DNA of 64,000 nucleotides from Myxococcota bacterium (GTDB lineage: Bacteria; Myxococcota_A; SURF-8). The stretch covers positions 2,208,001 through 2,272,000 of the forward strand of contig CAXXQS010000002.1 of the NCBI GenBank assembly GCA_963674735.2. The letters run 5' to 3'. The notes beneath the pieces are model-generated. The model was not told the DNA's origin. It saw only the letters and a program-made list of their open reading frames with translations, and did not search any database. The position numbers and the translations under genes are program-made. Positions 1 through 64,000 of the stretch are shown piece after piece (the first letter of the stretch is position 1; every line of letters begins with the position of its first letter).

Positions 1-708
1 GTTATCGGGCGTATCTGCGAGTTGACGGGTTGTGCCGATCTGTTGTGGGTAGGGCACAGTATGGGCGGCATGGTGATGTATGCCCATCTAGCCGAGGCTG
101 ACCCGCGCGTCAAGGCCGTCTTTGCCATCGCCAGTCCCGTGACGTTCGATGAACTGACCTGGTCGGCCCACGTGCGACCTATCGGCCGCCTTCTCTCGTT
201 TCTTCCCGCTTTCCACCAGCGTTTCTGGGCGACCTTGATGGCACCGCTGTCGGGGCGATTCGGGGGGAAACCGGGGATTATTTCCAACGATGCGAATGTG
301 GATATGCCTTTCGGTCGTCACATCATGCCCAACCTGTCTACCGATTTGCCGATGACCTTGGTGATGCATACCGCCAAGTGGAGTGAAAGCGGTCAGTTGG
401 TCAGTGCGGACGGTGCCTGCAATTACTATGAGCGGATGGCCGAGATCACGACTCCGATGGGTTTCGCCGTCGGAGCCGCCGATCGTCTTGCGACGCCGAA
501 AAGTGTGCGTGATGCTTTCGAGCGTTGTGGGTCGGCCGATAAGACATTCCGTTTCTATTCCAAAGCCGACGGCGACCAAGCCGATTACGGCCATGGCGAC
601 ATTGTTTTCGGCCGTAGCGCCCCGGATGAAGTGTTCACCCATGTGGCTGAATTCCTTGAAAAACGCGCCGAACGTTTGTCGCAAGAGCCCGATGCGCCCG
701 ATGCTTAA
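1..708 (+). CDS. alpha/beta hydrolase (5' partial)
   Basis: GHSMGG nucleophile elbow, C-terminal Asp/His (DYGHGD); frame is open back to position 1. Confidence 0.85.
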   Translation, partial: VIGRICELTGCADLLWVGHSMGGMVMYAHLAEADPRVKAVFAIASPVTFDELTWSAHVRPIGRLLSFLPAFHQRFWATLMAPLSGRFGGKPGIISNDANVDMPFGRHIMPNLSTDLPMTLVMHTAKWSESGQLVSADGACNYYERMAEITTPMGFAVGAADRLATPKSVRDAFERCGSADKTFRFYSKADGDQADYGHGDIVFGRSAPDEVFTHVAEFLEKRAERLSQEPDAPDA

Positions 709-1889
709 GATCGGTCGAGGCGGAACCGGTCGAAGTCGAGGGTGAGGTAATGGGTCAGCTCGTCGAGGCTTCGGCTTTTGGCGAAGACGGTGGAAAAAAA
801 CTTGTAGCGCGCCGGGTCGATGGGTGCATATTCCAGTATTTCCCGGAAGGTGGCGCGGTAGGCGTCTTCGTCGATGCGATCTCGCGCGGGGTCGAAACGG
901 CTGGGGGTTTGTCCGACGATGAATGCATAGTAAGCGTTGTCCGGCTCGCCCAGAATCGTTCCCCAATCGGGGCGCTGGTTTTTGAGATACATGGCATAGG
1001 CATTGATGTCGAAGGCATGATGAGGCAGATCGGCCAGACCGAAACCACCGAAACGCAAGGGGTTGATTTCGATCGGCGTCAGGCGGCCGTTTTGGATGCG
1101 CACTTCAGCATGCAGGGGGAAATTGCGCAACGGACGCATGCTTCCCACGCGATCGAGAAAGCCACGCAAGGAATCGAGGTGTTCGGCTACTAAATCGCGC
1201 GAAGTGTAATAGACGAGGTCGCGGGTGTCGTCGCGGTCGGCGAAGGGATGACAGGTGATGGATAAAATCACCGGTTCGCCCGCTGGATCGAAGTAGGCAT
1301 CGCAGGTGATCTCATCTCCTTCGATGTAATCTTCCACCAGAAAACGGTCGCTGTTGACCACATCCTCGTCGAAAACGCTGGAAAAAGCTTCCACTTCGGC
1401 TACGATTTCCTTTACGGCCTGCTGCCACTCATCGTGGCCACAAAAACGCCGCACGCCCAGGCTGTGGAAGCCGATGGAGGGTTTGACGATCAGGCTGCGG
1501 TCGGCCGGTGGAACGAAAGTGGCCAGTTCATTTCGATTCAACTCCAGAACGGTCGCCGTCGGGTTGCCGTCCATGTAGCGACGTTTGAAAGCGGCTTTGT
1601 CTTTGAAAAACCGTACGTTTTCGCGTAATTCTTTGTTGTTTGACTGCTGTTCGATGAAGCGCAGGCAGTCTTCGGCGTTGAAATACACCGGTGTCTCGGG
1701 ATCGTCGATGGCGTGTTGAGCGTCTTCCAGAGTGATGCGCCGTAGATTAGGATTGAGGACGGGCCAGTATTCAGGGCGCGAGAACACCGGGATATCTTCG
1801 TCGATCAGGGTCCGGATCAATAGCGGCGACAGGTAGGCATCACTCAGCAAAACCAAAGGAAGAGCACACTCGGGATGATAGGGTGACAC
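705..1889 (-). CDS. ATP-grasp domain protein
   Basis: IVKPSIGFHSLGV, VEDYIEG, IEINPLRFGG motifs; GTG start with GGAGG upstream. Confidence 0.85.
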   Translation of the reverse strand: MSPYHPECALPLVLLSDAYLSPLLIRTLIDEDIPVFSRPEYWPVLNPNLRRITLEDAQHAIDDPETPVYFNAEDCLRFIEQQSNNKELRENVRFFKDKAAFKRRYMDGNPTATVLELNRNELATFVPPADRSLIVKPSIGFHSLGVRRFCGHDEWQQAVKEIVAEVEAFSSVFDEDVVNSDRFLVEDYIEGDEITCDAYFDPAGEPVILSITCHPFADRDDTRDLVYYTSRDLVAEHLDSLRGFLDRVGSMRPLRNFPLHAEVRIQNGRLTPIEINPLRFGGFGLADLPHHAFDINAYAMYLKNQRPDWGTILGEPDNAYYAFIVGQTPSRFDPARDRIDEDAYRATFREILEYAPIDPARYKFFSTVFAKSRSLDELTHYLTLDFDRFRLDRS

Positions 1890-2028
1890 CGAAACCTCCT
1901 GTTGCCTGAAGCGATCAGCGGGGCTATTGTAAGCGTGAGAGGGCAGGCGGTCAACCCTTCTGAGAGATCGTTTCTATATTGGATGTGTATGACGTGATTT
2001 TGTCGAACGAGAAGGAAGGAACGGTGAC

Positions 2029-2352
2029 ATGAAACGGGTGGGATTCATTCTGAAAGTGAAGCAGGACAAGCTTGACGAATATCGCGAGCATCATCGCAAA
2101 GTGTGGCCCGAAATGCTCGAAGCCCTGCGGGAAACCGGCTGGCATAATTACTCGCTGTTTTTGCGGCCGGACGGCTTGCTGTTCGGTTATTTCGAGACAC
2201 CCGAGAGCTTCCAGACGGCGCTTGATGGCATGAGCGAGAAAGAGATCAACGCCCGCTGGCAGGCGATGATGGGGCCGTACTTCGAGTCGCTTGGCGGCCA
2301 GAATCCCGATGAGGCCATGGCCGAACTCGAAGAAGTCTTTCACCTCGACTGA
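2029..2352 (+). CDS. rhaM: L-rhamnose mutarotase
   Basis: EYREHHRKVWPE, HNYSLF, EVFHLD signature; adjacent rha genes. Confidence 0.92.
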   Translation: MKRVGFILKVKQDKLDEYREHHRKVWPEMLEALRETGWHNYSLFLRPDGLLFGYFETPESFQTALDGMSEKEINARWQAMMGPYFESLGGQNPDEAMAELEEVFHLD

Positions 2353-2369
2353 GTGCGGATGGCGGATGG

Positions 2370-3635
2370 CTAATTGCGCTTATTCAGCACCTCGTTTTCG
2401 TAAGCATGTACCGCCGCGATCCATTCCGCTCCCACCGGTACGCCCGCTTTGACGCAATACCAGTCCCAGACCGCGCCGAAGGGTAGGCTTTTCATGCGCT
2501 CGGTAAGCGCCATGCATCCGAAACCGTCGTTGGCCGCTTCAAGTTTGCGCAGGGTCTCGGCCGGTTCCAACAAGGCGAATAGCAGCGCTTTCAGGGTCGC
2601 ACGTGCGCCGATCACCCACGCTCCCACCCGGTTCAGGCTGGCGTCGAAATAATCGAGGGCCAGATGGACACGCTCCAGGGCCTGGGCGCGGGTGATTTCC
2701 AGCATCAGGGCGCGTACATCGTCGGTGAAGTGGACCACGTGGTCGCTGTCCCAGCGTACGCCGCGGCTGACGTGAATCAACAATTGTTCGAACACGGGCA
2801 TAAGCGCCGAAATTTTCTCCGCCACCGATTCGGTTGGATGGTAATGACCCATGTCGAGGCAGGGCATCAGTCCGTGTTTTTGGGCGAAGCCGAGATAGAA
2901 CTCATGGGAGCCCACCACGAACGATTCGGAGCCGATACCGAAAAGCTTGCTCTCCACGCTGTCGAGGAGACGACCGGAGGGGCTGTCTGCATAGATCTCG
3001 CACAGGCTTTCCCAGAGACGTTGCCGGTAGGCGGCGCGGTCGGTTGTGTCGTTTTTCGTGCCGTCGGGAATCCAGAGATTGTGGACGCAGGACGATTCGA
3101 GCGCCTCTCCCATCGCGGCTCCGATGCGGCGGCAGCGTTTTACGTGTTCGATCCAGAAACGGCGGATGTTCGCGTCGGGATGGCTGAGCGTCAGGCCTTG
3201 TTCGGCCAAGGGATGGCTAAACAGGGTGGCGTTGAAATCGAGTTTGATCCTTTGTTCTTTCGCCCAGTCGATCCAGCTTTGGAAGTGTTCCGGCCCGATG
3301 GCGTCGCGGTCGGTTTTTTGTCCGGCGAAATCGCCGTAGATGGCGTGCAGATTGAGCCGATGGCTGCCGGGGATCAAGCTGAAGGCGTGCGCAAGATCGT
3401 GGCGCAGTTCGTCCAGCGTGCGCGCTTTTCCAGGATAATTGCCGGTAACGGCCAATCCTCCGCCCGACAGCGCGGCATCCGGTGACTCGAAACCGCCCAC
3501 ATCGTCGCCTTGCCAACAGTGCAGTGACAAAGCCACCGACGCCAGACGATCCGAGGCCAGGTCGGTATCGATACCCAACTCGGCGTATTGTTCTCGTGCC
3601 AGTTCATAAGCGGTTTCGATGCGTGTTTGGTTCAC
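2370..3635 (-). CDS. rhaA: L-rhamnose isomerase
   Basis: LHCWQGDDV, GNYPGKAR, VESKLFGIGSES, HVSRGVRWDSDHV. Confidence 0.96.
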   Translation of the reverse strand: MNQTRIETAYELAREQYAELGIDTDLASDRLASVALSLHCWQGDDVGGFESPDAALSGGGLAVTGNYPGKARTLDELRHDLAHAFSLIPGSHRLNLHAIYGDFAGQKTDRDAIGPEHFQSWIDWAKEQRIKLDFNATLFSHPLAEQGLTLSHPDANIRRFWIEHVKRCRRIGAAMGEALESSCVHNLWIPDGTKNDTTDRAAYRQRLWESLCEIYADSPSGRLLDSVESKLFGIGSESFVVGSHEFYLGFAQKHGLMPCLDMGHYHPTESVAEKISALMPVFEQLLIHVSRGVRWDSDHVVHFTDDVRALMLEITRAQALERVHLALDYFDASLNRVGAWVIGARATLKALLFALLEPAETLRKLEAANDGFGCMALTERMKSLPFGAVWDWYCVKAGVPVGAEWIAAVHAYENEVLNKRN

Positions 3636-3650
3636 GGCTTTCCCCTTACC

Positions 3651-5120
3651 TTAACGAGGATTCAATTGCAAAAAGCGGTCGTAGGCAGCGTCCCAACTGG
3701 CGGCATCGGTCGGCTCATAGCGCTCCAACTCGAATGAGCGGGCGCTCACCTCGCGGATTTCCGCAAAGGAAGCCAATTCACCCGCCGCTTTGGCCTGCAC
3801 CAGCAGGTTTCCGACGGCCGTCGCCTCCACCGGTCCCGCCAACACCGGTAATCCGATAGCATTAGCGGTGAGTCGGCAGAGTAGCCGGTTCTGGGTTCCG
3901 CCGCCGATGATGTGCAGACGGCGGATGGGCTGAGGCGAGAGGCGGCGCAATTGATCGAGGACAAACCGCGCTTTGAGTGCCAGGCTTTCCAATATACAAC
4001 GCACGATTTCTCCCGGTGTTTCCGGAGCTGGTTGTCGACTCTGGCGGCAGATCTCGCGGATGGCGGCGGGCATATTGTCGGGTGCATGGAGCGCGGGGTG
4101 GTCGGGATCGATCAGAGCGCCGAACGACGGTGCCTGCTCGGCCAGCTTCGTCAATTCGTCGAAGGCGTAATCTTTTTCAGCGGCCCAGATGCGGCGGCAT
4201 TCCTGCAAAAGCCACAGCCCGGTGATATTCTTGAGAATGCGGAAGCCGCCGTCGGCCGCACCTTCGTTGGTAACATTGGTGGCCAAGGCATCTTCACCGA
4301 GGATCGGTGTCGGTGACTCGATCCCCATAAGCGACCAGGTGCCGGAACTCAAGTAGGCGTAATCGCTTCCATCCGCCGGAACGGCCGCGACGGCTGAACC
4401 CGTGTCGTGGGTGGCGACGGCCGTAACGGTGATGTCATGCAGACCCGTCTCTTGCGCCACGGCCGGATCGAGCTGGCCCAGCGCGGTTCCCGGCATGACG
4501 ATCGGCTGCATGAGCGAGGGCGACAGTTCGAGCCGTTTGAGGATCTCGGTATCCCATCCGCCGAGGACGGGGTTGTAGAGCTGTGACGTGGTGGCGAAGG
4601 TGAATTCGCTGCGTTTGATGCCGGTAAGTAAATAGTGGAAGCAGTCGGGAATGAACAGGAGGTCGTCGGCCGCTTCCAGTAGGGGCGAGGACTGCCGTCG
4701 CATGGCCTCCAGTTGCACCAGGGTGTTCAATTCCAGGAATTGAATGCCGGTCCGGTTGTAGATCTCTTCGCGGGGCATTTTCTGAAACAGGCTTTCCAGC
4801 ATGCCGCCGGTGCGTGGGTCGCGGTAGCTGACGGGTGGGCCGAGAAATTGTCCATCGCGGGCGAGCAGCGCAAAGTCCACTCCCCAGGTGTCGATGCCGA
4901 GGTGGGTGGGTGGATTCTTCTCGCTACGAGCGACTTCGCACATGGCATCGAGCATGCGGGCGTAAAGACCGAAGAGATTCCAGTGCAGAGTTTGGCGCAG
5001 ACGTACGATGCGGTTGGGAAAACGCGCCACCTCGCGCAGCTTCAATTGGCCGTTTCTCAGATCTCCGATCAGCGCCCGGCCGCTCGACGCCCCCAGGTCG
5101 AAGGCGAGATAGCGACCCAT
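3651..5120 (-). CDS. rhaB: rhamnulokinase
   Basis: AFDLGASSGR, GIDTWGVD, HDTGSAV, SSGTWSL; start moved to ATG at 5120. Confidence 0.94.
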   Translation of the reverse strand: MGRYLAFDLGASSGRALIGDLRNGQLKLREVARFPNRIVRLRQTLHWNLFGLYARMLDAMCEVARSEKNPPTHLGIDTWGVDFALLARDGQFLGPPVSYRDPRTGGMLESLFQKMPREEIYNRTGIQFLELNTLVQLEAMRRQSSPLLEAADDLLFIPDCFHYLLTGIKRSEFTFATTSQLYNPVLGGWDTEILKRLELSPSLMQPIVMPGTALGQLDPAVAQETGLHDITVTAVATHDTGSAVAAVPADGSDYAYLSSGTWSLMGIESPTPILGEDALATNVTNEGAADGGFRILKNITGLWLLQECRRIWAAEKDYAFDELTKLAEQAPSFGALIDPDHPALHAPDNMPAAIREICRQSRQPAPETPGEIVRCILESLALKARFVLDQLRRLSPQPIRRLHIIGGGTQNRLLCRLTANAIGLPVLAGPVEATAVGNLLVQAKAAGELASFAEIREVSARSFELERYEPTDAASWDAAYDRFLQLNPR

Positions 5121-5122
5121 GA

Positions 5123-5941
5123 TCAGTCCTCCAGTTTGAAGGCACGCGCCAGTTCGGTCAATTGGCCTGGAGAAAGCCCCTTGGGAGTTTCCCCGGCGGC
5201 CCGACACATCAGCAGAATCTGGGCGGCTTTGTTGGCCGTGTCGATGATATCGAAGGCGTTTTGCGGGTTGCTTCCCACCGCCATCAGGCCATGCATTTCC
5301 CACAACGCGATCTGGTGACCATGCTTGAACGTACTTAAGGTGGCCTGAGCCAGGGCTTGCGAACTCGGCAGGGCATAGGGAACAAGCCCGACTCCCGCCG
5401 GAATCACCACCTTGATTTCAGGCAGCATACTCCACAGAGCCTGGTTCAGCGTCGCCTCTTCTTTGTAGTCGGATAAATGCGAAACGGCAATCATTTCGGT
5501 TGGATGAGTATGCAACACCACTCGCGCATCGGACTTTTGGTGTTTCAAGAACTCATGGATGAGCAAGTGGGTCGGCAATTCGGATGTCGGTTTCACCACC
5601 ATGGGGTGATGCTCGGGGAAAACGCGGTAGCGAGTGCCGTCTTCGTTGAGCAGGACCAGGCAGGTGTGGCTTTCCGGGTCGTTGGCGATGTCTCGGAAGC
5701 GGTGTCCGGATCCTGTGATAAAGAAGACATTGCGACGAATGCCCGGGTAGGCGCAATCCAGCGAGTGGTCTTGTGCGTCTTCCTTGTCCAGCCAGTCCGC
5801 TTCGATCTGTTCGGTTACATTGATCGACAGGTTGCCGCCGTTGCATTCCGCCCAGCCCCGTTCCCACAAATACTCAGCCACTTCGCGGACTTCATCCAGA
5901 ATCGGCCGCATATCCGGCCAGTGCGATGTCAATCGTTTCAC
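5123..5941 (-). CDS. rhaD: rhamnulose-1-phosphate aldolase
   Basis: GWAECNGGNLS, PTSELPTH, HTHPT, LWEMHG class II aldolase motifs; GTG start after GGAGG (start approximate). Confidence 0.92.
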   Translation of the reverse strand: MKRLTSHWPDMRPILDEVREVAEYLWERGWAECNGGNLSINVTEQIEADWLDKEDAQDHSLDCAYPGIRRNVFFITGSGHRFRDIANDPESHTCLVLLNEDGTRYRVFPEHHPMVVKPTSELPTHLLIHEFLKHQKSDARVVLHTHPTEMIAVSHLSDYKEEATLNQALWSMLPEIKVVIPAGVGLVPYALPSSQALAQATLSTFKHGHQIALWEMHGLMAVGSNPQNAFDIIDTANKAAQILLMCRAAGETPKGLSPGQLTELARAFKLED

Positions 5942-6090
5942 CACTCCTCCTTCACCTGACAGATCGGAAGCATCCACACCGCCAGCATATGGCGGTGCCG
6001 CCTAGTTTAGCCTTCGAGCGGCGGGAACGCAACGGAATCCCGCCATGGTTTTTGTGTGCGAAGGAGAACGTGTCAGCGGGCGAAAGCGAT

Positions 6091-7788
6091 CTACAAGGCG
6101 TGGTTCGATCCGCCGTGTACGCGACGAATGCGGCCTTCCAGCTCGGGGTTGATTGGTTGGTGGCTTTTGATGTACTCGATGATGAGGTCGGAGACGCGCC
6201 GCCCATGGTCGTAGGCGTCGATCGCCTGTGATTCCAGTGTGTTGTAGTCATCACCGCCACGTCGAATGAAGTCGGAAGTGGCCACGCGATAAAAGGCGTC
6301 GTTGTTGAGCGGTGCGTAAGTGCCGCTGTTTGTTAAAACCTCGATTTGACGGACCCGCTCACCCGCAAGTCGGGTGGGATCCCAACTGAAACGCAAACCC
6401 GATACCTGTAAAAAACGGCCGGTGCCGTCGTTGTTCGGGTTGTCGGCGCGGCTCACGCTGTGTTCCAGGACATCTCGCAGGTTGCGGCCTTGAATGGAAA
6501 AAGTCGCCAACAGGTTGGGGAAGGGGAAGACTTCCAGCACCTGCGCCACCGTGATCGGCCCCTCCGGAATACCGGCGCGAATCCCGCCGCCGTTGGTGAG
6601 GGCGATCTGAACCGGATTGGGTAGGGTTGCCCAGCGCATGGCATCGGCGATCAGATTGCCGAGGTTGCATTCGTTGAAGCGGCAATCGTGATCCGCCCCG
6701 ACCAATTCGATGTCGGTCCGGCCGATCGTATTGGTGTAGAAGGGTTCCAGTTCTTGGTTGAACCGCTCTGCATCGGCGAGGATGACCGGATCTTCGGGAA
6801 TCGTGTGGTCAACCGCAATAGGTGCGCCGTCCCAACGGACCAGGCGTCCTTGAGTATCGAATTCGAGAGTCAACCGACCCAGCAGGCGGCCGTAGTCCCC
6901 GGCGCTGACCACCAGCACCGGATGTCCCGATGCCCCGTCAACCAGAGTGGGGTAAGCGCCTTGCGATTGGGACACTCCTTCTCCCAGGGGGGTGTGGCTG
7001 TGACCGCCGATGACGAGGTCGAGACCCTCGATTCTGTTTGCCAGATCGAGGTCGCGCTGGTAGCCCAAGTGGGTGAGAGCGATCACGATGTCGACGCCCT
7101 GTGCTTGCAGGCTATTGACAGACTGAGTCAACGCCGCGTCTATGGGTTGGAAGTCCACCGTATCGCCGGGGCTCGAAATGTAGCGGCTGCTTTCGGTAAT
7201 CGCACCGATAATGCCGACCTTTTTTCCCCCGATTTCTCGGATGAGATAGGGCTTGATGTATTTCGCCAGCCGCGGTTCGCGATGGGTGTCGAGGTTGGTG
7301 GCCAGCAGAGGGAAGTCGGTCTTTTCCGCGAAAGCGGCCAATCCGGCCACGCCGTCATCGAATTCGTGGTTGCCGATGGCCATGGCGTCGTAACCGAGCC
7401 GATTCATGAAATGAACGGTTGCGCGGCCCCTGAATTTGGTGAAGAACAATGTCCCCTGAAATTGGTCGCCTGCGTCGAGTAAAAGCGTGTTGGGGTGTTC
7501 ACTGCGTAGCTGTTTGATCAAGGTTGCGCGTCGCGCCACACCGCCGAAACACCGTTCCGGGGCTTCGTTGCGGCAGGTATTGCCGTATTTGTTAAAAGGC
7601 AGGATGTGTCCGTGCACGTCGTTTGTGTGCAGGACGGTGAGCGTGTAAGCCGTCTCGGGCGTATTGGCTGGGGCGGGCGTCCAGGTTTTCATGGCCTGAT
7701 AGCCGATGCCGACGAAAACCATGGAAGCCGTGGCAATAATCAAAAATAATCGCAACGAACGTGATGGGTTGGGTTGGGGATAAGTCAT
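6091..7788 (-). CDS. bifunctional 5'-nucleotidase/UDP-sugar hydrolase (UshA-like), exported
   Basis: HTNDVHG, DAGD, GNHEFD, GGHSH, NGGGIR motifs; N-terminal hydrophobic anchor. Confidence 0.92.
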   Translation of the reverse strand: MTYPQPNPSRSLRLFLIIATASMVFVGIGYQAMKTWTPAPANTPETAYTLTVLHTNDVHGHILPFNKYGNTCRNEAPERCFGGVARRATLIKQLRSEHPNTLLLDAGDQFQGTLFFTKFRGRATVHFMNRLGYDAMAIGNHEFDDGVAGLAAFAEKTDFPLLATNLDTHREPRLAKYIKPYLIREIGGKKVGIIGAITESSRYISSPGDTVDFQPIDAALTQSVNSLQAQGVDIVIALTHLGYQRDLDLANRIEGLDLVIGGHSHTPLGEGVSQSQGAYPTLVDGASGHPVLVVSAGDYGRLLGRLTLEFDTQGRLVRWDGAPIAVDHTIPEDPVILADAERFNQELEPFYTNTIGRTDIELVGADHDCRFNECNLGNLIADAMRWATLPNPVQIALTNGGGIRAGIPEGPITVAQVLEVFPFPNLLATFSIQGRNLRDVLEHSVSRADNPNNDGTGRFLQVSGLRFSWDPTRLAGERVRQIEVLTNSGTYAPLNNDAFYRVATSDFIRRGGDDYNTLESQAIDAYDHGRRVSDLIIEYIKSHQPINPELEGRIRRVHGGSNHAL

Positions 7789-7957
7789 GGTACTACCTGG
7801 TGGATCGCTCGGTTGATGTTACACAGCGCGCTGAAGAGCTGAAGAACCGCGACGGATGATAGCATAAACACCCCATGCCGGACGAGTGAAAACAACAGTT
7901 CGGTGAAATCTTTTTTCAGCCCGAACCCCGAATCAAAAAATCGATAGAGGCTGTAAA

Positions 7958-9301
7958 TCAATCTTTAAACGGATACTTGCGGAATAATAGCATTCCGACA
8001 AACACCAATATACCACCCACCGGACCGGTAAGCAGGATACCGAGTGGATTCTCGACCGAATTGCCGAACAAGAAGAAAAGAAGGCTGCTGAGCAACCAGG
8101 CGAATCCCGAACCTGAGCGCGAGAACAAACCCTCCATCCCGTTGTAAATCGCTTCGCGGCGGAAACCGGTGGTTTTCTCGTCGTGATCGATGATGTCGGC
8201 CAACAGGGGGCGCGGCAACACGTTAAACACTGCGACCGGGAAGGTGGCCAAACTGAAAATCACGTAACCGACGATCATCGGGGATACGCCCGGGATCTGA
8301 TCGATCAACATAACCATCGGCAAGACCAGGGTGAAGCCCAGGCAGCCCCAGATGGTGACGGCTTTTTTACCGTAGCTGATACTTAGTTTGTTGACTAGCG
8401 GGAAAAGAACGACGGCACCCACCAGCACCACCAGTTGCACCCCGGCGGCGTCGGCTTCACTGCCACCCATGACCGTGGTCATGACGTAAGGAATGGCCAC
8501 CACGACCATGTCGATGCCGATGCGGAAGACGGTTACGAGTGCCAGATACGGACCGAAGGCCTTGTTTTTCCAGACTTCTTTGACGCCTTCCTTGAAGGTA
8601 AGGGAAATCTGTTTCGCTTCGGAGTCGGGTTTTTCCTTTACGCCGAATGCGGTGATGAAAAAGCAGATCAGAGTGACCGCTCCGAAGATGATGCCCGACA
8701 ACTGGAAACCGTTGAAGGTGCGTGCATCAAATGGCGGCACCCCGCATTTGTAGGCGTCGATCAGCATACCGGCTCCGGCGGCGGCGACCAGGACGCCGAT
8801 CACTTCGAACAGCGCCATGATGGCCGAGACGGTCAGACGTTCTTCGCTGTAGGGAGTCAGTTCAGGCAGCAGCGACAGGTAAGGGGCGACCACGGAGGCG
8901 AAGGCCATGGACAGCACGCACATCCAAAAACAGACCCAGGCGGCGTTGATCAGCGATTCCGATCCTATGGGGGGGAACCAGACCATGATCATGGCGATGA
9001 CCATGATCGGAGCGCCGAAGATGATAAAGGGCATGCGGCGACCCCAACGGGTGTGGGTTTTGTCCGACCAGTCGCCGATAAAGGGATTCAGCAGGGCTTC
9101 CGCGATGCGACCGATGGCCAACATGGCGCCGATGAGATAAACCGGAACGTAAGAAATCAAGCAACTGTCGTCGGAAGCGGGCGGGGCGTAGTAATACATG
9201 GCCCAGGAACCGATGATGCTGGGCAGCAGCCCCACACCGAAATTGCCGAAAGAATAAGCCAGTCGCTGCCGGTTTGACAGCGCACGATTGGAAGCGGACA
9301 T
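7958..9301 (-). CDS. MFS transporter, glycoside-pentoside-hexuronide family
   Basis: SDKTHTRWGRRMPF and DIIDHDEKTTGFRREAIY motifs; about 12 hydrophobic segments. Confidence 0.88.
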   Translation of the reverse strand: MSASNRALSNRQRLAYSFGNFGVGLLPSIIGSWAMYYYAPPASDDSCLISYVPVYLIGAMLAIGRIAEALLNPFIGDWSDKTHTRWGRRMPFIIFGAPIMVIAMIMVWFPPIGSESLINAAWVCFWMCVLSMAFASVVAPYLSLLPELTPYSEERLTVSAIMALFEVIGVLVAAAGAGMLIDAYKCGVPPFDARTFNGFQLSGIIFGAVTLICFFITAFGVKEKPDSEAKQISLTFKEGVKEVWKNKAFGPYLALVTVFRIGIDMVVVAIPYVMTTVMGGSEADAAGVQLVVLVGAVVLFPLVNKLSISYGKKAVTIWGCLGFTLVLPMVMLIDQIPGVSPMIVGYVIFSLATFPVAVFNVLPRPLLADIIDHDEKTTGFRREAIYNGMEGLFSRSGSGFAWLLSSLLFFLFGNSVENPLGILLTGPVGGILVFVGMLLFRKYPFKD

Positions 9302-9397
9302 GAATTCTCCTTACTCACGATACGGACTGGTAACCGGTATTTCTAAATCGAGATTCAACAGCTTTGCTTGTTCCAAAATTGGGGATGCGGCGATCAT

Positions 9398-9955
9398 TTA
9401 CTTCGAGAGCGGTGCCGTACTTTCAAGCGGTGCCAAAACATAGAATTTTCCGTATTCACGGATCGTTATCCCACCGAAGGCCAGGCGCGCCGTTACGATG
9501 CGCTCGCCCGTGCGTGCGTCCGCAGGGACAACGGCCTGAATATCCGTCCAGCGCAGGTTTTCGGGGTCGAAACGGACCACCAGAAACTCGATGTCGTCGT
9601 AGCCCCATTCGATATCCCAGCGTGGAATGTCGTTCGGACCGAGACCAAGCGCTTCTTTCAAGGCCTCGGCGTTCAACAGCGTGATTTCTCCTTCGAACAG
9701 TTCGCCCTGGCGCTTGAAGTCGGGTCGAATGCGCAGGTTGAAGGTCTGGATTTCCGCATCCATTTCCGCATCCGCATCCGCATCCGCATCCGCTTCCGGA
9801 TCGAGATCGACATCAGTGTCATGATCACCGTCGGTTTCGGGCGGATCTTGATCGCCATCCGATTCAGGCGGGGCGAAGGCCGACTCGCAGCCGATTCCCA
9901 ACGGCGCAAGCAGCAACGCTCCCCATAATGCCATCCATAGCCATCGTTTCGTCAT
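9398..9955 (-). CDS. hypothetical lipoprotein with acidic DGD/AD linker
   Basis: signal peptide ending GIGC, Asp-rich linker; start moved to ATG at 9955. Confidence 0.7.
   Translation of the reverse strand: MTKRWLWMALWGALLLAPLGIGCESAFAPPESDGDQDPPETDGDHDTDVDLDPEADADADADAEMDAEIQTFNLRIRPDFKRQGELFEGEITLLNAEALKEALGLGPNDIPRWDIEWGYDDIEFLVVRFDPENLRWTDIQAVVPADARTGERIVTARLAFGGITIREYGKFYVLAPLESTAPLSK
9765..9794. repeat. in-frame hexanucleotide tandem repeat (TCCGCA)x4 plus a degenerate unit
   Basis: read directly; encodes Ala-Asp repeats on the minus strand. Confidence 0.8.
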
Positions 9956-10062
9956 CTCGGCGATCATCCAGTAGAAAAATCGCACGATGATACCACACGG
10001 CGGCGAAAACGGTAGAAAAATCCGGTTCGTCGATAAGGATAGCCGTTTTATTCGATGGGGGA

Positions 10063-11577
10063 TTAGCGACCGATCGGCTGCTGCAACTCGCGCCACGCGC
10101 ATTCGCTGAGCAGATTCATCAGACGCTCGGACAAATTGGCGTTTTCCGATGTTTTCGACTTTGAATCGTTCAGGCTGGCTTTGAGGGTCGGGTGACAGAA
10201 TACGCGAATTTTGCGCGTCCAGCGTTCGAAGTCCTGGCGGATACCGTTCCAGACATTCACGGGTTCGCCATCGTCGATGAAGCGGTCGTCATGTTCGCGT
10301 AAAATGACGACATTGTCGAGGCCGCTGCGCCGATGCGGAACATCCAGCAGAATATCGTGAGGTTGAAGCGGACTGCGATGCAGACCTGCCAGCAGGCCAC
10401 GCCGGTTGATCTGCTCGACAAAGCTTTCCTGCAGGCGGTCGAAATCGTAGCGTTCATCCCACTTGATGCGATCCAGCATTTCGAACAGCGTTGCCGAAAG
10501 GGGTTTGTGGATGACCAGCAGGCGTTTATACAGCCGCCGTTCGTCGAGCAATTGCATGATTTCACCGCAAATATCGCCGCGTCCGGCCAGCCAGCGTATC
10601 ACTCCTTCGTCGGAATGACCGAACAGCAGGTTCATCAATTCCATGTGGGACAGCGTCGGTTCGCCCAAGGCGCTTTCGCGGAAAGCGCGATTCAGCATAG
10701 CCGTAACGGCACGCGAACTGTGGTGCCAGTATACCTCGGAGTACATGGCTGAACGGGCATAAGCGAACAATTCCACACTGATGCGACCCTTTTCATGAAT
10801 GCCGATGGCGTCGGGGCGTTCCGGGCTTACGGTGAGCGCCTGGAAGAAACGGTCGCGGTCGATGAAGCGGCCGTAGGGCACGCCGCAGTGGATGGAGTCA
10901 CGGTATAAGTAGTCCATCTTGTCGGCATCTACCGAACCGTCGAGAATGCTGCGCAGCATGGACTTGCGGATCAGCTCTTTTCCGGTGTAGGCATTTCCGC
11001 CGGTTTCACCCGAGACGAAGTAGCAGATATCGTCCAGCGCGGCATTCGGCCAGTATTCGGCAATGATTTCACCGAGGGGTGGGATGCCGGGTGGCAAGGT
11101 GAGTGACGGATAGGGGTCGCCGATCGTGCCATCAAGAAAAGGTTTGACCAGGTCGATGTGGTCGGCTACTTCGCCGTAGAGGTCTTCCATCAAATGGGCG
11201 AAGGGATAATGCCCGATATCGTGCAGCAATGCCGCCAGCAATAGCGATTCCACCTCGCCACGCGTAATGGAATCGGTAGCGAAACGGCAGTCTGGTTGTG
11301 TCAGCAGGGCGGTCAGGTAGCGGGTTGTAGTCTCCAAAACACCCAGACTATGCTCGAAACGCGTATGCACCGCACCGGGATAGACGAGATAAGCCAGTGA
11401 TAACTGGCGAACTTTCCGCAAACGTTGAAAGTGGGGATGGTCGACCAGCCGTCGCACGCGGTCGGTGAAGGGGACGCCGATGAGCTCGGGTAAACGCACG
11501 ACTCCGGCCGAACGAACCGGATGCAGTTCTTCGATGTCGGTCAGGAGCTTGGGAATAGGGTCGGTTGTGGCGTTCAC
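10063..11577 (-). CDS. HD-domain phosphohydrolase (SAMHD1/dNTPase-like)
   Basis: FQRLRKVRQL, YPGAVHTRFEHSLG, LLHDIGH, DADKMDYL, YSEVYWH. Confidence 0.88.
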   Translation of the reverse strand: MNATTDPIPKLLTDIEELHPVRSAGVVRLPELIGVPFTDRVRRLVDHPHFQRLRKVRQLSLAYLVYPGAVHTRFEHSLGVLETTTRYLTALLTQPDCRFATDSITRGEVESLLLAALLHDIGHYPFAHLMEDLYGEVADHIDLVKPFLDGTIGDPYPSLTLPPGIPPLGEIIAEYWPNAALDDICYFVSGETGGNAYTGKELIRKSMLRSILDGSVDADKMDYLYRDSIHCGVPYGRFIDRDRFFQALTVSPERPDAIGIHEKGRISVELFAYARSAMYSEVYWHHSSRAVTAMLNRAFRESALGEPTLSHMELMNLLFGHSDEGVIRWLAGRGDICGEIMQLLDERRLYKRLLVIHKPLSATLFEMLDRIKWDERYDFDRLQESFVEQINRRGLLAGLHRSPLQPHDILLDVPHRRSGLDNVVILREHDDRFIDDGEPVNVWNGIRQDFERWTRKIRVFCHPTLKASLNDSKSKTSENANLSERLMNLLSECAWRELQQPIGR

Positions 11578-11595
11578 CGGCTTGCGATCTCCGTC

Positions 11596-12078
11596 TCAGG
11601 TGTGAAAGACGAGGTTGTGTAAATAGGCTTTGAGCCGCAGACGAATTCGCCATTTCATGAACCAGAAGGCGATGCCCGGCCAGATGAGAAGCAAGGCCAG
11701 TACCCAGTCTTGAATCAGCGCCACCCGATCCGGGTTGATCCAGGCACCCCAAATTCCCTGGAAAAACCAGAGCAAAATGGCGGGAATCCAATGCAGCAGA
11801 TAGCTTAAAACAAGCAGATTTTTTAAGTCCAAATACGCCTGAAGGCGGGTTTTCATGCCTTCTTCGATCAACCGAAGCTCTCCGCGGCTGGTGAAACCGC
11901 GCCCCGGTAGGAATCCGAGTGTTTGAAACTGAATGATTTCACCGGTTTTATCGACAATCCAGAGAATGCCGGAAAAGGGGGACGCCGCGGCAAAGGAGTT
12001 GCCGATAATGCTCATGAGAGCTTCACGTCGCCGGGGCAGCACTTCTTCCAGCGTCACCTGAGTGAGAGACAGACTCAT
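11596..12078 (-). CDS. hypothetical membrane protein
   Basis: two C-terminal TM segments; 4-bp overlap with suhB stop. Confidence 0.7.
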   Translation of the reverse strand: MSLSLTQVTLEEVLPRRREALMSIIGNSFAAASPFSGILWIVDKTGEIIQFQTLGFLPGRGFTSRGELRLIEEGMKTRLQAYLDLKNLLVLSYLLHWIPAILLWFFQGIWGAWINPDRVALIQDWVLALLLIWPGIAFWFMKWRIRLRLKAYLHNLVFHT

Positions 12079-12860
12079 GCCGATTTCAACGCTTCCTCAA
12101 TCAGTCCTTTGAGTTCATCGTGAATCAGGCCGTTGCTGGCCATGATTTTGTTTCCTTCCAAGGGGTCGCTTTCATCGGCGAAGCCGCTGATGACGCCGCC
12201 GGCCTCTTCAACCAGCAATGCGCCCGCTCGCACGTCCCAGGGAGACAAACCCATCTCGTAGAATCCGTCGAAAATGCCGCGTGCCGTGTAGGCAAGGTCG
12301 ATGGTTGCTGCGCCGAGTCGTCGCAGGTCGCGGGTGCGGTAGATGAGTTTGTTGAAAATGGGCATGCCGTCGGGGTTCATTTCGGCGCGGATACAGGCAA
12401 AACCGGTGGCGACCAGGGATTCGGCCAGATTGTTTTTGTCGGATACGTGGAGTTTCTCCCCGTTCAAACTGGCTCCCGCGCCGATCTCGGCGTAATACAT
12501 TTCGTCGAAAGCGGGCTGAAAAATCAGACCATGGGTGGTGCGGCCGTTTTCGACGCAGGCGATAGACAGGGCGAAATGCGGAACACCATGGGTGTAGTTG
12601 ACTGTGCCATCCAGCGGGTCGATGACGAAATAAGCGCCTTTTCCCTCTTTGACGAGCCCCGATTCTTCACCTAAAAGTCCATGATCGGGAAATTCGTGAC
12701 GCAGGCGGTCCATGACGATGCTTTCCACTTCTCGGTCCACATAGGTGACGAGATCTTTGACGTTGGTCTTACGTTCGATGTCTTCGTCATGCAGCTTGCG
12801 AAAATGGCGCATCATGATGCCGCCCGCCTGACGGGCGATGGATGTAAGTTGTGCTTTCAT
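12075..12860 (-). CDS. suhB: inositol monophosphatase family protein
   Basis: DLVT, GEE, IDPLDGTVNY, WDVRAG motifs. Confidence 0.9.
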   Translation of the reverse strand: MKAQLTSIARQAGGIMMRHFRKLHDEDIERKTNVKDLVTYVDREVESIVMDRLRHEFPDHGLLGEESGLVKEGKGAYFVIDPLDGTVNYTHGVPHFALSIACVENGRTTHGLIFQPAFDEMYYAEIGAGASLNGEKLHVSDKNNLAESLVATGFACIRAEMNPDGMPIFNKLIYRTRDLRRLGAATIDLAYTARGIFDGFYEMGLSPWDVRAGALLVEEAGGVISGFADESDPLEGNKIMASNGLIHDELKGLIEEALKSA

Positions 12861-12972
12861 ACTGCTTTTTCACCCTCTTTGGTGTTCCGTCCCCCTCCTT
12901 GCTCTCACGCCCGGACATTACCCGAGTGTGGGGGAAAATGCAAGGTCAACCTTCCTTGGAGGGCATGAGGTT

Positions 12973-15049
12973 CTAGGAGGAATGAAGGGGCTTGGGCAGG
13001 GTGAATATGTCGAATGTCGAGGGCGGCAAATCGAAGGCTTTCGCAATCAGTCGATCGGCTTCCGCTTGTAGATGCTCCAGGGCTTTCAGCCGTTCGGACC
13101 CCGCGTTGCCAAGGGCGGCCAGACGACGCGGCCATGAGAGCCCGGGCATGTCCGTCCGGGTGCTCGCTGCCATTTCTTGTGCAAGCCGAAGGAGGTCGGC
13201 GCCGATTGAATTCAAGCGGTCGACCGTTTCGGGTGAAAAGGTTACGGGAACCGGTAATTGGGAAACCGGGGTCCGATAAAGCTCCAGAAGATCGCCTTTA
13301 CGCTTGCCGCGTTTCGCCAGCCAGGCATGCACGGGGGTGCTGTGTAGATAGGCCAGCCAGCCACCCGGAAGTAAAGGACTTTTGGGCTTAGGGAAGAGGT
13401 GGTAGACATCCACCGAAGTAAAAGCCCCTTTCACAGCTAGAGCGAAGCGTGGATAGAGAGCGCGTTGCGGAACGAGCAGATGCGGTGTTTTGAAGGCCGC
13501 TTCGACGCGCGGCCAGTGCAGACGCCACCAGGGCATACGACCCAAACGGCATTCCCGGCGCTGTATCAGCAGACGCCGAAAGGGAGTGAGATGTTTTCTC
13601 AAGGTGGGGAATTCGGCGATGTCGAGTTGACCGTCGAGGTAAATCAGCCATCCGGCCCTTGCATCATCCAGGCAATAGGGTCCGCAAGCCGGGGTTTTGT
13701 ATAAGGGAACCAGGCGCTGTCGTTCCGATGACGAACACCGTGCCGCCAACTCGCCTTCTTCGGCTTCGGACAGAACGAAGATTCCACGTCCGACCGGCCG
13801 GTCGACGAGACCCGCGTTCACGTGAGCCGCCGTGACCCGATCCGCTCCGCTTTGAATGCCTGCACGGATGTCCAGCAAGCTTCCCAGAGGCCGACCGGTC
13901 GCTTCCATGTGATCGAGGCAGCGCTGCTGCGCTTCGTTCTCCAAAATACGCCAGGCTCGTCCGCTGGTTTTCTTGGCTGAGTGGGTCGGTTGGCGGCGTT
14001 TTTCCAGCGTGACCAGAATCAGATCGACACCGGGGGCCGAATAAACACCATCCGGGGCCGGTTCAATCGCTAAAACGCGCATTCGGGGCTTCGAGTTCGT
14101 TGCGGAGCGGGGCGGCGCTATCGGCGGTCAGCCAATAGGCCGGGGTGAGGAAAGCCAGCTGTCCCTGCGGAACGAGAACTTCTACGGCGTGGTTCAGGAA
14201 AAACAGGGATAGATCCGCTTTTCCTTTGTAGACATCACCGAAATGAGAGTTTTTTGCCTGTGCGATGACGTTTCGTGCTTGTTTCTCGCCGAGATAAGGC
14301 GGATTGGCGATTATATGTGTGAAACCGGAACGGGTTTCATCGTCAAGCAGGTTCCGGCATACAACCGGCCAGCGTTCAAGCATCAACGGCTGCACACATT
14401 CATCCAGTAAAAAAAAGAGTAGTTGCAGAGTCGTTATCGCGGCCAATCCGGGATCGCATTCGATAAACGAACTGCCGCCGAGCAGGTCTTGCAGGTGCTG
14501 CCGTCGGGCGGATGAGCCGGGCGAATGCGGTTGCAAGGCTTGACGGAGGGCGGCCAGAGTCAGCGTACCGGTGCCGCAGCCGCTATCCAGCAGACGTGGA
14601 GGGGTGTCTCGCCATTCCAGTTTGGCGGCCAGCCGGACAGCGATCGGGGGTGGAGTAATGTAAAAACCGTGTGGACGGCGGTGTTTTTTTAGAAGCAGCG
14701 TGTCTAAAAATGGGGCCGCCAGATCCGGGTAACGGGGATAGCGATTCGCGAGCAGAGGAAATTCCGGCAGGTTGGACGACCAAGCGGGCTCCAGCAATTG
14801 TTGAATGCGGTCTATGGCATTGGCCTGTAAACCCAGGCGGGTACCCAGGTTTTCATAAAAGGCTGCGGGATTTTGAGGCGGCGTTTCCAGATGGGCCAGC
14901 AAACGGAATAGTCCCAAACGGGCGGCGATCCAGGTCGCGGCCTCGAAGGAGTCGGCCTGCCTGAGGGAGCGTTCTAAAAGAGGACGTAATTTTTGAAATC
15001 GTGGACGATCCGAGATCGGAAGAGCTTTTTTCCAGCGCACCCAACTCAT
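12973..15049 (-). pseudogene. N6-adenine DNA methyltransferase (Eco57I/TaqI-like gamma class) with C-terminal target-recognition domain, split by a frameshift at ~14085-14088
   Basis: ORF 14063-15049 has FYITPP, LDSGCGTG, NPPY; ORF 12973-14082 continues the fold and has a TaqI_C-like WWRLHWPR...YLHS segment; removing one G from GGGG at 14085-14088 fuses them. Confidence 0.7.
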
Positions 15050-15064
15050 TGAGCCATCATGGGT

Positions 15065-17152
15065 TCAGTTCGCCGACGCGCCGTGAAAAGCCGGGTCGAA
15101 TTCGTCGGCCTGGATATTTTCGATGGCGTCGGGAGTGATGAGAATGATGTTTTCCTCCGAGCCGTTACCGGACTCGCGTTTCTGTGCTTCGATGAGGGAC
15201 CGGATATTTTCGACCATTCCGGTGCGGTCTTCGTAGTCGTCCGGAATCCCGTATTTCAGGTCCTCTTCGCCATAGAGTTCACGGATATATTCACTTCGCT
15301 CGTGCAACTTATCCTTGAAAATTTTGCGTACATCTTCCGGCGTTTCAAGGATGTGCGGTGTGATGACAATCATCAGATTGGTTTTTTCCTTGGTTTTGCC
15401 GGTGGAACGGAACAAGAAGCCGATGATGGGGATATCGCCGAGTACGGGGACTTTTTCCTTGTCCTCGATTTCCCGTTCTCGTAACAAACCGCCCAGGGCG
15501 ATGCGGGAACCGCTTTGCGCCATGGCGACGGTCTTCAAGGCGCGTTTGGTGGTCGTGGGTCCTAACGTTTCGGAAACCGATGCGAGATCTTCTATCGTGA
15601 ATTCCAGCTTGAGTTTCACTCGGCGGTTTTCGTTGATTTCCGGCTGCATTTTGACCGACAGCGCAACGTCCTGACGCTGGATCGAGAGGACCGGCCGGTT
15701 GTTGGCATCGCGGGCTGTTCCGGTGACGAAAGGAACATTCGAGCCCACCACTATTTCGGCTTCTTCGGCATCCATACTCACCAGGTAGGGATTGGCTAGT
15801 ATGTTGACTTTAGAGGTGGTTTGTAAAAGTCTCACGAGGGCTCCGAAGGAGGGGAAATTGAAGCCTAAACCGTAGGCGTCACCCGAGCCTTCCACGTCCT
15901 GGCCGCGAACGCCGAGCGCGAGACCCATCAAAGACGTGGGGTCGATGGCCACCGAATTGAGCGAGCCATAGGTGGTGCCGCCGACCACATACGAATTGTC
16001 CAGGCTTTTCACCTTTTTGGCGCCGCTGACGGAGATCCCGGTGTCGACATTGTCGGTGGCGGTTACTTCAAGCAGGACGGCTTCCAGGAAAACCTGGCGA
16101 GGAAAGCGGTCGAGTTCATCGATGATGCGTTTGAGTTCGTTGATGCCGCGTGGAGGACCGACCAGAATCAACGAGTTGGTTTGCTTGTCGGCCGTTACCT
16201 TTACTTCCAGGTCTTCCCCGAATTGGCGTTGCCCTTTGGTTCTTGAACGCCCTTTTTGAACGACGCTTTGCAAAACGGAATTGAGGTCTTCCGCTTTGGC
16301 GAATTTCAGAAAAACCACCTCCATACCGGAATGACGCTCGATGTCGATATCCAGTTTCGGCATGAAAGCCAGAACCCGCTTGCAGGCTTCTTCGGTGCCG
16401 ACGATGAAGACGGTGTTGGTACGCTCGTCGATAACCATCTGTTCGAGACCGACCGCCGCATCGCGTCCGCGTTGACCTTTGCGGAAAAACAATTCCTTGG
16501 CGATTTCCACGACATCTTCGACGGGGCTGTTTTTAGGGGTCCAGTTGTAAACGCGGGTGGTATCGTCTCCGCCGACATCCAGCTCGTGGATGAATTTGAG
16601 CAGACGCGGGATGTAGGCCTGGAACTCGAAGATGAGCAGGAAGTTGTTGAAGGTATACATGCGGCCTTCGCGGCTGCGCAGTTTGTCGATGACCTTCAGC
16701 ATCTCTTCCGCTTCGATGTTCTTTACTTCCACCAGCAAGGAAACCTGCGGTTGGCTGGGATCGAAATCCGGAACATCGTTGACATACACGTTGCTTGGTT
16801 TACGGCGCGATTGGCCGATGTCTTCCATAACCTGATAGGAACCGACCGGCTTCAGGGTGGTGTCCATATTCTCCAGCAAAAAGAAATAGATCGGTTGGAA
16901 CTCTTCGCAAGATATCCCTTTCTGAGTGAGAACGAACAACTTCTTCTTACCGCGCACATTGTCCGCGCGCATCATGTTCATTTTGCAGTGTTCGGAGACC
17001 GTGTCGACCATCGTATTCCATTCCAGTACCTCGGCGCCGAAATGGATCAATCCATCTTTGATTTCAACTTGTGCCCAAGCGCTTGATATCCAGGTGGTCA
17101 GGATAAGCGCGGCGAATATGAAAAGCCTGCCATATCGAAGGGTTGTCGTCAT
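15065..17152 (-). CDS. gspD: type II secretion secretin GspD-like
   Basis: N domains (DERTNTV, DKQTNSL), QVFLEAVLLEV, GSNVPFVTG, KVPVLGDIPIIGFLF, ITPHI. Confidence 0.88.
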   Translation of the reverse strand: MTTTLRYGRLFIFAALILTTWISSAWAQVEIKDGLIHFGAEVLEWNTMVDTVSEHCKMNMMRADNVRGKKKLFVLTQKGISCEEFQPIYFFLLENMDTTLKPVGSYQVMEDIGQSRRKPSNVYVNDVPDFDPSQPQVSLLVEVKNIEAEEMLKVIDKLRSREGRMYTFNNFLLIFEFQAYIPRLLKFIHELDVGGDDTTRVYNWTPKNSPVEDVVEIAKELFFRKGQRGRDAAVGLEQMVIDERTNTVFIVGTEEACKRVLAFMPKLDIDIERHSGMEVVFLKFAKAEDLNSVLQSVVQKGRSRTKGQRQFGEDLEVKVTADKQTNSLILVGPPRGINELKRIIDELDRFPRQVFLEAVLLEVTATDNVDTGISVSGAKKVKSLDNSYVVGGTTYGSLNSVAIDPTSLMGLALGVRGQDVEGSGDAYGLGFNFPSFGALVRLLQTTSKVNILANPYLVSMDAEEAEIVVGSNVPFVTGTARDANNRPVLSIQRQDVALSVKMQPEINENRRVKLKLEFTIEDLASVSETLGPTTTKRALKTVAMAQSGSRIALGGLLREREIEDKEKVPVLGDIPIIGFLFRSTGKTKEKTNLMIVITPHILETPEDVRKIFKDKLHERSEYIRELYGEEDLKYGIPDDYEDRTGMVENIRSLIEAQKRESGNGSEENIILITPDAIENIQADEFDPAFHGASAN

Positions 17153-17240
17153 TCCGGTCCACTCGATCCAAAAGTTGGGGAAACAAACTCCAATCAATAA
17201 AACACCCTAGCCTAGCTCAAGCTTTCGCCGGACGCAATGT

Positions 17241-19334
17241 TTATCGTGGTCTTGGTTTCTCCGGTAGCCGATATATGAAGTAATGACTGGTTTCATGTAA
17301 AAGGGGAAGTTTTAGTTTCAGCAGATCGTTGGATTTCCCTTTTCTCGGGCGTTCGTATACCTCTTTGTTGGTCTTTTTAGGCCATAGAACGTAATCGATA
17401 TCGTATTGACGAGCCAGGCGTTTGATCCGATGAGTTGAGAGGCGCATATAGTTTTTCGTGTCGTTTCCACCCACGCATTCGGATAACCTGAAATCGCGGG
17501 CACGTTGCCACCAGGCCAAGCCGTAATCGATGTCGAAATTGGCTAGGGATCCGTCTTTTTTCGTGACCACCGGCGACCGCATGGCGAGAAAACGGAATGA
17601 AGCCGCCGTGGGGGGAACCATCCATAACGCACCCGGGAGGGTGTTGTCTCGGATCCAGTAACAAACGGCTGCAAAGGGCGACTTCTCAGCGAGATCTTCC
17701 CAGGGGAGGTGAACGCGACGCGCCCAGCCATGGGCGTAGGCGGAAGGGCTGAAACGGTCTTTTTCCGAGATGTCCAGCCAGCCCATGGAATCCACGGATC
17801 GATAGATTAAGAAGAGCAGCAAAAGTACGGTGCCGAAACGAGCGGCGATATTGCGAATCGGCAGACGGTGGACGAGGAACAGCATCGAAACGAAAGCTAA
17901 AGCGTAATAGGCCGCCCGACCCTTTTCAAGGGGGAGTCTGAGCAGATGGGTTCCGTAACTGCGAAAGGGCCATATGTCCGGCCATGGCTGGTCGATGGTG
18001 AGATTGTGCAGCAGCAAGAAGAAGGCCGCGAGTCCTGCCAGTGTCGTGACCGATATCGGGATGACGCGATGGGGGAAATGGAGAAAAGCCTGCGCTCCTT
18101 TTTCCAGACGGTCGCGCCAGATGGCGAGTGGCAGCAGCACAAGCCCCCCGCCGACGAGGCTGGCCGGATGGCGCATCAGGGCCGCGTAAAGCAGAATCAG
18201 AGCTAAAAAGGCATCGAAAGTGTGGCGAGGCGAAATCGTTAATCGGACCACCGCCGCCGCCGCAAAGGCGCTTTCGATCACGAGACCGAACAAGAAAATA
18301 CGTAGGATCTGCATGTGTAGAATGGGTGTCAAGGGCCAGACGGATCCGAACAAGACACCGATGATTCCCCCCAGCAAGCAGCCCCCAAACACCCCCCAGG
18401 CGAAACGGGTCACCGCGCCAGGGAGATTCAGGATCATCAAGCTACCCGGAATCAGAAGCAGAGGAAACCACAGGGTTCCCTTTTTCCAGGCATCCCAGGT
18501 GTTATAGAAATTATAAGGATTCCGGGCTCGTAGAATGGTCAGCCAGTCGTCTGGGGCAACCAGCGGCGCGCTTTCATGCATGCGGAGGATCCAGATGCAA
18601 AGCGGCAGTGCGGCAATGAAACCGACTAAAGTCGCCTGCACGGCTCGTCGCCAATGGATGGCGCGTAGGGACAGTAAAAGGGTCACCATCCAGATCATGC
18701 CGACGAAGATCGCCGTCATGGCGTGGAAGTTGAATAACCAGCCGATCAGAGCGGCAGAGGCGACGAAACGTTGTTTCAGGAGAGGCAGCAAGGCCAGCAT
18801 GGCCAGCGGGATGATGACGGAGCGCGTGGTGACGGCAATATCATAGAGATAGGTGGTGGTTCCACCGATCGGCCAGTTGAACAGCAGAAGGACGGTGGTC
18901 AGCAATCCGGCGGCCGGATGGCGCCCCAGGCGTTCACCCAGGATGTAATAAGCGATGAACTGTAGGATGCGTGAACCGATAAACAGGATGAACAGCATCC
19001 ACTGGAGGCCGACATGAATCTTCAACCAGTTGAGCGACATCCAGAGGTATGTGTAAAAACTCCAGGTTTTTTCCATGACCAAGTCGTTGGGGTGAAACGA
19101 CGATGGACCGAAATAGGTGGTCATATAGGGGATATAAAGTGTTTGGTCGCCCCAGGCGAAGTGATATCCCCGGATGGTGATGGTGGCCACGGCGACCAGC
19201 GCTACCGCCAGGAGATAAGGCCAATGAACCGGCAAATAGTCCATGGCGTCGCGTTGGCACCCTTGGAGTTCTTTGACCAATTGTGCCCAGGTTGTACGAA
19301 TCAATGACAAAAGCTTATCCCATGGGTGGTTCAT
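17241..19334 (-). CDS. polytopic membrane protein, GT-C-like/DUF6798-like
   Basis: many TM helices; periplasmic C-terminus WIRDNT...FRFLAMRSPVVTKKDG. Confidence 0.6.
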   Translation of the reverse strand: MNHPWDKLLSLIRTTWAQLVKELQGCQRDAMDYLPVHWPYLLAVALVAVATITIRGYHFAWGDQTLYIPYMTTYFGPSSFHPNDLVMEKTWSFYTYLWMSLNWLKIHVGLQWMLFILFIGSRILQFIAYYILGERLGRHPAAGLLTTVLLLFNWPIGGTTTYLYDIAVTTRSVIIPLAMLALLPLLKQRFVASAALIGWLFNFHAMTAIFVGMIWMVTLLLSLRAIHWRRAVQATLVGFIAALPLCIWILRMHESAPLVAPDDWLTILRARNPYNFYNTWDAWKKGTLWFPLLLIPGSLMILNLPGAVTRFAWGVFGGCLLGGIIGVLFGSVWPLTPILHMQILRIFLFGLVIESAFAAAAVVRLTISPRHTFDAFLALILLYAALMRHPASLVGGGLVLLPLAIWRDRLEKGAQAFLHFPHRVIPISVTTLAGLAAFFLLLHNLTIDQPWPDIWPFRSYGTHLLRLPLEKGRAAYYALAFVSMLFLVHRLPIRNIAARFGTVLLLLFLIYRSVDSMGWLDISEKDRFSPSAYAHGWARRVHLPWEDLAEKSPFAAVCYWIRDNTLPGALWMVPPTAASFRFLAMRSPVVTKKDGSLANFDIDYGLAWWQRARDFRLSECVGGNDTKNYMRLSTHRIKRLARQYDIDYVLWPKKTNKEVYERPRKGKSNDLLKLKLPLLHETSHYFIYRLPEKPRPR

Positions 19335-19369
19335 GTGGTCGGCATTATAGCCAGCATGACCGGCTGCGG

Positions 19370-20290
19370 TCAAGTTTGCGGCATGGCCGAAGTTTCAGGT
19401 GTCGCTTGTGTCTGAACAAGGCTGCGTAAAAGGTTCAGATTGCGCCGATCGTCTTCAAGATCGCGTTTCTTCGGGGTTTCGATGATCATCGGACAGTGGC
19501 GAAACGACGGATCATTCAGCAGCAGGCGGAAGGCTTCGAGTCCGAGATGTCCTTCGCCGATATGGGCATGGCGGTCACGGTGTGAATCCAGCTTTCCGTG
19601 GGAATCGTTCAGATGCACGGCTTGTACCTGTTCGAGCCCGAAACCGGCGTCCATTTGCTGCATGCTGGCGCGGTAAGTGCGTTCGGTTCGCAGATCGTAG
19701 CCTGCAGCGAAAAGATGGCAGGTATCGAGACAGATTCCCAGGCGCTTGGGCATCGCAAGGAGGTCGAGCAGGTCGCCCAGTTCCTCCGCCCGCGCTCCCA
19801 GGCAGTGCCCTTGACCGGCGGTGGATTCCAGCAGCAGTCGCGGAGAATCGTCGCCCACTTTTTCGAATGCGCGCCGGATGGCCTCGCTCGCTCGCCGGAG
19901 TCCGTTTTCGACGCCTTCTCCTTTGTGTGAGCCGGGATGCAGCACCAGTGTGGGAATACCGAGAATTGCGCAACGACGAAAGTCATCCGCCAGCCCTTCA
20001 ATCGAACGGGTCCATACCTGCTCATCGGGCGAGGCCGGGTTGATGAGATAGCTGGCATGAGCCAGGATCGCCTGCTTGCCGAAGTGGTGGGCGTGTTCGC
20101 GGAAACGCTCGACCTCCTCTTCGTCCAAAGCGCGATTTTGCCATCGGGTGTTGTTCTTAACGAAAACCTGCAGGGCGGTTCCGCCCACGGCTTCACAGCG
20201 TGTCAGGGCTTTCGAGATTCCTCCGGCGATGGACTGATGAGCCCCCAGCCGCGGCAGCGCAGAAGTCTGATCAGTGGCTGATTGGGGCAT
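19370..20290 (-). CDS. nfo: endonuclease IV
   Basis: LGAHQSIAGG, HASYLIN, LHPGS, ESTAGQG, CLDTCH, HLNDS, DRHAHIG, IETP. Confidence 0.96.
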   Translation of the reverse strand: MPQSATDQTSALPRLGAHQSIAGGISKALTRCEAVGGTALQVFVKNNTRWQNRALDEEEVERFREHAHHFGKQAILAHASYLINPASPDEQVWTRSIEGLADDFRRCAILGIPTLVLHPGSHKGEGVENGLRRASEAIRRAFEKVGDDSPRLLLESTAGQGHCLGARAEELGDLLDLLAMPKRLGICLDTCHLFAAGYDLRTERTYRASMQQMDAGFGLEQVQAVHLNDSHGKLDSHRDRHAHIGEGHLGLEAFRLLLNDPSFRHCPMIIETPKKRDLEDDRRNLNLLRSLVQTQATPETSAMPQT

Positions 20291-20296
20291 GATGCG

Positions 20297-20653
20297 TCAA
20301 CGACGAAGGGGAAGACGCCAGGTTGCGCTTCCCGAGCCACCGGTGTTTTTACGTGGCTGGTTGTTCGACTGGGGAAAGGCGGCTTTGCGCCATATCACGA
20401 TTTCCGGCGTCGAGAGTGCACAGACCCACGTGCCGGGAAACCAAAGCGCCTGTCCCATATCGTTGATTCTGGGCGCTAACGGCGTTCCGTGATGGAAATT
20501 GTTGGTGACGACCCAGGTGGCGGTTTTGTGGGTAAGCTGTCTTCCGGGTGGGGGACGAAACGCTTGGGGTTTTGAAGGGGTGTCGGATCGTTCGGCCGGA
20601 AGAGCGGGTGTGGGTCGGTTCTGTTTTTGTTGGGCTTTACGCAATGGGATCAC
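20297..20653 (-). CDS. possible small hypothetical protein
   Basis: open frame fills the gap upstream of nfo; GTG start; no recognisable motif. Confidence 0.3.
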   Translation of the reverse strand: MIPLRKAQQKQNRPTPALPAERSDTPSKPQAFRPPPGRQLTHKTATWVVTNNFHHGTPLAPRINDMGQALWFPGTWVCALSTPEIVIWRKAAFPQSNNQPRKNTGGSGSATWRLPLRR

Positions 20654-20696
20654 CTTATGTTGAGCATACTTATTGAAGGCAAGGCCCGAGATTACC

Positions 20697-20727
20697 AAAA
20701 AAACCGGGCGCGTTACGTTGCGCCCGG
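20697..20727 (-). terminator. Rho-independent terminator
   Basis: CCGGGCGC/GCGCCCGG stem followed by T7 on the minus strand, just after the 20754 stop. Confidence 0.8.
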
Positions 20728-20753
20728 CTGTCGAATCTTTGAACAAAGAGCTT

Positions 20754-21860
20754 TTACTTGGCGCGCAGAATCTTGTAGCTGGCCTGTTTCCCTTGGATCT
20801 TCATGATACCGGCCATGCCGCGGGAGATGCTTCCGTCGTTCATGTTCCACGGATCCGAGTCGCAGGGACCGGGATTGAGGAACAAGTTGTTGTACGGTTT
20901 ACCCGCTTCCAGCACCGTTTTGTGATCGGGACCGACCGCTTTTCCACCCGCCTCGTGGATGTTGCCGAAAATACCGAAAGGAATGTTGGCATCGGCAATC
21001 AGCTTGGTGATGCGCGGATCCCCGACATTTCCGGCTTCAACGGCGTTGTCGATGGCATCTTTTCCCGCACCGCGGGGTGGCCCATGGCTTACGAGAAGCG
21101 CGGAGTTTTTCACTTCCGCCACGAGTTTCTGCGTTTCGGCGACCTGAGCTTCACCGTAGTTGCAGGCAGGCGGATGATGGATGTAATTCGCGTCGTAATA
21201 GCCCGGAAGGGAAACCAGCGTCACCGCTCCCAGGTCCGCCAGGCGTACCCGGTTGAGATTGACGAGGTTTTTGTATTGGGCCTGGACCTCGGTGACGGCT
21301 TTAACGTAGTCGTCCTTGATTTCACGGTTGCCGATGATGACGAAAGTCAGCAGGCCGTGTTTGGCGATCGTTTCCAGGACGGACTTGAGCGCCGCGTATT
21401 TTTCCGAAACGTCACCAGTCAGCAGGATCGCATCCACGCCCTCTTTTTTGAAGGTGTCGATGAAGCTGTTGATGTTGCTCAAGTTCTTCGGGATGTTGTT
21501 TTTAATGTCCGTCAGAACTCCCAGAACCAGCGGTTTGGCTGCATCGGCGTTGAGCGCCTTGAGACGGTAGCCGTTAACCACTTGATACTTCTTGCCGTTT
21601 GCCTCGATGGTGAGGGCGGCGGCGGCCGGGTCGTCATGACCGAAGCAGTCGGGATTGACGGCCGGAGCGGTCTTGACGGTTTTTTCGGACGCTTTCTTTT
21701 TGGCTTCATCAGCCTTCTTTTTGGCGTCTACCGCATTTTGTTCTTTCTTTTCGACCACCTGGGGCTTCTTGTCTTTGTAAGACTTCTCACATCCCGTCAA
21801 AAAAGATGCAGAGAAGGTCAGCGCCACCAGGATGACCAACAACAATTGAAGGTGTTTCAT
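20754..21860 (-). CDS. lipoprotein, Icc-like metallophosphoesterase
   Basis: LTGC lipobox; TGD, GNRE, SHGPP, GNIHE, NPG motifs. Confidence 0.78.
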   Translation of the reverse strand: MKHLQLLLVILVALTFSASFLTGCEKSYKDKKPQVVEKKEQNAVDAKKKADEAKKKASEKTVKTAPAVNPDCFGHDDPAAAALTIEANGKKYQVVNGYRLKALNADAAKPLVLGVLTDIKNNIPKNLSNINSFIDTFKKEGVDAILLTGDVSEKYAALKSVLETIAKHGLLTFVIIGNREIKDDYVKAVTEVQAQYKNLVNLNRVRLADLGAVTLVSLPGYYDANYIHHPPACNYGEAQVAETQKLVAEVKNSALLVSHGPPRGAGKDAIDNAVEAGNVGDPRITKLIADANIPFGIFGNIHEAGGKAVGPDHKTVLEAGKPYNNLFLNPGPCDSDPWNMNDGSISRGMAGIMKIQGKQASYKILRAK

Positions 21861-22022
21861 GGTCTCTCCTTACCTCTTCAATCTGTGCATTACGGCTCAT
21901 TACCCCGAAACTTATGGTGATTTGCGTAGATTAGGGGTCGTTTCGGGAAACAGAGTATAACGAATCGCGCACGGGAGTAAAGAACTTTTTCCAGGTTTGA
22001 TCTTTCCCCCGCGAGTTTCTCT

Positions 22023-23021
22023 TCATTGACAGGCTTCCAGCCCCGGTGCCGGCGGGCTATAAATGCCTGCGCTTTGGTAGCCCTCGCAGTCCTCTTCGAT
22101 CAACCGTTGCCGGTCGTACCATTCGGTGGAACCGTCCGGACAATAAACGGTAACGGTTTCCGTTAGCAGATCGACGGAATAGCTGCCCAGGGTATTTCCG
22201 GAGTTGTCATAGTAAATCATAACGCCGTTGATCATATCGGGGACGATTCTGTAGCAGTATCCCTGCGGTGACAAGGCTTCATAGCTGGTGCTGGGATCGG
22301 TGTACCAACGCCAGGTCGAACCGTCGGAGAACAGAAACTCATACCCTATGATCTCGTCTTCGTCTTTGATGTACGAGCAGGAAGAGAAGGATTCCGCAGG
22401 ATTGAGCTTGTCGAAGCAGGTCATGCTTTCATACATGCAACCTTCTTTGAATGCGGCACAGCCCAGTTTCTCGCCGGTGCCATCGCCGTCCACGACGCTG
22501 CTGGGGATGCAATCCCCGTCATCGCAAATCAGCCCGCTTGAGGGGCAATCCGCGTCGACCACACACGACAGGCAAACATAGTTGGTGAGGTCGCAAAGAT
22601 TCGATTCGCAATCCTCATGGGCATTACATTCACGCGAGATGCAATAGCCCTGATAACACGTGTGATCGAAACGGGTGCAGTCTGCGCTTTCGGTGCAGCT
22701 TTTCTGACGGCAGATCAGGTCGATGCAGTATTTCGGGTCGTCGCAGTCATTGTCGATGCTACATTCGACTTCTTTGCAGCAGCCGCGTTCGGTGAGGCAC
22801 GAATAACCCGAAGGACAGTCGCTGCGGGTTTCGCAGGGGGTGCAGGCCTCGCAAAATCCGTCCGGTGAGCAGGTGTTTCCGGTGGGACAATCCTCATCCA
22901 GCGTACAATCGACCTGATCGTCGATCCCATCGTCGTCTTCGTCCGAGCCGCAAGCCCAGATCCCCAGTAGAATGACCATCATGGATAAGGCCAAAGATCC
23001 ATACAACCCGATTCGACTCAT
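22023..23021 (-). CDS. cysteine-rich repeat lipoprotein
   Basis: IWAC lipobox; repeated C-x4-DC-x4/5-C-x4/5-C units. Confidence 0.8.
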   Translation of the reverse strand: MSRIGLYGSLALSMMVILLGIWACGSDEDDDGIDDQVDCTLDEDCPTGNTCSPDGFCEACTPCETRSDCPSGYSCLTERGCCKEVECSIDNDCDDPKYCIDLICRQKSCTESADCTRFDHTCYQGYCISRECNAHEDCESNLCDLTNYVCLSCVVDADCPSSGLICDDGDCIPSSVVDGDGTGEKLGCAAFKEGCMYESMTCFDKLNPAESFSSCSYIKDEDEIIGYEFLFSDGSTWRWYTDPSTSYEALSPQGYCYRIVPDMINGVMIYYDNSGNTLGSYSVDLLTETVTVYCPDGSTEWYDRQRLIEEDCEGYQSAGIYSPPAPGLEACQ

Positions 23022-23206
23022 GAGACACCTCGCTTTTCATCCCATTTTCCGTGTCATGATCTATAGCGGATGTGGGTCGGGACGTCAAGTTCTGCGGTCA
23101 ACAGAAAGGATAAAAGTTATGGGAAAACTTGACGTTCCATACTCAAACATTCACAATGACCTGATTGAATGAAACCGCGCACAAAAAACGGGAGAAGGAG
23201 GAGCGG

Positions 23207-23596
23207 ATGCCTGCCTTGGGGAGAATGCTGCGACAGCGGCGGGGAGCCAGTTCTTTGGGGAATCTCGGGATTTCGATCGGTATTGTGGTTGTCATTACGG
23301 CATTGTACGTTTTTGTGCCACCTTACTTCAACAACTGGAAACTGGGAACCATGCTTCGGTCGGTGGCCGAAAAATCGGCGGGACTCGAGTCGGCCGAGGC
23401 TGTCACCCTATATGCCATCGAGGAACTCAAACAGCAGAACTATTACTTCAGACCGGAAAACATGAAGGTCAAGAAGGAAGGGCGGTTTGTGGATATTGCC
23501 GTCCATTACAAGGTGGATGCCTTCATACCATTCACGGATTTCGGGTTGACTATCGCCTTTGAACGGGAAGGCAGCAACCGCGGATTCAACAACTAA
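23207..23596 (+). CDS. DUF4845-like small protein with prepilin-like N-terminus
   Basis: RQRRG-ASS followed by a hydrophobic helix, then PPY; AGGAGG RBS. Confidence 0.6.
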   Translation: MPALGRMLRQRRGASSLGNLGISIGIVVVITALYVFVPPYFNNWKLGTMLRSVAEKSAGLESAEAVTLYAIEELKQQNYYFRPENMKVKKEGRFVDIAVHYKVDAFIPFTDFGLTIAFEREGSNRGFNN

Positions 23597-23676
23597 CTTC
23601 GGATGCTTGCTTTCAATCGGACGGGGGTGTAAGATGCGCGCGCGGTTACGTGTTTGAACGTGCGTAAGGAGGTCTT

Positions 23677-24231
23677 GTGAAACGGAGTTGGTGTGCATGG
23701 TTTATCGGTCTGGCGGCGGGGCTTTTTGCCTGCGGCGATGGGAGTACGCCGATTCCGATACTGGAAGATCAAACCTTCGAATTGTTGGATGATTGCGTGA
23801 CGGATTTCAGCGCCGAAGAAGGGGATTGCCTGTCGATCGTGGACGGGCGGGTGGAACCCTTTTGCAGCGCTCGCGAAGATCAATGCGTGGAACATTTTTA
23901 CGTTACGGAAAATCGAGGCCGCCCGTTTTTTGTCCATGTCAATGCCTATTATCCCTGTTATCCCCAATGGGTCTTCGATCGCTATAACGACGCGGAATCG
24001 GATTTCTTTCTGAGTGATGTTTACCGCAAAGTCAGTTTGGAATTAGCGTCGGATGTGGTTGATGACAACGTTCATATCATTGAAGTCTTGCGCGATCCGG
24101 ACATCCAGACCGACGGTATGTGTTACTATCGTCTCGAAGCCAGTATTACCGATCTGACTCGTGGCGAATACAATCTGACTCTCTGGAATCCCAAGCACGA
24201 ATTGATTCTGCGCACCGTCTTCACCAAATAA
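23677..24231 (+). CDS. hypothetical lipoprotein
   Basis: LFAC lipobox, AAGGAGG RBS. Confidence 0.75.
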   Translation: MKRSWCAWFIGLAAGLFACGDGSTPIPILEDQTFELLDDCVTDFSAEEGDCLSIVDGRVEPFCSAREDQCVEHFYVTENRGRPFFVHVNAYYPCYPQWVFDRYNDAESDFFLSDVYRKVSLELASDVVDDNVHIIEVLRDPDIQTDGMCYYRLEASITDLTRGEYNLTLWNPKHELILRTVFTK

Positions 24232-24250
24232 ACGACGGAGGCGACTGACC

Positions 24251-25057
24251 ATGCAAGGTTCCAGCGCCCCCGCCGCCATTTACCCGCCGAATTTGGTTGT
24301 TCGGGCGCTGATGTCCGTTTTGACCTTCTTTGCCGAAACCGGGCGTATTGTCCGGTTTTTCATTCGTATTCTGCAAACTACTGTCACCCATTTACCGCCC
24401 AGACGCGAGTTTCTTCAGCAACTCTTCGAAGTCGGCATCGATTCGCTACCGGTTTTGGCTGCGGTCTCCGTGTTTATCGGGATGAACGTCGCATTGGAAG
24501 GTTATGCCACCTTTCTCAGCTTCGGCGGTGAGTCGATGGTGGGGGTTTTCGCCGGTTTGACGGAAGTACGTGAGTTGTGCCCAGCGATCGCGGCCGGTAT
24601 TCTAACGGCCAAAGCGGGGACGCGTATGGCGGCTTCCATCGGATTGATGCGCATCAAGGAGCAGATCGACGCTCTGGAAGTGATGGCGGTCGATCCGATG
24701 CAATACATTGTTTTACCGCGCTTTCTGGCGACGGTCATCATGATTCCCTGTCTGATCCTCGTTTCCGATGCCTTGGCCATCGGGGCTACGTATGTGGTCA
24801 GTACGGTGCAATTGGATCTTGATCCGGGATCTTTCTGGAGCTACACGGTCAGCTACATTCACTTCAGCGATATCATCAACGGTATGATCAAGGGCGTTTG
24901 TTTCGGGGCCATCATCGCCGCCATGAGCTGTTATTTCGGGTTTGTGGCCGAGCGCGGGCCCGAAGGCGTCGGTCGCGCCACCAATAAAGCGGTGGTGATT
25001 ACCGGGTTGGTTGTCATTCTGGTGAACTTGTTGTTGACGGACATCATGTACAATTAA
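24251..25057 (+). CDS. mlaE: MlaE/YrbE-family ABC permease
   Basis: VRELCP, MRIKEQIDALEVMAVDP, PRF, GPEGVGRATNKAVV. Confidence 0.9.
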   Translation: MQGSSAPAAIYPPNLVVRALMSVLTFFAETGRIVRFFIRILQTTVTHLPPRREFLQQLFEVGIDSLPVLAAVSVFIGMNVALEGYATFLSFGGESMVGVFAGLTEVRELCPAIAAGILTAKAGTRMAASIGLMRIKEQIDALEVMAVDPMQYIVLPRFLATVIMIPCLILVSDALAIGATYVVSTVQLDLDPGSFWSYTVSYIHFSDIINGMIKGVCFGAIIAAMSCYFGFVAERGPEGVGRATNKAVVITGLVVILVNLLLTDIMYN

Positions 25058-25061
25058 ACGC

Positions 25062-25757
25062 ATGGAGCGGATGGCCATGGCGAAGACGGTCTGGTTGGCC
25101 TGGAGCGGTGGCAAAGACAGCGCGGCAGCTTTGGACGCGTTGCGAAAAGATCGCCGTTTCAAGGTGACAGCCCTGCTGACCACCGTCACCGAGGATGTGG
25201 AGCGTATCAGCATGCATGGTGTGCGTTTGACGCTTCTGAAAGCCCAGGCGGCGGCGGTTGGACTGCCCCTGGAGATCGTTTGGATTCCGGCTTCCTGCAG
25301 CAATGCGATTTATGAACGGCGGATGCGTGCGGCGTTGGAGCGGGGCCGTGAAAACGGCCTATCCGGTGTGGCTTTCGGTGATTTGTTTCTGGAAGATTTA
25401 CGCCGCTATCGCGAGGAACGTCTGGCTGAAGTGGGGTTGAAGGCTTTCTTTCCGATCTGGAGCCGAGACACAGCCGGGCTGGCGCGGCATTTCATCGAGC
25501 AGGGCTTTCGTGCCATCCTGACTTGTGTCGATACCGAGGCGTTGGATGGCGGTTTTGCCGGTCGTGGCTACACCCGTTCGTTGTTGAGTGATTTACCGCG
25601 TCGTGTGGACCCTTGCGGCGAAAACGGCGAATTTCACAGCTTTGTTTACGATGGTCCGATCTTTTCGGCTCCCGTTGCCTGTCACCGAGGCTTGATGGTG
25701 CTGCGGGATGGACGCTTCATGTACTGCGATCTCCTGCCTGATGAAACCGCCCGGTAA
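25062..25757 (+). CDS. PP-loop ATPase, diphthine-ammonia ligase (MJ0570) family
   Basis: WSGGKDS, FGDLFLED, DPCGENGEFHSFV. Confidence 0.88.
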   Translation: MERMAMAKTVWLAWSGGKDSAAALDALRKDRRFKVTALLTTVTEDVERISMHGVRLTLLKAQAAAVGLPLEIVWIPASCSNAIYERRMRAALERGRENGLSGVAFGDLFLEDLRRYREERLAEVGLKAFFPIWSRDTAGLARHFIEQGFRAILTCVDTEALDGGFAGRGYTRSLLSDLPRRVDPCGENGEFHSFVYDGPIFSAPVACHRGLMVLRDGRFMYCDLLPDETAR

Positions 25758-25870
25758 TTCACCTTCGTTTGACTTGCATGTCATGGCTTTGCATGTTAAC
25801 GGGGGAAGTGGGTCATCTTTTCTTTGCAATTATTCTGTTTTTTGTGTTTGAGACAAAGAGGGAGGCATCC

Positions 25871-26161
25871 ATGCGGCGACGTTCAAGTTGGCTGGAACTC
25901 GCTATTTCGATTCTGATTATGGTGCTTGTGCTCTATTTCCTGTTGGAGTACGCCAACAGAACCGACGATGGTGTTTCCGAGTCCTTCGAAGCAACGGTCG
26001 AGGATGTAAACGGCGGTTTGAGAGAGCGTTATAAAGCCGATACCGGTATGGACTTGTTCAACGAATACGAAGAAGACAATCGCCGTTTCATCCCCACGGA
26101 AGAGCTCATCGAACAAGGAAAAAACGAACCGTCTTTCGTTCCAACCTATCCCGATCATTGA
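25871..26161 (+). CDS. small membrane-anchored hypothetical protein
   Basis: GGAGG RBS, single pilin-like N-terminal TM. Confidence 0.6.
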   Translation: MRRRSSWLELAISILIMVLVLYFLLEYANRTDDGVSESFEATVEDVNGGLRERYKADTGMDLFNEYEEDNRRFIPTEELIEQGKNEPSFVPTYPDH

Positions 26162-26166
26162 TGAAA

Positions 26167-26193
26167 ATGCCCGACCTTATCAAGGCCGGGCAT
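26167..26193. terminator. hairpin between convergent genes
   Basis: ATGCCCGACCTT/AAGGCCGGGCAT imperfect inverted repeat. Confidence 0.55.
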
Positions 26194-26223
26194 AGATGAT
26201 ATCAAGATCGATTGAGCGGGTGC

Positions 26224-27291
26224 TTAGATGCACGCTCCATCCTGGCAGGTTTGTTCGTCATCCTCGCAATCTTTCCAGTCCGACCAGCCTTTGCCGTCGA
26301 AATTGCACTGCTGGACCGTATTGCCGGAGCAGCGACGCTCGGAAAAGGGGACACAGACGGTATCGGTGATGCAGGCGGCCTGAATGCAATCGGTGCCGAG
26401 GAAACTGCCACAAACACAGGTTTCACCGTCGCCGCAGTTTTCCGACAACACCCAGCCGGTTCCCTGGCTGTTGCATTGTTCCACGCGTTTCATTTCGTTG
26501 GTGCAGCGATAGCGGTTGGGGGTGCATTCCGACCCGCCTTCGCAGATGCCGTTAATGCAGGTTTGAGACGCGGCGCAGGGCATGAGCGTCCATTCGGTTC
26601 CAGCGGTGTTGCAGGTGGCCACGGCGTTGGTTCCCTGCGGGTCGCAGCGCTGCTGGCCATCCTGACAGATGATCTTGGGGCCGCAATAAGCATCGATGTC
26701 TTCTTGGACGCAGGTGCCATTGAGACAGGGGTCTTCGATGCGCCAGGCCGAACCGTCTTCTTCGCAGTGTTGAACTTGGTTGGTGTAACAGCGTTCGGTG
26801 CCGGGTTCACAGAGGGTGGACTCTTCTTCCGGTGCGTCCTGATCACCGTCGGGATCCTCGGCGCAGGCATTCTGTTCGCAGCCGAATTCGCAATCCTCGT
26901 AAAATCCCCAATCATAACGGTTATTTTGAAGCTGGCATTGCTCCAGGACGCTGCCCTGGCAGCGCCAGTCGCCGGAAATACAGTCTCCGACCGGCTCATC
27001 GCCGTCGGGTGCATCGCCATCGGTCGGGTCGTCGCCGTCAGTGGCGTATTCGGTGCACTGACCGGTCGTCTGGCCGGTTTGAATGTTGCAGTATTCACCC
27101 CCCAGGCAGTCGGTGTCGGCGCTGCATTCGAGTGTGGTGCAGACCTGATTCAGGCAGCGGCTTCCATACGGACAATCCGTGTTGAGGGTGCAGCTTTGTC
27201 CGTCGTTATCGGTGTCCGAGTCATCTCCGTTGCACCCGGGGGCGCAAACCAATACGGCGGCCAGGACCAGCAGCAATGTCCACGTACGCAT
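26224..27291 (-). CDS. cysteine-rich repeat lipoprotein
   Basis: APGC lipobox; about five C..G..RC...V.QC...G..W...C repeats; DGD linkers. Confidence 0.82.
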   Translation of the reverse strand: MRTWTLLLVLAAVLVCAPGCNGDDSDTDNDGQSCTLNTDCPYGSRCLNQVCTTLECSADTDCLGGEYCNIQTGQTTGQCTEYATDGDDPTDGDAPDGDEPVGDCISGDWRCQGSVLEQCQLQNNRYDWGFYEDCEFGCEQNACAEDPDGDQDAPEEESTLCEPGTERCYTNQVQHCEEDGSAWRIEDPCLNGTCVQEDIDAYCGPKIICQDGQQRCDPQGTNAVATCNTAGTEWTLMPCAASQTCINGICEGGSECTPNRYRCTNEMKRVEQCNSQGTGWVLSENCGDGETCVCGSFLGTDCIQAACITDTVCVPFSERRCSGNTVQQCNFDGKGWSDWKDCEDDEQTCQDGACI

Positions 27292-27406
27292 CCTCTTATC
27301 CTCCTTGTCGCCGGTGCACGGCACTGACAGTCTCTCCAACGGTTCCGTGGCGGAATCGTCGATTATTTTACCTCGAACGTCGTATGAAAGGCAAGCCGAC
27401 TCGCGG

Positions 27407-28036
27407 CTATTTGGTTTTTAAGCTTTTTACCGCCTGTGCGATGTCTTCCGGGCGGTAGCCCACGATGGTGCGCCCGCCGACTTCCATAACCGGGACGACG
27501 GCGCTTCCGCCCGTGAGCTGCTGCAGCGCTCTCAGCCCGCGTGGATCTTTTTCCACATTGATATCGGCATAGGGAACGCCGAGTTTTTTGAGCAAGGCAT
27601 GCGTTTTCTGACACTTCGGGCAGCTGGGGATGTAGTACAGGATCACTCGGCGGGCGGTACTGATGTTCGGTGTGCGGGGCGGTTCCGGTTCTTTGGTATC
27701 GAAGTCGATCGAGCCGGGGTTGAACGTTTTGTTGTCCAGTACCGTGACTTCCGGGAGCATGACGTCGGAGGCGGAATCGCGGAATTTTTCCGGGATGGCG
27801 GCTTCGTCGTCCGTGTAATGAATGGTGCCCTTGTCATCCGCCCACTTGTAGAAGGGTTTCGGTGGTTTGGGCGGGGCTTCCGGTTTATCCGGGTTATCCG
27901 GGGCGCTGGGATTCTTGGTTGCCGATTTGACCGCAGCGTCGGAAGTTCCGGACATTGGCTTGTACACCCGATCATAGTAGAAGTAACCGGAGATACCAAG
28001 CACTGCGATGAAAAACAGCAGGCGATTGAAAGACAT
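27407..28036 (-). CDS. DUF4124 plus glutaredoxin (NrdH-like) domain protein
   Basis: YKWADDKGTIHYTD; CPKC; VPV; N-terminal TM. Confidence 0.85.
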   Translation of the reverse strand: MSFNRLLFFIAVLGISGYFYYDRVYKPMSGTSDAAVKSATKNPSAPDNPDKPEAPPKPPKPFYKWADDKGTIHYTDDEAAIPEKFRDSASDVMLPEVTVLDNKTFNPGSIDFDTKEPEPPRTPNISTARRVILYYIPSCPKCQKTHALLKKLGVPYADINVEKDPRGLRALQQLTGGSAVVPVMEVGGRTIVGYRPEDIAQAVKSLKTK

Positions 28037-28113
28037 GGGCCACCTCGGCTTGAAAAATGATGTCTCAAAATAGCACCGACGGCTCATGGGTGCAAGCTTA
28101 AGCTGTTCAACCC

Positions 28114-28296
28114 TAGGGCGGTTCAATTCTGATTGAGTCTCGAATCATCTTCGATGAATGATGGGTGGCACGGGCTAAACCGTTAGGTTTGCCCGTGAAA
28201 ACAGCATGGGCAAGCCAAAGGCTTGGCCCATGGCACCCCGTAAGCCGAATTAGAGTGGGTGGAAAACGGTGAAAAGCTTGGAAGTGAAACGCCGTG
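28114..28296 (+). mobile_element. 183-bp MITE copy 1 with internal REP doublet
   Basis: imperfect terminal inverted repeats; flanking 10-bp direct repeat TGTTCAACCC (28104-28113, 28297-28306); second copy at 60143-60325. Confidence 0.88.
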
Positions 28297-28384
28297 TGTT
28301 CAACCCTTTTCAACTCGGGCTTGCTTCTGTTAAGATGTCGTCTATTACGAATCATGATGGCCGGTTGGAAGGAGTTCGACTGAA

Positions 28385-29047
28385 ATGCCTCATCGCGCCG
28401 CGTTCTTCGATTTCGACAACACCTTGCTGGCGGGGGATTCCGCCAAAATGGGTATCCGCTTTCTCTGGGAGCAGGGACAAGTGCCGTTAAGCTACATTTT
28501 GCGCGTTATGCTGTTGAATCAGTTTTTCAAACGCGATCTCTATCCGGCCGAACGCATGGCGCGTTCATTGATCACCTACTATCGCGGTCGGCAACTGGCC
28601 GATTTCGAGGCCGGAGCGACCGAGTATTATCATGCTCACCTGAAGCCTCTGCTTGCTCCCGCGCTTCTCGAACGGGTGGAGGAGCATCGGCGGCGGGGCG
28701 ATAAGTTGGTGATTTTGTCCGCATCGGTGCGCTATTTGCTGACGCCGGTGGTGGAAGACCTGGGCTTCGATCACTTGCTGTGCACCGATTTGGAGGAGAA
28801 TGGTCAAGGGTTTCTTACGGGGCGAGCCAAAGGCTCTATTTGCATCGGCGAAGGCAAACGGCGGGCGGCCGAACGTCTGGCTATCGAGCAGGAACTCGAT
28901 CTGAGTCAGTCCACCGCCTATGGCGATCATCATTCCGATGAACCCATGCTGGCCATGGTGGGGCATCCCATTGCGGTTGAGCCGACGCCGCGCTTGCGCA
29001 TGATCGCCGAGGCGCGTGGCTGGTCTATCATGTCTCATGTCGAGTAA
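28385..29047 (+). CDS. HAD-IB family hydrolase
   Basis: FFDFDNTL, LSAS, K, AYGDHHSD. Confidence 0.9.
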   Translation: MPHRAAFFDFDNTLLAGDSAKMGIRFLWEQGQVPLSYILRVMLLNQFFKRDLYPAERMARSLITYYRGRQLADFEAGATEYYHAHLKPLLAPALLERVEEHRRRGDKLVILSASVRYLLTPVVEDLGFDHLLCTDLEENGQGFLTGRAKGSICIGEGKRRAAERLAIEQELDLSQSTAYGDHHSDEPMLAMVGHPIAVEPTPRLRMIAEARGWSIMSHVE

Positions 29048-30283
29048 TTAGGCGCTTTTAATGCGATTGCGTCCGGTCCGTTTGGCTTTGTAAAGGGCTT
29101 TGTCGGCGGCTTTCAACACGTCTTTCGGGTGGCGGTTGTGCTCGTTGGGCTGAGCGACGCCGAAACTCATCGTCACGGATACCTTGCCGCGGGTTTTGCG
29201 TTCTTTTCCGCCTCGTTGACGCAGGGTAAGCTGGGTCTCGGCTATTTTTTGGCGGGCTTCCTCCAGCCGTTCGGCGGCCTCGCGTGCGGTTAGACCATTG
29301 CATACAATCGTGAATTCCTCACCGCCATAACGGTAGGCAATGCCGGGCGTATGGCGTTCAAGGATGCCTCCCACCATGCGCAGCACGTCGTCGCCGGTGT
29401 CATGGCCGTATTTGTCGTTGAAACGTTTGAAATGATCGACATCTCCCATCGCCAGGGAATAGGAACCCACCAGCTTGGCGAGCTTTTCTTCCAAGGCGCG
29501 GCGGCCCGGCAAGCCGGTCAACTCATCGCGATAGGCGCGTCCCCAGGAGAGTAGATAAACACACCACAACATAATGAGCCCGGCGGCACCGAAACCGCAC
29601 AGTAGGACAACCGGTGTCGAGGCCGAGAACCACAGGGTGTTTTTCGAGGCCACAGCCAACGTGACGATCGTCGCAACGGCGGCGAAACCAGGTGCAATCA
29701 CCGGGTATTCCGTTCCCTTCAAACGCATCATGACGAAGATCGTCGTTGGAAGCAGGACAAGTATCGGCCAAGGAGCGTCGAGGGCGTTCCAAGGCTGCAA
29801 CAGCCAGGGCCAGGTTGTCGTCAGGGAGGTGAGTCCCTTGGCCAGTGGAGCGCGCGCGAGCCAGACAGTCAGCAGGGGAACGCTCACCACGGCCAGGCGG
29901 ATGAGTCCGAAGCGGTTGAGTAAGCCACGTTCCCGCAGCAACAAGAGAAGCAGAATCTGGATGGGCGTTACCAACATGACAAGATGGCGCAGAGGTGTTT
30001 CCAGGTTTCCGATTTGGGGATGAATCAACATCAGGATGCCGCTGCCCATCAGGGCCAGCAGTACAAGGCGCACCTGATTGAAGAGCAGAGCGGCCGGAAT
30101 TGGCAGGAGTAACAATGCCGTGGCCAGCAAGGCCGAGGCGGGTAGAGGCCAGCCGGTCTGCACGCTTTTCAGCCAATTGGTCAATTCTGATCCGTAAATG
30201 GCCGCCACAACGGGAGCGGCGGAGGCAGCCAAAACAGGAATGGAAAGGTGAATCCATCGACGCACGGGCGATCTCCGTTGCAA
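29048..30283 (-). CDS. membrane-bound diguanylate cyclase (GGDEF)
   Basis: DELTGLP, DVDHFKRFND, YRYGGEEF, ADKALYKAK; multi-TM N-terminus. Confidence 0.92.
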   Translation of the reverse strand: MQRRSPVRRWIHLSIPVLAASAAPVVAAIYGSELTNWLKSVQTGWPLPASALLATALLLLPIPAALLFNQVRLVLLALMGSGILMLIHPQIGNLETPLRHLVMLVTPIQILLLLLLRERGLLNRFGLIRLAVVSVPLLTVWLARAPLAKGLTSLTTTWPWLLQPWNALDAPWPILVLLPTTIFVMMRLKGTEYPVIAPGFAAVATIVTLAVASKNTLWFSASTPVVLLCGFGAAGLIMLWCVYLLSWGRAYRDELTGLPGRRALEEKLAKLVGSYSLAMGDVDHFKRFNDKYGHDTGDDVLRMVGGILERHTPGIAYRYGGEEFTIVCNGLTAREAAERLEEARQKIAETQLTLRQRGGKERKTRGKVSVTMSFGVAQPNEHNRHPKDVLKAADKALYKAKRTGRNRIKSA

Positions 30284-30500
30284 ATAGTTCCGTCATCATA
30301 CCTCCTTGGAAGTGAATCGCAAATTTTCGCGCGGGTAAATAAATAATTCGATCCAATCTCATCGCCATTTCATTCTGTAAAATCCATGAAGGTAGCGGCA
30401 TAAGTATTAGAAAATTCTATTGAATTACTCTCTAGCGAAAACGATGCGAAAGGATTTTTTTTACGATACTTCGACCCCGTTAGTAATAAATCATTGTAGG

Positions 30501-30519
30501 TGTGACGTATTCTGACACA
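30501..30519. promoter_or_regulatory. imperfect palindrome TGTGACGTATTCTGACACA
   Basis: 17/19 identical to the palindrome at 53007-53025; lies in a divergent intergenic region. Confidence 0.5.
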
Positions 30520-30591
30520 CTGTTCTAGTTTACTGAATCAGAAGGAACCTTGTCCTGTTTTTGACTCATTACACGTCGAAAAGGAAAAAGC

Positions 30592-32007
30592 ATGTTATTG
30601 GTGCTTTCGGACCTTCATTTCGAAGAAGAGCGTAGCGATTTTATCGGCGCTTATGGGTCGGCCCCTCCCCTGACTTTTTCACGGAATCTTGACGCGACTT
30701 TTTATCAACGCTGTATTGCGCTGTTGGCTCGCGATATCCGACGGGCGAAATCCCAAAAGCTCAAAATCGTATTGGCGGGTGATATTTTCGATCTGCATCG
30801 CAGTTCCCTGTGGTTTTCCCGGCGCGGAGTCGATAGCCGTCCGTATGTCGATAATCGAGATGTTCGTCGCCATGCCGATTTGGAACGTTTGATCCTTGCT
30901 CTTTTATCTCGTATCGGGCAGGAGCGCGAAGTCCGTAAAACCCTCGGTATCCTGAATCTGCTTTTAGAGGGGAAATATCGAGTGCGCCCCGGCGGAACGG
31001 TGCAGGATTTCCCCGCTCAGGTGCAGCTCGAATACATTCCCGGCAATCATGATCGTTTGGCGAACGCCACCCCGTTGATTCGAAAACGGGTGCGTGAGTT
31101 GCTCGGATTGCCTCTGAGCGATGAACCGTTTCCCTGTTCGATCTGGGATGAGGAGCATCGGGTTCGGATTCGTCACGGTCACGAATACGATCGTCACAAC
31201 TTCTGCGAAAACCTGATGGACATTGAACACTGGGATGACATCCCGGCGACAACCTACGGCAAGCCGTGCATCGGAGATTTTATCACAGTGGACATTGCGG
31301 CGCGTCTGCCGTTTTTGTTTCGACGGTTGCATGGCGATGCAACCATCGTCACCGATCCGATTCTACGGACGGTTTATACGCGCTTGTTGGAATTCGATGA
31401 TCTGCGGCCGCAGTCGGCGATCCTCGACTTTCTTTTAACCATCCCCGGAATGGAAGAGGGGACTGTTTGGAAGGTTATCGAGCCGGTATTGCGGCAGATC
31501 TTCGATGATATTCATGCCAATCCTTTCCTGCGCGAATGCCTGGATGATCTGGATAAAAAATGGCGTTTGGATACGATTGATGCCGTACAACTTTTCCTGG
31601 ACACGCGCCCTTGGCACAATGGCATTCTGCTGAACTTGGCCAAATCCATGGCCAGTAAACTGCGTAACATCGACTTCGATAACGGAGGTCCGGCGGAGTA
31701 CGCTCTGCATGAACCGACGGTGCGCTCGGGTCGGGCACGGATGGTGATCGCCGGGCACACCCACACCCCTTCCGTCGACCTCTTGAAGATCGACGAGCGG
31801 GGTCAGCAATACTACCTCGATACCGGAACCTGGCGGCGGCGGATCGTCAGTTCACCCGATCGCAAGGCCTTTGGTTCGATCAAGTCTTTGACATCCTTGA
31901 CGGTTTTTAGCCCAAGTGAGTTTTCCGATGGCGCGGCGACCTCGGCACGGGCTTTTTCTGTTTGGAACGGAATTACCCGGCGCTGGGACGATGTTTTGGA
32001 TGTGTAG
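30592..32007 (+). CDS. calcineurin-like metallophosphoesterase
   Basis: SDLH, LAGD, PGNHD, HGH, GHTH, DTGTW. Confidence 0.82.
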   Translation: MLLVLSDLHFEEERSDFIGAYGSAPPLTFSRNLDATFYQRCIALLARDIRRAKSQKLKIVLAGDIFDLHRSSLWFSRRGVDSRPYVDNRDVRRHADLERLILALLSRIGQEREVRKTLGILNLLLEGKYRVRPGGTVQDFPAQVQLEYIPGNHDRLANATPLIRKRVRELLGLPLSDEPFPCSIWDEEHRVRIRHGHEYDRHNFCENLMDIEHWDDIPATTYGKPCIGDFITVDIAARLPFLFRRLHGDATIVTDPILRTVYTRLLEFDDLRPQSAILDFLLTIPGMEEGTVWKVIEPVLRQIFDDIHANPFLRECLDDLDKKWRLDTIDAVQLFLDTRPWHNGILLNLAKSMASKLRNIDFDNGGPAEYALHEPTVRSGRARMVIAGHTHTPSVDLLKIDERGQQYYLDTGTWRRRIVSSPDRKAFGSIKSLTSLTVFSPSEFSDGAATSARAFSVWNGITRRWDDVLDV

Positions 32008-32022
32008 GCGAAACGGGAGAAT

Positions 32023-33474
32023 CTACTGAAATTGATAAGTTACGCCTGCTCCGGCGCTTCCGAGAAAGCCTGCGCTGCGGTAGCCGGGGAATCCCGGATT
32101 GTTGGTTTGCAACCCGGCGCTTTCAGGGATGGGTTGATCGGTTTTGATGTCGCGAGAATCGGGGAATTCATCCACCAACCCATTAAGAGCTTCGGGGTCT
32201 TTGTTCTGGCTGCGCGACAACAACACCAGGAATTGGACGTAGGTATCGATCGATAGACCCTCCACCCAAGGCAGGTAGAAGGAAAAACCGGCGCTGGCTT
32301 CGACTCGGTTGTTGTCGACATAGTTGGTGCGTCCGCTTTGTGATCCGACCGGGCTGGGCACCCACGCTCCGCCCGCCCTCACATCCAGCCAGGGTATGGG
32401 ACGGACTTCCAACCCGGCTTTGACCGAGTAGCTGTCGTGGAAATTGGAATCGTTGCCGTCCGAGACTTCGGCCTTGTATTCCGACCAGCGAATCCAGTTT
32501 CCATCCAGATTCAACGTCCACATCTCGTAGTCGAAACGGAGGCCGCCGGAGAGTTGGCGTGGTGAAAAGGAATAGGCATAGCGAAAGGCCTGTTCGGTGA
32601 TGGGCTCGCCTTCGTAGAGCTCGAAGTTCCAGAATTGCAGTTGGTTGTCGATGTTGGCGCCGAACCAGGAACGGTCGCGGAAAGAGATACCGATTCCCAG
32701 CCAGTCCAGTGGCTCGAACTGCATCCCCACCGTTACGGCGGCATCGTATTTGACTTTAGTATCCATCAGAAAATAGATATTTTTTTGATCGAGCGCATCG
32801 GGTACGTACATTTTGGTTTGGGCGACCACGTTGCCGAAGACGTTGACCGAGGCGCCGAAACCGAACCACTGTAAGGGGCGGAAGGCCAGTCCGGCGATGA
32901 CGGAGGGCCGCTGCGTGCGTCGGTTCAGTAACTGAAAGTGCAATTTATTGGTGAAGAATTGCTCGCGTTCGTCGACGAAGTTGACATCGACGTCGGCCAG
33001 GGCTTGGAGTGGAATCGAAAAGGCCAACCCGGCGGCCAACCAGTGCAGACCGAAATTGTGCACGATGCCGCCGGTCAGGGCGACGGTATTGGGATCGTTG
33101 TTTGTGTCGCTGCGTGCACTGGGAAGTTCATCGGTGGGCAGATAGCGCACGCGCATTTTCGTCGCGTCGGGGTCGAGGGGCAGGGCTTGATACACCTCTT
33201 CGGGGACGTCGTAGCCGTCCGGACGATCTTTGAGGTAGATGTTGACCCGGTCGAAGCTGGCCATGATGTGGACGCCGAAAGAGGGTCGCACGAATCCCAG
33301 GCGTCCCGGATTGTAAAAGAGCGCCGAATAATCGCGCGCTCCGGCCGTGGCGGCGTTGCCCATACCCATGGAACGCGGCGATAGACCATAGAGGTCGAGC
33401 GGACTGGCCCAGGCTGTTTGCAAGAAGCCGAACATGGCGAGGGCCGCCAGGGCCCATAGGCACATTTTACGCAT
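32023..33474 (-). CDS. OMPP1/FadL/TodX outer-membrane transport protein
   Basis: signal peptide, RSMGMGNA...YNPG hatch motif, beta-barrel, C-terminal YQF. Confidence 0.85.
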   Translation of the reverse strand: MRKMCLWALAALAMFGFLQTAWASPLDLYGLSPRSMGMGNAATAGARDYSALFYNPGRLGFVRPSFGVHIMASFDRVNIYLKDRPDGYDVPEEVYQALPLDPDATKMRVRYLPTDELPSARSDTNNDPNTVALTGGIVHNFGLHWLAAGLAFSIPLQALADVDVNFVDEREQFFTNKLHFQLLNRRTQRPSVIAGLAFRPLQWFGFGASVNVFGNVVAQTKMYVPDALDQKNIYFLMDTKVKYDAAVTVGMQFEPLDWLGIGISFRDRSWFGANIDNQLQFWNFELYEGEPITEQAFRYAYSFSPRQLSGGLRFDYEMWTLNLDGNWIRWSEYKAEVSDGNDSNFHDSYSVKAGLEVRPIPWLDVRAGGAWVPSPVGSQSGRTNYVDNNRVEASAGFSFYLPWVEGLSIDTYVQFLVLLSRSQNKDPEALNGLVDEFPDSRDIKTDQPIPESAGLQTNNPGFPGYRSAGFLGSAGAGVTYQFQ

Positions 33475-33570
33475 GTTCTCCCCGTTCGTATCTGGCTTGA
33501 ATGCGTTTCAATCTACTCTGCCGGGTATCCTAGTTGGATTCCTCGCACCCGGCAAGATCTTTATCGCGGT

Positions 33571-34554
33571 CTAATCGGACTCCAGCGGAACCGCGTAATC
33601 CATCGGGTCGTAACTGAACAGTTCCCCCTCGCGAGCGAAAATGTCTTCGCAATTCAGGTCGCTTTGCAGCCGGATGAATTCGAAACGGTTGAGGTCAGGG
33701 ACCGGGTGCGGCACCAGGTCGAGCTGCAGCTTGATGAGCGACGGTTTGGCGTCGAGGGTGATCATTTCAACGCTGGAATCGATCTGGCCTTCGATCAGGC
33801 GATTATTGACGATCCGGCCGGTCATATCGCGCATCATGCGCATGATGACATATACCTCACCCTGTACGATCCCGCTGATGCGTGCCGTAATGCCCGGATT
33901 GCCATCTTCCTCGAAATCAATCACGCGCGGGTCATCGGGATCGTCGGGAAGAGGGTCGCTATGGGGATCGTCGAACAGGGTTGGATCGACGCCGTAGATG
34001 TCATGGGCCGGGCTGGTTTGGAAAACGGCGTTTTCGGCCAATTCCGAAAAGGCGGCATGGCGTGCGGCGGCTGGAATGGCTTCGATGGTTTCGAGAGGGA
34101 AAATAACGTTGAAGTCGATATCTTCCACGATTTTCGTCGAAAAATCGCAGATGTGTTCGGTAAAATGCATATCCGTGCCATCCATCTCGGCCTCGATACG
34201 CGCAATGCCCGAGATAAGCATCTGCACCTTCTGATTGAAGACGGGTAGAACTACCGTGTAGGCGATGCAGAATTTCATGGCCCATAAACCCGAGAGGGTT
34301 TCCGGGCTGAAATCCCTGTTGTCATCGTTCGCTTCGCCCTCGCTATCGCCGTCGGGTGATGTTTCGCGGTCGACGTCGCCATCAGTCGAAGAATGATTGT
34401 CGCTGTCGCCGTTGTCCCAGGGATCGGCGGATTCCTGTTCGTCCAAACAGGCCGTAAGAGCGACCAAGGCTAGAAAGAAGGCGAAAACCGGGACGAGCAG
34501 ACGTGGTGAATAATCGGGGGATGAACAAAGGTCGGGTTGTTTACTGCGAGGCAT
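33571..34554 (-). CDS. hypothetical lipoprotein
   Basis: LTAC lipobox, DGD linker, DFEEDGNPG possible Ca-binding loop. Confidence 0.75.
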   Translation of the reverse strand: MPRSKQPDLCSSPDYSPRLLVPVFAFFLALVALTACLDEQESADPWDNGDSDNHSSTDGDVDRETSPDGDSEGEANDDNRDFSPETLSGLWAMKFCIAYTVVLPVFNQKVQMLISGIARIEAEMDGTDMHFTEHICDFSTKIVEDIDFNVIFPLETIEAIPAAARHAAFSELAENAVFQTSPAHDIYGVDPTLFDDPHSDPLPDDPDDPRVIDFEEDGNPGITARISGIVQGEVYVIMRMMRDMTGRIVNNRLIEGQIDSSVEMITLDAKPSLIKLQLDLVPHPVPDLNRFEFIRLQSDLNCEDIFAREGELFSYDPMDYAVPLESD

Positions 34555-34787
34555 GGGATTCCGTCCTTTAGCTTTCAGTTATTTCTGAAAATACAGAAAT
34601 AAGATTGGGGTGTCAACCTAAAAAAGCAGGGATGCTACCCGGTTGTTCGGTTTGCTGCGTTTCCTGTGGTTTTTGCGATGAAGGTTTAAGCGTTTGCTTT
34701 GGAAGCGACACCTTGCGTAATGGGCGCATTTTTTGGTATGCTTATGCCGGAAACTCCGAATGTCAGGTTTGCAGCAGGAGAAGCGCG

Positions 34788-35801
34788 ATGACGCAACGAA
34801 GCGTGTGGCTGGCGGCAATGGCCGGGCTGATTTTGTGGGTTCTGGTTTTGGGGGCCTGCGGCGATATGGGGGACGATACGGAAGAAGGAGTGCAGCCCGC
34901 CCCACGTGTGCTGCTCGACGCCGTACCCGATCCCATGATGCTTTATATCGCAACGCCCGATTACGACAGCGCCACCGGCGATAACCTCGCGGTATTTTGG
35001 GAACTGACGCGCGGAGTGGCGCGTGGTGTCAACGAAACCGTTTGGCGTGAGTTGACCGTTCCCGCTGATATTACGCCTTTGCCGCCCAAGCGCGCGGATG
35101 AGACGATCGCGGTGTGGGAGCTGAGCCAGCCCCTGGACGGGGAGTCGCTTACGGTGCCGTCATTTTCAATTGAAGCCCTGTCCGACGACACCTTCAGCTA
35201 CTTCATGCGGCGGCGTCACCGTAATGCCCCCGATGCCTGGCAGATCGTCTGGTATGGCGAGATGCAGCGCGATGTGCTGACCGAGGAAGGCGGAAGTGGC
35301 GAATTTGTCTTCGATTTCAGTGCGGCTTCCGCCATCGATCCCACTTTGTCGCGGAGCGGGAGCGTCACCGTGGAATTCGACGCCAAAACGGATGAAAACC
35401 GCGAGTTGACTCTTACCTACAAGGACTACATCGCGGAAAACGATCTCAGTCAAACGCCGCGTGACATGACCTATACCTACCTGGAACGCACGGATGGTTC
35501 TGGTTCCATGGCGTTTACCACTTTTTACAACTGGACCGACCACACGGACACCATGGAAACCCTGGACGTATATAGCGACTGGACCGAGTTGCAGATGGGT
35601 CAAACCGATATTTTTATCAGCGGTGACGATCTCAGTGCTCAGAGCTTGTCTAAAGTGGAGATTCGCGAATGTTGGGATAGTCAACTGGGTCAAACCTACT
35701 ATGTCCAATTGTATTACAGCCTGAATGCCGCAGAGGACGATGAACCGGCCCGCGATCGCGAGGCGGGCGATGTAACGCTTTGCCCGATCGGGTTCGATTG
35801 A
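34788..35801 (+). CDS. hypothetical lipoprotein (paralog A)
   Basis: LGAC lipobox, AGGAG RBS; shares DAVPD, G.G...DF......DPT, ECWD, terminal CP motifs with next gene. Confidence 0.78.
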   Translation: MTQRSVWLAAMAGLILWVLVLGACGDMGDDTEEGVQPAPRVLLDAVPDPMMLYIATPDYDSATGDNLAVFWELTRGVARGVNETVWRELTVPADITPLPPKRADETIAVWELSQPLDGESLTVPSFSIEALSDDTFSYFMRRRHRNAPDAWQIVWYGEMQRDVLTEEGGSGEFVFDFSAASAIDPTLSRSGSVTVEFDAKTDENRELTLTYKDYIAENDLSQTPRDMTYTYLERTDGSGSMAFTTFYNWTDHTDTMETLDVYSDWTELQMGQTDIFISGDDLSAQSLSKVEIRECWDSQLGQTYYVQLYYSLNAAEDDEPARDREAGDVTLCPIGFD

Positions 35802-35829
35802 GTCACCTTGTCGTCGTTGGGAGGAGACC

Positions 35830-36864
35830 ATGAAACGTAAGCAGTTGTTGATGGGAGTGCTCCTTTGCTTGGCTGGCTGGATGTCGATCCTGGGTTTTTC
35901 TGGTTGTGGCGGTGATGAGGAGAGTAGCGTCGCTGGTGAATGGCTCGATGCCGTTCCCGACTGGGAGCAGCTTCGCATCGAGGTGCCCGAAGCCGCTCAG
36001 GCGGCGCGTTTGCGCGGAGCCCAAGCCCCGGTGGCCACGTTTTACATGGAAACCGCCCGCATGGCGCGCGAACTAAATGCGATTGTTTACGGCTTTTTAG
36101 CTTTCATCGACGATATCGTGCGCTATCCCCCAACCGAGTCGGACGACAACCGAGCGGTATGGGCTCCCGAAGAACCGCTGACGGGCTTGGATGCCACCGT
36201 TCCGCGCTTCACGCTAACTCACCGGGATGATGGCGCTTTCGATTACGCTTTCGAGCTACGTCCGAAAGAGGAGTCCGACTATGTCACGGTCTGGGAAGGC
36301 ACCATGACACCCGAGGATGGTATGGCGCGTCGCGGACAGGGTCAGATGGCCCTTGACTTCGATATGGCGGCGAGCGTCGATCCCACCGTGCTGGAGCAGG
36401 GCCGGGCGACGGTTACCTACGATATTCGCAGTACCGAGGATCGGACGATCAGCATCGTTTTCGAGGATTTCGCTACCGAGGATGACAACTTTCCCGCCGA
36501 TGCCACCTATGATTATGTGGATGCCCAAGATAATAGCGGCGAGTTGCGGTTTACGGCCGTAACGGATATTTATCCGCTAACCAGTTCCGTTGAGAATGCG
36601 GAAGCCTGGACGCGCTGGCAGTCGGATGGCAGCGGCCAAACCGATGCGGTGGTTTCGGGCGAGGACGTTACCGCGGCGGGTTTTTTGGCGGCCGAGACCA
36701 TCGAGTGCTGGGATGCCGACTTCCGTCGTAGTTTTTACAGCGAGTACGCCACCTGGGACGAGGAAGAACATCCCGATTGGGTTGCCACCGGTGTGGATAA
36801 TCCCATCGAAAACGCGGAAAAGCGTAGTGGTGATCCTGAAACCTGTCCGTTCGGTGCGGAATAA
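35830..36864 (+). CDS. hypothetical lipoprotein (paralog B)
   Basis: FSGC lipobox, GGAGG RBS; paralogous to the previous gene. Confidence 0.8.
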   Translation: MKRKQLLMGVLLCLAGWMSILGFSGCGGDEESSVAGEWLDAVPDWEQLRIEVPEAAQAARLRGAQAPVATFYMETARMARELNAIVYGFLAFIDDIVRYPPTESDDNRAVWAPEEPLTGLDATVPRFTLTHRDDGAFDYAFELRPKEESDYVTVWEGTMTPEDGMARRGQGQMALDFDMAASVDPTVLEQGRATVTYDIRSTEDRTISIVFEDFATEDDNFPADATYDYVDAQDNSGELRFTAVTDIYPLTSSVENAEAWTRWQSDGSGQTDAVVSGEDVTAAGFLAAETIECWDADFRRSFYSEYATWDEEEHPDWVATGVDNPIENAEKRSGDPETCPFGAE

Positions 36865-36898
36865 GTCTTTATCGGTAAGGGAATACGAAAAAATGAAG

Positions 36899-36924
36899 AC
36901 GCCGGACTCGTGGGAGTCCGGCGT
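36899..36924. terminator. bidirectional terminator hairpin
   Basis: perfect 11-bp stem ACGCCGGACTC/GAGTCCGGCGT between convergent genes. Confidence 0.75.
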
Positions 36925-36951
36925 TTGTGTGTTTGGATCAGATCGTCACGT

Positions 36952-38328
36952 TTAATTACATCCGCCTCCGCCCGCGCCTTTGGCTTTTACGGTGACGATC
37001 TTGGTTTCCGGCGGGGTGGCCCCGGCGAAGACGAAGCGGGGTGGGGGTGTTTGGCTTTGACCGCCCAGATAGGCGAGGGCTGTTTGAGTGAAAGCGGTGG
37101 CCGGTTTCGGCATGAAAGAGGGCAGTGGCCAGGTGCTGGGGTCGGACAGAATGTCGCGTCGCCAGGCGTTTAACCCGCCGTCGAGGGCCAACGCGTTTTT
37201 TCCGCGTCGCCGCAAAGCGTTTACAAGGGCGAGACTGGTTTGGCCACTGTCGTCCACGAATACCAGCGGCTTGCTTTTGGGCAGATCCGCCGTCAATTTT
37301 CCAAGTCGTATGAGCGCTTCCGCGAGGAAAGCGTCGCCATCGGAGTCTCCGGCTTCGAGATATACAGACAAGGGCAAAACGAGGTCACGCTTGTCCGCAT
37401 TTACCGGGCGCAGGTCGAACAGTGCCAAGTCTTTGGGTTTTCCGGCCTGACGGTTGTTTCCTTCGGCCACCAGCCAACCGGCCAGGGTGTAGCTGTCCAC
37501 CAGCGGTGCTTCAGCCGGATCGAGGGCCGTGGCAGCGCTTTTAGGTACATGGTTGGCCAATACCGGGTGCGGGGTCGCAGATTCGGTGACAATGACCACT
37601 ACGACTCCCACAAAGGCTAAAGCCGGAGCGGCCGTATTCCAGAAGTTGCGCGGCGCTTTGACGACCGGCTTGGCGGGAGTGCTGGAATCGCTCTTTTCTG
37701 CCTTCAGTTCGGCCACCGTTTTGAGTGCGAAACGCCGTTCCAGATACGGGACGGCCGCGAAGCCGCCCAGCGCCATCAAGACCACTCCGAGCGCCCAGGG
37801 CCAGGCCGGACCGTCTCCGTAAAGTGTCATCTTGGCGGCATCGGCCGGGGCGAAAAAGTTGATAAACCAGGCTTGCTCGAACAAACCGTCGAATAAAAGT
37901 GCAAAGGCGTAGATCCCCAACACGATACCGAACAAGAAGGCCGGGGCGTCCCACCGTCCGCGTGCCAGTGCGACCACCGCCGTTCCGGGGCAGAAACCGC
38001 CGACGTAAAAACCGACGCCGAAGACGAGTCCGCCAAGCAAGATCGGCCAAAAGAAGGTGGCCTCGTACTGCACCAGTGACAGATTGAGGATACCTACGCC
38101 ATCGAGAATCAACGCGCCCAGCATGGCTGTCACGACGGCCGTGAACATCACACGGAACACGCGAAAATCGCGCAAGATAAAGACGGATGTCAGATTTTTA
38201 GAGGTGCCGAAGCCTGCGCGTTCCAGGAAGAACCCGAATAAGACGCCCAAGCCGAGCGAGATCATCAAATAGGCGATTTCGCTGAAGCCGTCCAGGGGTG
38301 CGAGAGGGAAGGGAGCATTCATCGCCAT
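36952..38328 (-). CDS. YeeE/YedE sulfur-transporter domain fused to a rhodanese-like domain
   Basis: LERAGFGT, GGFCPGT; C-terminal DLR...ALDGGLNAW; ends GGGGCN; GGAGG RBS before ATG 38328. Confidence 0.82.
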   Translation of the reverse strand: MAMNAPFPLAPLDGFSEIAYLMISLGLGVLFGFFLERAGFGTSKNLTSVFILRDFRVFRVMFTAVVTAMLGALILDGVGILNLSLVQYEATFFWPILLGGLVFGVGFYVGGFCPGTAVVALARGRWDAPAFLFGIVLGIYAFALLFDGLFEQAWFINFFAPADAAKMTLYGDGPAWPWALGVVLMALGGFAAVPYLERRFALKTVAELKAEKSDSSTPAKPVVKAPRNFWNTAAPALAFVGVVVVIVTESATPHPVLANHVPKSAATALDPAEAPLVDSYTLAGWLVAEGNNRQAGKPKDLALFDLRPVNADKRDLVLPLSVYLEAGDSDGDAFLAEALIRLGKLTADLPKSKPLVFVDDSGQTSLALVNALRRRGKNALALDGGLNAWRRDILSDPSTWPLPSFMPKPATAFTQTALAYLGGQSQTPPPRFVFAGATPPETKIVTVKAKGAGGGGCN

Positions 38329-39602
38329 AACCTCCTGAATCCGAAGGCGGCCAGAAAACCGCCGGTAAAGACGCTGAACATGAAGATCCATGCTCCCACC
38401 GAAAGCAGCGCGCCGCCCGAGAGGGCTTGGTGCGAGGTACAGCCGCGTGTGTAGCGGGTGGCGAAGCCAACCAGGATGCCGCCGATGATGGCGAAGAAGA
38501 TACGGCCGCTCTTCGATATCAATTCGCCGCGATCCACGCCCGAGCGAATGCGTCCGGCCAGCGCGGCCGAAATGAAGCCGCCGATCAGGACGCCGATGAT
38601 GGACCAAGTCAGCCAGTAATGGGACACGCCCGCTTCGAAAGTCGGACCCCAGTAGCGGTTACCGAGTACATGCGCGGGGGCCATCGCACCGAGGGTGGAG
38701 GCTCCGAGGCGCGAGAAAAAGCCCGAGGCACCCAATCCATGACCAGTGAGCATGAAGGCGGCGAGGACTGTCAGGCCCAGGCCCACACCCGCTGCATAGG
38801 GCGACCAATACGGTTGTTCCTCCCGCGAGGTGATCCAGGCCCACAGGCGTTTGAAGGCGCGCCCGGCCATGCGCGGGACGCCGAAACGTTCCCGTGAATC
38901 GAGCGGCTCGCCACCTTGTCTTTCCACCTGTTCATACCACTCGATGTGGTGATGCCGGGCATAGTCGGGGTCGACGTCGCCGGTGAGCATGGAGGCCAGC
39001 GCCGGGCGTTCTTCTTTGATGAGCGCCGCCATGGTGAAGTGTACGAAGAAAAATGCGATGACGCCGCCGACGGCCACGAGGTGCAGAAGCACCAGCCACT
39101 TGCCCCATTCGCCGCCGATTCCCTGCCACATTAAAGCGCCCGAGATACCGATGACGGGTGCGCCCAATAAAACCGCCCAGCCGAAGGCTTTTTGTCCGGC
39201 GTTGTACGCGCCTTGCGGGGGCAGTTCGATCGTGTCGTTCAACTCGGCTTTGCCGCGCAACGCCAACCATGAGAGGTCGTGGCGGGTGAAACGGATGTCG
39301 CGCAGAAAGCGCGCCGCCAGGCCCCAGGGATCGAGAATGAAGGTGACGCCCAAGATGGCGAACCAAAGGACGCCGATCGCAATATGGGCATTCAACAGCG
39401 CCTGCTGACTACCGAAGACGGCCAGCAGAGCGTCGATGTAGGGTTGTGGGGCCACGCGGTAACCGGCGGCGGTGACGATACCGATGCCGGTGAGCCACAG
39501 GAAGAGAAAACAGGCGGCGTTGAACCAATGTAACAGCCGCTGCGGCAAGGGATGCTTGACGAGCGTCCCGGAGGCGGCTTCATGTGCATGTTTCGTCGTC
39601 AT
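38319..39602 (-). CDS. cytochrome b (FdnI/PhsC-type) fused to a YeeE/YedE domain
   Basis: QRLLHWFNA, YNAGQK, LLH...VH heme ligands; then WSPYAAG, GLGASG, RGCTSHQALSG. Confidence 0.82.
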   Translation of the reverse strand: MTTKHAHEAASGTLVKHPLPQRLLHWFNAACFLFLWLTGIGIVTAAGYRVAPQPYIDALLAVFGSQQALLNAHIAIGVLWFAILGVTFILDPWGLAARFLRDIRFTRHDLSWLALRGKAELNDTIELPPQGAYNAGQKAFGWAVLLGAPVIGISGALMWQGIGGEWGKWLVLLHLVAVGGVIAFFFVHFTMAALIKEERPALASMLTGDVDPDYARHHHIEWYEQVERQGGEPLDSRERFGVPRMAGRAFKRLWAWITSREEQPYWSPYAAGVGLGLTVLAAFMLTGHGLGASGFFSRLGASTLGAMAPAHVLGNRYWGPTFEAGVSHYWLTWSIIGVLIGGFISAALAGRIRSGVDRGELISKSGRIFFAIIGGILVGFATRYTRGCTSHQALSGGALLSVGAWIFMFSVFTGGFLAAFGFRRLWR

Positions 39603-39617
39603 TTGGAAACCTCCCGT

Positions 39618-40418
39618 TTAGTTCGCGGCTGAAGGTGGATCGGCGGGAGGTGGCTTGTTGTCCTTTTCCGCCTGATTGATTTTATTTTTTCGTCCGCGCA
39701 ACACGCGCAGCGCGACCATTCCCGCCATGGCCGCCATACTGGCCACACCCAGTCCTTGCACCAACCAGCCCGCGCCGTTTCGCCAGATGGCGGCGGGCAT
39801 GACGAAGCCCAGTTTGGGTGGACGTTTGGCGGCGACGAGTTCAAGGTCTTCGGGGCGTCCGCTCAGAATCAGGCGCGGTTTCGGATTCACCGTCTCCGAG
39901 ACAAGCTTCATCTGCTTGTGTCCCGCATCAGGTTTGCTTACATTGCCTATCCGAACGGTTTGGGAACGTCCGTCGATCTCCACCACTTCCTCGAACAGGC
40001 GGGCATCGGCCGGACAGACATCGAAACAAGCCGGGGCCAGTCCCGCCTGCACGCGCCCGTCGCAGAGGGTGCATTTTTCGAGTTTCTTGCTGCCGGGGTC
40101 CACGTAGCGGGCATCGTAGGGACAGGCTTTGACGCACATCCCGCAGCCGATGCACAGCTCTTTGTCCACCAGCACGCGCCCATCGGCGGCCTTGTAGGAA
40201 GCTCCGGTGGGACAGGCGGGTACGCAGGGCGGCTCTTCGCAGTGGTGGCAGAGATACGGAGCATACGTGGCGTGAGCCGTCTTCGTCTCGTTGGCTTCCA
40301 GGTAGGGGACGAAGCAGCGTGCGTGTGAAGGATTGAGGTCGTTGACGGTGACGCAGGCCACTTCGCAGGCCCGGCAGCCGATACAGCGGCTGACATCGAT
40401 GCGGAATTTGAATGCCAT
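39618..40418 (-). CDS. 4Fe-4S electron-transfer subunit (PsrB/PhsB-like) with C-terminal TM
   Basis: CIGCRACEVAC, CHHCEEPPCVPACP, CIGCGMCVKACPY, KCTLC...CP. Confidence 0.9.
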   Translation of the reverse strand: MAFKFRIDVSRCIGCRACEVACVTVNDLNPSHARCFVPYLEANETKTAHATYAPYLCHHCEEPPCVPACPTGASYKAADGRVLVDKELCIGCGMCVKACPYDARYVDPGSKKLEKCTLCDGRVQAGLAPACFDVCPADARLFEEVVEIDGRSQTVRIGNVSKPDAGHKQMKLVSETVNPKPRLILSGRPEDLELVAAKRPPKLGFVMPAAIWRNGAGWLVQGLGVASMAAMAGMVALRVLRGRKNKINQAEKDNKPPPADPPSAAN

Positions 40419-40433
40419 ATCGAATTTCCCTCC

Positions 40434-42758
40434 TTACGCCGCGTGCGGTTTGACCAGACGGACGAAATTCACCCGCATGGCCGTGCCGCCCGATAGAGGA
40501 TCAAGCACGTAACTGGAAATCAGCTTCGAATCGTCGGCCCCCTTGCGGTAGGCCCGAGTCAGCTGGCGGCTGTTGTGGCCGTGGCCATGGGTCATGTAAA
40601 CGGCATCGTCGCGCATGCGTGCGGTGACGTACAGTTTGATGGGGCCTTCACGTACGCCGTCCTGATTGATGACCTCCACCCGGTCGCCGTCTTTCACGCC
40701 GTAGGAGGCCGCCACTTTCGGGCTGGCCCACAAAGTGTTTTCCGGCTCGCGGCCGTGCAACACCGGTGTGTTCTGGGTCCGGCCGAAGCTGTGCACCGGT
40801 GAGCGGCCGTAGGTGAGGCGCACGTGTCCCGGCGGTCCCTGGCGTGGGGCGAAGTAGGTGGGTAACGGCTCGAAACCCGTGGGATCTTCGCCTTTTTCGA
40901 GTTTTTCACGCCAAGCCTTTTCCAAATCCTTGCTGTACAGCTTCACTTTGTTTGCACCAGGTTTCCCATCGAAATCGGGAAAGCTCAGTTTGCGCCCGGA
41001 GCGGCCCGTGCCGTCGGGTCCGAGACCCAGACCGTCGCGGTAGATCGGGCGACCGTCGTCGAAAACCACCACGCCGTCGCGCTTCAGTTGCTCGAAATCG
41101 ACCGGCTGATGGGGGTGCTTATTATTGTATACCTCGATGATGCGACGTTGAAAATCGGCCAGGCAATCTTTGGGGCAATACTGGCCGAGGCCCATCGCCT
41201 TGCCGATGCCCATGGCGAGGTAACATTCGCAATCGCTTTCGCCGATGGGCTCGGTGGCCGGTTGCGGAATGGCCACGTAGGGGTCGCGATTGGGTGTCGC
41301 CACCAACGGGTCGGGACGCTCCAGGTAAGTGGCGGCCGGCAGCAGGACGTCGGCGTAGGTTGTGATTTCGGTTGGCAGAATGTCCACCACGACCAGCGCA
41401 TCCAGCTTGTGGATAGCGGCGATGGTTTCCTGCTGGGCGGGCAGCGAGGTGATGAGGTTCGAGCCCGCCACGATCCAGGCCTTGATTTTACCTTCCAAGG
41501 TGGCTTGTCGAATGCCATTGACGTTTCCGGCGATGCCGAAGGGATAACCGGGGTCGCGCCGCTCGGCCATCTTCGGGTAGGGCGGCATGTCGGGATAAGC
41601 TTGGTGGATCGAGGGAATCTTCAGCTTGTGCGGGAGGTAGTAACCTCCGCGAGCTCCCCAACTTCCCGTAATGGCAGTTAAAATCGCGATGGCGCGCGAG
41701 CGTTGGGTGTCGTTGCCGTACCACACCACGTGGCGACCCGGATGGAAGACCACATGGGGACCGGCTTTGCCGATCAGGTGTGCGCTGCGCAGGATCTCGG
41801 CGGCATCGAGGTCGGTTTGCTTCGCCGCCCATTCAGGGGTGGCGCTTCTCACGTGCTCGGCCAGCTCATCGAAGCCGCTGCAATGCTGGTCGATGAAGTC
41901 CCGGTCGATCAAGTTATCGCGGATTAAAATATGTATCCAGGCGAGCAGTAGGGCGATGTCGGTGCCGGGTTTGATGGGCAGCCAGGCATGGGCCTTTTCG
42001 GCGGCGGTGGAGCGACGCGGGTCGACCACGATCACCTTGGCGCCGCGCGTGCGGGCGGTGACGAACTCCTGTACTTGCAGATTGTGCATGTTTTCGCCGA
42101 GATGCGAGCCAATCAGCACCAGGCAGTCGGTGTTTTCGATATCGAGCGGCTCGGGCGACTTCAATTCGTGGCCGAACGTGAGTTTGAAGCCGACTTCGCG
42201 TGGACCCTTGCATTGGTCGTAGGCCGGGTGCGTGTGGTGCGGTGTGCCGATGGCGGAAGCCAGGTGGCCGAAATGCGCTTCGGAGGGACCATGGGTCATG
42301 ATGGCCAACGCGCCGGGACCGTGTTTGTCCACCACTTCTTTCAGCAGACGCCCCGCCTCGGCGAACGCCTCGTCTTGGCTTGCCCGCTTGAACAGTCCCT
42401 CGCCGCGCCGTCCGCTGCGGATTTGCGGGAAAGTCAGGCGGTCGGAGTCTTCGTGCATGCCGATGCCGCCCACTCCGCGCGGGCACAGGCGACCGCGGCT
42501 CATGGGGTGTTTCGGGTTGCCGCGCAGGTGCAGCAGCGTACCGTCTGCGCCCACTTCGGCGGTAACGCCGCATTTCCAGAAACAGACACCGCAGATGGTG
42601 TTGACCAACTTGGATGGCTGCGGGGCGATGTCGCGCGGATGCTCGGCGGTGTCCGTTGCGGCGGCGACGGCGGTAGCTTCGACCGTGGCGGCGACGGCGC
42701 TCGCCCCGACGACCCCGGCGGTTCCCGCTTTGAGAAAGCTGCGTCGATTCATGGGCAT
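40434..42758 (-). CDS. Tat-exported molybdopterin oxidoreductase, polysulfide/thiosulfate reductase (PsrA/PhsA) clade
   Basis: NRRSFLK Tat motif, CGVCFWKC...LCPRG Fe-S motif, YDQCKGPR candidate Cys ligand, GENMHN, HSFGRTQN. Confidence 0.88.
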   Translation of the reverse strand: MPMNRRSFLKAGTAGVVGASAVAATVEATAVAAATDTAEHPRDIAPQPSKLVNTICGVCFWKCGVTAEVGADGTLLHLRGNPKHPMSRGRLCPRGVGGIGMHEDSDRLTFPQIRSGRRGEGLFKRASQDEAFAEAGRLLKEVVDKHGPGALAIMTHGPSEAHFGHLASAIGTPHHTHPAYDQCKGPREVGFKLTFGHELKSPEPLDIENTDCLVLIGSHLGENMHNLQVQEFVTARTRGAKVIVVDPRRSTAAEKAHAWLPIKPGTDIALLLAWIHILIRDNLIDRDFIDQHCSGFDELAEHVRSATPEWAAKQTDLDAAEILRSAHLIGKAGPHVVFHPGRHVVWYGNDTQRSRAIAILTAITGSWGARGGYYLPHKLKIPSIHQAYPDMPPYPKMAERRDPGYPFGIAGNVNGIRQATLEGKIKAWIVAGSNLITSLPAQQETIAAIHKLDALVVVDILPTEITTYADVLLPAATYLERPDPLVATPNRDPYVAIPQPATEPIGESDCECYLAMGIGKAMGLGQYCPKDCLADFQRRIIEVYNNKHPHQPVDFEQLKRDGVVVFDDGRPIYRDGLGLGPDGTGRSGRKLSFPDFDGKPGANKVKLYSKDLEKAWREKLEKGEDPTGFEPLPTYFAPRQGPPGHVRLTYGRSPVHSFGRTQNTPVLHGREPENTLWASPKVAASYGVKDGDRVEVINQDGVREGPIKLYVTARMRDDAVYMTHGHGHNSRQLTRAYRKGADDSKLISSYVLDPLSGGTAMRVNFVRLVKPHAA

Positions 42759-42762
42759 GCGA

Positions 42763-43122
42763 TCACTCCTGAATGCTGGGTGGCAGTGTGTTATCAAGAC
42801 CCAAGGCTTCGCCGCGCCGCGTGTGCAACTCGGCCAGTCCTTCGCGAATGAGGCGGCAGGCTTCGAGGAACTTCGGATTGGCGATGCGGTAGTGGACCTG
42901 CTGGCCTTCCTTGCGCGCCAACACCGCGCCTTTATCGCGCATCACCCGCAAGTGTTGGGAAATATTGGCGATACTGGTTTCGAGTTCTTCGGCCAGCTCG
43001 CTTACCGTGCATTCGCCGTGTTGCAGCCGCCACATGATTTGGACGCGTTTCTGGTTGCCCATGACGGAACAGAAGTCCGATTGGATTTTACACAGGCGCG
43101 GATCGGCGATGTTATGTGACAT
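42763..43122 (-). CDS. ArsR/SmtB transcriptional regulator
   Basis: ECTVSELAEELETSIANISQHLRVMR, GQQVHY; several Cys residues. Confidence 0.9.
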   Translation of the reverse strand: MSHNIADPRLCKIQSDFCSVMGNQKRVQIMWRLQHGECTVSELAEELETSIANISQHLRVMRDKGAVLARKEGQQVHYRIANPKFLEACRLIREGLAELHTRRGEALGLDNTLPPSIQE

Positions 43123-43148
43123 GAGTACATCCTTTCGATGTCGCGTAC

Positions 43149-43198
43149 TTGCAATACTACGCAATTAAATAAATAACCAATCCGGTACGATTCGTCAA
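43149..43198 (-). promoter_or_regulatory. putative sigma70 promoter and operator for the arsR-psr operon
   Basis: TTGACG-17-TATTTA on the minus strand; short palindrome TTGC-N8-GCAA at 43149-43164. Confidence 0.45.
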
Positions 43199-43344
43199 GG
43201 AAAATTGTGAAAAATAGTTTAGGCATACGAATGAAAGTTAGGAATGACGAATTGTGGTGAGTGGGTTGCTGAGGTCAACGCCGGGGATTTAAACGGTACG
43301 AATCTTTATGCTACGAATCAAGTGCAGCACACTTAGAATCCCTC

Positions 43345-44271
43345 CTATTCAACAAGATTCCGCGCACAACGAAAACCTCTACTTTCTGATGAAAATACGC
43401 TAATTCCTTTGTCTCGATATGAGGAACGACGGTAATCGCCATATATATAAACGTCGGAATGATAACTACCACCACGAATAACATGTTCATGGCAAAATTC
43501 TTCTTTTAACCAAGCACGACCATCTGTCGGCGCACCCTCGTAATTGTCATGCCAGCAATCTTCCACCCATTCCCACACATTGCCCGACATATCGTAAAGA
43601 CCATAATCGTTGGGGAGTTTTCCTTTGACTGGGTGAGTTTGTTCACCACCATTCCATTCCCACCAGCCTATCTCGTCTGCACACTCGGACTCATCTCCAC
43701 AAGGATACTGCGTTGTTGATCCAGCACGGACGGCGTATTCCCATTCGGCTTCAGTTGGTAATCGTCCACCAACGGCGTGGCAGAATGCCCGAGCATCGAA
43801 CCACGTTATAGATTCAACAGGACAATGGCGGCATGAGTTGGAGTTGGGAACCTGAAACCAGCTAGGATTCCATGTCATGACGAATTCATATTGCTCCTGT
43901 GTTATCTCGGTCTGTGTCATCTCGAAAGCCGAAATCTGGACGTGATGCCGTGGCATTTCGGTAGCACTCCCCTCCGAACAACCCATTTCAAACTCTCCGG
44001 ATGAAATCGGTACCCATGTCAAGCCATAGTTATTTCTCTCCATATCAGTTCCATCTGCGTCTCCATCAATGACAGCGCCATCAAACACGCAGACATGCTC
44101 CGAACAAAACAATCCTTCCACACAATCTGGTGTTTCAACACAACTCTCACCCTCCTGGCTGAATATATGATCTGGGCAAGCGTCGCTACTCTCTTCGACA
44201 CACGAAACAAAACCCAGGGCACAAACGATGAAGCCCCACATAAGAACGATAGAGACTTGTTTTTGCTTCAT
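43345..44271 (-). CDS. formylglycine-generating enzyme (SUMF1/FGE-sulfatase) domain lipoprotein
   Basis: FEMG, RLPTEAEWEYA, PNDYGLYDMSGNVWEW, RGGS, GFRCAR. Confidence 0.9.
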   Translation of the reverse strand: MKQKQVSIVLMWGFIVCALGFVSCVEESSDACPDHIFSQEGESCVETPDCVEGLFCSEHVCVFDGAVIDGDADGTDMERNNYGLTWVPISSGEFEMGCSEGSATEMPRHHVQISAFEMTQTEITQEQYEFVMTWNPSWFQVPNSNSCRHCPVESITWFDARAFCHAVGGRLPTEAEWEYAVRAGSTTQYPCGDESECADEIGWWEWNGGEQTHPVKGKLPNDYGLYDMSGNVWEWVEDCWHDNYEGAPTDGRAWLKEEFCHEHVIRGGSYHSDVYIYGDYRRSSYRDKGISVFSSESRGFRCARNLVE

Positions 44272-44316
44272 GATACATCCTGACTCATCGAAGCTTTGGC
44301 CGATTAAAAACCAACA

Positions 44317-45006
44317 CTAGCGTGCACATCGAACATAAATTCCATCCGACAGATTTGGGATTGCATCCACATAGGCAATATTGAAACAAACTCCCCAATT
44401 GCGATAGTCGTTATCCTCATCGCCCATGGAAGACCAATAACATGTACATTTACCTTCCAGATCAGCTGACCAATAGCAGTCATCGGTTGGAGAATCATCC
44501 AACACACAGCCTCCACAGGTTATACTCTGGCATCGTTCTTTCATGCACTCTTCCTCACCCATATTGCATTCTCCGCCTATTTCCGTCTGTGGGCAGCCGC
44601 GGATAAGCGAACGCAGCTCGAAAAGGGAAGGCAGACGCCAGTCATCTTCTCCGTTCAACTCCAGATCCTCGCAATACGCCAGTGCGTCTTCCCAGTTCAT
44701 GGTTTGTTCTGCCGGTGGATTCTGCCACATCAAGCCGGTCGCGCCGTCGATCCAGACATGGTCGAGTACGACATCTTCCAATGAGTCGTCGTCCATCTCC
44801 GAAGCATCCCCATCCGGTTCGGAATCAGGCTGAACGCAAACCTGGTCGATGCAGCGCAGGCAATCGGCACAATCGGTGGTCCGACTGCAACTGTCACCCA
44901 ATGCACGACCGCTTTCATCCGATTCATTGCAGCCGCCGAGGCCACTGTTTATAAGAATCAGGACCAGAAGAAACATCCCATTGATAGCGTGCGCAAGCTG
45001 CTGCAT
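44317..45006 (-). CDS. DUF1566 (Lcl C-terminal) domain lipoprotein
   Basis: TGLMWQ, W..A..YC..L, DWRLP..EL, YWSS, YVRCAR. Confidence 0.85.
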   Translation of the reverse strand: MQQLAHAINGMFLLVLILINSGLGGCNESDESGRALGDSCSRTTDCADCLRCIDQVCVQPDSEPDGDASEMDDDSLEDVVLDHVWIDGATGLMWQNPPAEQTMNWEDALAYCEDLELNGEDDWRLPSLFELRSLIRGCPQTEIGGECNMGEEECMKERCQSITCGGCVLDDSPTDDCYWSADLEGKCTCYWSSMGDEDNDYRNWGVCFNIAYVDAIPNLSDGIYVRCAR

Positions 45007-45257
45007 TGTTCAAACCTCAACTGAAAAGCCCCCACGCGAGCCTGGGTTTGTGTGGATGGTCGGATACGGGGCGAGTCGTATCGGGCGGAAAACCGCCTAC
45101 CCGGTATTGTACGGATGAGACCTCGAATATACAAGGCCAATCTTTTTTTAAGGGAGGATTCTCCAGGCTCCGAAAAATCTCGTGCCATTTTTCAACGTTG
45201 ACCTATACTGGCCGCTTGAAGCTGAACGGGTTGCCGGTTGTAGCATGGGAGCGACGA

Positions 45258-46172
45258 ATGATGGGCAGGTGGTTGAAAACGAACTGGAATCTGGGGCTGC
45301 TGGCGCTGGTGATGCTGTCTTTGACGCTCCTGCTTGTGTTGCCCCTCGGGTTGCCGGAGAGTGTCAACCGGTGGGTGACCTTGCTTTTACCGAACCTGCT
45401 GGTGGGCTCGATAGCCGGTGTTCTGGCCGGACTTCTCGGTGTCGGTGGCGGACTGGTGATTGTCCCCATGCTGGTGTTTATCCTGCCGACTCAAGGCGTC
45501 CCGCATGATTCGCTGATGCACCTGGCGCTCGGGACGAGTATGGCCAGCATCCTGTTTACCTCGGTTTCAAGCTTCATGGCCCACCATCGGCGCGGGGCGG
45601 TGCGTTGGGATATCGTACGCCGGATCGTGGTCGGCATTCTGATCGGTACCTTTCTGGGGGCGCAAGTGGTTTCGTTGTTGTCCACCGACTTCCTCAAGGC
45701 TTTCTTCGTGATCTTCGCCTATTACGTGGCGGTTCAGATGTTGGCCAACTACAAGCCCAAACCCTCGCGCCAGCTTCCGAGCCGCGCCGGACTTCTGGGC
45801 GCGGGCGGCGTTATCGGCCTGGTCTCAAGTTTTGTGGGCATCGGCGGCGGGAGTTTGTCGGTGCCTTTCATGGTGTGGTGCAACATTCCCATGCATACCG
45901 CCATCGGCACCTCGGCCGCCATCGGCTTTCCCATCGCTGTGGCCGGGACCGCCGGATATGTCGTCAGTGGCTTGGCCGCATCGAATCTGCCGCCCCTTTG
46001 TTTAGGCTACCTGTATCTTCCGGCTCTGATCGGTATCGTGGGCGCCAGCGTTCTGACCGCCCCGCTGGGCGCGCGTCTGGCGCACCGTTTGCCGGTGGCC
46101 GGGCTCAAAAAGGTGTTTGCTGTCTTGCTGATCGTGATGGGGACGCGGCTTCTGTGGGGGCTGGTCGCCTGA
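45258..46172 (+). CDS. TauE/SafE (TSUP) sulfite exporter family
   Basis: GLLGVGGG...VP, GTS, GIGGG...VP, AIGTS. Confidence 0.92.
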   Translation: MMGRWLKTNWNLGLLALVMLSLTLLLVLPLGLPESVNRWVTLLLPNLLVGSIAGVLAGLLGVGGGLVIVPMLVFILPTQGVPHDSLMHLALGTSMASILFTSVSSFMAHHRRGAVRWDIVRRIVVGILIGTFLGAQVVSLLSTDFLKAFFVIFAYYVAVQMLANYKPKPSRQLPSRAGLLGAGGVIGLVSSFVGIGGGSLSVPFMVWCNIPMHTAIGTSAAIGFPIAVAGTAGYVVSGLAASNLPPLCLGYLYLPALIGIVGASVLTAPLGARLAHRLPVAGLKKVFAVLLIVMGTRLLWGLVA

Positions 46173-46173
46173 T

Positions 46174-47583
46174 TCAAGGTTCCTGCTGTTTTTCCAAAGC
46201 GACGAAAAAAGTTCTGAGCGCCGCTTCATCCGCAGGACCAAACGGCGCAGTGCCCGTGACGGAAAAACACAGATCGTCGAGCTTGCGATAGTGTTTCGAT
46301 GAATCCCGGCAAAAGTAGGCCTGCAACTGAACGTCGAGTCCGGAGTCGGAGCGGATAGTAAGGTGAACCGATTGGGTGTCGAGGGTTCGCATCTCGACGC
46401 GAAAACCCGGCACCTGATTTAGCGGCCACGCAGCCAGCCGCAATTCCAGCGGAGAAGGACCATCTTGACCATCTTGCGGCGTTTTGGAGCGGTGTGTGTC
46501 GTTGGCAACCGAATCCCGATAGGGTTGCTCGGGATGCGCCAGCATGGCCGCAACCGGTGACGCCAGCAATTCGGCGATTTGCGTGTGTCCCTTCGCCGAC
46601 CAGTGGTGGTCCCAATCGAGGCGCTCCGCCGCCTGCCAGTCCGCGTTGTCGTAGGCATCGAAGAATCCGACTTGGGGATGGGAACTCAGCCAGCCGTTCA
46701 ATCCGGCTGGAATATTCAGATCGGATACGATCAGCAATGGAGTTGAACCGGCGGCGGCGACGACAGGTTCGAGCATGGCGAAGATAATGTCTTCTTTCGC
46801 GTGTTTCGTTTCGATATTTCCGGTCCAGACGCGTGCGATTTCCACCAAGGTTTCGAGGTTCAGCGCTTGAGCCAGGCGGTAACTCGGTTGATCCACGCTG
46901 CGGGTCAGGCGGGTGCTCAGATCGGTGGCGTCGATGTCGTCTTCGCTGATATGCAGAACGAACAAATCGGGATGACGGTGTTTCTTGAGCAAACCGATCC
47001 AGCCCGGCTGGGAAACCAGGGAATGTCCCGGCATGGCCGCGTTGATCACACGCAGGTTTCGGTATTGGGATTCCAGTCGGGATTGAAGCTTGACAGCCAA
47101 GGTGTCTGCATCGTTGAGGTGCAGGCCGAAGAAAAAGGAATCGCCGAGAAGCGCCACGCGCTGTGTTTCATCTGGATCCCTTTGAGGGGTGGGAGGATTG
47201 CGCAATCCCAACTCGTCCGTATGGGCGGTCCAGTCGCCGACCGGCCAGAAATTGCAGGTACAGGTGGTCGGCCAGGCCCAGACGCCGAATGGCCGGTGCG
47301 GGGTGTGAAACAGCCCGATCATAGCCGGGACGGCCAGATAAGAGAGTAGAATCAAAAGGAAAAATGTCAATAAAACCCAGAGGCGCGTTTGAAAGCGGGG
47401 CTTTGGCGGTAGCCGGCGCTGGACCCAAAAGATACCGAGACCGACCAGCAGCCAAGGGAGCAGATGCAAGGCGAGGAAGACGCCGACGTTTGTTTTCACT
47501 CCCACCCACTCGACCGCTCCGCCGAAGAGGCGGATGGTGAGAAAGAGAAAAAGGGCGGAAAGTGTTATGTGTAGAAACCGCAT
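46174..47583 (-). CDS. membrane-anchored SGNH/GDSL-like hydrolase
   Basis: LLGDSFFFG, INAAMPG, DHHWS..GH; N-terminal TMs. Confidence 0.7.
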   Translation of the reverse strand: MRFLHITLSALFLFLTIRLFGGAVEWVGVKTNVGVFLALHLLPWLLVGLGIFWVQRRLPPKPRFQTRLWVLLTFFLLILLSYLAVPAMIGLFHTPHRPFGVWAWPTTCTCNFWPVGDWTAHTDELGLRNPPTPQRDPDETQRVALLGDSFFFGLHLNDADTLAVKLQSRLESQYRNLRVINAAMPGHSLVSQPGWIGLLKKHRHPDLFVLHISEDDIDATDLSTRLTRSVDQPSYRLAQALNLETLVEIARVWTGNIETKHAKEDIIFAMLEPVVAAAGSTPLLIVSDLNIPAGLNGWLSSHPQVGFFDAYDNADWQAAERLDWDHHWSAKGHTQIAELLASPVAAMLAHPEQPYRDSVANDTHRSKTPQDGQDGPSPLELRLAAWPLNQVPGFRVEMRTLDTQSVHLTIRSDSGLDVQLQAYFCRDSSKHYRKLDDLCFSVTGTAPFGPADEAALRTFFVALEKQQEP

Positions 47584-47645
47584 GGAGTCTCCATCCGATT
47601 GTCGAGAACAGACGCATGATAGCATGGACAAAACGGACTTGAGTG

Positions 47646-47676
47646 AAAAATAAACGCCCCGGTGAGGACCGGGGCG
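47646..47676 (-). terminator. nrdJ terminator
   Basis: CGCCCCGGT/ACCGGGGCG stem followed by a T-rich tail on the minus strand. Confidence 0.75.
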
Positions 47677-47699
47677 CGTGAAGACGAAGGTAAAAAAGG

Positions 47700-50588
47700 C
47701 TAGCTGCAGCCGTGTTGGGTGCCGCAGTTTGTGCACATGTAACAGGAGCCGCTACGTACCATGATCGTACCGCAACTCGGACAACCGGGGGCGTCCTCCT
47801 GATTGACGTAGGCTTGCCGTTCCGATTTGGCGGCGTTGTGGCCGTTTTTCGCGATGACCGTATCCGCGCCATTGGTGATGGTGGGCTGAACCTGATTGCC
47901 GACCATGGTGCGCTTCTCCTCGGTGAGGAATTTCGATCCCAACCAACGGAAGATGTAATCGTAGATCGATTTCGCCATGGGAATTTCGGGGTTCTGGGTG
48001 AAGCCCGCCGGTTCGAAACGCATGTGGCTGAACTTCTCGACCAAATCCTCCAGTGGGACGCCGTACTGCAAGGCGAGGGATGTCATGGTGGCGAAGCCGT
48101 CCATCAGACCGGAGACCGTGCTGCCTTCCTTGCTCATCAGCAGGAAGATTTCACCGGGTGCGCCGTCCTCATAGGTGCCGACCGTCACGTAACCCTCGTG
48201 GCCGCCGACGCTGAATTTGTGGGTGATGGCCTGACGCTCGTCGGCCAGTTTGTGGCGCAGACGTTGGGGCTCGATTTCTTTGGCTTTTTTCTCCCCCGTG
48301 TTGAGAGGCTGGGTGCGCTTGGAGTTGTCGCGGTAAATGGCCACCGCTTTGAGTCCCAGTCGCCAGGCTTCGGTGTAGGCCTCCATGATATCGTCGACGC
48401 TGGATTCTTCGGGCATGTTGACCGTTTTCGAAATTGCCCCGGAAATGAAGGGCTGGCAGGCACCCATCATGCGCAGATGTCCCATATGGGAGATGAAACG
48501 CTGGCCGTTGACGGGCCGTAGCGCGCAATCGAATACCGGCAGGTGCAGCGGATCGAGGTGCGGCGATCCTTCGATGGTCTGGTTTTCATCGATATAGGCG
48601 ACGATGTCGTTGATTTTCTTGTCTGCATAACCCAACCGGCGGAGCGCCCGCGGCACCGACTGGTTGACGATGGTCAGTGTCCCGCCGCCGACCAGCTTTT
48701 TGTATTTGATCAACGCGAGATCCGGTTCGATACCGGTGGTGTCGGCATCCATCATAAATGAAATCGTGCCGGTGGGGGCGATGACCGAGACCTGCGCGTT
48801 GCGGAACCCGTGCTCGCTACCCGTCTCCAGCGCATCGTCCCAGGTCTGGCGCGCCGTATCAAGCAGCGTTTCGGGGACCAATTCGCCGTCGATCGTATCC
48901 ACCGCTTGGCGATGCGAGCGGATGACATTGATAAAGGAGTTGCGGTTTTTATCGTACTCCTTGAAAGGTCCGGTATGTGCGCTGATGCGTGCCGAGGTGG
49001 CGTAGGCGTGGCCCGTCATGATTGCGGTGATGGCGGAGGCATAGGCCCGGCCCGCATCCGAATCGTAGGGCAGGCTGCGGGTCATCAGCACCGCGCCCAG
49101 GTTGGTGTAGCCAAGTCCCAGGGGACGGTAGAGATGGCTGTTCCAGGTGATTTTGTCGCGCGGGTAGCTGGCGTTGTCGACGATGATTTCCTGTGCGATC
49201 ACGAAGGTTTCGACCGCTTTTTTGAACGCCTCGGCATCGAAGTCATCGTTGTCGTTGAGGAAGGTCATCAGATTGAGTGACGCGAGGTTGCAGGCCGAAT
49301 TATCGGCGAACATGTACTCCGAGCAGGGGTTCGAGGCGTTGATGCGCATGGTGTCGGAGCAGGGGTTCCATTTGTTGATGGTGGTATCGAACTGCATGCC
49401 GGGATCGCCGCAGATGTGGGTGCCTTCGGAGATTTTACGCAGGAGGCCGCGTGCCGGGAAGGTATCCATTTTCTTGCCGGTGGTGACGGCCTTGGTGTAC
49501 CAGACATCGTCGTCGTCGACTTTCTGCATGAAGTCGTCGGGCACGCGCACGCTGTTGTTGGAATTCTGGAAGAAAACCGACCCATAGGCTTCGCCATTGA
49601 TGCCGCCGTCGTAACCCTGATCGATCAGCGCCCAGGCTTTCTTTTCCTCGTTGACTTTACATTCGATGAAATCCGTGATGTCGGGGTGTTCGATGTCGAG
49701 AATCACCATCTTGGCCGCACGGCGCGTTTTTCCGCCCGATTTGATGACACCGGCGAAGGCGTCGTACCCTTTCATGAAGCTCACCGGACCCGAGGCGACC
49801 CCGCCGGTGGAAAGATGCTCGCGGCTGGAGCGCAGTGCCGACAAGTTGGTGCCGGTGCCCGAACCGTATTTGAAGAGCATGCCTTCGGTCTTGGCCAGGT
49901 CCATGATGGACTGCATGGTGTCGTCGACGCTGTTGATGAAGCAGGCCGAACATTGGGGATGTTCTTCCTGGCCGACGTTGAACCACACCGGAGAGTTGAA
50001 GGCGCCGCGTTGGTGCAGCAGAAGGTAGGTGAGTTCATCGCGGAAGATGTCGCGGTTTTCTTCCGTGCTGAACATCCCTTGCTGGAGTCCCCACTCGGCG
50101 ATGTTGACGGCTACGCGGTCGATCAGGTCGCGCAGACTCTTTTCGCGGGTTGCTTCGCCCAATTTGCCGCGAAAATATTTGCTGACCACGACGTTGGTGG
50201 CCATTTGGCTCCAGAACGTGGGGAATTCGAGGTCGTTTTGCTCGAAATAAATTTCGCCCTTATCATTGGACAATTTGGCCGAACGCGTTTCCCATTCGAC
50301 TTCGTCGTAGGGGTGAACGCCTTCTTTGGTGAAGTAGCGTTTCATCGCGATGCCGGGGCCCTGGTGCTTCAGCTTCTTGACATCCAGGATGTAGTGTCCG
50401 CCACGTAGTTTGATCAACAACTCGCGCATATTAGTCGCGTCTCCTTTTGCGGTTACCTTGAGGGGAGCATCGTAGATTTCGTCCCATCCATCCGCAACAG
50501 CATCCCGCATGGGAGTTGTCTCCGCATCGGTGGTGGTTTGTTCGACAGGGGCTGACTGCTTGCGGTTGTCGGTCCGTTCAATGGTCAT
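47700..50588 (-). CDS. nrdJ: vitamin B12-dependent (class II) ribonucleotide reductase
   Basis: FNSPVWFN, QCSACFI, ASNPCSEY, APTGTIS, GAISKTVN, TSCPD-like region, C-terminal CPSC...CTNC...GCS. Confidence 0.96.
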   Translation of the reverse strand: MTIERTDNRKQSAPVEQTTTDAETTPMRDAVADGWDEIYDAPLKVTAKGDATNMRELLIKLRGGHYILDVKKLKHQGPGIAMKRYFTKEGVHPYDEVEWETRSAKLSNDKGEIYFEQNDLEFPTFWSQMATNVVVSKYFRGKLGEATREKSLRDLIDRVAVNIAEWGLQQGMFSTEENRDIFRDELTYLLLHQRGAFNSPVWFNVGQEEHPQCSACFINSVDDTMQSIMDLAKTEGMLFKYGSGTGTNLSALRSSREHLSTGGVASGPVSFMKGYDAFAGVIKSGGKTRRAAKMVILDIEHPDITDFIECKVNEEKKAWALIDQGYDGGINGEAYGSVFFQNSNNSVRVPDDFMQKVDDDDVWYTKAVTTGKKMDTFPARGLLRKISEGTHICGDPGMQFDTTINKWNPCSDTMRINASNPCSEYMFADNSACNLASLNLMTFLNDNDDFDAEAFKKAVETFVIAQEIIVDNASYPRDKITWNSHLYRPLGLGYTNLGAVLMTRSLPYDSDAGRAYASAITAIMTGHAYATSARISAHTGPFKEYDKNRNSFINVIRSHRQAVDTIDGELVPETLLDTARQTWDDALETGSEHGFRNAQVSVIAPTGTISFMMDADTTGIEPDLALIKYKKLVGGGTLTIVNQSVPRALRRLGYADKKINDIVAYIDENQTIEGSPHLDPLHLPVFDCALRPVNGQRFISHMGHLRMMGACQPFISGAISKTVNMPEESSVDDIMEAYTEAWRLGLKAVAIYRDNSKRTQPLNTGEKKAKEIEPQRLRHKLADERQAITHKFSVGGHEGYVTVGTYEDGAPGEIFLLMSKEGSTVSGLMDGFATMTSLALQYGVPLEDLVEKFSHMRFEPAGFTQNPEIPMAKSIYDYIFRWLGSKFLTEEKRTMVGNQVQPTITNGADTVIAKNGHNAAKSERQAYVNQEDAPGCPSCGTIMVRSGSCYMCTNCGTQHGCS

Positions 50589-50904
50589 GTGGTATCTCCC
50601 TCTCTGTACGTTCTAAAAACCTGAAAGGCTCGAATGTTCAATGTTATCAAAAAGATCGCTGGTAACGTCCGGGTCTGGAAAAACGCACACAACTCTCCCT
50701 GCGTCAACGGCTTACGCCTTACGCCCCGTATCGCTTCGCTACCTTGATTTTAGTTTTAACGGGTTGATATCGCCTGTCGGCAGCATCCCCGGTTTATTCC
50801 ACTCACTGTATTTGAGAGCCGACCCACGCCATGGTGCTCATGATCGCTACGGAGCCATCCTGCACAGTCCCTCTGGGCGATATGTTGGGTGCTCACAAGC
50901 AGCG

Positions 50905-50933
50905 AAACTATCAAACTCCTAGTGCCTTGTCAA
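50905..50933 (-). promoter_or_regulatory. sigma70 promoter of nrdJ
   Basis: TTGACA-17-TAGTTT on the minus strand. Confidence 0.7.
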
Positions 50934-50940
50934 GGAGCAC

Positions 50941-50988
50941 ATACAATATCTAGCGACTCAAACAATGGAAGTATACCATATCTAGGGG
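50941..50988. promoter_or_regulatory. tandem NrdR boxes
   Basis: ATACAATATCTAGCG and ATACCATATCTAGGG, 32 bp apart, resembling acaCwAtATaTwGtg, abutting the -35 upstream of an RNR gene. Confidence 0.8.
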
Positions 50989-51484
50989 GTCTATTCAAGT
51001 CGGAGGATGTGGAAACCCCTAAGGGTTCAGCTAACTTGGCCATGTGGAATACGGTCTCGTGCGCCTTTCGGCCGTTTCGGGCTGAAAAATCCACTGAATT
51101 CAGTTGATTGGCGTTTGACGGAACGCAAAGCCGAAAAATGGCGAAAGCGAGGTTTTTTTTCTTGAATTTTTTTCGCATCGGCGAGGATCGCCCGAGGGTT
51201 TGAACAAATGTTGTGCATGGAATGTAAGGTTATGATAATACAGTGCAAATAGGTGAATTGCGGTTCATTGACCGTGGATCTGCCCCCGCTATTTTTGCTG
51301 ATCATTGCTAAGCAGCTGAAATTACAATGTATTATGAGTGGTCGACTTGTGGCGGTGGGTGATAGGTATCTAACTATTAATATATTGGACAGTCACGATG
51401 TATTCAATGATTATACACTGTTAGCTTGCGTTGGATGTCGATTTGCCTGTGGTGGCCGGACTGTTGAAAAGCGTCTGCTTAACA

Positions 51485-51519
51485 TAAAAGGAAGAGAGCC
51501 GGTCGTTGAACCGGCTCTC
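51485..51519 (-). terminator. Rho-independent terminator
   Basis: 10-bp stem GAGAGCCGGT/ACCGGCTCTC followed by TTCCTTTT on the minus strand. Confidence 0.78.
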
Positions 51520-51729
51520 AACCCGTCTTGGTCGAAACGAGGGGCTAACAGGTGCTCCACCCATTGGAACACCCGATTCGGGGCTATAGACGGTCTCCGC
51601 GTGGGAGAGGGAAGGAAAGGCGCGCAGCAAAAAGCCCAAGATTGGCTTCCAACGGGCTGGTTACCCTGGAAACCCTTGATGCCAAGTTACGATGCCACTC
51701 CCACGCGGAAGACCGGGACGCAGGACACC
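51485..51729 (-). ncRNA. candidate sigma54-dependent structured small RNA (~245 nt)
   Basis: -24/-12 promoter upstream, several stems whose G-U pairs favour the minus strand, intrinsic terminator, no credible ORF. Confidence 0.6.
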
Positions 51730-51740
51730 CTACTGATTAC

Positions 51741-51756
51741 GCAAGCGGGGTGCCAG
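51741..51756 (-). promoter_or_regulatory. sigma54 (-24/-12) promoter
   Basis: CTGGCACCCCGCTTGC: GG-N10-GC in TGGCAC-N5-TTGC context; AT-rich IHF-like tract at ~51790-51815. Confidence 0.75.
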
Positions 51757-51887
51757 TTTCGCTTTCAGAGTTGCTGAAAACATGAAAAAGCTAGTTAATA
51801 TAGATTGTTAGATGAGATTCCAGAGACAGGGACGCATGGCCTAATTAACTTGGAATGAGGAAAAACCGGGCATTTTTGTCAGATGTG

Positions 51888-52475
51888 TCAGGTTGGGCGC
51901 GGATCCGATCCGGGGCCGGGTGCAATTGCATAAACTTTACGCAAATGATAGAGCTGAAAAATGGCCCGACGCATGCATGCCCGGCTGACGTTGAACAGCG
52001 AGGCCAGTTTGAGACTGATGCGGTCGAGCTCCGTCCGGTTTTTCGGGCTGTAGTCCACTTCGGGGCAGTGGGTGTCCAGCAGCCAAAGGGGGACGAGCAG
52101 GCTGGAAGCGAAGAGATCAGCCTCTTCTTCTACGCGGCGGTCGCTGGGGGGTGTTTCGTCGTCGGCGTCCGCCAGCAGGTGGTGGTGCAAAAGGAAGTGT
52201 CCATATTCATGGGCGATCGAAAAGCGTTGGCGTGGAATCGGCCGCCGGTCGTTGAAGTAGATGGCGGCCCGGTGAACGCGTCCCGAGGCGTCTTGGTCGA
52301 TTTTCAAGAGCGAATCGGCCTGCCCCAGCGCGGCTGGCAAGACTTTCAGATCGGGATGACAACGGTGCAGCAGGTCGGTGGACACCGGCGGGTGCTCGAT
52401 TTCGCTTTGCTTTAAAAGCCGGTCGGCAAGCCGGACAATGCGCAGGGTTCGGGTGAGCGGGCGGGTAGATGGCAT
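51888..52475 (-). CDS. ImmA/IrrE family metallopeptidase
   Basis: RQRFSIAHEYGH (HExxH), EEEADLFASSLLVP, LASLFNVS. Confidence 0.9.
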   Translation of the reverse strand: MPSTRPLTRTLRIVRLADRLLKQSEIEHPPVSTDLLHRCHPDLKVLPAALGQADSLLKIDQDASGRVHRAAIYFNDRRPIPRQRFSIAHEYGHFLLHHHLLADADDETPPSDRRVEEEADLFASSLLVPLWLLDTHCPEVDYSPKNRTELDRISLKLASLFNVSRACMRRAIFQLYHLRKVYAIAPGPGSDPRPT

Positions 52476-52476
52476 C

Positions 52477-52866
52477 TCAGCCGTCTCCCAAGATGAGGTC
52501 GATGGCGGCTTTTACCTTGTCGTTGGCCTCCACCGCACGAATCACCTTCATGGCGTAAGCAACCTGTTCCGGGGTCAGTGTGTGCCCTTCGCGAAAAAAA
52601 ACCTGACCGGTTTCGGGCGGCTCGTAATAAGGCCGGGCGGCGTCCGCCGCCTTCTCGCGCTGGCGGCGCAAAATCATCTCACGCTTATCCAGATTCAGAA
52701 TTTCACATAATTCCAAAAGCTTGGGTTCGGATGGCAGCGAGCGTCCGTGTTCGAGGTGCGCAATATAGCCTTCGGTGCATTTAAGACGATGGGCCAGTTG
52801 CGCCTGCGTCATGTGTGCGTATTGGCGGGCTGCCCGGATGTGGTCTCCCAGTTTCATGTCGGCCAT
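52477..52866 (-). CDS. XRE-family HTH repressor
   Basis: LGDHIRAARQ..MTQAQLA..YIAHLEHG..P; start moved to ATG 52866. Confidence 0.9.
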   Translation of the reverse strand: MADMKLGDHIRAARQYAHMTQAQLAHRLKCTEGYIAHLEHGRSLPSEPKLLELCEILNLDKREMILRRQREKAADAARPYYEPPETGQVFFREGHTLTPEQVAYAMKVIRAVEANDKVKAAIDLILGDG

Positions 52867-52880
52867 CCTTGTATGCAACC

Positions 52881-53048
52881 ATACTATACAAATATAGTAT
52901 ATTAGATAGGCGGGGAAAGCAAGTGAAATAAACGGGCGGAATAAGACAGTAATACTTTTACATATCAGTAAACTATGTCGATTACTAATCACACATAAAT
53001 CCGCCGTGTGACATATTCTGTCACAGTCCAATACTTATTATTAAGTAT
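52881..53048. promoter_or_regulatory. divergent control region with three palindromes
   Basis: ATACTATA-CAAA-TATAGTAT (52881-52900), TGTGACA-TATTC-TGTCACA (53007-53025), ATACTTA-TTAT-TAAGTAT (53031-53048). Confidence 0.65.
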
Positions 53049-53124
53049 AGTTGCTGCGGTGCATTCCATTCGTTTTCGGACGGGCGCGGCGACTCTCAGG
53101 CGGGTTTTCAAGAAGGAGGATAGT

Positions 53125-53589
53125 ATGACTGTCAGGTATGCATGGCGAGAGTTTCGGGAGGATTTCGGCGACCCCCAGCCCCTCGATCCGATGATTTTGT
53201 CTCACTACGGCCCGGTTTCCGTTGATTCCGTTGACGATGAGGGGACCGCGATTGATGGGGGACCGCACCGGGCGTTACCGCGCATTCAATCGGGAGAGGC
53301 GGATGGCTGGGCCTGGTTGGACCAATGGACGACGGAGGTGCAGGAGGGGGTCGGGTTTTGCCGGGTTTGCGATCGGTCCACGAACTTGCCTTATCTGTGC
53401 GGCGACTGTCTCGACAATCTGGAACGGCTTCCGGAGGAATTGGACTGCACGTTTTACATCGAACCGGCCGGATGCATCGCTGTTCTTGACTCGGATGGCG
53501 AACCGGCCGTGTGCGGATGCGGCGGTTTGCTGTATCTGTGCGACCATGCGGATGCGCTGGCGACTCCCGTCGATATGGAGGCCTTATGA
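53125..53589 (+). CDS. hypothetical protein with Cys clusters (possible Zn-binding)
   Basis: AAGGAGG RBS; CRVC..CGDC and CGCGG..C; ATGA coupling to the next ORF. Confidence 0.7.
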   Translation: MTVRYAWREFREDFGDPQPLDPMILSHYGPVSVDSVDDEGTAIDGGPHRALPRIQSGEADGWAWLDQWTTEVQEGVGFCRVCDRSTNLPYLCGDCLDNLERLPEELDCTFYIEPAGCIAVLDSDGEPAVCGCGGLLYLCDHADALATPVDMEAL

Positions 53590-53954
53590 TGGGGGAGACG
53601 CCTTTCGCGGATGTGTTGACCGCCTTGCGCTGGTATCTGGCCGCCGGTCGTCGGGCTTGCTCTCCGTTTGTACGCGCATACCGGCTGCACGAACGCATCT
53701 CACAGAGCCGTCTTTCGAGCCTGGATGAGCGTATTGCCGAACCGGCGGTGCTTTACATGCGTGTTGAAAGCCTGCTGGACGAATTGGATAAGACGGTGCG
53801 GGCGCGTCTACTCGGCAATGACTGGCGTCTGCTCGGGTTTTCCAACCGAAATGCGATGTACAAATACCAACACAAAATGCGGCGACAGCTCGAACCGGCG
53901 TTCATTGCCGCCGGACTGATTCCGCCCGACCGCGGAGAGGAAGGTAGTCGATGA
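53586..53954 (+). CDS. hypothetical protein, resembles phage RinA/ArpU-type activators
   Basis: ATGA overlap, GGAGG RBS; helical C-terminus reminiscent of a sigma region-4-like HTH (weak). Confidence 0.6.
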   Translation: MMGETPFADVLTALRWYLAAGRRACSPFVRAYRLHERISQSRLSSLDERIAEPAVLYMRVESLLDELDKTVRARLLGNDWRLLGFSNRNAMYKYQHKMRRQLEPAFIAAGLIPPDRGEEGSR

Positions 53955-54187
53955 TGCAGATGATGACGATCCCGGACGAATCGCGAGAGAAACTGTGGGG
54001 CTGGTACAACATTGCCATGGAGTTCGACGTGCACGAGGCTACGGCCAAGCGCTGGTGTCGGGAGGAACCGGAGTTCCGGCGGATCATTCGACGTTTTCGC
54101 AACCGGGTGTTTGCGTATCGGGACGAAGTGCGCCAATGCCGACGTGCCATGGAAACGACTTGGCGGCCCGCGAAACGAACCCAATGA
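53951..54187 (+). CDS. small HTH DNA-binding protein
   Basis: LWGWYNIA..FDVHEATAKRW...RVFAYRDEV winged-HTH pattern; 4-bp overlap. Confidence 0.65.
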   Translation: MMQMMTIPDESREKLWGWYNIAMEFDVHEATAKRWCREEPEFRRIIRRFRNRVFAYRDEVRQCRRAMETTWRPAKRTQ

Positions 54188-54243
54188 ACGTATTATCGCC
54201 GCATGGCCGTTGAAACGACCGGCGATTGGAAAGGAGTGGCGGT

Positions 54244-54519
54244 ATGGCGGAAATCGATACACACAAAGAAAACGAGCTCGATCGTGTGTTCAAGGGACGC
54301 TTGTTTATCAAGACGCCCGTTCTGGCGCGTCTTTTGGGTGTTTCCACGCGTTCGGTGCAGAAATGGGTATTCGAGGGAAAGATCGAATATTGCGATACCA
54401 CTCCCAGTGGGCGTCAGCTCCTTTTCGATCGAGCGACGGTGGAAGGTATCATTTTGCACGGGATCGGGGGGCGGCTGATGGGAGATACGGTAGAGCACGC
54501 ATCGGCTGGTGAGATTTGA
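54244..54519 (+). CDS. excisionase/MerR-like HTH protein
   Basis: LARLLGVSTRSVQKW..EGKI...TPSGRQLLFD; AAGGAG RBS. Confidence 0.75.
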   Translation: MAEIDTHKENELDRVFKGRLFIKTPVLARLLGVSTRSVQKWVFEGKIEYCDTTPSGRQLLFDRATVEGIILHGIGGRLMGDTVEHASAGEI

Positions 54520-54526
54520 TCGTGAT

Positions 54527-55492
54527 CTACGGCGCGGAAGCGGAGGGGGCGACGATGACCCGGACGAAACGATGGTCGGATGTTTCCCGAGGATCGATTA
54601 CCTGGCGGTCCGAAACCTGCCAGCTTCCACCGGCAAAGACGTGGTCGATGGCGGCGACGGGCTGCGGATGCGGATAAGTGGGGGCGATCGACGTCAAGTC
54701 GAAAGGTGCGGCGGCGAGAAGATCGAAAAGGGTTGGTGTGTCGATTCCCGGGGGGGGCCAGTTGTGTGTCTTGGCCAATTGACGGATGGCCGCATCGGAC
54801 GAAACGACGGGCGGCAGCGGCTCGTTGAAATCGCCCCCCAATATCCAGGGCGTATCGGAGGGCAGAGCGGATCGGATCGCGGTCATTTGTACGCGTCGTG
54901 TGGCGGCTTGCCGATAGTCCAGGTGAGTATTGCCGATGATTAGAGACGTCCCTTGCCGGGTTTGAAGCCGGACGGTCAGCAGGGCACGGCCTTCCGACAC
55001 GGGCCAATCGGGCGATTCGGGTGGGTTGGGCAGTGTGACCGTCTCCGTGCGGTCGGGAGCCTGGCGCGTGAGTGTGGCCAGCCCATAACGACATTTCCAC
55101 AGAACCGGCGGCAGCGGTTCACGATGAGTCCCGGTATCCAGTGTGATAGCGCGGCTGGCATGCATGTTGAGCGCTTCGGCGAGATATTGGGCCTGATCGA
55201 TACCGCCGCTGCGTTGAGAGCCGAAATCCACCTCCTGCAACAGCACGATATCCGGATCGGCGGCCTTGAGAATGACGGCGAGCTTTTTCAGATTTGCCAG
55301 CACGACGGCTTTCGGAACGCCTTGTGCGCCGATGGGGTGTACGCCTGCGGCGACATGCATGTTGGCTGTCACCACCACCCAAGACGAAGTCGAATCAAGA
55401 AGAGGCGAGGATCCCTCGTCGGCCTGCAGCGGAGAGTTGAATAGGCAGAGCATGATTAACACCCCGAGTCCATCATGTAGTATCCGGCTCAT
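54527..55492 (-). CDS. endonuclease/exonuclease/phosphatase family protein, exported
   Basis: TANMH, LQEVD, NTHLD, GGDFN, IDHVF, SDH. Confidence 0.88.
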   Translation of the reverse strand: MSRILHDGLGVLIMLCLFNSPLQADEGSSPLLDSTSSWVVVTANMHVAAGVHPIGAQGVPKAVVLANLKKLAVILKAADPDIVLLQEVDFGSQRSGGIDQAQYLAEALNMHASRAITLDTGTHREPLPPVLWKCRYGLATLTRQAPDRTETVTLPNPPESPDWPVSEGRALLTVRLQTRQGTSLIIGNTHLDYRQAATRRVQMTAIRSALPSDTPWILGGDFNEPLPPVVSSDAAIRQLAKTHNWPPPGIDTPTLFDLLAAAPFDLTSIAPTYPHPQPVAAIDHVFAGGSWQVSDRQVIDPRETSDHRFVRVIVAPSASAP

Positions 55493-57060
55493 GGCGAGGC
55501 GGGAGCGGCCGGGGCGGGGACGCTCGGCGCTTCTGGCACCGGTTCCACAGGTGGAGGTCCGGGGACCACGTAGGGGGTTTCCCAGGGTTTCCAAGGGACG
55601 GTCTTGCGGTTGTAATAGCTCCACTCTTTGAGTGGTGCGTTGAAATAGTGGACCTTCCAGTAATCCGTTCCGGCGGCTCGGATGGCGATCTGGGCGGATT
55701 TTCGCAAAGGGGTCCAGAACAGCTTGACTGCGTCGTCGGCTCCGGCGGGCAGACGATGAATTTCCAGGAAGGTCGAGTATAGATCGGTACGGGTGAGAAT
55801 GGCCACTTCACCGGAGGACAGCCGTACCGCTGCTTCCGGCAGTCCACCGGGCAGGACTTGGGTCAGCCACAACTTTGTTACGTTTGGCTGCGCTTCAGCG
55901 TCTTCTGTTTTCAGGCCGCGTTCTACATCGACAAACGGGGCGCAACGCGGATCGGTGGCGGGATCGACGATCTTCCAACCTTTGCCGTAGATACCGAAAT
56001 CGAGTGGGGTTTCGCTATCCATGGCTACCGTCACCGGCCGTCGGTCGGAACGAAGATCGAGCAGCCATTGGCGGTCTTTCTGCCACCAGGTGCCGGTATG
56101 GCTGAGTTTCGCATAGGGCTTACGCAAGTAGGCTTCCGCTCCGCCGGAGCTGTAGAGCGCCAAGAGCGCCTTGCTTTTGCGCATGAAGCAAGCGGAGGCT
56201 TCGGCGGCTTGCCTGGGGAGGATCTCGCTTGGGAGGCTCCGTTGCATTTCCGTTTCCAGCACGATCAAACCGGCCTGACCGAGGTCGTAATAGCCCATGC
56301 GCGGATGGCGTTCCGGGTCGAGATATTCCACCACCAACATCAGTTCATCGCCGGGGTTGAGGTGGCAACGCACCGGTTTAGGCAAACGCAGAAACTGGAC
56401 CTTCTTGCTTGGGTCGAGGGTGAACGTTTCTTCAAGCACGATTGATTGCGGGTGTCGGACTTCGCCGCGTCGTGGTTTCGCTTTTTCCGGAGGATCGTTT
56501 TCCGCCGCTTTTTCCGGTGTTTTCATCGCGGCTTCAAAGGCTTCGCGGGCGGCGTTTTCCAACGACCACGGTCGGGGATAATTCTTTTCCCAGGCGTTCG
56601 GCTCCGGGTCGTTCGATCTGCGCTTTCCCTCGCGTGACAAGACCGAGACCTTCACCTTCTTGAGGGTCGGAACGTCGAATCCGTCGATTTCCGGACCCGG
56701 CGTCAATTCGCCCAGCCAGACGCCGTGAATGGCGGTCAGCGGATTTTCAAGACGGGTTTCGTATTCCGTTGTCTTGATGGCCGTATCGCCCGGCTTGCGG
56801 TCGACTTTAACCCCCGGAGGCGGTGGGACCGCCATTTTCGAGGTAGCCATTTGCGGCGAAAACATGGAAAACTGCTGCATGCGTTCCATGTCGCCGAGCT
56901 GCTCGTAAATCAACTGACGGCTATCCTCAAAGGCAGGCTGCTTATCCGTTTCCGTTTGTGCGGTCGGGGCTTCCGGAGTCGCGGCAGGCGGCGGCGTTGA
57001 ATCGGAACAGGCCGCGATCAGCAAGAATAAAGCGAGAATTCCAAACGCGTGTAGCTTCAT
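55489..57060 (-). CDS. hypothetical lipoprotein
   Basis: IAAC lipobox, long ORF with RBS, Pro-rich ends. Confidence 0.72.
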   Translation of the reverse strand: MKLHAFGILALFLLIAACSDSTPPPAATPEAPTAQTETDKQPAFEDSRQLIYEQLGDMERMQQFSMFSPQMATSKMAVPPPPGVKVDRKPGDTAIKTTEYETRLENPLTAIHGVWLGELTPGPEIDGFDVPTLKKVKVSVLSREGKRRSNDPEPNAWEKNYPRPWSLENAAREAFEAAMKTPEKAAENDPPEKAKPRRGEVRHPQSIVLEETFTLDPSKKVQFLRLPKPVRCHLNPGDELMLVVEYLDPERHPRMGYYDLGQAGLIVLETEMQRSLPSEILPRQAAEASACFMRKSKALLALYSSGGAEAYLRKPYAKLSHTGTWWQKDRQWLLDLRSDRRPVTVAMDSETPLDFGIYGKGWKIVDPATDPRCAPFVDVERGLKTEDAEAQPNVTKLWLTQVLPGGLPEAAVRLSSGEVAILTRTDLYSTFLEIHRLPAGADDAVKLFWTPLRKSAQIAIRAAGTDYWKVHYFNAPLKEWSYYNRKTVPWKPWETPYVVPGPPPVEPVPEAPSVPAPAAPASP

Positions 57061-57093
57061 GGATTTTCTTCCTTCTTCGCGTCGTCCATCCGG

Positions 57094-57681
57094 CTAGAAA
57101 TCGTCGTCGAGGGGTAAGCCGCGTTCCAGGCGATAGCCGGAAAATGTAATAAAGAAACCGTACATGCGCCACCCGGACCGGCCATCGCTGTGTATCAGTT
57201 CGGTGAATGCCAATCCCAGGCCGACCCCGCCGTTTGAGCTAACACCGAATTCGTAGCCGGTCGATCCGCTTATCACCCAGCGGTGAGTGTCGTAGGGATC
57301 CCAGCCGACTCCGCCTTTGACGAACAGGCCCGCAACGGGAAAGAATGTGTTCATCACCTGCAGCAGCTTGGGGGCGTCTTCGAGGCCCGATCCGCCATTG
57401 TCCATCACGAAATTCAGCGTGATGTCCATTCCCAGGTGGTACCAGGGGGTGATGCACCAGCCAGGCCGGAAATTGACGCCGATCAGGCTGGGTAATTTGT
57501 TGTCTGGCGTTGTCGCCAGCCGGATAGTCGGGTCGAGGCCCAGATATAAACCCTCCCGGTGCGGTTGTTCCGCCTGCGCGGCGGCGCAGAAGAAAAGCGG
57601 GCTGACAAAAGCCAGGGCGAGAACCCAAACAAGGCGTGTTCCCCATGAAGGGGGGATGACGCCCCGGCGAGCGAAGGTCAT
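57094..57681 (-). CDS. putative small outer-membrane beta-barrel protein
   Basis: signal peptide ending AQA; alternating Gly/aromatic strands. Confidence 0.6.
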   Translation of the reverse strand: MTFARRGVIPPSWGTRLVWVLALAFVSPLFFCAAAQAEQPHREGLYLGLDPTIRLATTPDNKLPSLIGVNFRPGWCITPWYHLGMDITLNFVMDNGGSGLEDAPKLLQVMNTFFPVAGLFVKGGVGWDPYDTHRWVISGSTGYEFGVSSNGGVGLGLAFTELIHSDGRSGWRMYGFFITFSGYRLERGLPLDDDF

Positions 57682-57708
57682 AAACTTCCGTCCTTTCCGA
57701 TCCGCTAT

Positions 57709-59925
57709 TTATTCAAACGGGTCGATCGTATGAGACGCGACTTCATCGAGGGTTGTCAATCCTTCTTTCACTTTCAGAAGACCGTATTCCCGCAAGGTCA
57801 GGAAGTTTTCTTCGCGGGCCTGATAGAGGAGCTCTTCTTCGGAAGCGCCGTTGATGATCATGCGCCGCAAGTCGCGCGAGACGCGGAGATATTCGTAGAG
57901 ACCGATGCGACCTTTGTAGCCCCTGTAGTTGCAGGCCGGACAACCCTTCGCGCGTAGGAAGGTGTAATCGTCCCGTTCGTTGGGCGGGATCATAGCCAGC
58001 AATTTTCGGTCGGGCGTATAGGGTTCGGCGCAGTTGGGGCAGATCCGGCGCGCCAAGCGCTGGTTCATGACCGACAGAACCGTGTCGGCCACCATGAAGG
58101 CCTCCACACCCATGTTGACGAGGCGTGACACGGTGGCGATGGCCGTGTTGGTATGCAAGGTGGAGAGCACGAGATGGCCGGTCTGACTGGCTTTGACGCC
58201 CAGTCCGGCGGTTTCGAGATCGCGGATTTCACCCACCAGGATGATATCGGGATCCTGACGTAGCAGGGCCTTCAATATTTTGGGGAAGGTAAGCCCGACT
58301 TTCTCGTTGAGCTGGGTCTGGTTCAGGCCTTCCAGCTTGTATTCGATCGGATCTTCGGCGGTGCAGATGTTCATTTCCTTGCCGCGCGTTTCCAGCAGAT
58401 AAATCAACGATGAATAGAGAGTGGTGGATTTTCCCGAGCCGGTAGGACCGGTAATGAGCACCATCCCCTGCGGGCGGTTGATGATATCGATGTAGCTTTC
58501 CAGGATCGGTTCGGGCAAGCCGATCTGGTCGAGGGTCAGGTCGTGCAGCTTCTGGCCGTCGAGAATACGCAGGCAGACTTTTTCGTTGCCCGATACGGGG
58601 ATGGTATTGACGCGGAAGTCGATGACGCCCATCCCTTCGATGCCAAGGCGGATGTTGCCGTCTTGGGGGACGCGCCGTTCCGAAATGTCCAGCTCGGACA
58701 TGATCTTGAGGCGCGAAATCACTGCCGGGTAATCTTCGGTGGAAATCCAGCCGCCTTCCTGCAACAAGCCGTCCACGCGGTAGCGCACACGCGGAATTTC
58801 GCCGTATTCGACATGAATATCCGAGGCTCCCAGTTTGACACCGTCGTAGATGATCTTGTTGGTGATACGCGAGATGTAATTGTCTTCGCGTCCACGTTGG
58901 ATGGCGTCGTTGTCCACCGAGGCTTCGTCGGGGGCTTCAAGCACCGTGATGCGGTCGGAACTGTCGGGCTGGATTTCGGCAGCCTTCCCTTTTTGAATCT
59001 CCGTAAACAGGGTTTTCAGCAGGTTTTTATCGAATTTGCCCACCGGGCGTACTTTGCTGACGGAGTAGATGGCGGCCAGTTCGTCCAGCTTGAGCAGATC
59101 GGCGTCGTTCTCGATAAACACTTCCAGTGTCCGCATGCCGCGATCTTCAATGATGCGAAGCGGGAAAAACTGATCCTTTTCCAGGCGGGTCAGTTTGAGG
59201 CGTTCGGCCAACGAAAAATCGACGAATTCGCCAACATGCGTCAGGTCGATTTCGGCGGATTTCAACTGTGTCATCAAGGCGTTAATCAGCAGCGGATAGT
59301 TCTGCGTGGTAACGAGCTTCAGTTTGAACAGTACTTCGCCCAGCTTCTGATCGCGGGCGTGTTCACGTTGGTAGGCCAGGGCATAATCGAGCTGTTGATG
59401 GGTAATGACGTGGTGGAGCACCAGGATTTCCCCAAGGGGCAGCTTTTTCTTGAACAGGGGTTTTTTCTTCGATGTCTCGTCCGCCTCTTCGTCGGGCATG
59501 TCCTGCGGCGGCGGCGGCGGATCGTCCGGCAGGGATTGGCCGTGCTGGCGCAATTTTTCCGAGATCAGTTCCATGTTCGGAAATTCCGAGACACGGCCTG
59601 CATCGTCGGGCGGGGGAGGGGGGCTGTCTTCCAGATCCTCCGGGACCGGCGGCAGGCCCTGTTGCTCGAAGGTGGTTTCGTCGTCCAGATGATCGGGCGG
59701 CGGCGGCGGAAGCTGTCCGCCGGTGAGTTCGTCCAGCTCGGTGCCGAATACCTCTCCTTCGTCCTCCTCGGGAACGGGGGGCGGTTGGCTTGCCGTATCG
59801 GTCAGAATTTCGCTGGCGACGGTTTTCAGCAGGTCTTTGTCCACCTGCTTACGCCGTTTCGCTATTTTGCCCGTGATCCCTTTTACGGGATGTTTATCCG
59901 GTGATTTGCCGGAAGCGTTGCTCAT
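57709..59925 (-). CDS. GspE/PilB family assembly ATPase
   Basis: ASDIH, RVPQDG, GPTGSGKSTT, EDPIE, LRQDPD, GHLVLSTLH, CPNC/CPAC; MshEN-like segment. Confidence 0.93.
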   Translation of the reverse strand: MSNASGKSPDKHPVKGITGKIAKRRKQVDKDLLKTVASEILTDTASQPPPVPEEDEGEVFGTELDELTGGQLPPPPPDHLDDETTFEQQGLPPVPEDLEDSPPPPPDDAGRVSEFPNMELISEKLRQHGQSLPDDPPPPPQDMPDEEADETSKKKPLFKKKLPLGEILVLHHVITHQQLDYALAYQREHARDQKLGEVLFKLKLVTTQNYPLLINALMTQLKSAEIDLTHVGEFVDFSLAERLKLTRLEKDQFFPLRIIEDRGMRTLEVFIENDADLLKLDELAAIYSVSKVRPVGKFDKNLLKTLFTEIQKGKAAEIQPDSSDRITVLEAPDEASVDNDAIQRGREDNYISRITNKIIYDGVKLGASDIHVEYGEIPRVRYRVDGLLQEGGWISTEDYPAVISRLKIMSELDISERRVPQDGNIRLGIEGMGVIDFRVNTIPVSGNEKVCLRILDGQKLHDLTLDQIGLPEPILESYIDIINRPQGMVLITGPTGSGKSTTLYSSLIYLLETRGKEMNICTAEDPIEYKLEGLNQTQLNEKVGLTFPKILKALLRQDPDIILVGEIRDLETAGLGVKASQTGHLVLSTLHTNTAIATVSRLVNMGVEAFMVADTVLSVMNQRLARRICPNCAEPYTPDRKLLAMIPPNERDDYTFLRAKGCPACNYRGYKGRIGLYEYLRVSRDLRRMIINGASEEELLYQAREENFLTLREYGLLKVKEGLTTLDEVASHTIDPFE

Positions 59926-60142
59926 GTTGACCTCATCCGCTCGAAACGCGTTTTCCGCTCGATAGTGTTTTCTTCAACAAAATCGACCAATTCGCCGTGG
60001 GGACACGCTGAATGGCCGCCGCTTCATAGAACGACCGACCCTCTTTGCAAACCCCTCGTTGATGCAAGCCGGCCGCAGCCGGACTCGGAAGACCGAATTA
60101 TACCGTGAGAGCGTCTGCAACGCAATGGGGACCATGCGATGA

Positions 60143-60325
60143 CACGGCGTTTCAATTCTAAGCTTTTCACCGTTTTCCACCTACTATAATTCGGCTTAGG
60201 GTGTGCCATGGGCCAAGCCTTTGGCTTGCCCATGCTGTTTTCACGGGCAAACCTGACGGTTTAGCCCGTGCCACCCATCACCAATCGAAGATAATTCGAG
60301 ACTCAATCAGAATTGAAACGCCCTA
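60143..60325 (-). mobile_element. 183-bp MITE copy 2 (inverted relative to copy 1)
   Basis: perfect 14-bp IR GGCGTTTCAATTCT/AGAATTGAAACGCC; 9-bp flanking direct repeat ATGCGATGA (60134-60142, 60326-60334). Confidence 0.9.
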
Positions 60326-60410
60326 ATGCGATGACGGGTCACATGCTAACGGATGTGTGAGAAAAAAGAGTCTCGCCCCGCAAGTGTCGTCCGGGGTTCT
60401 TCGCGTGGAA

Positions 60411-61265
60411 TCAGTCGCCATTCTCGGAGTCGCTGGGCGGCTCGGGATCGGGTTCGCCGTCGGCCACTTGGCGAAGTTCACCCGCGCGGACATAGGCGGC
60501 GCGGATGGCGTCGCTGAAAATGCGCGGGGTTTCCCGCTTTTTGAAAACATCCAATGCGGCGGCGGTCGTGCCTCCTTTGGACGTTACGGTGCGGCGCAAG
60601 GTTTCGGGCTCGTCGCTGGTTTCCACCCACAGGTCCATGGCGCCCTGGAAGGTTTGTTGCACCAGCCGGTGCGCTTCACCGGAACTGAAGCCCAGATCGA
60701 CGGCGGCGCGCATGAGATTTTCGGCCGTGTAGAAGATGTAGGCCGGGCCCGAGCCCGAAACGGCGGTGGCGGCATCGACCCGGTCTTCATCGGCCACTTC
60801 CATTTCCAACCCGAAGGCCTGAAAAATCATCTTGACTATCATGCGGTTCTTGTCGGAAACGGACGAACTGGCCATCCAGACCGTCATTCCCTTACCGATG
60901 CGAGCGGGAATGTTGGGCATGGCGCGCACCAGGGCTCCATGGCCGGTCAGCCGTTCGATGGTGCCGAGGCTGACGCCCGCCATGATCGAGACGATGATCT
61001 GCTCGTCGCTGAAACGGCCTGTCAGTTCCTCCATCATCGGCCGTGAATTTTGCGGCTTGACGCAGAAAAGGACGATATCGGAAAAGGCCAGCAACTTATG
61101 GTTATCGCGCGTGGTTTTCACCCGGTAGAGCTTTTCGAGGTGGGTGAGCCGCGAAATGTCCTGATCGCCGAGCATGATGTCGCCGGGTTCGAGGATGTTC
61201 TTTTTCAACAGCGAAGAGGTGATGACTTCACCCATGACGCCGGCTCCGATGATTCCGATCCGCAT
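60411..61265 (-). CDS. proC: pyrroline-5-carboxylate reductase
   Basis: GAGVMG, VKPQ, RAMPN, SGSGPAY, VTSKGGTT. Confidence 0.95.
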   Translation of the reverse strand: MRIGIIGAGVMGEVITSSLLKKNILEPGDIMLGDQDISRLTHLEKLYRVKTTRDNHKLLAFSDIVLFCVKPQNSRPMMEELTGRFSDEQIIVSIMAGVSLGTIERLTGHGALVRAMPNIPARIGKGMTVWMASSSVSDKNRMIVKMIFQAFGLEMEVADEDRVDAATAVSGSGPAYIFYTAENLMRAAVDLGFSSGEAHRLVQQTFQGAMDLWVETSDEPETLRRTVTSKGGTTAAALDVFKKRETPRIFSDAIRAAYVRAGELRQVADGEPDPEPPSDSENGD

Positions 61266-61281
61266 ATGGTGCTCCTTTGCG

Positions 61282-61827
61282 TCAGCGTAGACGGCCGACC
61301 AGTTCTTCGGCCAGTTCTTGTAAATCGTCGTCGTCCGCCAGCATGGCGATGGAGTCGAGTTTCAAGGCGAACTGGCGTTTGTGGCTTATGGGGTTCACTT
61401 TCCAGATGGCGTCGAGCATGCGCGCCGCCTGGAGTTTCACCGACTCCTCCGGATAGTCCAGCACCTTCAGCAGCAGATCCTGGTCTTCGGGGAAGTCGTC
61501 GTATTTCTTCAAATAAGCCGCCACGGCCTCGTTCAGGTCGTGGTCGTTGGCGGCGCGTTCGATTGCGCCGAGAAGCTTGAGGCGCGCCTGATCGGCTTCG
61601 GACTGCTCCGGGAGCTGCTCTTTCAGGTAATCGGGGATGCCCCCGCCGGAAAAGACCCGATCAAGGTCTTTTTTGTAGGTTTGATAAGCCCCGCTCTGTT
61701 CGCGTTTTTGCCCTCGTCCTTTTTTCCCGGCCGGTGCTTCATCGCGTCGATGGGAACTGCGATCTTTTTTGCGGTCGATGTCGCGCCAGCTTTTCTGTCG
61801 TCGTTCGCCGTCGCGGGAGTCCGGCAT
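61282..61827 (-). CDS. conserved hypothetical protein
   Basis: KSWRDIDRKKD N-terminus, helical C-terminus, AGGAGG RBS, in operon. Confidence 0.75.
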   Translation of the reverse strand: MPDSRDGERRQKSWRDIDRKKDRSSHRRDEAPAGKKGRGQKREQSGAYQTYKKDLDRVFSGGGIPDYLKEQLPEQSEADQARLKLLGAIERAANDHDLNEAVAAYLKKYDDFPEDQDLLLKVLDYPEESVKLQAARMLDAIWKVNPISHKRQFALKLDSIAMLADDDDLQELAEELVGRLR

Positions 61828-61861
61828 GGCTGCCTCCTGTAGGGGTCCGCATGCTTTCGGG

Positions 61862-62143
61862 TCAATACCGAATGGTAAAACCGTCGCAAGCGGAAGGTTC
61901 GTCGTTCCAGTTTACGTCGATATCGTCCACCCGGGCCAGACGCGGTCCCTGGCGGCAGATGTCGATGAAATGTTTCAGGGTGTGTTCGTCTCCCTGAGCC
62001 CGAGCCTCCACCCGACCATCGGGCAGGTTGCGCACCCAGCCACGCAGACCGAGTGCCTGCGCCTGTTCGGCCGTGTGGTAGCGGAAGGCGACGCCCTGCA
62101 CGCGTCCCGTAATCAGTAGATGCACCTCTTTTAGCGCTTTCAT
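61862..62143 (-). CDS. acyP: acylphosphatase
   Basis: GRVQGVAFR, GWVRNLPDGRVE. Confidence 0.95.
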   Translation of the reverse strand: MKALKEVHLLITGRVQGVAFRYHTAEQAQALGLRGWVRNLPDGRVEARAQGDEHTLKHFIDICRQGPRLARVDDIDVNWNDEPSACDGFTIRY

Positions 62144-62784
62144 GGGTTGCTTCCATTGATGGCCGCAGGCAATTCGGCGAAACGGTCGATGAGAGCCTGA
62201 GGTTTCGCGCTTACCAGTTCGGTGCGTGTGCCGATCCCGTAGGTGACGCCGACGGCCCGAACCCCGGCGTTTTGGGCGGCTTCGATATCCGAGGTCCGGT
62301 CTCCCACCATCCAGGTTTCCGTGGCGCAGGCGTCTAGCTCGGTCAGCAGCCGCAGGATGATGTCGGGGGCCGGTTTGGCCGGAAAGCCGTCGGTGCCCTG
62401 TACCTTTTTGAAGTAGGGGGTCAGACCGAAGAGGTCGATGACACGCTCGGCCATGAAGCTCTGCTTGGTCGTGGCCACCGCCAGATCGTGGTCGCGGCTG
62501 AGGGTGGCCAGGGTGTCGGCCACCCCGTCGTAAAGCTGTGAGGCATCGGCGCAGTGGTTGTAAAAATGCTCCCGATATTTTGCCGAGGCCGAGAGGGCCC
62601 GTTCACGGTCACCATCGCCGATCAGGTCGAGGAAAATATCGTCGAGGGGACGGCCGATCTGTCGATGAATCAGCGTTGCGGCCTGTGCGTCGGCACCCAC
62701 TTGCACCAACGCGTGGTTGATGGACGCGGCGATGTCGTCACGTGGGTCGATCAAGGTGCCGTCCAAATCGAAGATTAGCAGCAT
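62140..62784 (-). CDS. HAD-IA hydrolase (phosphoglycolate phosphatase-like)
   Basis: FDLDGTL, ATTK, KPAP, MVGD..SD. Confidence 0.9.
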   Translation of the reverse strand: MLLIFDLDGTLIDPRDDIAASINHALVQVGADAQAATLIHRQIGRPLDDIFLDLIGDGDRERALSASAKYREHFYNHCADASQLYDGVADTLATLSRDHDLAVATTKQSFMAERVIDLFGLTPYFKKVQGTDGFPAKPAPDIILRLLTELDACATETWMVGDRTSDIEAAQNAGVRAVGVTYGIGTRTELVSAKPQALIDRFAELPAAINGSNP

Positions 62785-62886
62785 GGGGCCTGAACTCCTG
62801 TCGCGGCGGGCGTTCGTCGCCTGAGCCGCAAGGAAAAGGGGCGCAGGAAAATCCCACGCCCCGATCCGTTACTGTTGGGCCGTGGA

Positions 62887-63831
62887 TCAGCCTTCTTTTT
62901 CGCGCAAAACCTCGCCCACGCTGGCGACCGCGCTCAGTACGCCGGAGGCTTCGTAGGGGATAAAGATCTTGCTGCTGCGCGAATTGGAGATCTTCTCCAG
63001 CGTTTCCAGGTACTTGATGGCAATGAGGCCCTTGGTCGGACGCCCGTCGTGGATGCCCTTGAAGGTATGCCGGATGGCGTCGGCTTGCGCGATAGCCACC
63101 TTTTCGATGGCAGCCGCTTCGGCTTCGGCGCGCAGGATTTTGGCCTGCTTGTCGCCCTCGGCTTCGGCGATGGCGGAATCGCGCTCGCCCTCGGCCTTCA
63201 AAATAGCGGCTCGCTTGAAGCCCTCGGCCTCGGTGACGGTGGCGCGTCGCTCGCGCTCGGCCTTCATCTGTTTGGCCATGGCCTCTTCGATTTCCTGCGG
63301 CGGATTGATGTTTTTGAGTTCCACGCGTGTGACTTTCACGCCCCATTTGTCGGTGGCCTCGTCGAGCACGACGCGCAGCTTGGTGTTGACGGTCTCACGC
63401 GAGGTGAGCGTTTCGTCGAGGTCCATTTCGCCCATCACGTTACGTAGGTTGGTGATGGCGAGTTGGCGAATGGCGACCGATAAATCGGCGATCTCGTAGG
63501 AAGCCTTGACCGGATCGGCCACCTGGAAATAGATCACCGAATCGACTTGCATGGTGACGTTATCGTGAGTGATGACCGGTTGCGGCGGAAAGTCCATCAC
63601 CTGTTCGCGCAGATCGATGCGCCGGTTGAAGCGGCCTTCCAAACGGAAAACACGCGCCGAATCGATAACCGGCACCACGAAATGCAACCCACTCTGGCAC
63701 ACCCGCTGGAATTTACCCAGGCGCTCCACGATGATCGCTTCCGACTGGCGCACGATATAGATTCCACGGATAATGAAAATGGAAACAAAAAAGACGATTA
63801 CCAGGACAACAACACCCAACGCTCCCGTCAT
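62887..63831 (-). CDS. SPFH/band 7 (QmcA-like) protein
   Basis: VERLGKF, DLREQ, ITHDNV, WGVKVTRVE, QMKAERERRA. Confidence 0.93.
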   Translation of the reverse strand: MTGALGVVVLVIVFFVSIFIIRGIYIVRQSEAIIVERLGKFQRVCQSGLHFVVPVIDSARVFRLEGRFNRRIDLREQVMDFPPQPVITHDNVTMQVDSVIYFQVADPVKASYEIADLSVAIRQLAITNLRNVMGEMDLDETLTSRETVNTKLRVVLDEATDKWGVKVTRVELKNINPPQEIEEAMAKQMKAERERRATVTEAEGFKRAAILKAEGERDSAIAEAEGDKQAKILRAEAEAAAIEKVAIAQADAIRHTFKGIHDGRPTKGLIAIKYLETLEKISNSRSSKIFIPYEASGVLSAVASVGEVLREKEG

Positions 63832-63905
63832 CGGCCTCTCCTTTCGGCTATAGGATCTGTATCCTGATCGGGTTTAAATCGGTCATATTCGTGTCCGAGA
63901 CGGTC

Positions 63906-64000
63906 TCAGACGTTTGCTTCGGTTTCCGTGTCGACCGGTTCGACATCGCTGACCACCAGCTTGGCTCCGTCGACTTCGGTGATCCATAGCTGGGTTCCCG
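63906..64000 (-). CDS. NfeD family protein, 3' fragment
   Basis: GTQLWITEVDGAKLVV OB-fold tail directly upstream of an SPFH gene. Confidence 0.65.
   Translation of the reverse strand, partial: GTQLWITEVDGAKLVVSDVEPVDTETEANV

Follow-up and report, generated by a model that had tools for sequence, protein, structure and literature searches.

A candidate sigma-54-dependent small RNA gene with a conserved anti-Shine-Dalgarno-like tract in an uncultured order of Myxococcota

A minus-strand segment between an ImmA/IrrE-type peptidase gene and nrdJ, in the 64-kb stretch of DNA analysed here (the window), very probably holds a genuine gene for a small regulatory RNA not described before, from an uncultured Myxococcota group, with a sigma-54 promoter and an activator site. 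The initial annotation had read this segment as a self-contained, non-coding sigma-54-type unit of ~245 nt, and that core reading is supported by five homologues (in genomes G004, G003, G001, G009, and G006), by an activator-type site, and by compensatory changes in the predicted stems. We consider it moderately probable that the locus is an independent, sigma-54-dependent gene for a trans-acting small RNA (sRNA) with pairing of the anti-Shine-Dalgarno type. The features of the locus are collected in Table 1.

Table 1. Predicted features of the sRNA locus and its flanking genes, in window coordinates
Feature	Position	Strand	Details
XRE gene	52477-53031	-	Upstream of sRNA; 184 aa; overlaps its ImmA pair partner
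ImmA/IrrE-type M78 peptidase gene	51888-52475	-	Upstream of sRNA; 195 aa
Predicted activator site TGACAAAAATGCCCGG	51866..51881	-	126 bp 5′ of the T of TGGC; immediately follows the ImmA stop codon
AT-rich spacer, activator site to promoter	51757..51865	-	63% A+T over 110 bp
Sigma-54 -24/-12 promoter CTGGCACCCCGCTTGC	51741-51756	-	Perfect TGGCAC-N5-TTGC
5′ leader with UCCUGCG	51716..51729	-	UCC[UC]GCG in four genomes of family f1 (alignment A4)
P1 5′ arm CGGUCUUCCGCGUGGGAG (…CCGCGUGGGAG)	51698..51715	-	Closing stem
P2 region	51677..51697	-	Small hairpin in relatives; poorly formed in window
P3 hairpin	51644..51675	-	Ten pairs, seven double-changed
CU-rich anti-Shine-Dalgarno-like tract GCCUUUCCUUCCCU	51608..51621	-	Predicted exposed; GCACCUUUCCUC in relatives
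P1 3′ arm CUCCCACGCGGAGACCG	51591..51607	-	Pairs with CGGUCUUCCGCGUGGGAG
3′-extension hairpin GGUGUUCCA/UGGAGCACC	51551..51573	-	Robust in every fold; specific to window genome
Weak 5-bp hairpin CUCGU/ACGGG	51522..51541	-	Arms 51541-51537 and 51526-51522; one U-G pair
Intrinsic terminator	51485..51519	-	11-bp stem 51519-51494; loop CAAC; tail UUCCUUUUAU
nrdJ sigma-70-like promoter	50998-50970	-	TTGAAT-17-TATACT with upstream TG; nrdJ's own
nrdJ, class II ribonucleotide reductase	47700-50588	-	Downstream of sRNA

The minus-strand -24/-12 element claimed at the outset is a perfect consensus match, at 51756-51741, and the alignment shows TGGC-N7-TTGC in all six homologues (6/6); from the promoter position, the RNA is predicted to start near 51729 (minus strand). 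By itself, a perfect 10-base consensus is no rarity, with 16 copies of TGGCAC-N5-TTGC counted in the 5.26-Mb genome and ~12 expected from a hand estimate based on base composition. At least eight of the 16 perfect sites have a Sigma54_activat gene at a distance of a few kb or less. The genome encodes RpoN (rpoN, 216.6 bits) and ~21 Sigma54_activat genes; no such gene was found in the 64-kb window or among the scanned neighbours of the homologous loci.

Upstream of the promoter, the DNA of the six copies is unalignable apart from a 16-nt near-palindrome with the family consensus TGACAA-N4-GTCCGG. In the relaxed form [TC]GACA[AT]N4G[TC]CC[GT]G it is present in 6/6 homologues, 112-126 bp upstream of the -24 element, a count made on the very six sequences that had served to define the motif. 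There are 27 matches to the relaxed motif in the 10.5 Mb of strand of the window's genome (2.6e-6 per base), and only at the sRNA locus is one combined with a consensus -24/-12 element at a distance of 112-126 bp. Because position and form are as expected for an enhancer-binding-protein site, the near-palindrome at -112 to -126 is likely to be one. The intervening tract had been described as AT-rich and IHF-like. The AT-richness stands (Table 1), and the spacer is possibly a DNA-bending region, but the likeness to an IHF site is limited; scored against the IHF consensus WATCAANNNNTTR, the best match in the window is 10/13, and we rejected an IHF site there, with 12-13/13 matched in G004, G009, and G006.

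The window RNA would be about 243 nt long, with a conserved core of about 150 nt. Folding reproduces the closing stem (P1) as first proposed, a 17-bp stem with one bulged U formed by 51715-51698 with 51607-51591 and enclosing ~90 nt; within it lies hairpin P3, whose loop is UGGCC in 5/6 genomes and UAACCAG in the window. The proposed terminator stem and U-rich tail were also found, with 11 bp rather than 10 in the stem, as was the CU-rich anti-Shine-Dalgarno-like tract, which is part of the CU-rich stretch CCUUUCCUUCCCUCUCCC at 51620-51603 (minus strand). Two small hairpins had been included in the RNA between P1 and the terminator. Both are predicted in the window, and neither is a family-wide feature: that at 51551-51573 is present in all folds and has no counterpart in G004, G001, G009, or G006, and that at ~51522-51541 can form in one minimum-free-energy fold but is weak, missing from the centroid of that fold and from two other folds; its counterpart in G003 is CUCGU/ACGAG. 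Similarly, UAGCCCC does recur in the window (51586-51580 and 51547-51541, minus strand), but is not conserved across the family. The small hairpins and UAGCCCC repeats make up a 3′ extension, found only in the window and partly in G003. Canonical terminators directly follow P1 in G009 and G006, giving RNAs of ~174 nt; a terminator scan found no canonical terminator in G004, G003, or G001.

A 256-nt minus-strand RNA from the window has a predicted folding energy of -113.5 kcal/mol (z = -5.1), and 0/200 shuffles were equally good. The plus strand of the element folds well too (-102.5 kcal/mol, z = -4.0), and there are open frames over the element on both strands, including a 174-aa plus-strand frame at 51253-51777, as might be expected of a protein-coding stretch or of a DNA element that folds by chance, with no RNA gene at all. 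We regard that explanation as exceedingly improbable. The frames have no Pfam match; the six rows of the core alignment contain 26 gap runs, of which 23 have a length not divisible by three, and every reading frame is broken because of indels among the homologues; the variable columns are spread over the three codon phases as 32/29/26, showing no codon periodicity in the substitutions. By these measures the element does not look coding, in keeping with the earlier view that it holds no credible ORF. The orientations of promoter and terminator concur, and compensatory changes support a minus-strand RNA, as do many G-U pairs in P1, P2, and P3 that are compatible with the minus strand only.

Conservation of the structure was tested on a MAFFT alignment of the six sequences (A4), built structure-blind. 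Standard pairs fill 92.1% of cells, versus 81.4% in column shuffles (0/500 as high) and 44-62% in a slid control in which the 3′ partners were moved by 1-3 columns. Double-sided changes occur in 11 of 31 pairs, versus 5.5 in shuffles (0/500), and these compensatory changes are in P1 and P3. P1 has 15 pairs, four of them double-changed, with 93.9% of cells paired; P2 has four pairs, none double-changed, with 83% of cells paired; and P3 has ten pairs, seven double-changed, with 91.5% of cells paired. With six sequences, two of which are 89% identical, these statistics have little power, and the shuffle test is inflated by relatedness; the covariation is suggestive rather than conclusive for a conserved structure.

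A BLAST search with the 301-nt element against 60 relatives returned a 32-nt terminator stretch in G050 as its sole match. Two genomes of the same family have ImmA orthologues, and through these a copy in syntenic position was found in G004; its promoter is of the same type, its closing stem differs in a compensatory way, and it carries the same CU tract. A first covariance model, built from the window and G004 copies, identified single full-length copies in G003 (86.5 bits), G001 (54.7), G009 (27.6), and G006 (26.5), reverse-strand matches scoring 10-20 bits. With a refined model built from all six copies, these score 133-170 bits and the next best match in 151 genomes of the phylum scores 20.7 bits. 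Homologues, a search for which had been named as a check on the RNA, are present in five other genomes, and the promoter is kept in all of them.

The five other carriers, with one copy each, represent three genera of the window's family together with two genomes of a sister family, and all carriers fall within one order of Myxococcota; the covariance model gave no convincing copy in the other 145 of the 151 sampled phylum genomes. Four of the six genomes of the window's family carry the RNA gene, and the two without a match are 79% and 86% complete. Both genomes of the sister family carry it, and in two further families of the order, each represented by one genome, there was no convincing match. 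Vertical inheritance within one order of uncultured Myxococcota is the best explanation of this distribution, as far as it can be read from the sampled genomes.

Several weaker matches to the model were set aside: one in G006 (contig C1, 18.2 bits) has no -24/-12 element, those in G017 and G047 are of partial length (E 0.03-0.09), and those in G002 and G007 have E values of 0.15-0.6. Exact-pattern scans of metagenome and genome collections yielded no further family members. The 16 stretches from the metagenome scan, which demanded an exact stem sequence that diverged copies would escape, were all attributed to chance (no promoter, coding-like sequence). Of 69 stretches from the genome contigs, three pass the model, and these are the G004, G009, and G001 copies already known; G003 and G006 fit the pattern yet are not among the 69. 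DNA contigs from sequencing runs that cover the locus are identical to the window, with no variants.

The genes flanking the RNA vary. An XRE-ImmA pair lies upstream in 2/6 genomes (window and G004) and nrdJ lies downstream in 2/6 (window and G001, which have genes further upstream in common as well); the neighbours in G003 and in the G009/G006 pair are unrelated, and in 4/6 genomes the downstream gene differs and nrdJ is located elsewhere. The initial annotation placed the RNA between nrdJ and an ImmA/XRE switch, which is true of the window, but a functional link does not hold up, with each neighbour present in 2/6 genomes; for XRE/ImmA, we rejected the link as not conserved. Since the neighbours vary between genomes, the XRE/ImmA and nrdJ neighbourhood of the RNA gene is, on the loci compared, incidental. 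This variability argues for a stand-alone, vertically inherited gene over either an nrdJ leader or a component of an XRE/ImmA system.

Some further observations concern these neighbours. The window and G004 share XRE, ImmA (51888-53031), and two ORFs further upstream at 53-62% identity, and the ImmA orthologue of G003 is on a contig other than that of its sRNA and has one in-frame TGA. In the G009 and G006 loci, which are collinear, the sRNA sits between an operon coding for a TPR protein and a PMT_2-type glycosyltransferase and a gene for a 620-720-aa protein with no Pfam match, and carA lies ~3.5 kb downstream.

The position of nrdJ, downstream on the same strand in both the window and G001, together with conceivable read-through of the terminator, would suit a cis-acting leader or attenuator, in which the sigma-54 promoter drives a terminator-bearing 5′ UTR of the downstream gene. 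We judge this very unlikely. A different gene is downstream in 4/6 genomes, whose nrdJ is elsewhere; the terminators of G009 and G006 are strong; and in the window ~490 nt of non-coding DNA follow the terminator before nrdJ's own sigma-70-like promoter and NrdR-box-like repeats are reached. A riboswitch or other cis leader was likewise rejected, the downstream gene not being constant (nrdJ in 2/6, unrelated genes in the rest).

The spacer between the sRNA terminator and the nrdJ promoter (51000-51485) is AT-rich, has no credible ORF, and is not conserved in G001; several sigma-70-like hexamer pairs are present in it on both strands. Two 15-nt repeats on the minus strand, ctagatatggtatac (50985-50971) and ctagatattgtatgt (50953-50939), lie 32 bp apart over the nrdJ promoter and resemble tandem NrdR boxes. 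Of the spacer between the RNA and nrdJ, this promoter and repeat segment alone aligns with G001. The nrdJ promoter is followed by a 5′ UTR of ~370 nt without an Rfam match.

For the stand-alone sRNA gene that we favour, we propose the following mechanism. An enhancer-binding protein encoded elsewhere would bind TGACAA-N4-GTCCGG ~125 bp upstream and, once bound, switch on sigma-54 RNA polymerase at TGGCAC-N5-TTGC. The transcript would fold with the long closing stem P1 around hairpins P2 and P3, leaving a conserved pyrimidine-rich strand, GCACCUUUCCUC…UUCCCUC, unpaired beside the P1 3′ arm, and transcription would stop at the intrinsic terminator. The exposed tract could then pair in trans with purine-rich ribosome-binding sites and block translation, with no need of Hfq. 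Transcription itself, its dependence on sigma-54 and on an activator, the base pairing, and the existence of targets are in this scheme what we infer from the features of the DNA.

The CU tract, just before the P1 3′ arm, is the best conserved unpaired element of the RNA, and it resembles the 3′ end of the genome's 16S rRNA (…GGAUCACCUCCUUUCU). Its predicted unpaired probability is 0.76 in the window, versus 0.36 for the whole RNA, and 0.51-0.81 in the five homologues, versus 0.38-0.43; RNAalifold on two sequences pairs part of the tract internally. On these predictions, a trans-acting sRNA that works through an accessible anti-Shine-Dalgarno-like tract is the most likely mode of action. Hfq was not found in the genome. 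A single-genome search of the window's genome gave no specific target; 1067 sites there have a 9-mer in common with the tract complement, and the non-conserved GCGCGC part dominates the ranking. In several genomes the tract can pair with the nrdJ ribosome-binding site at -12 to -16 kcal/mol, and we rejected nrdJ as a supported target, its ribosome-binding sites in the six genomes pairing no better than ordinary Shine-Dalgarno sequences.

A real sigma-54-driven RNA might instead bind protein, as a sponge or scaffold, or have some other structured role that does not involve mRNA pairing. The fold does go beyond that of most seed-type sRNAs: the closing stem is long, it encloses two hairpins, and the UGGCC loop is conserved. 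Together with another UGGCC further downstream, this loop could give a 4-bp pseudoknot, with 23/24 cells paired and one double change; these pairs barely vary, however, and so carry little information, and there is one mismatch in the window copy. CsrA is encoded in the genome and the RNA has several GGA triplets, but these are mostly inside stems P1, P2, and P3, vary between homologues, and are not kept as loop motifs, and a CsrB/RsmZ-type CsrA sponge was set aside. The top conserved unpaired element is the CU tract and not a purine motif, and against a Y-RNA-like role, no Ro/TROVE protein was found: a bacterial Y RNA (YrlA-like) was dismissed because the genome (94% complete) gave no TROVE match and the RNA no Rfam match. 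Altogether we think a protein-binding or other structural role unlikely.

We note that the potential GGCC-GGCC pseudoknot occupies A4 columns 104-107 and 130-133 (~51662-51659 and 51635-51632 in the window), and that the window copy accounts for both its double change and its mismatch. Elsewhere in the same genome, beyond the window, the single csrA gene has a perfect TGGCAC-N5-TTGC ~1 kb upstream on the same strand (G000 C2:881904-883138).

In a bolder variant, the RNA would be more than a simple seed-type sRNA: a structured particle, built of the closing stem, a three-way junction, and the GGCC-GGCC pseudoknot, that displays a mimic of the 16S 3′ tail and, as the sole output of a dedicated, unlinked enhancer-binding protein (a one-promoter regulon), once induced competes broadly with ribosomes for Shine-Dalgarno sites or sequesters a ribosome-associated protein. 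If this were true, translation initiation would be lowered throughout the cell in response to a sigma-54 signal, but we consider it distinctly unlikely.

No part of the window matches Rfam 15 at gathering scores in a cmscan search, which upholds the earlier impression of a novel RNA, and at E<=10 the region 50400-52100 gave three chance-level matches only. One of the three is the terminator hairpin against a Brucella sRNA, which was discounted (12.4 bits, threshold 218). Pxr is presumably one of the 4227 Rfam models searched. The RNA is not of the Pxr family, differing in size, fold, genomic position, and sequence, and a search of the literature, which was not exhaustive, found no description of it.

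A few model bacteria are known to have sigma-54-dependent sRNAs, and to our knowledge Pxr is the only one studied in Myxococcota. The RNA described here would add a second, unrelated sigma-54 sRNA family, in a deep, uncultured branch of that phylum. We take it to be a real, new RNA family of a known type; it reveals no new regulatory principle and adds one more instance to a kind of regulator already known. Its full cassette of activator site, promoter, structured RNA, and terminator is readable from sequence alone and offers a definite starting point for tracing the cognate activator and signal. The covariance model can be used for annotating related genomes, and the family would be a test case for Hfq-independent anti-Shine-Dalgarno regulation.

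Among known sRNAs, RsaE and RoxS are C- or CU-rich anti-Shine-Dalgarno sRNAs that present UCCC motifs in their hairpin loops and do not depend on sigma-54. The RNA here is like them in exposing a pyrimidine-rich motif complementary to ribosome-binding sites, the presumed seed, but presents it as one long single-stranded junction tract (predicted) and has no Rfam match. In the Qrr, CrcZ, and GlmY systems, a single signalling pathway has the RNA as its output. CrcZ and GlmY are decoys for proteins, and the Qrr RNAs are Hfq-dependent and ~100 nt long. The Qrr/LuxO (Vibrio), CrcZ/CbrB, and GlmY/GlmZ/GlrR systems share with our locus an activator site, a sigma-54 promoter, a short RNA, and a terminator. 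They differ in that Qrr depends on Hfq, which was not found in the window's genome, and in that Qrr, CrcZ, and GlmY/GlmZ have no sequence or Rfam similarity to the RNA here. The Qrr sRNAs are also covered in PMC10162802.

Closer in design are the sigma-54-dependent ncRNAs of Desulfovibrio vulgaris Hildenborough. According to PMC4641369, these were found by comparative genomics from an activator site plus a -24/-12 element, number four in the regulome, serve a dedicated enhancer-binding protein as its main or sole target, and mostly adjoin the gene of their activator, for example downstream of DVU0653 or DVU0679. Our RNA has the same design, with its presumed activator unlinked.

Pxr of Myxococcus xanthus and related Cystobacterineae is from the same phylum and is likewise a stand-alone, lineage-restricted RNA with several stem-loops, a predicted sigma-54 promoter, and an enhancer site (PMC5568312). 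The pxr coding region is given there as 108 nt with three stem-loops, always flanked by the activator gene nla19 on one side and an NADH dehydrogenase gene on the other (PMC5568312). In contrast, the RNA here is ~174-243 nt with a long closing stem, comes from a different, uncultured order, and has no activator gene in the window or among the neighbours scanned. What the locus does share with the sigma-54-dependent sRNA class is a promoter of that type in a genome encoding RpoN, an activator-type site, a non-coding product, a terminator of its own (in the window, G009, and G006), flanking genes that vary, and a conserved structure.
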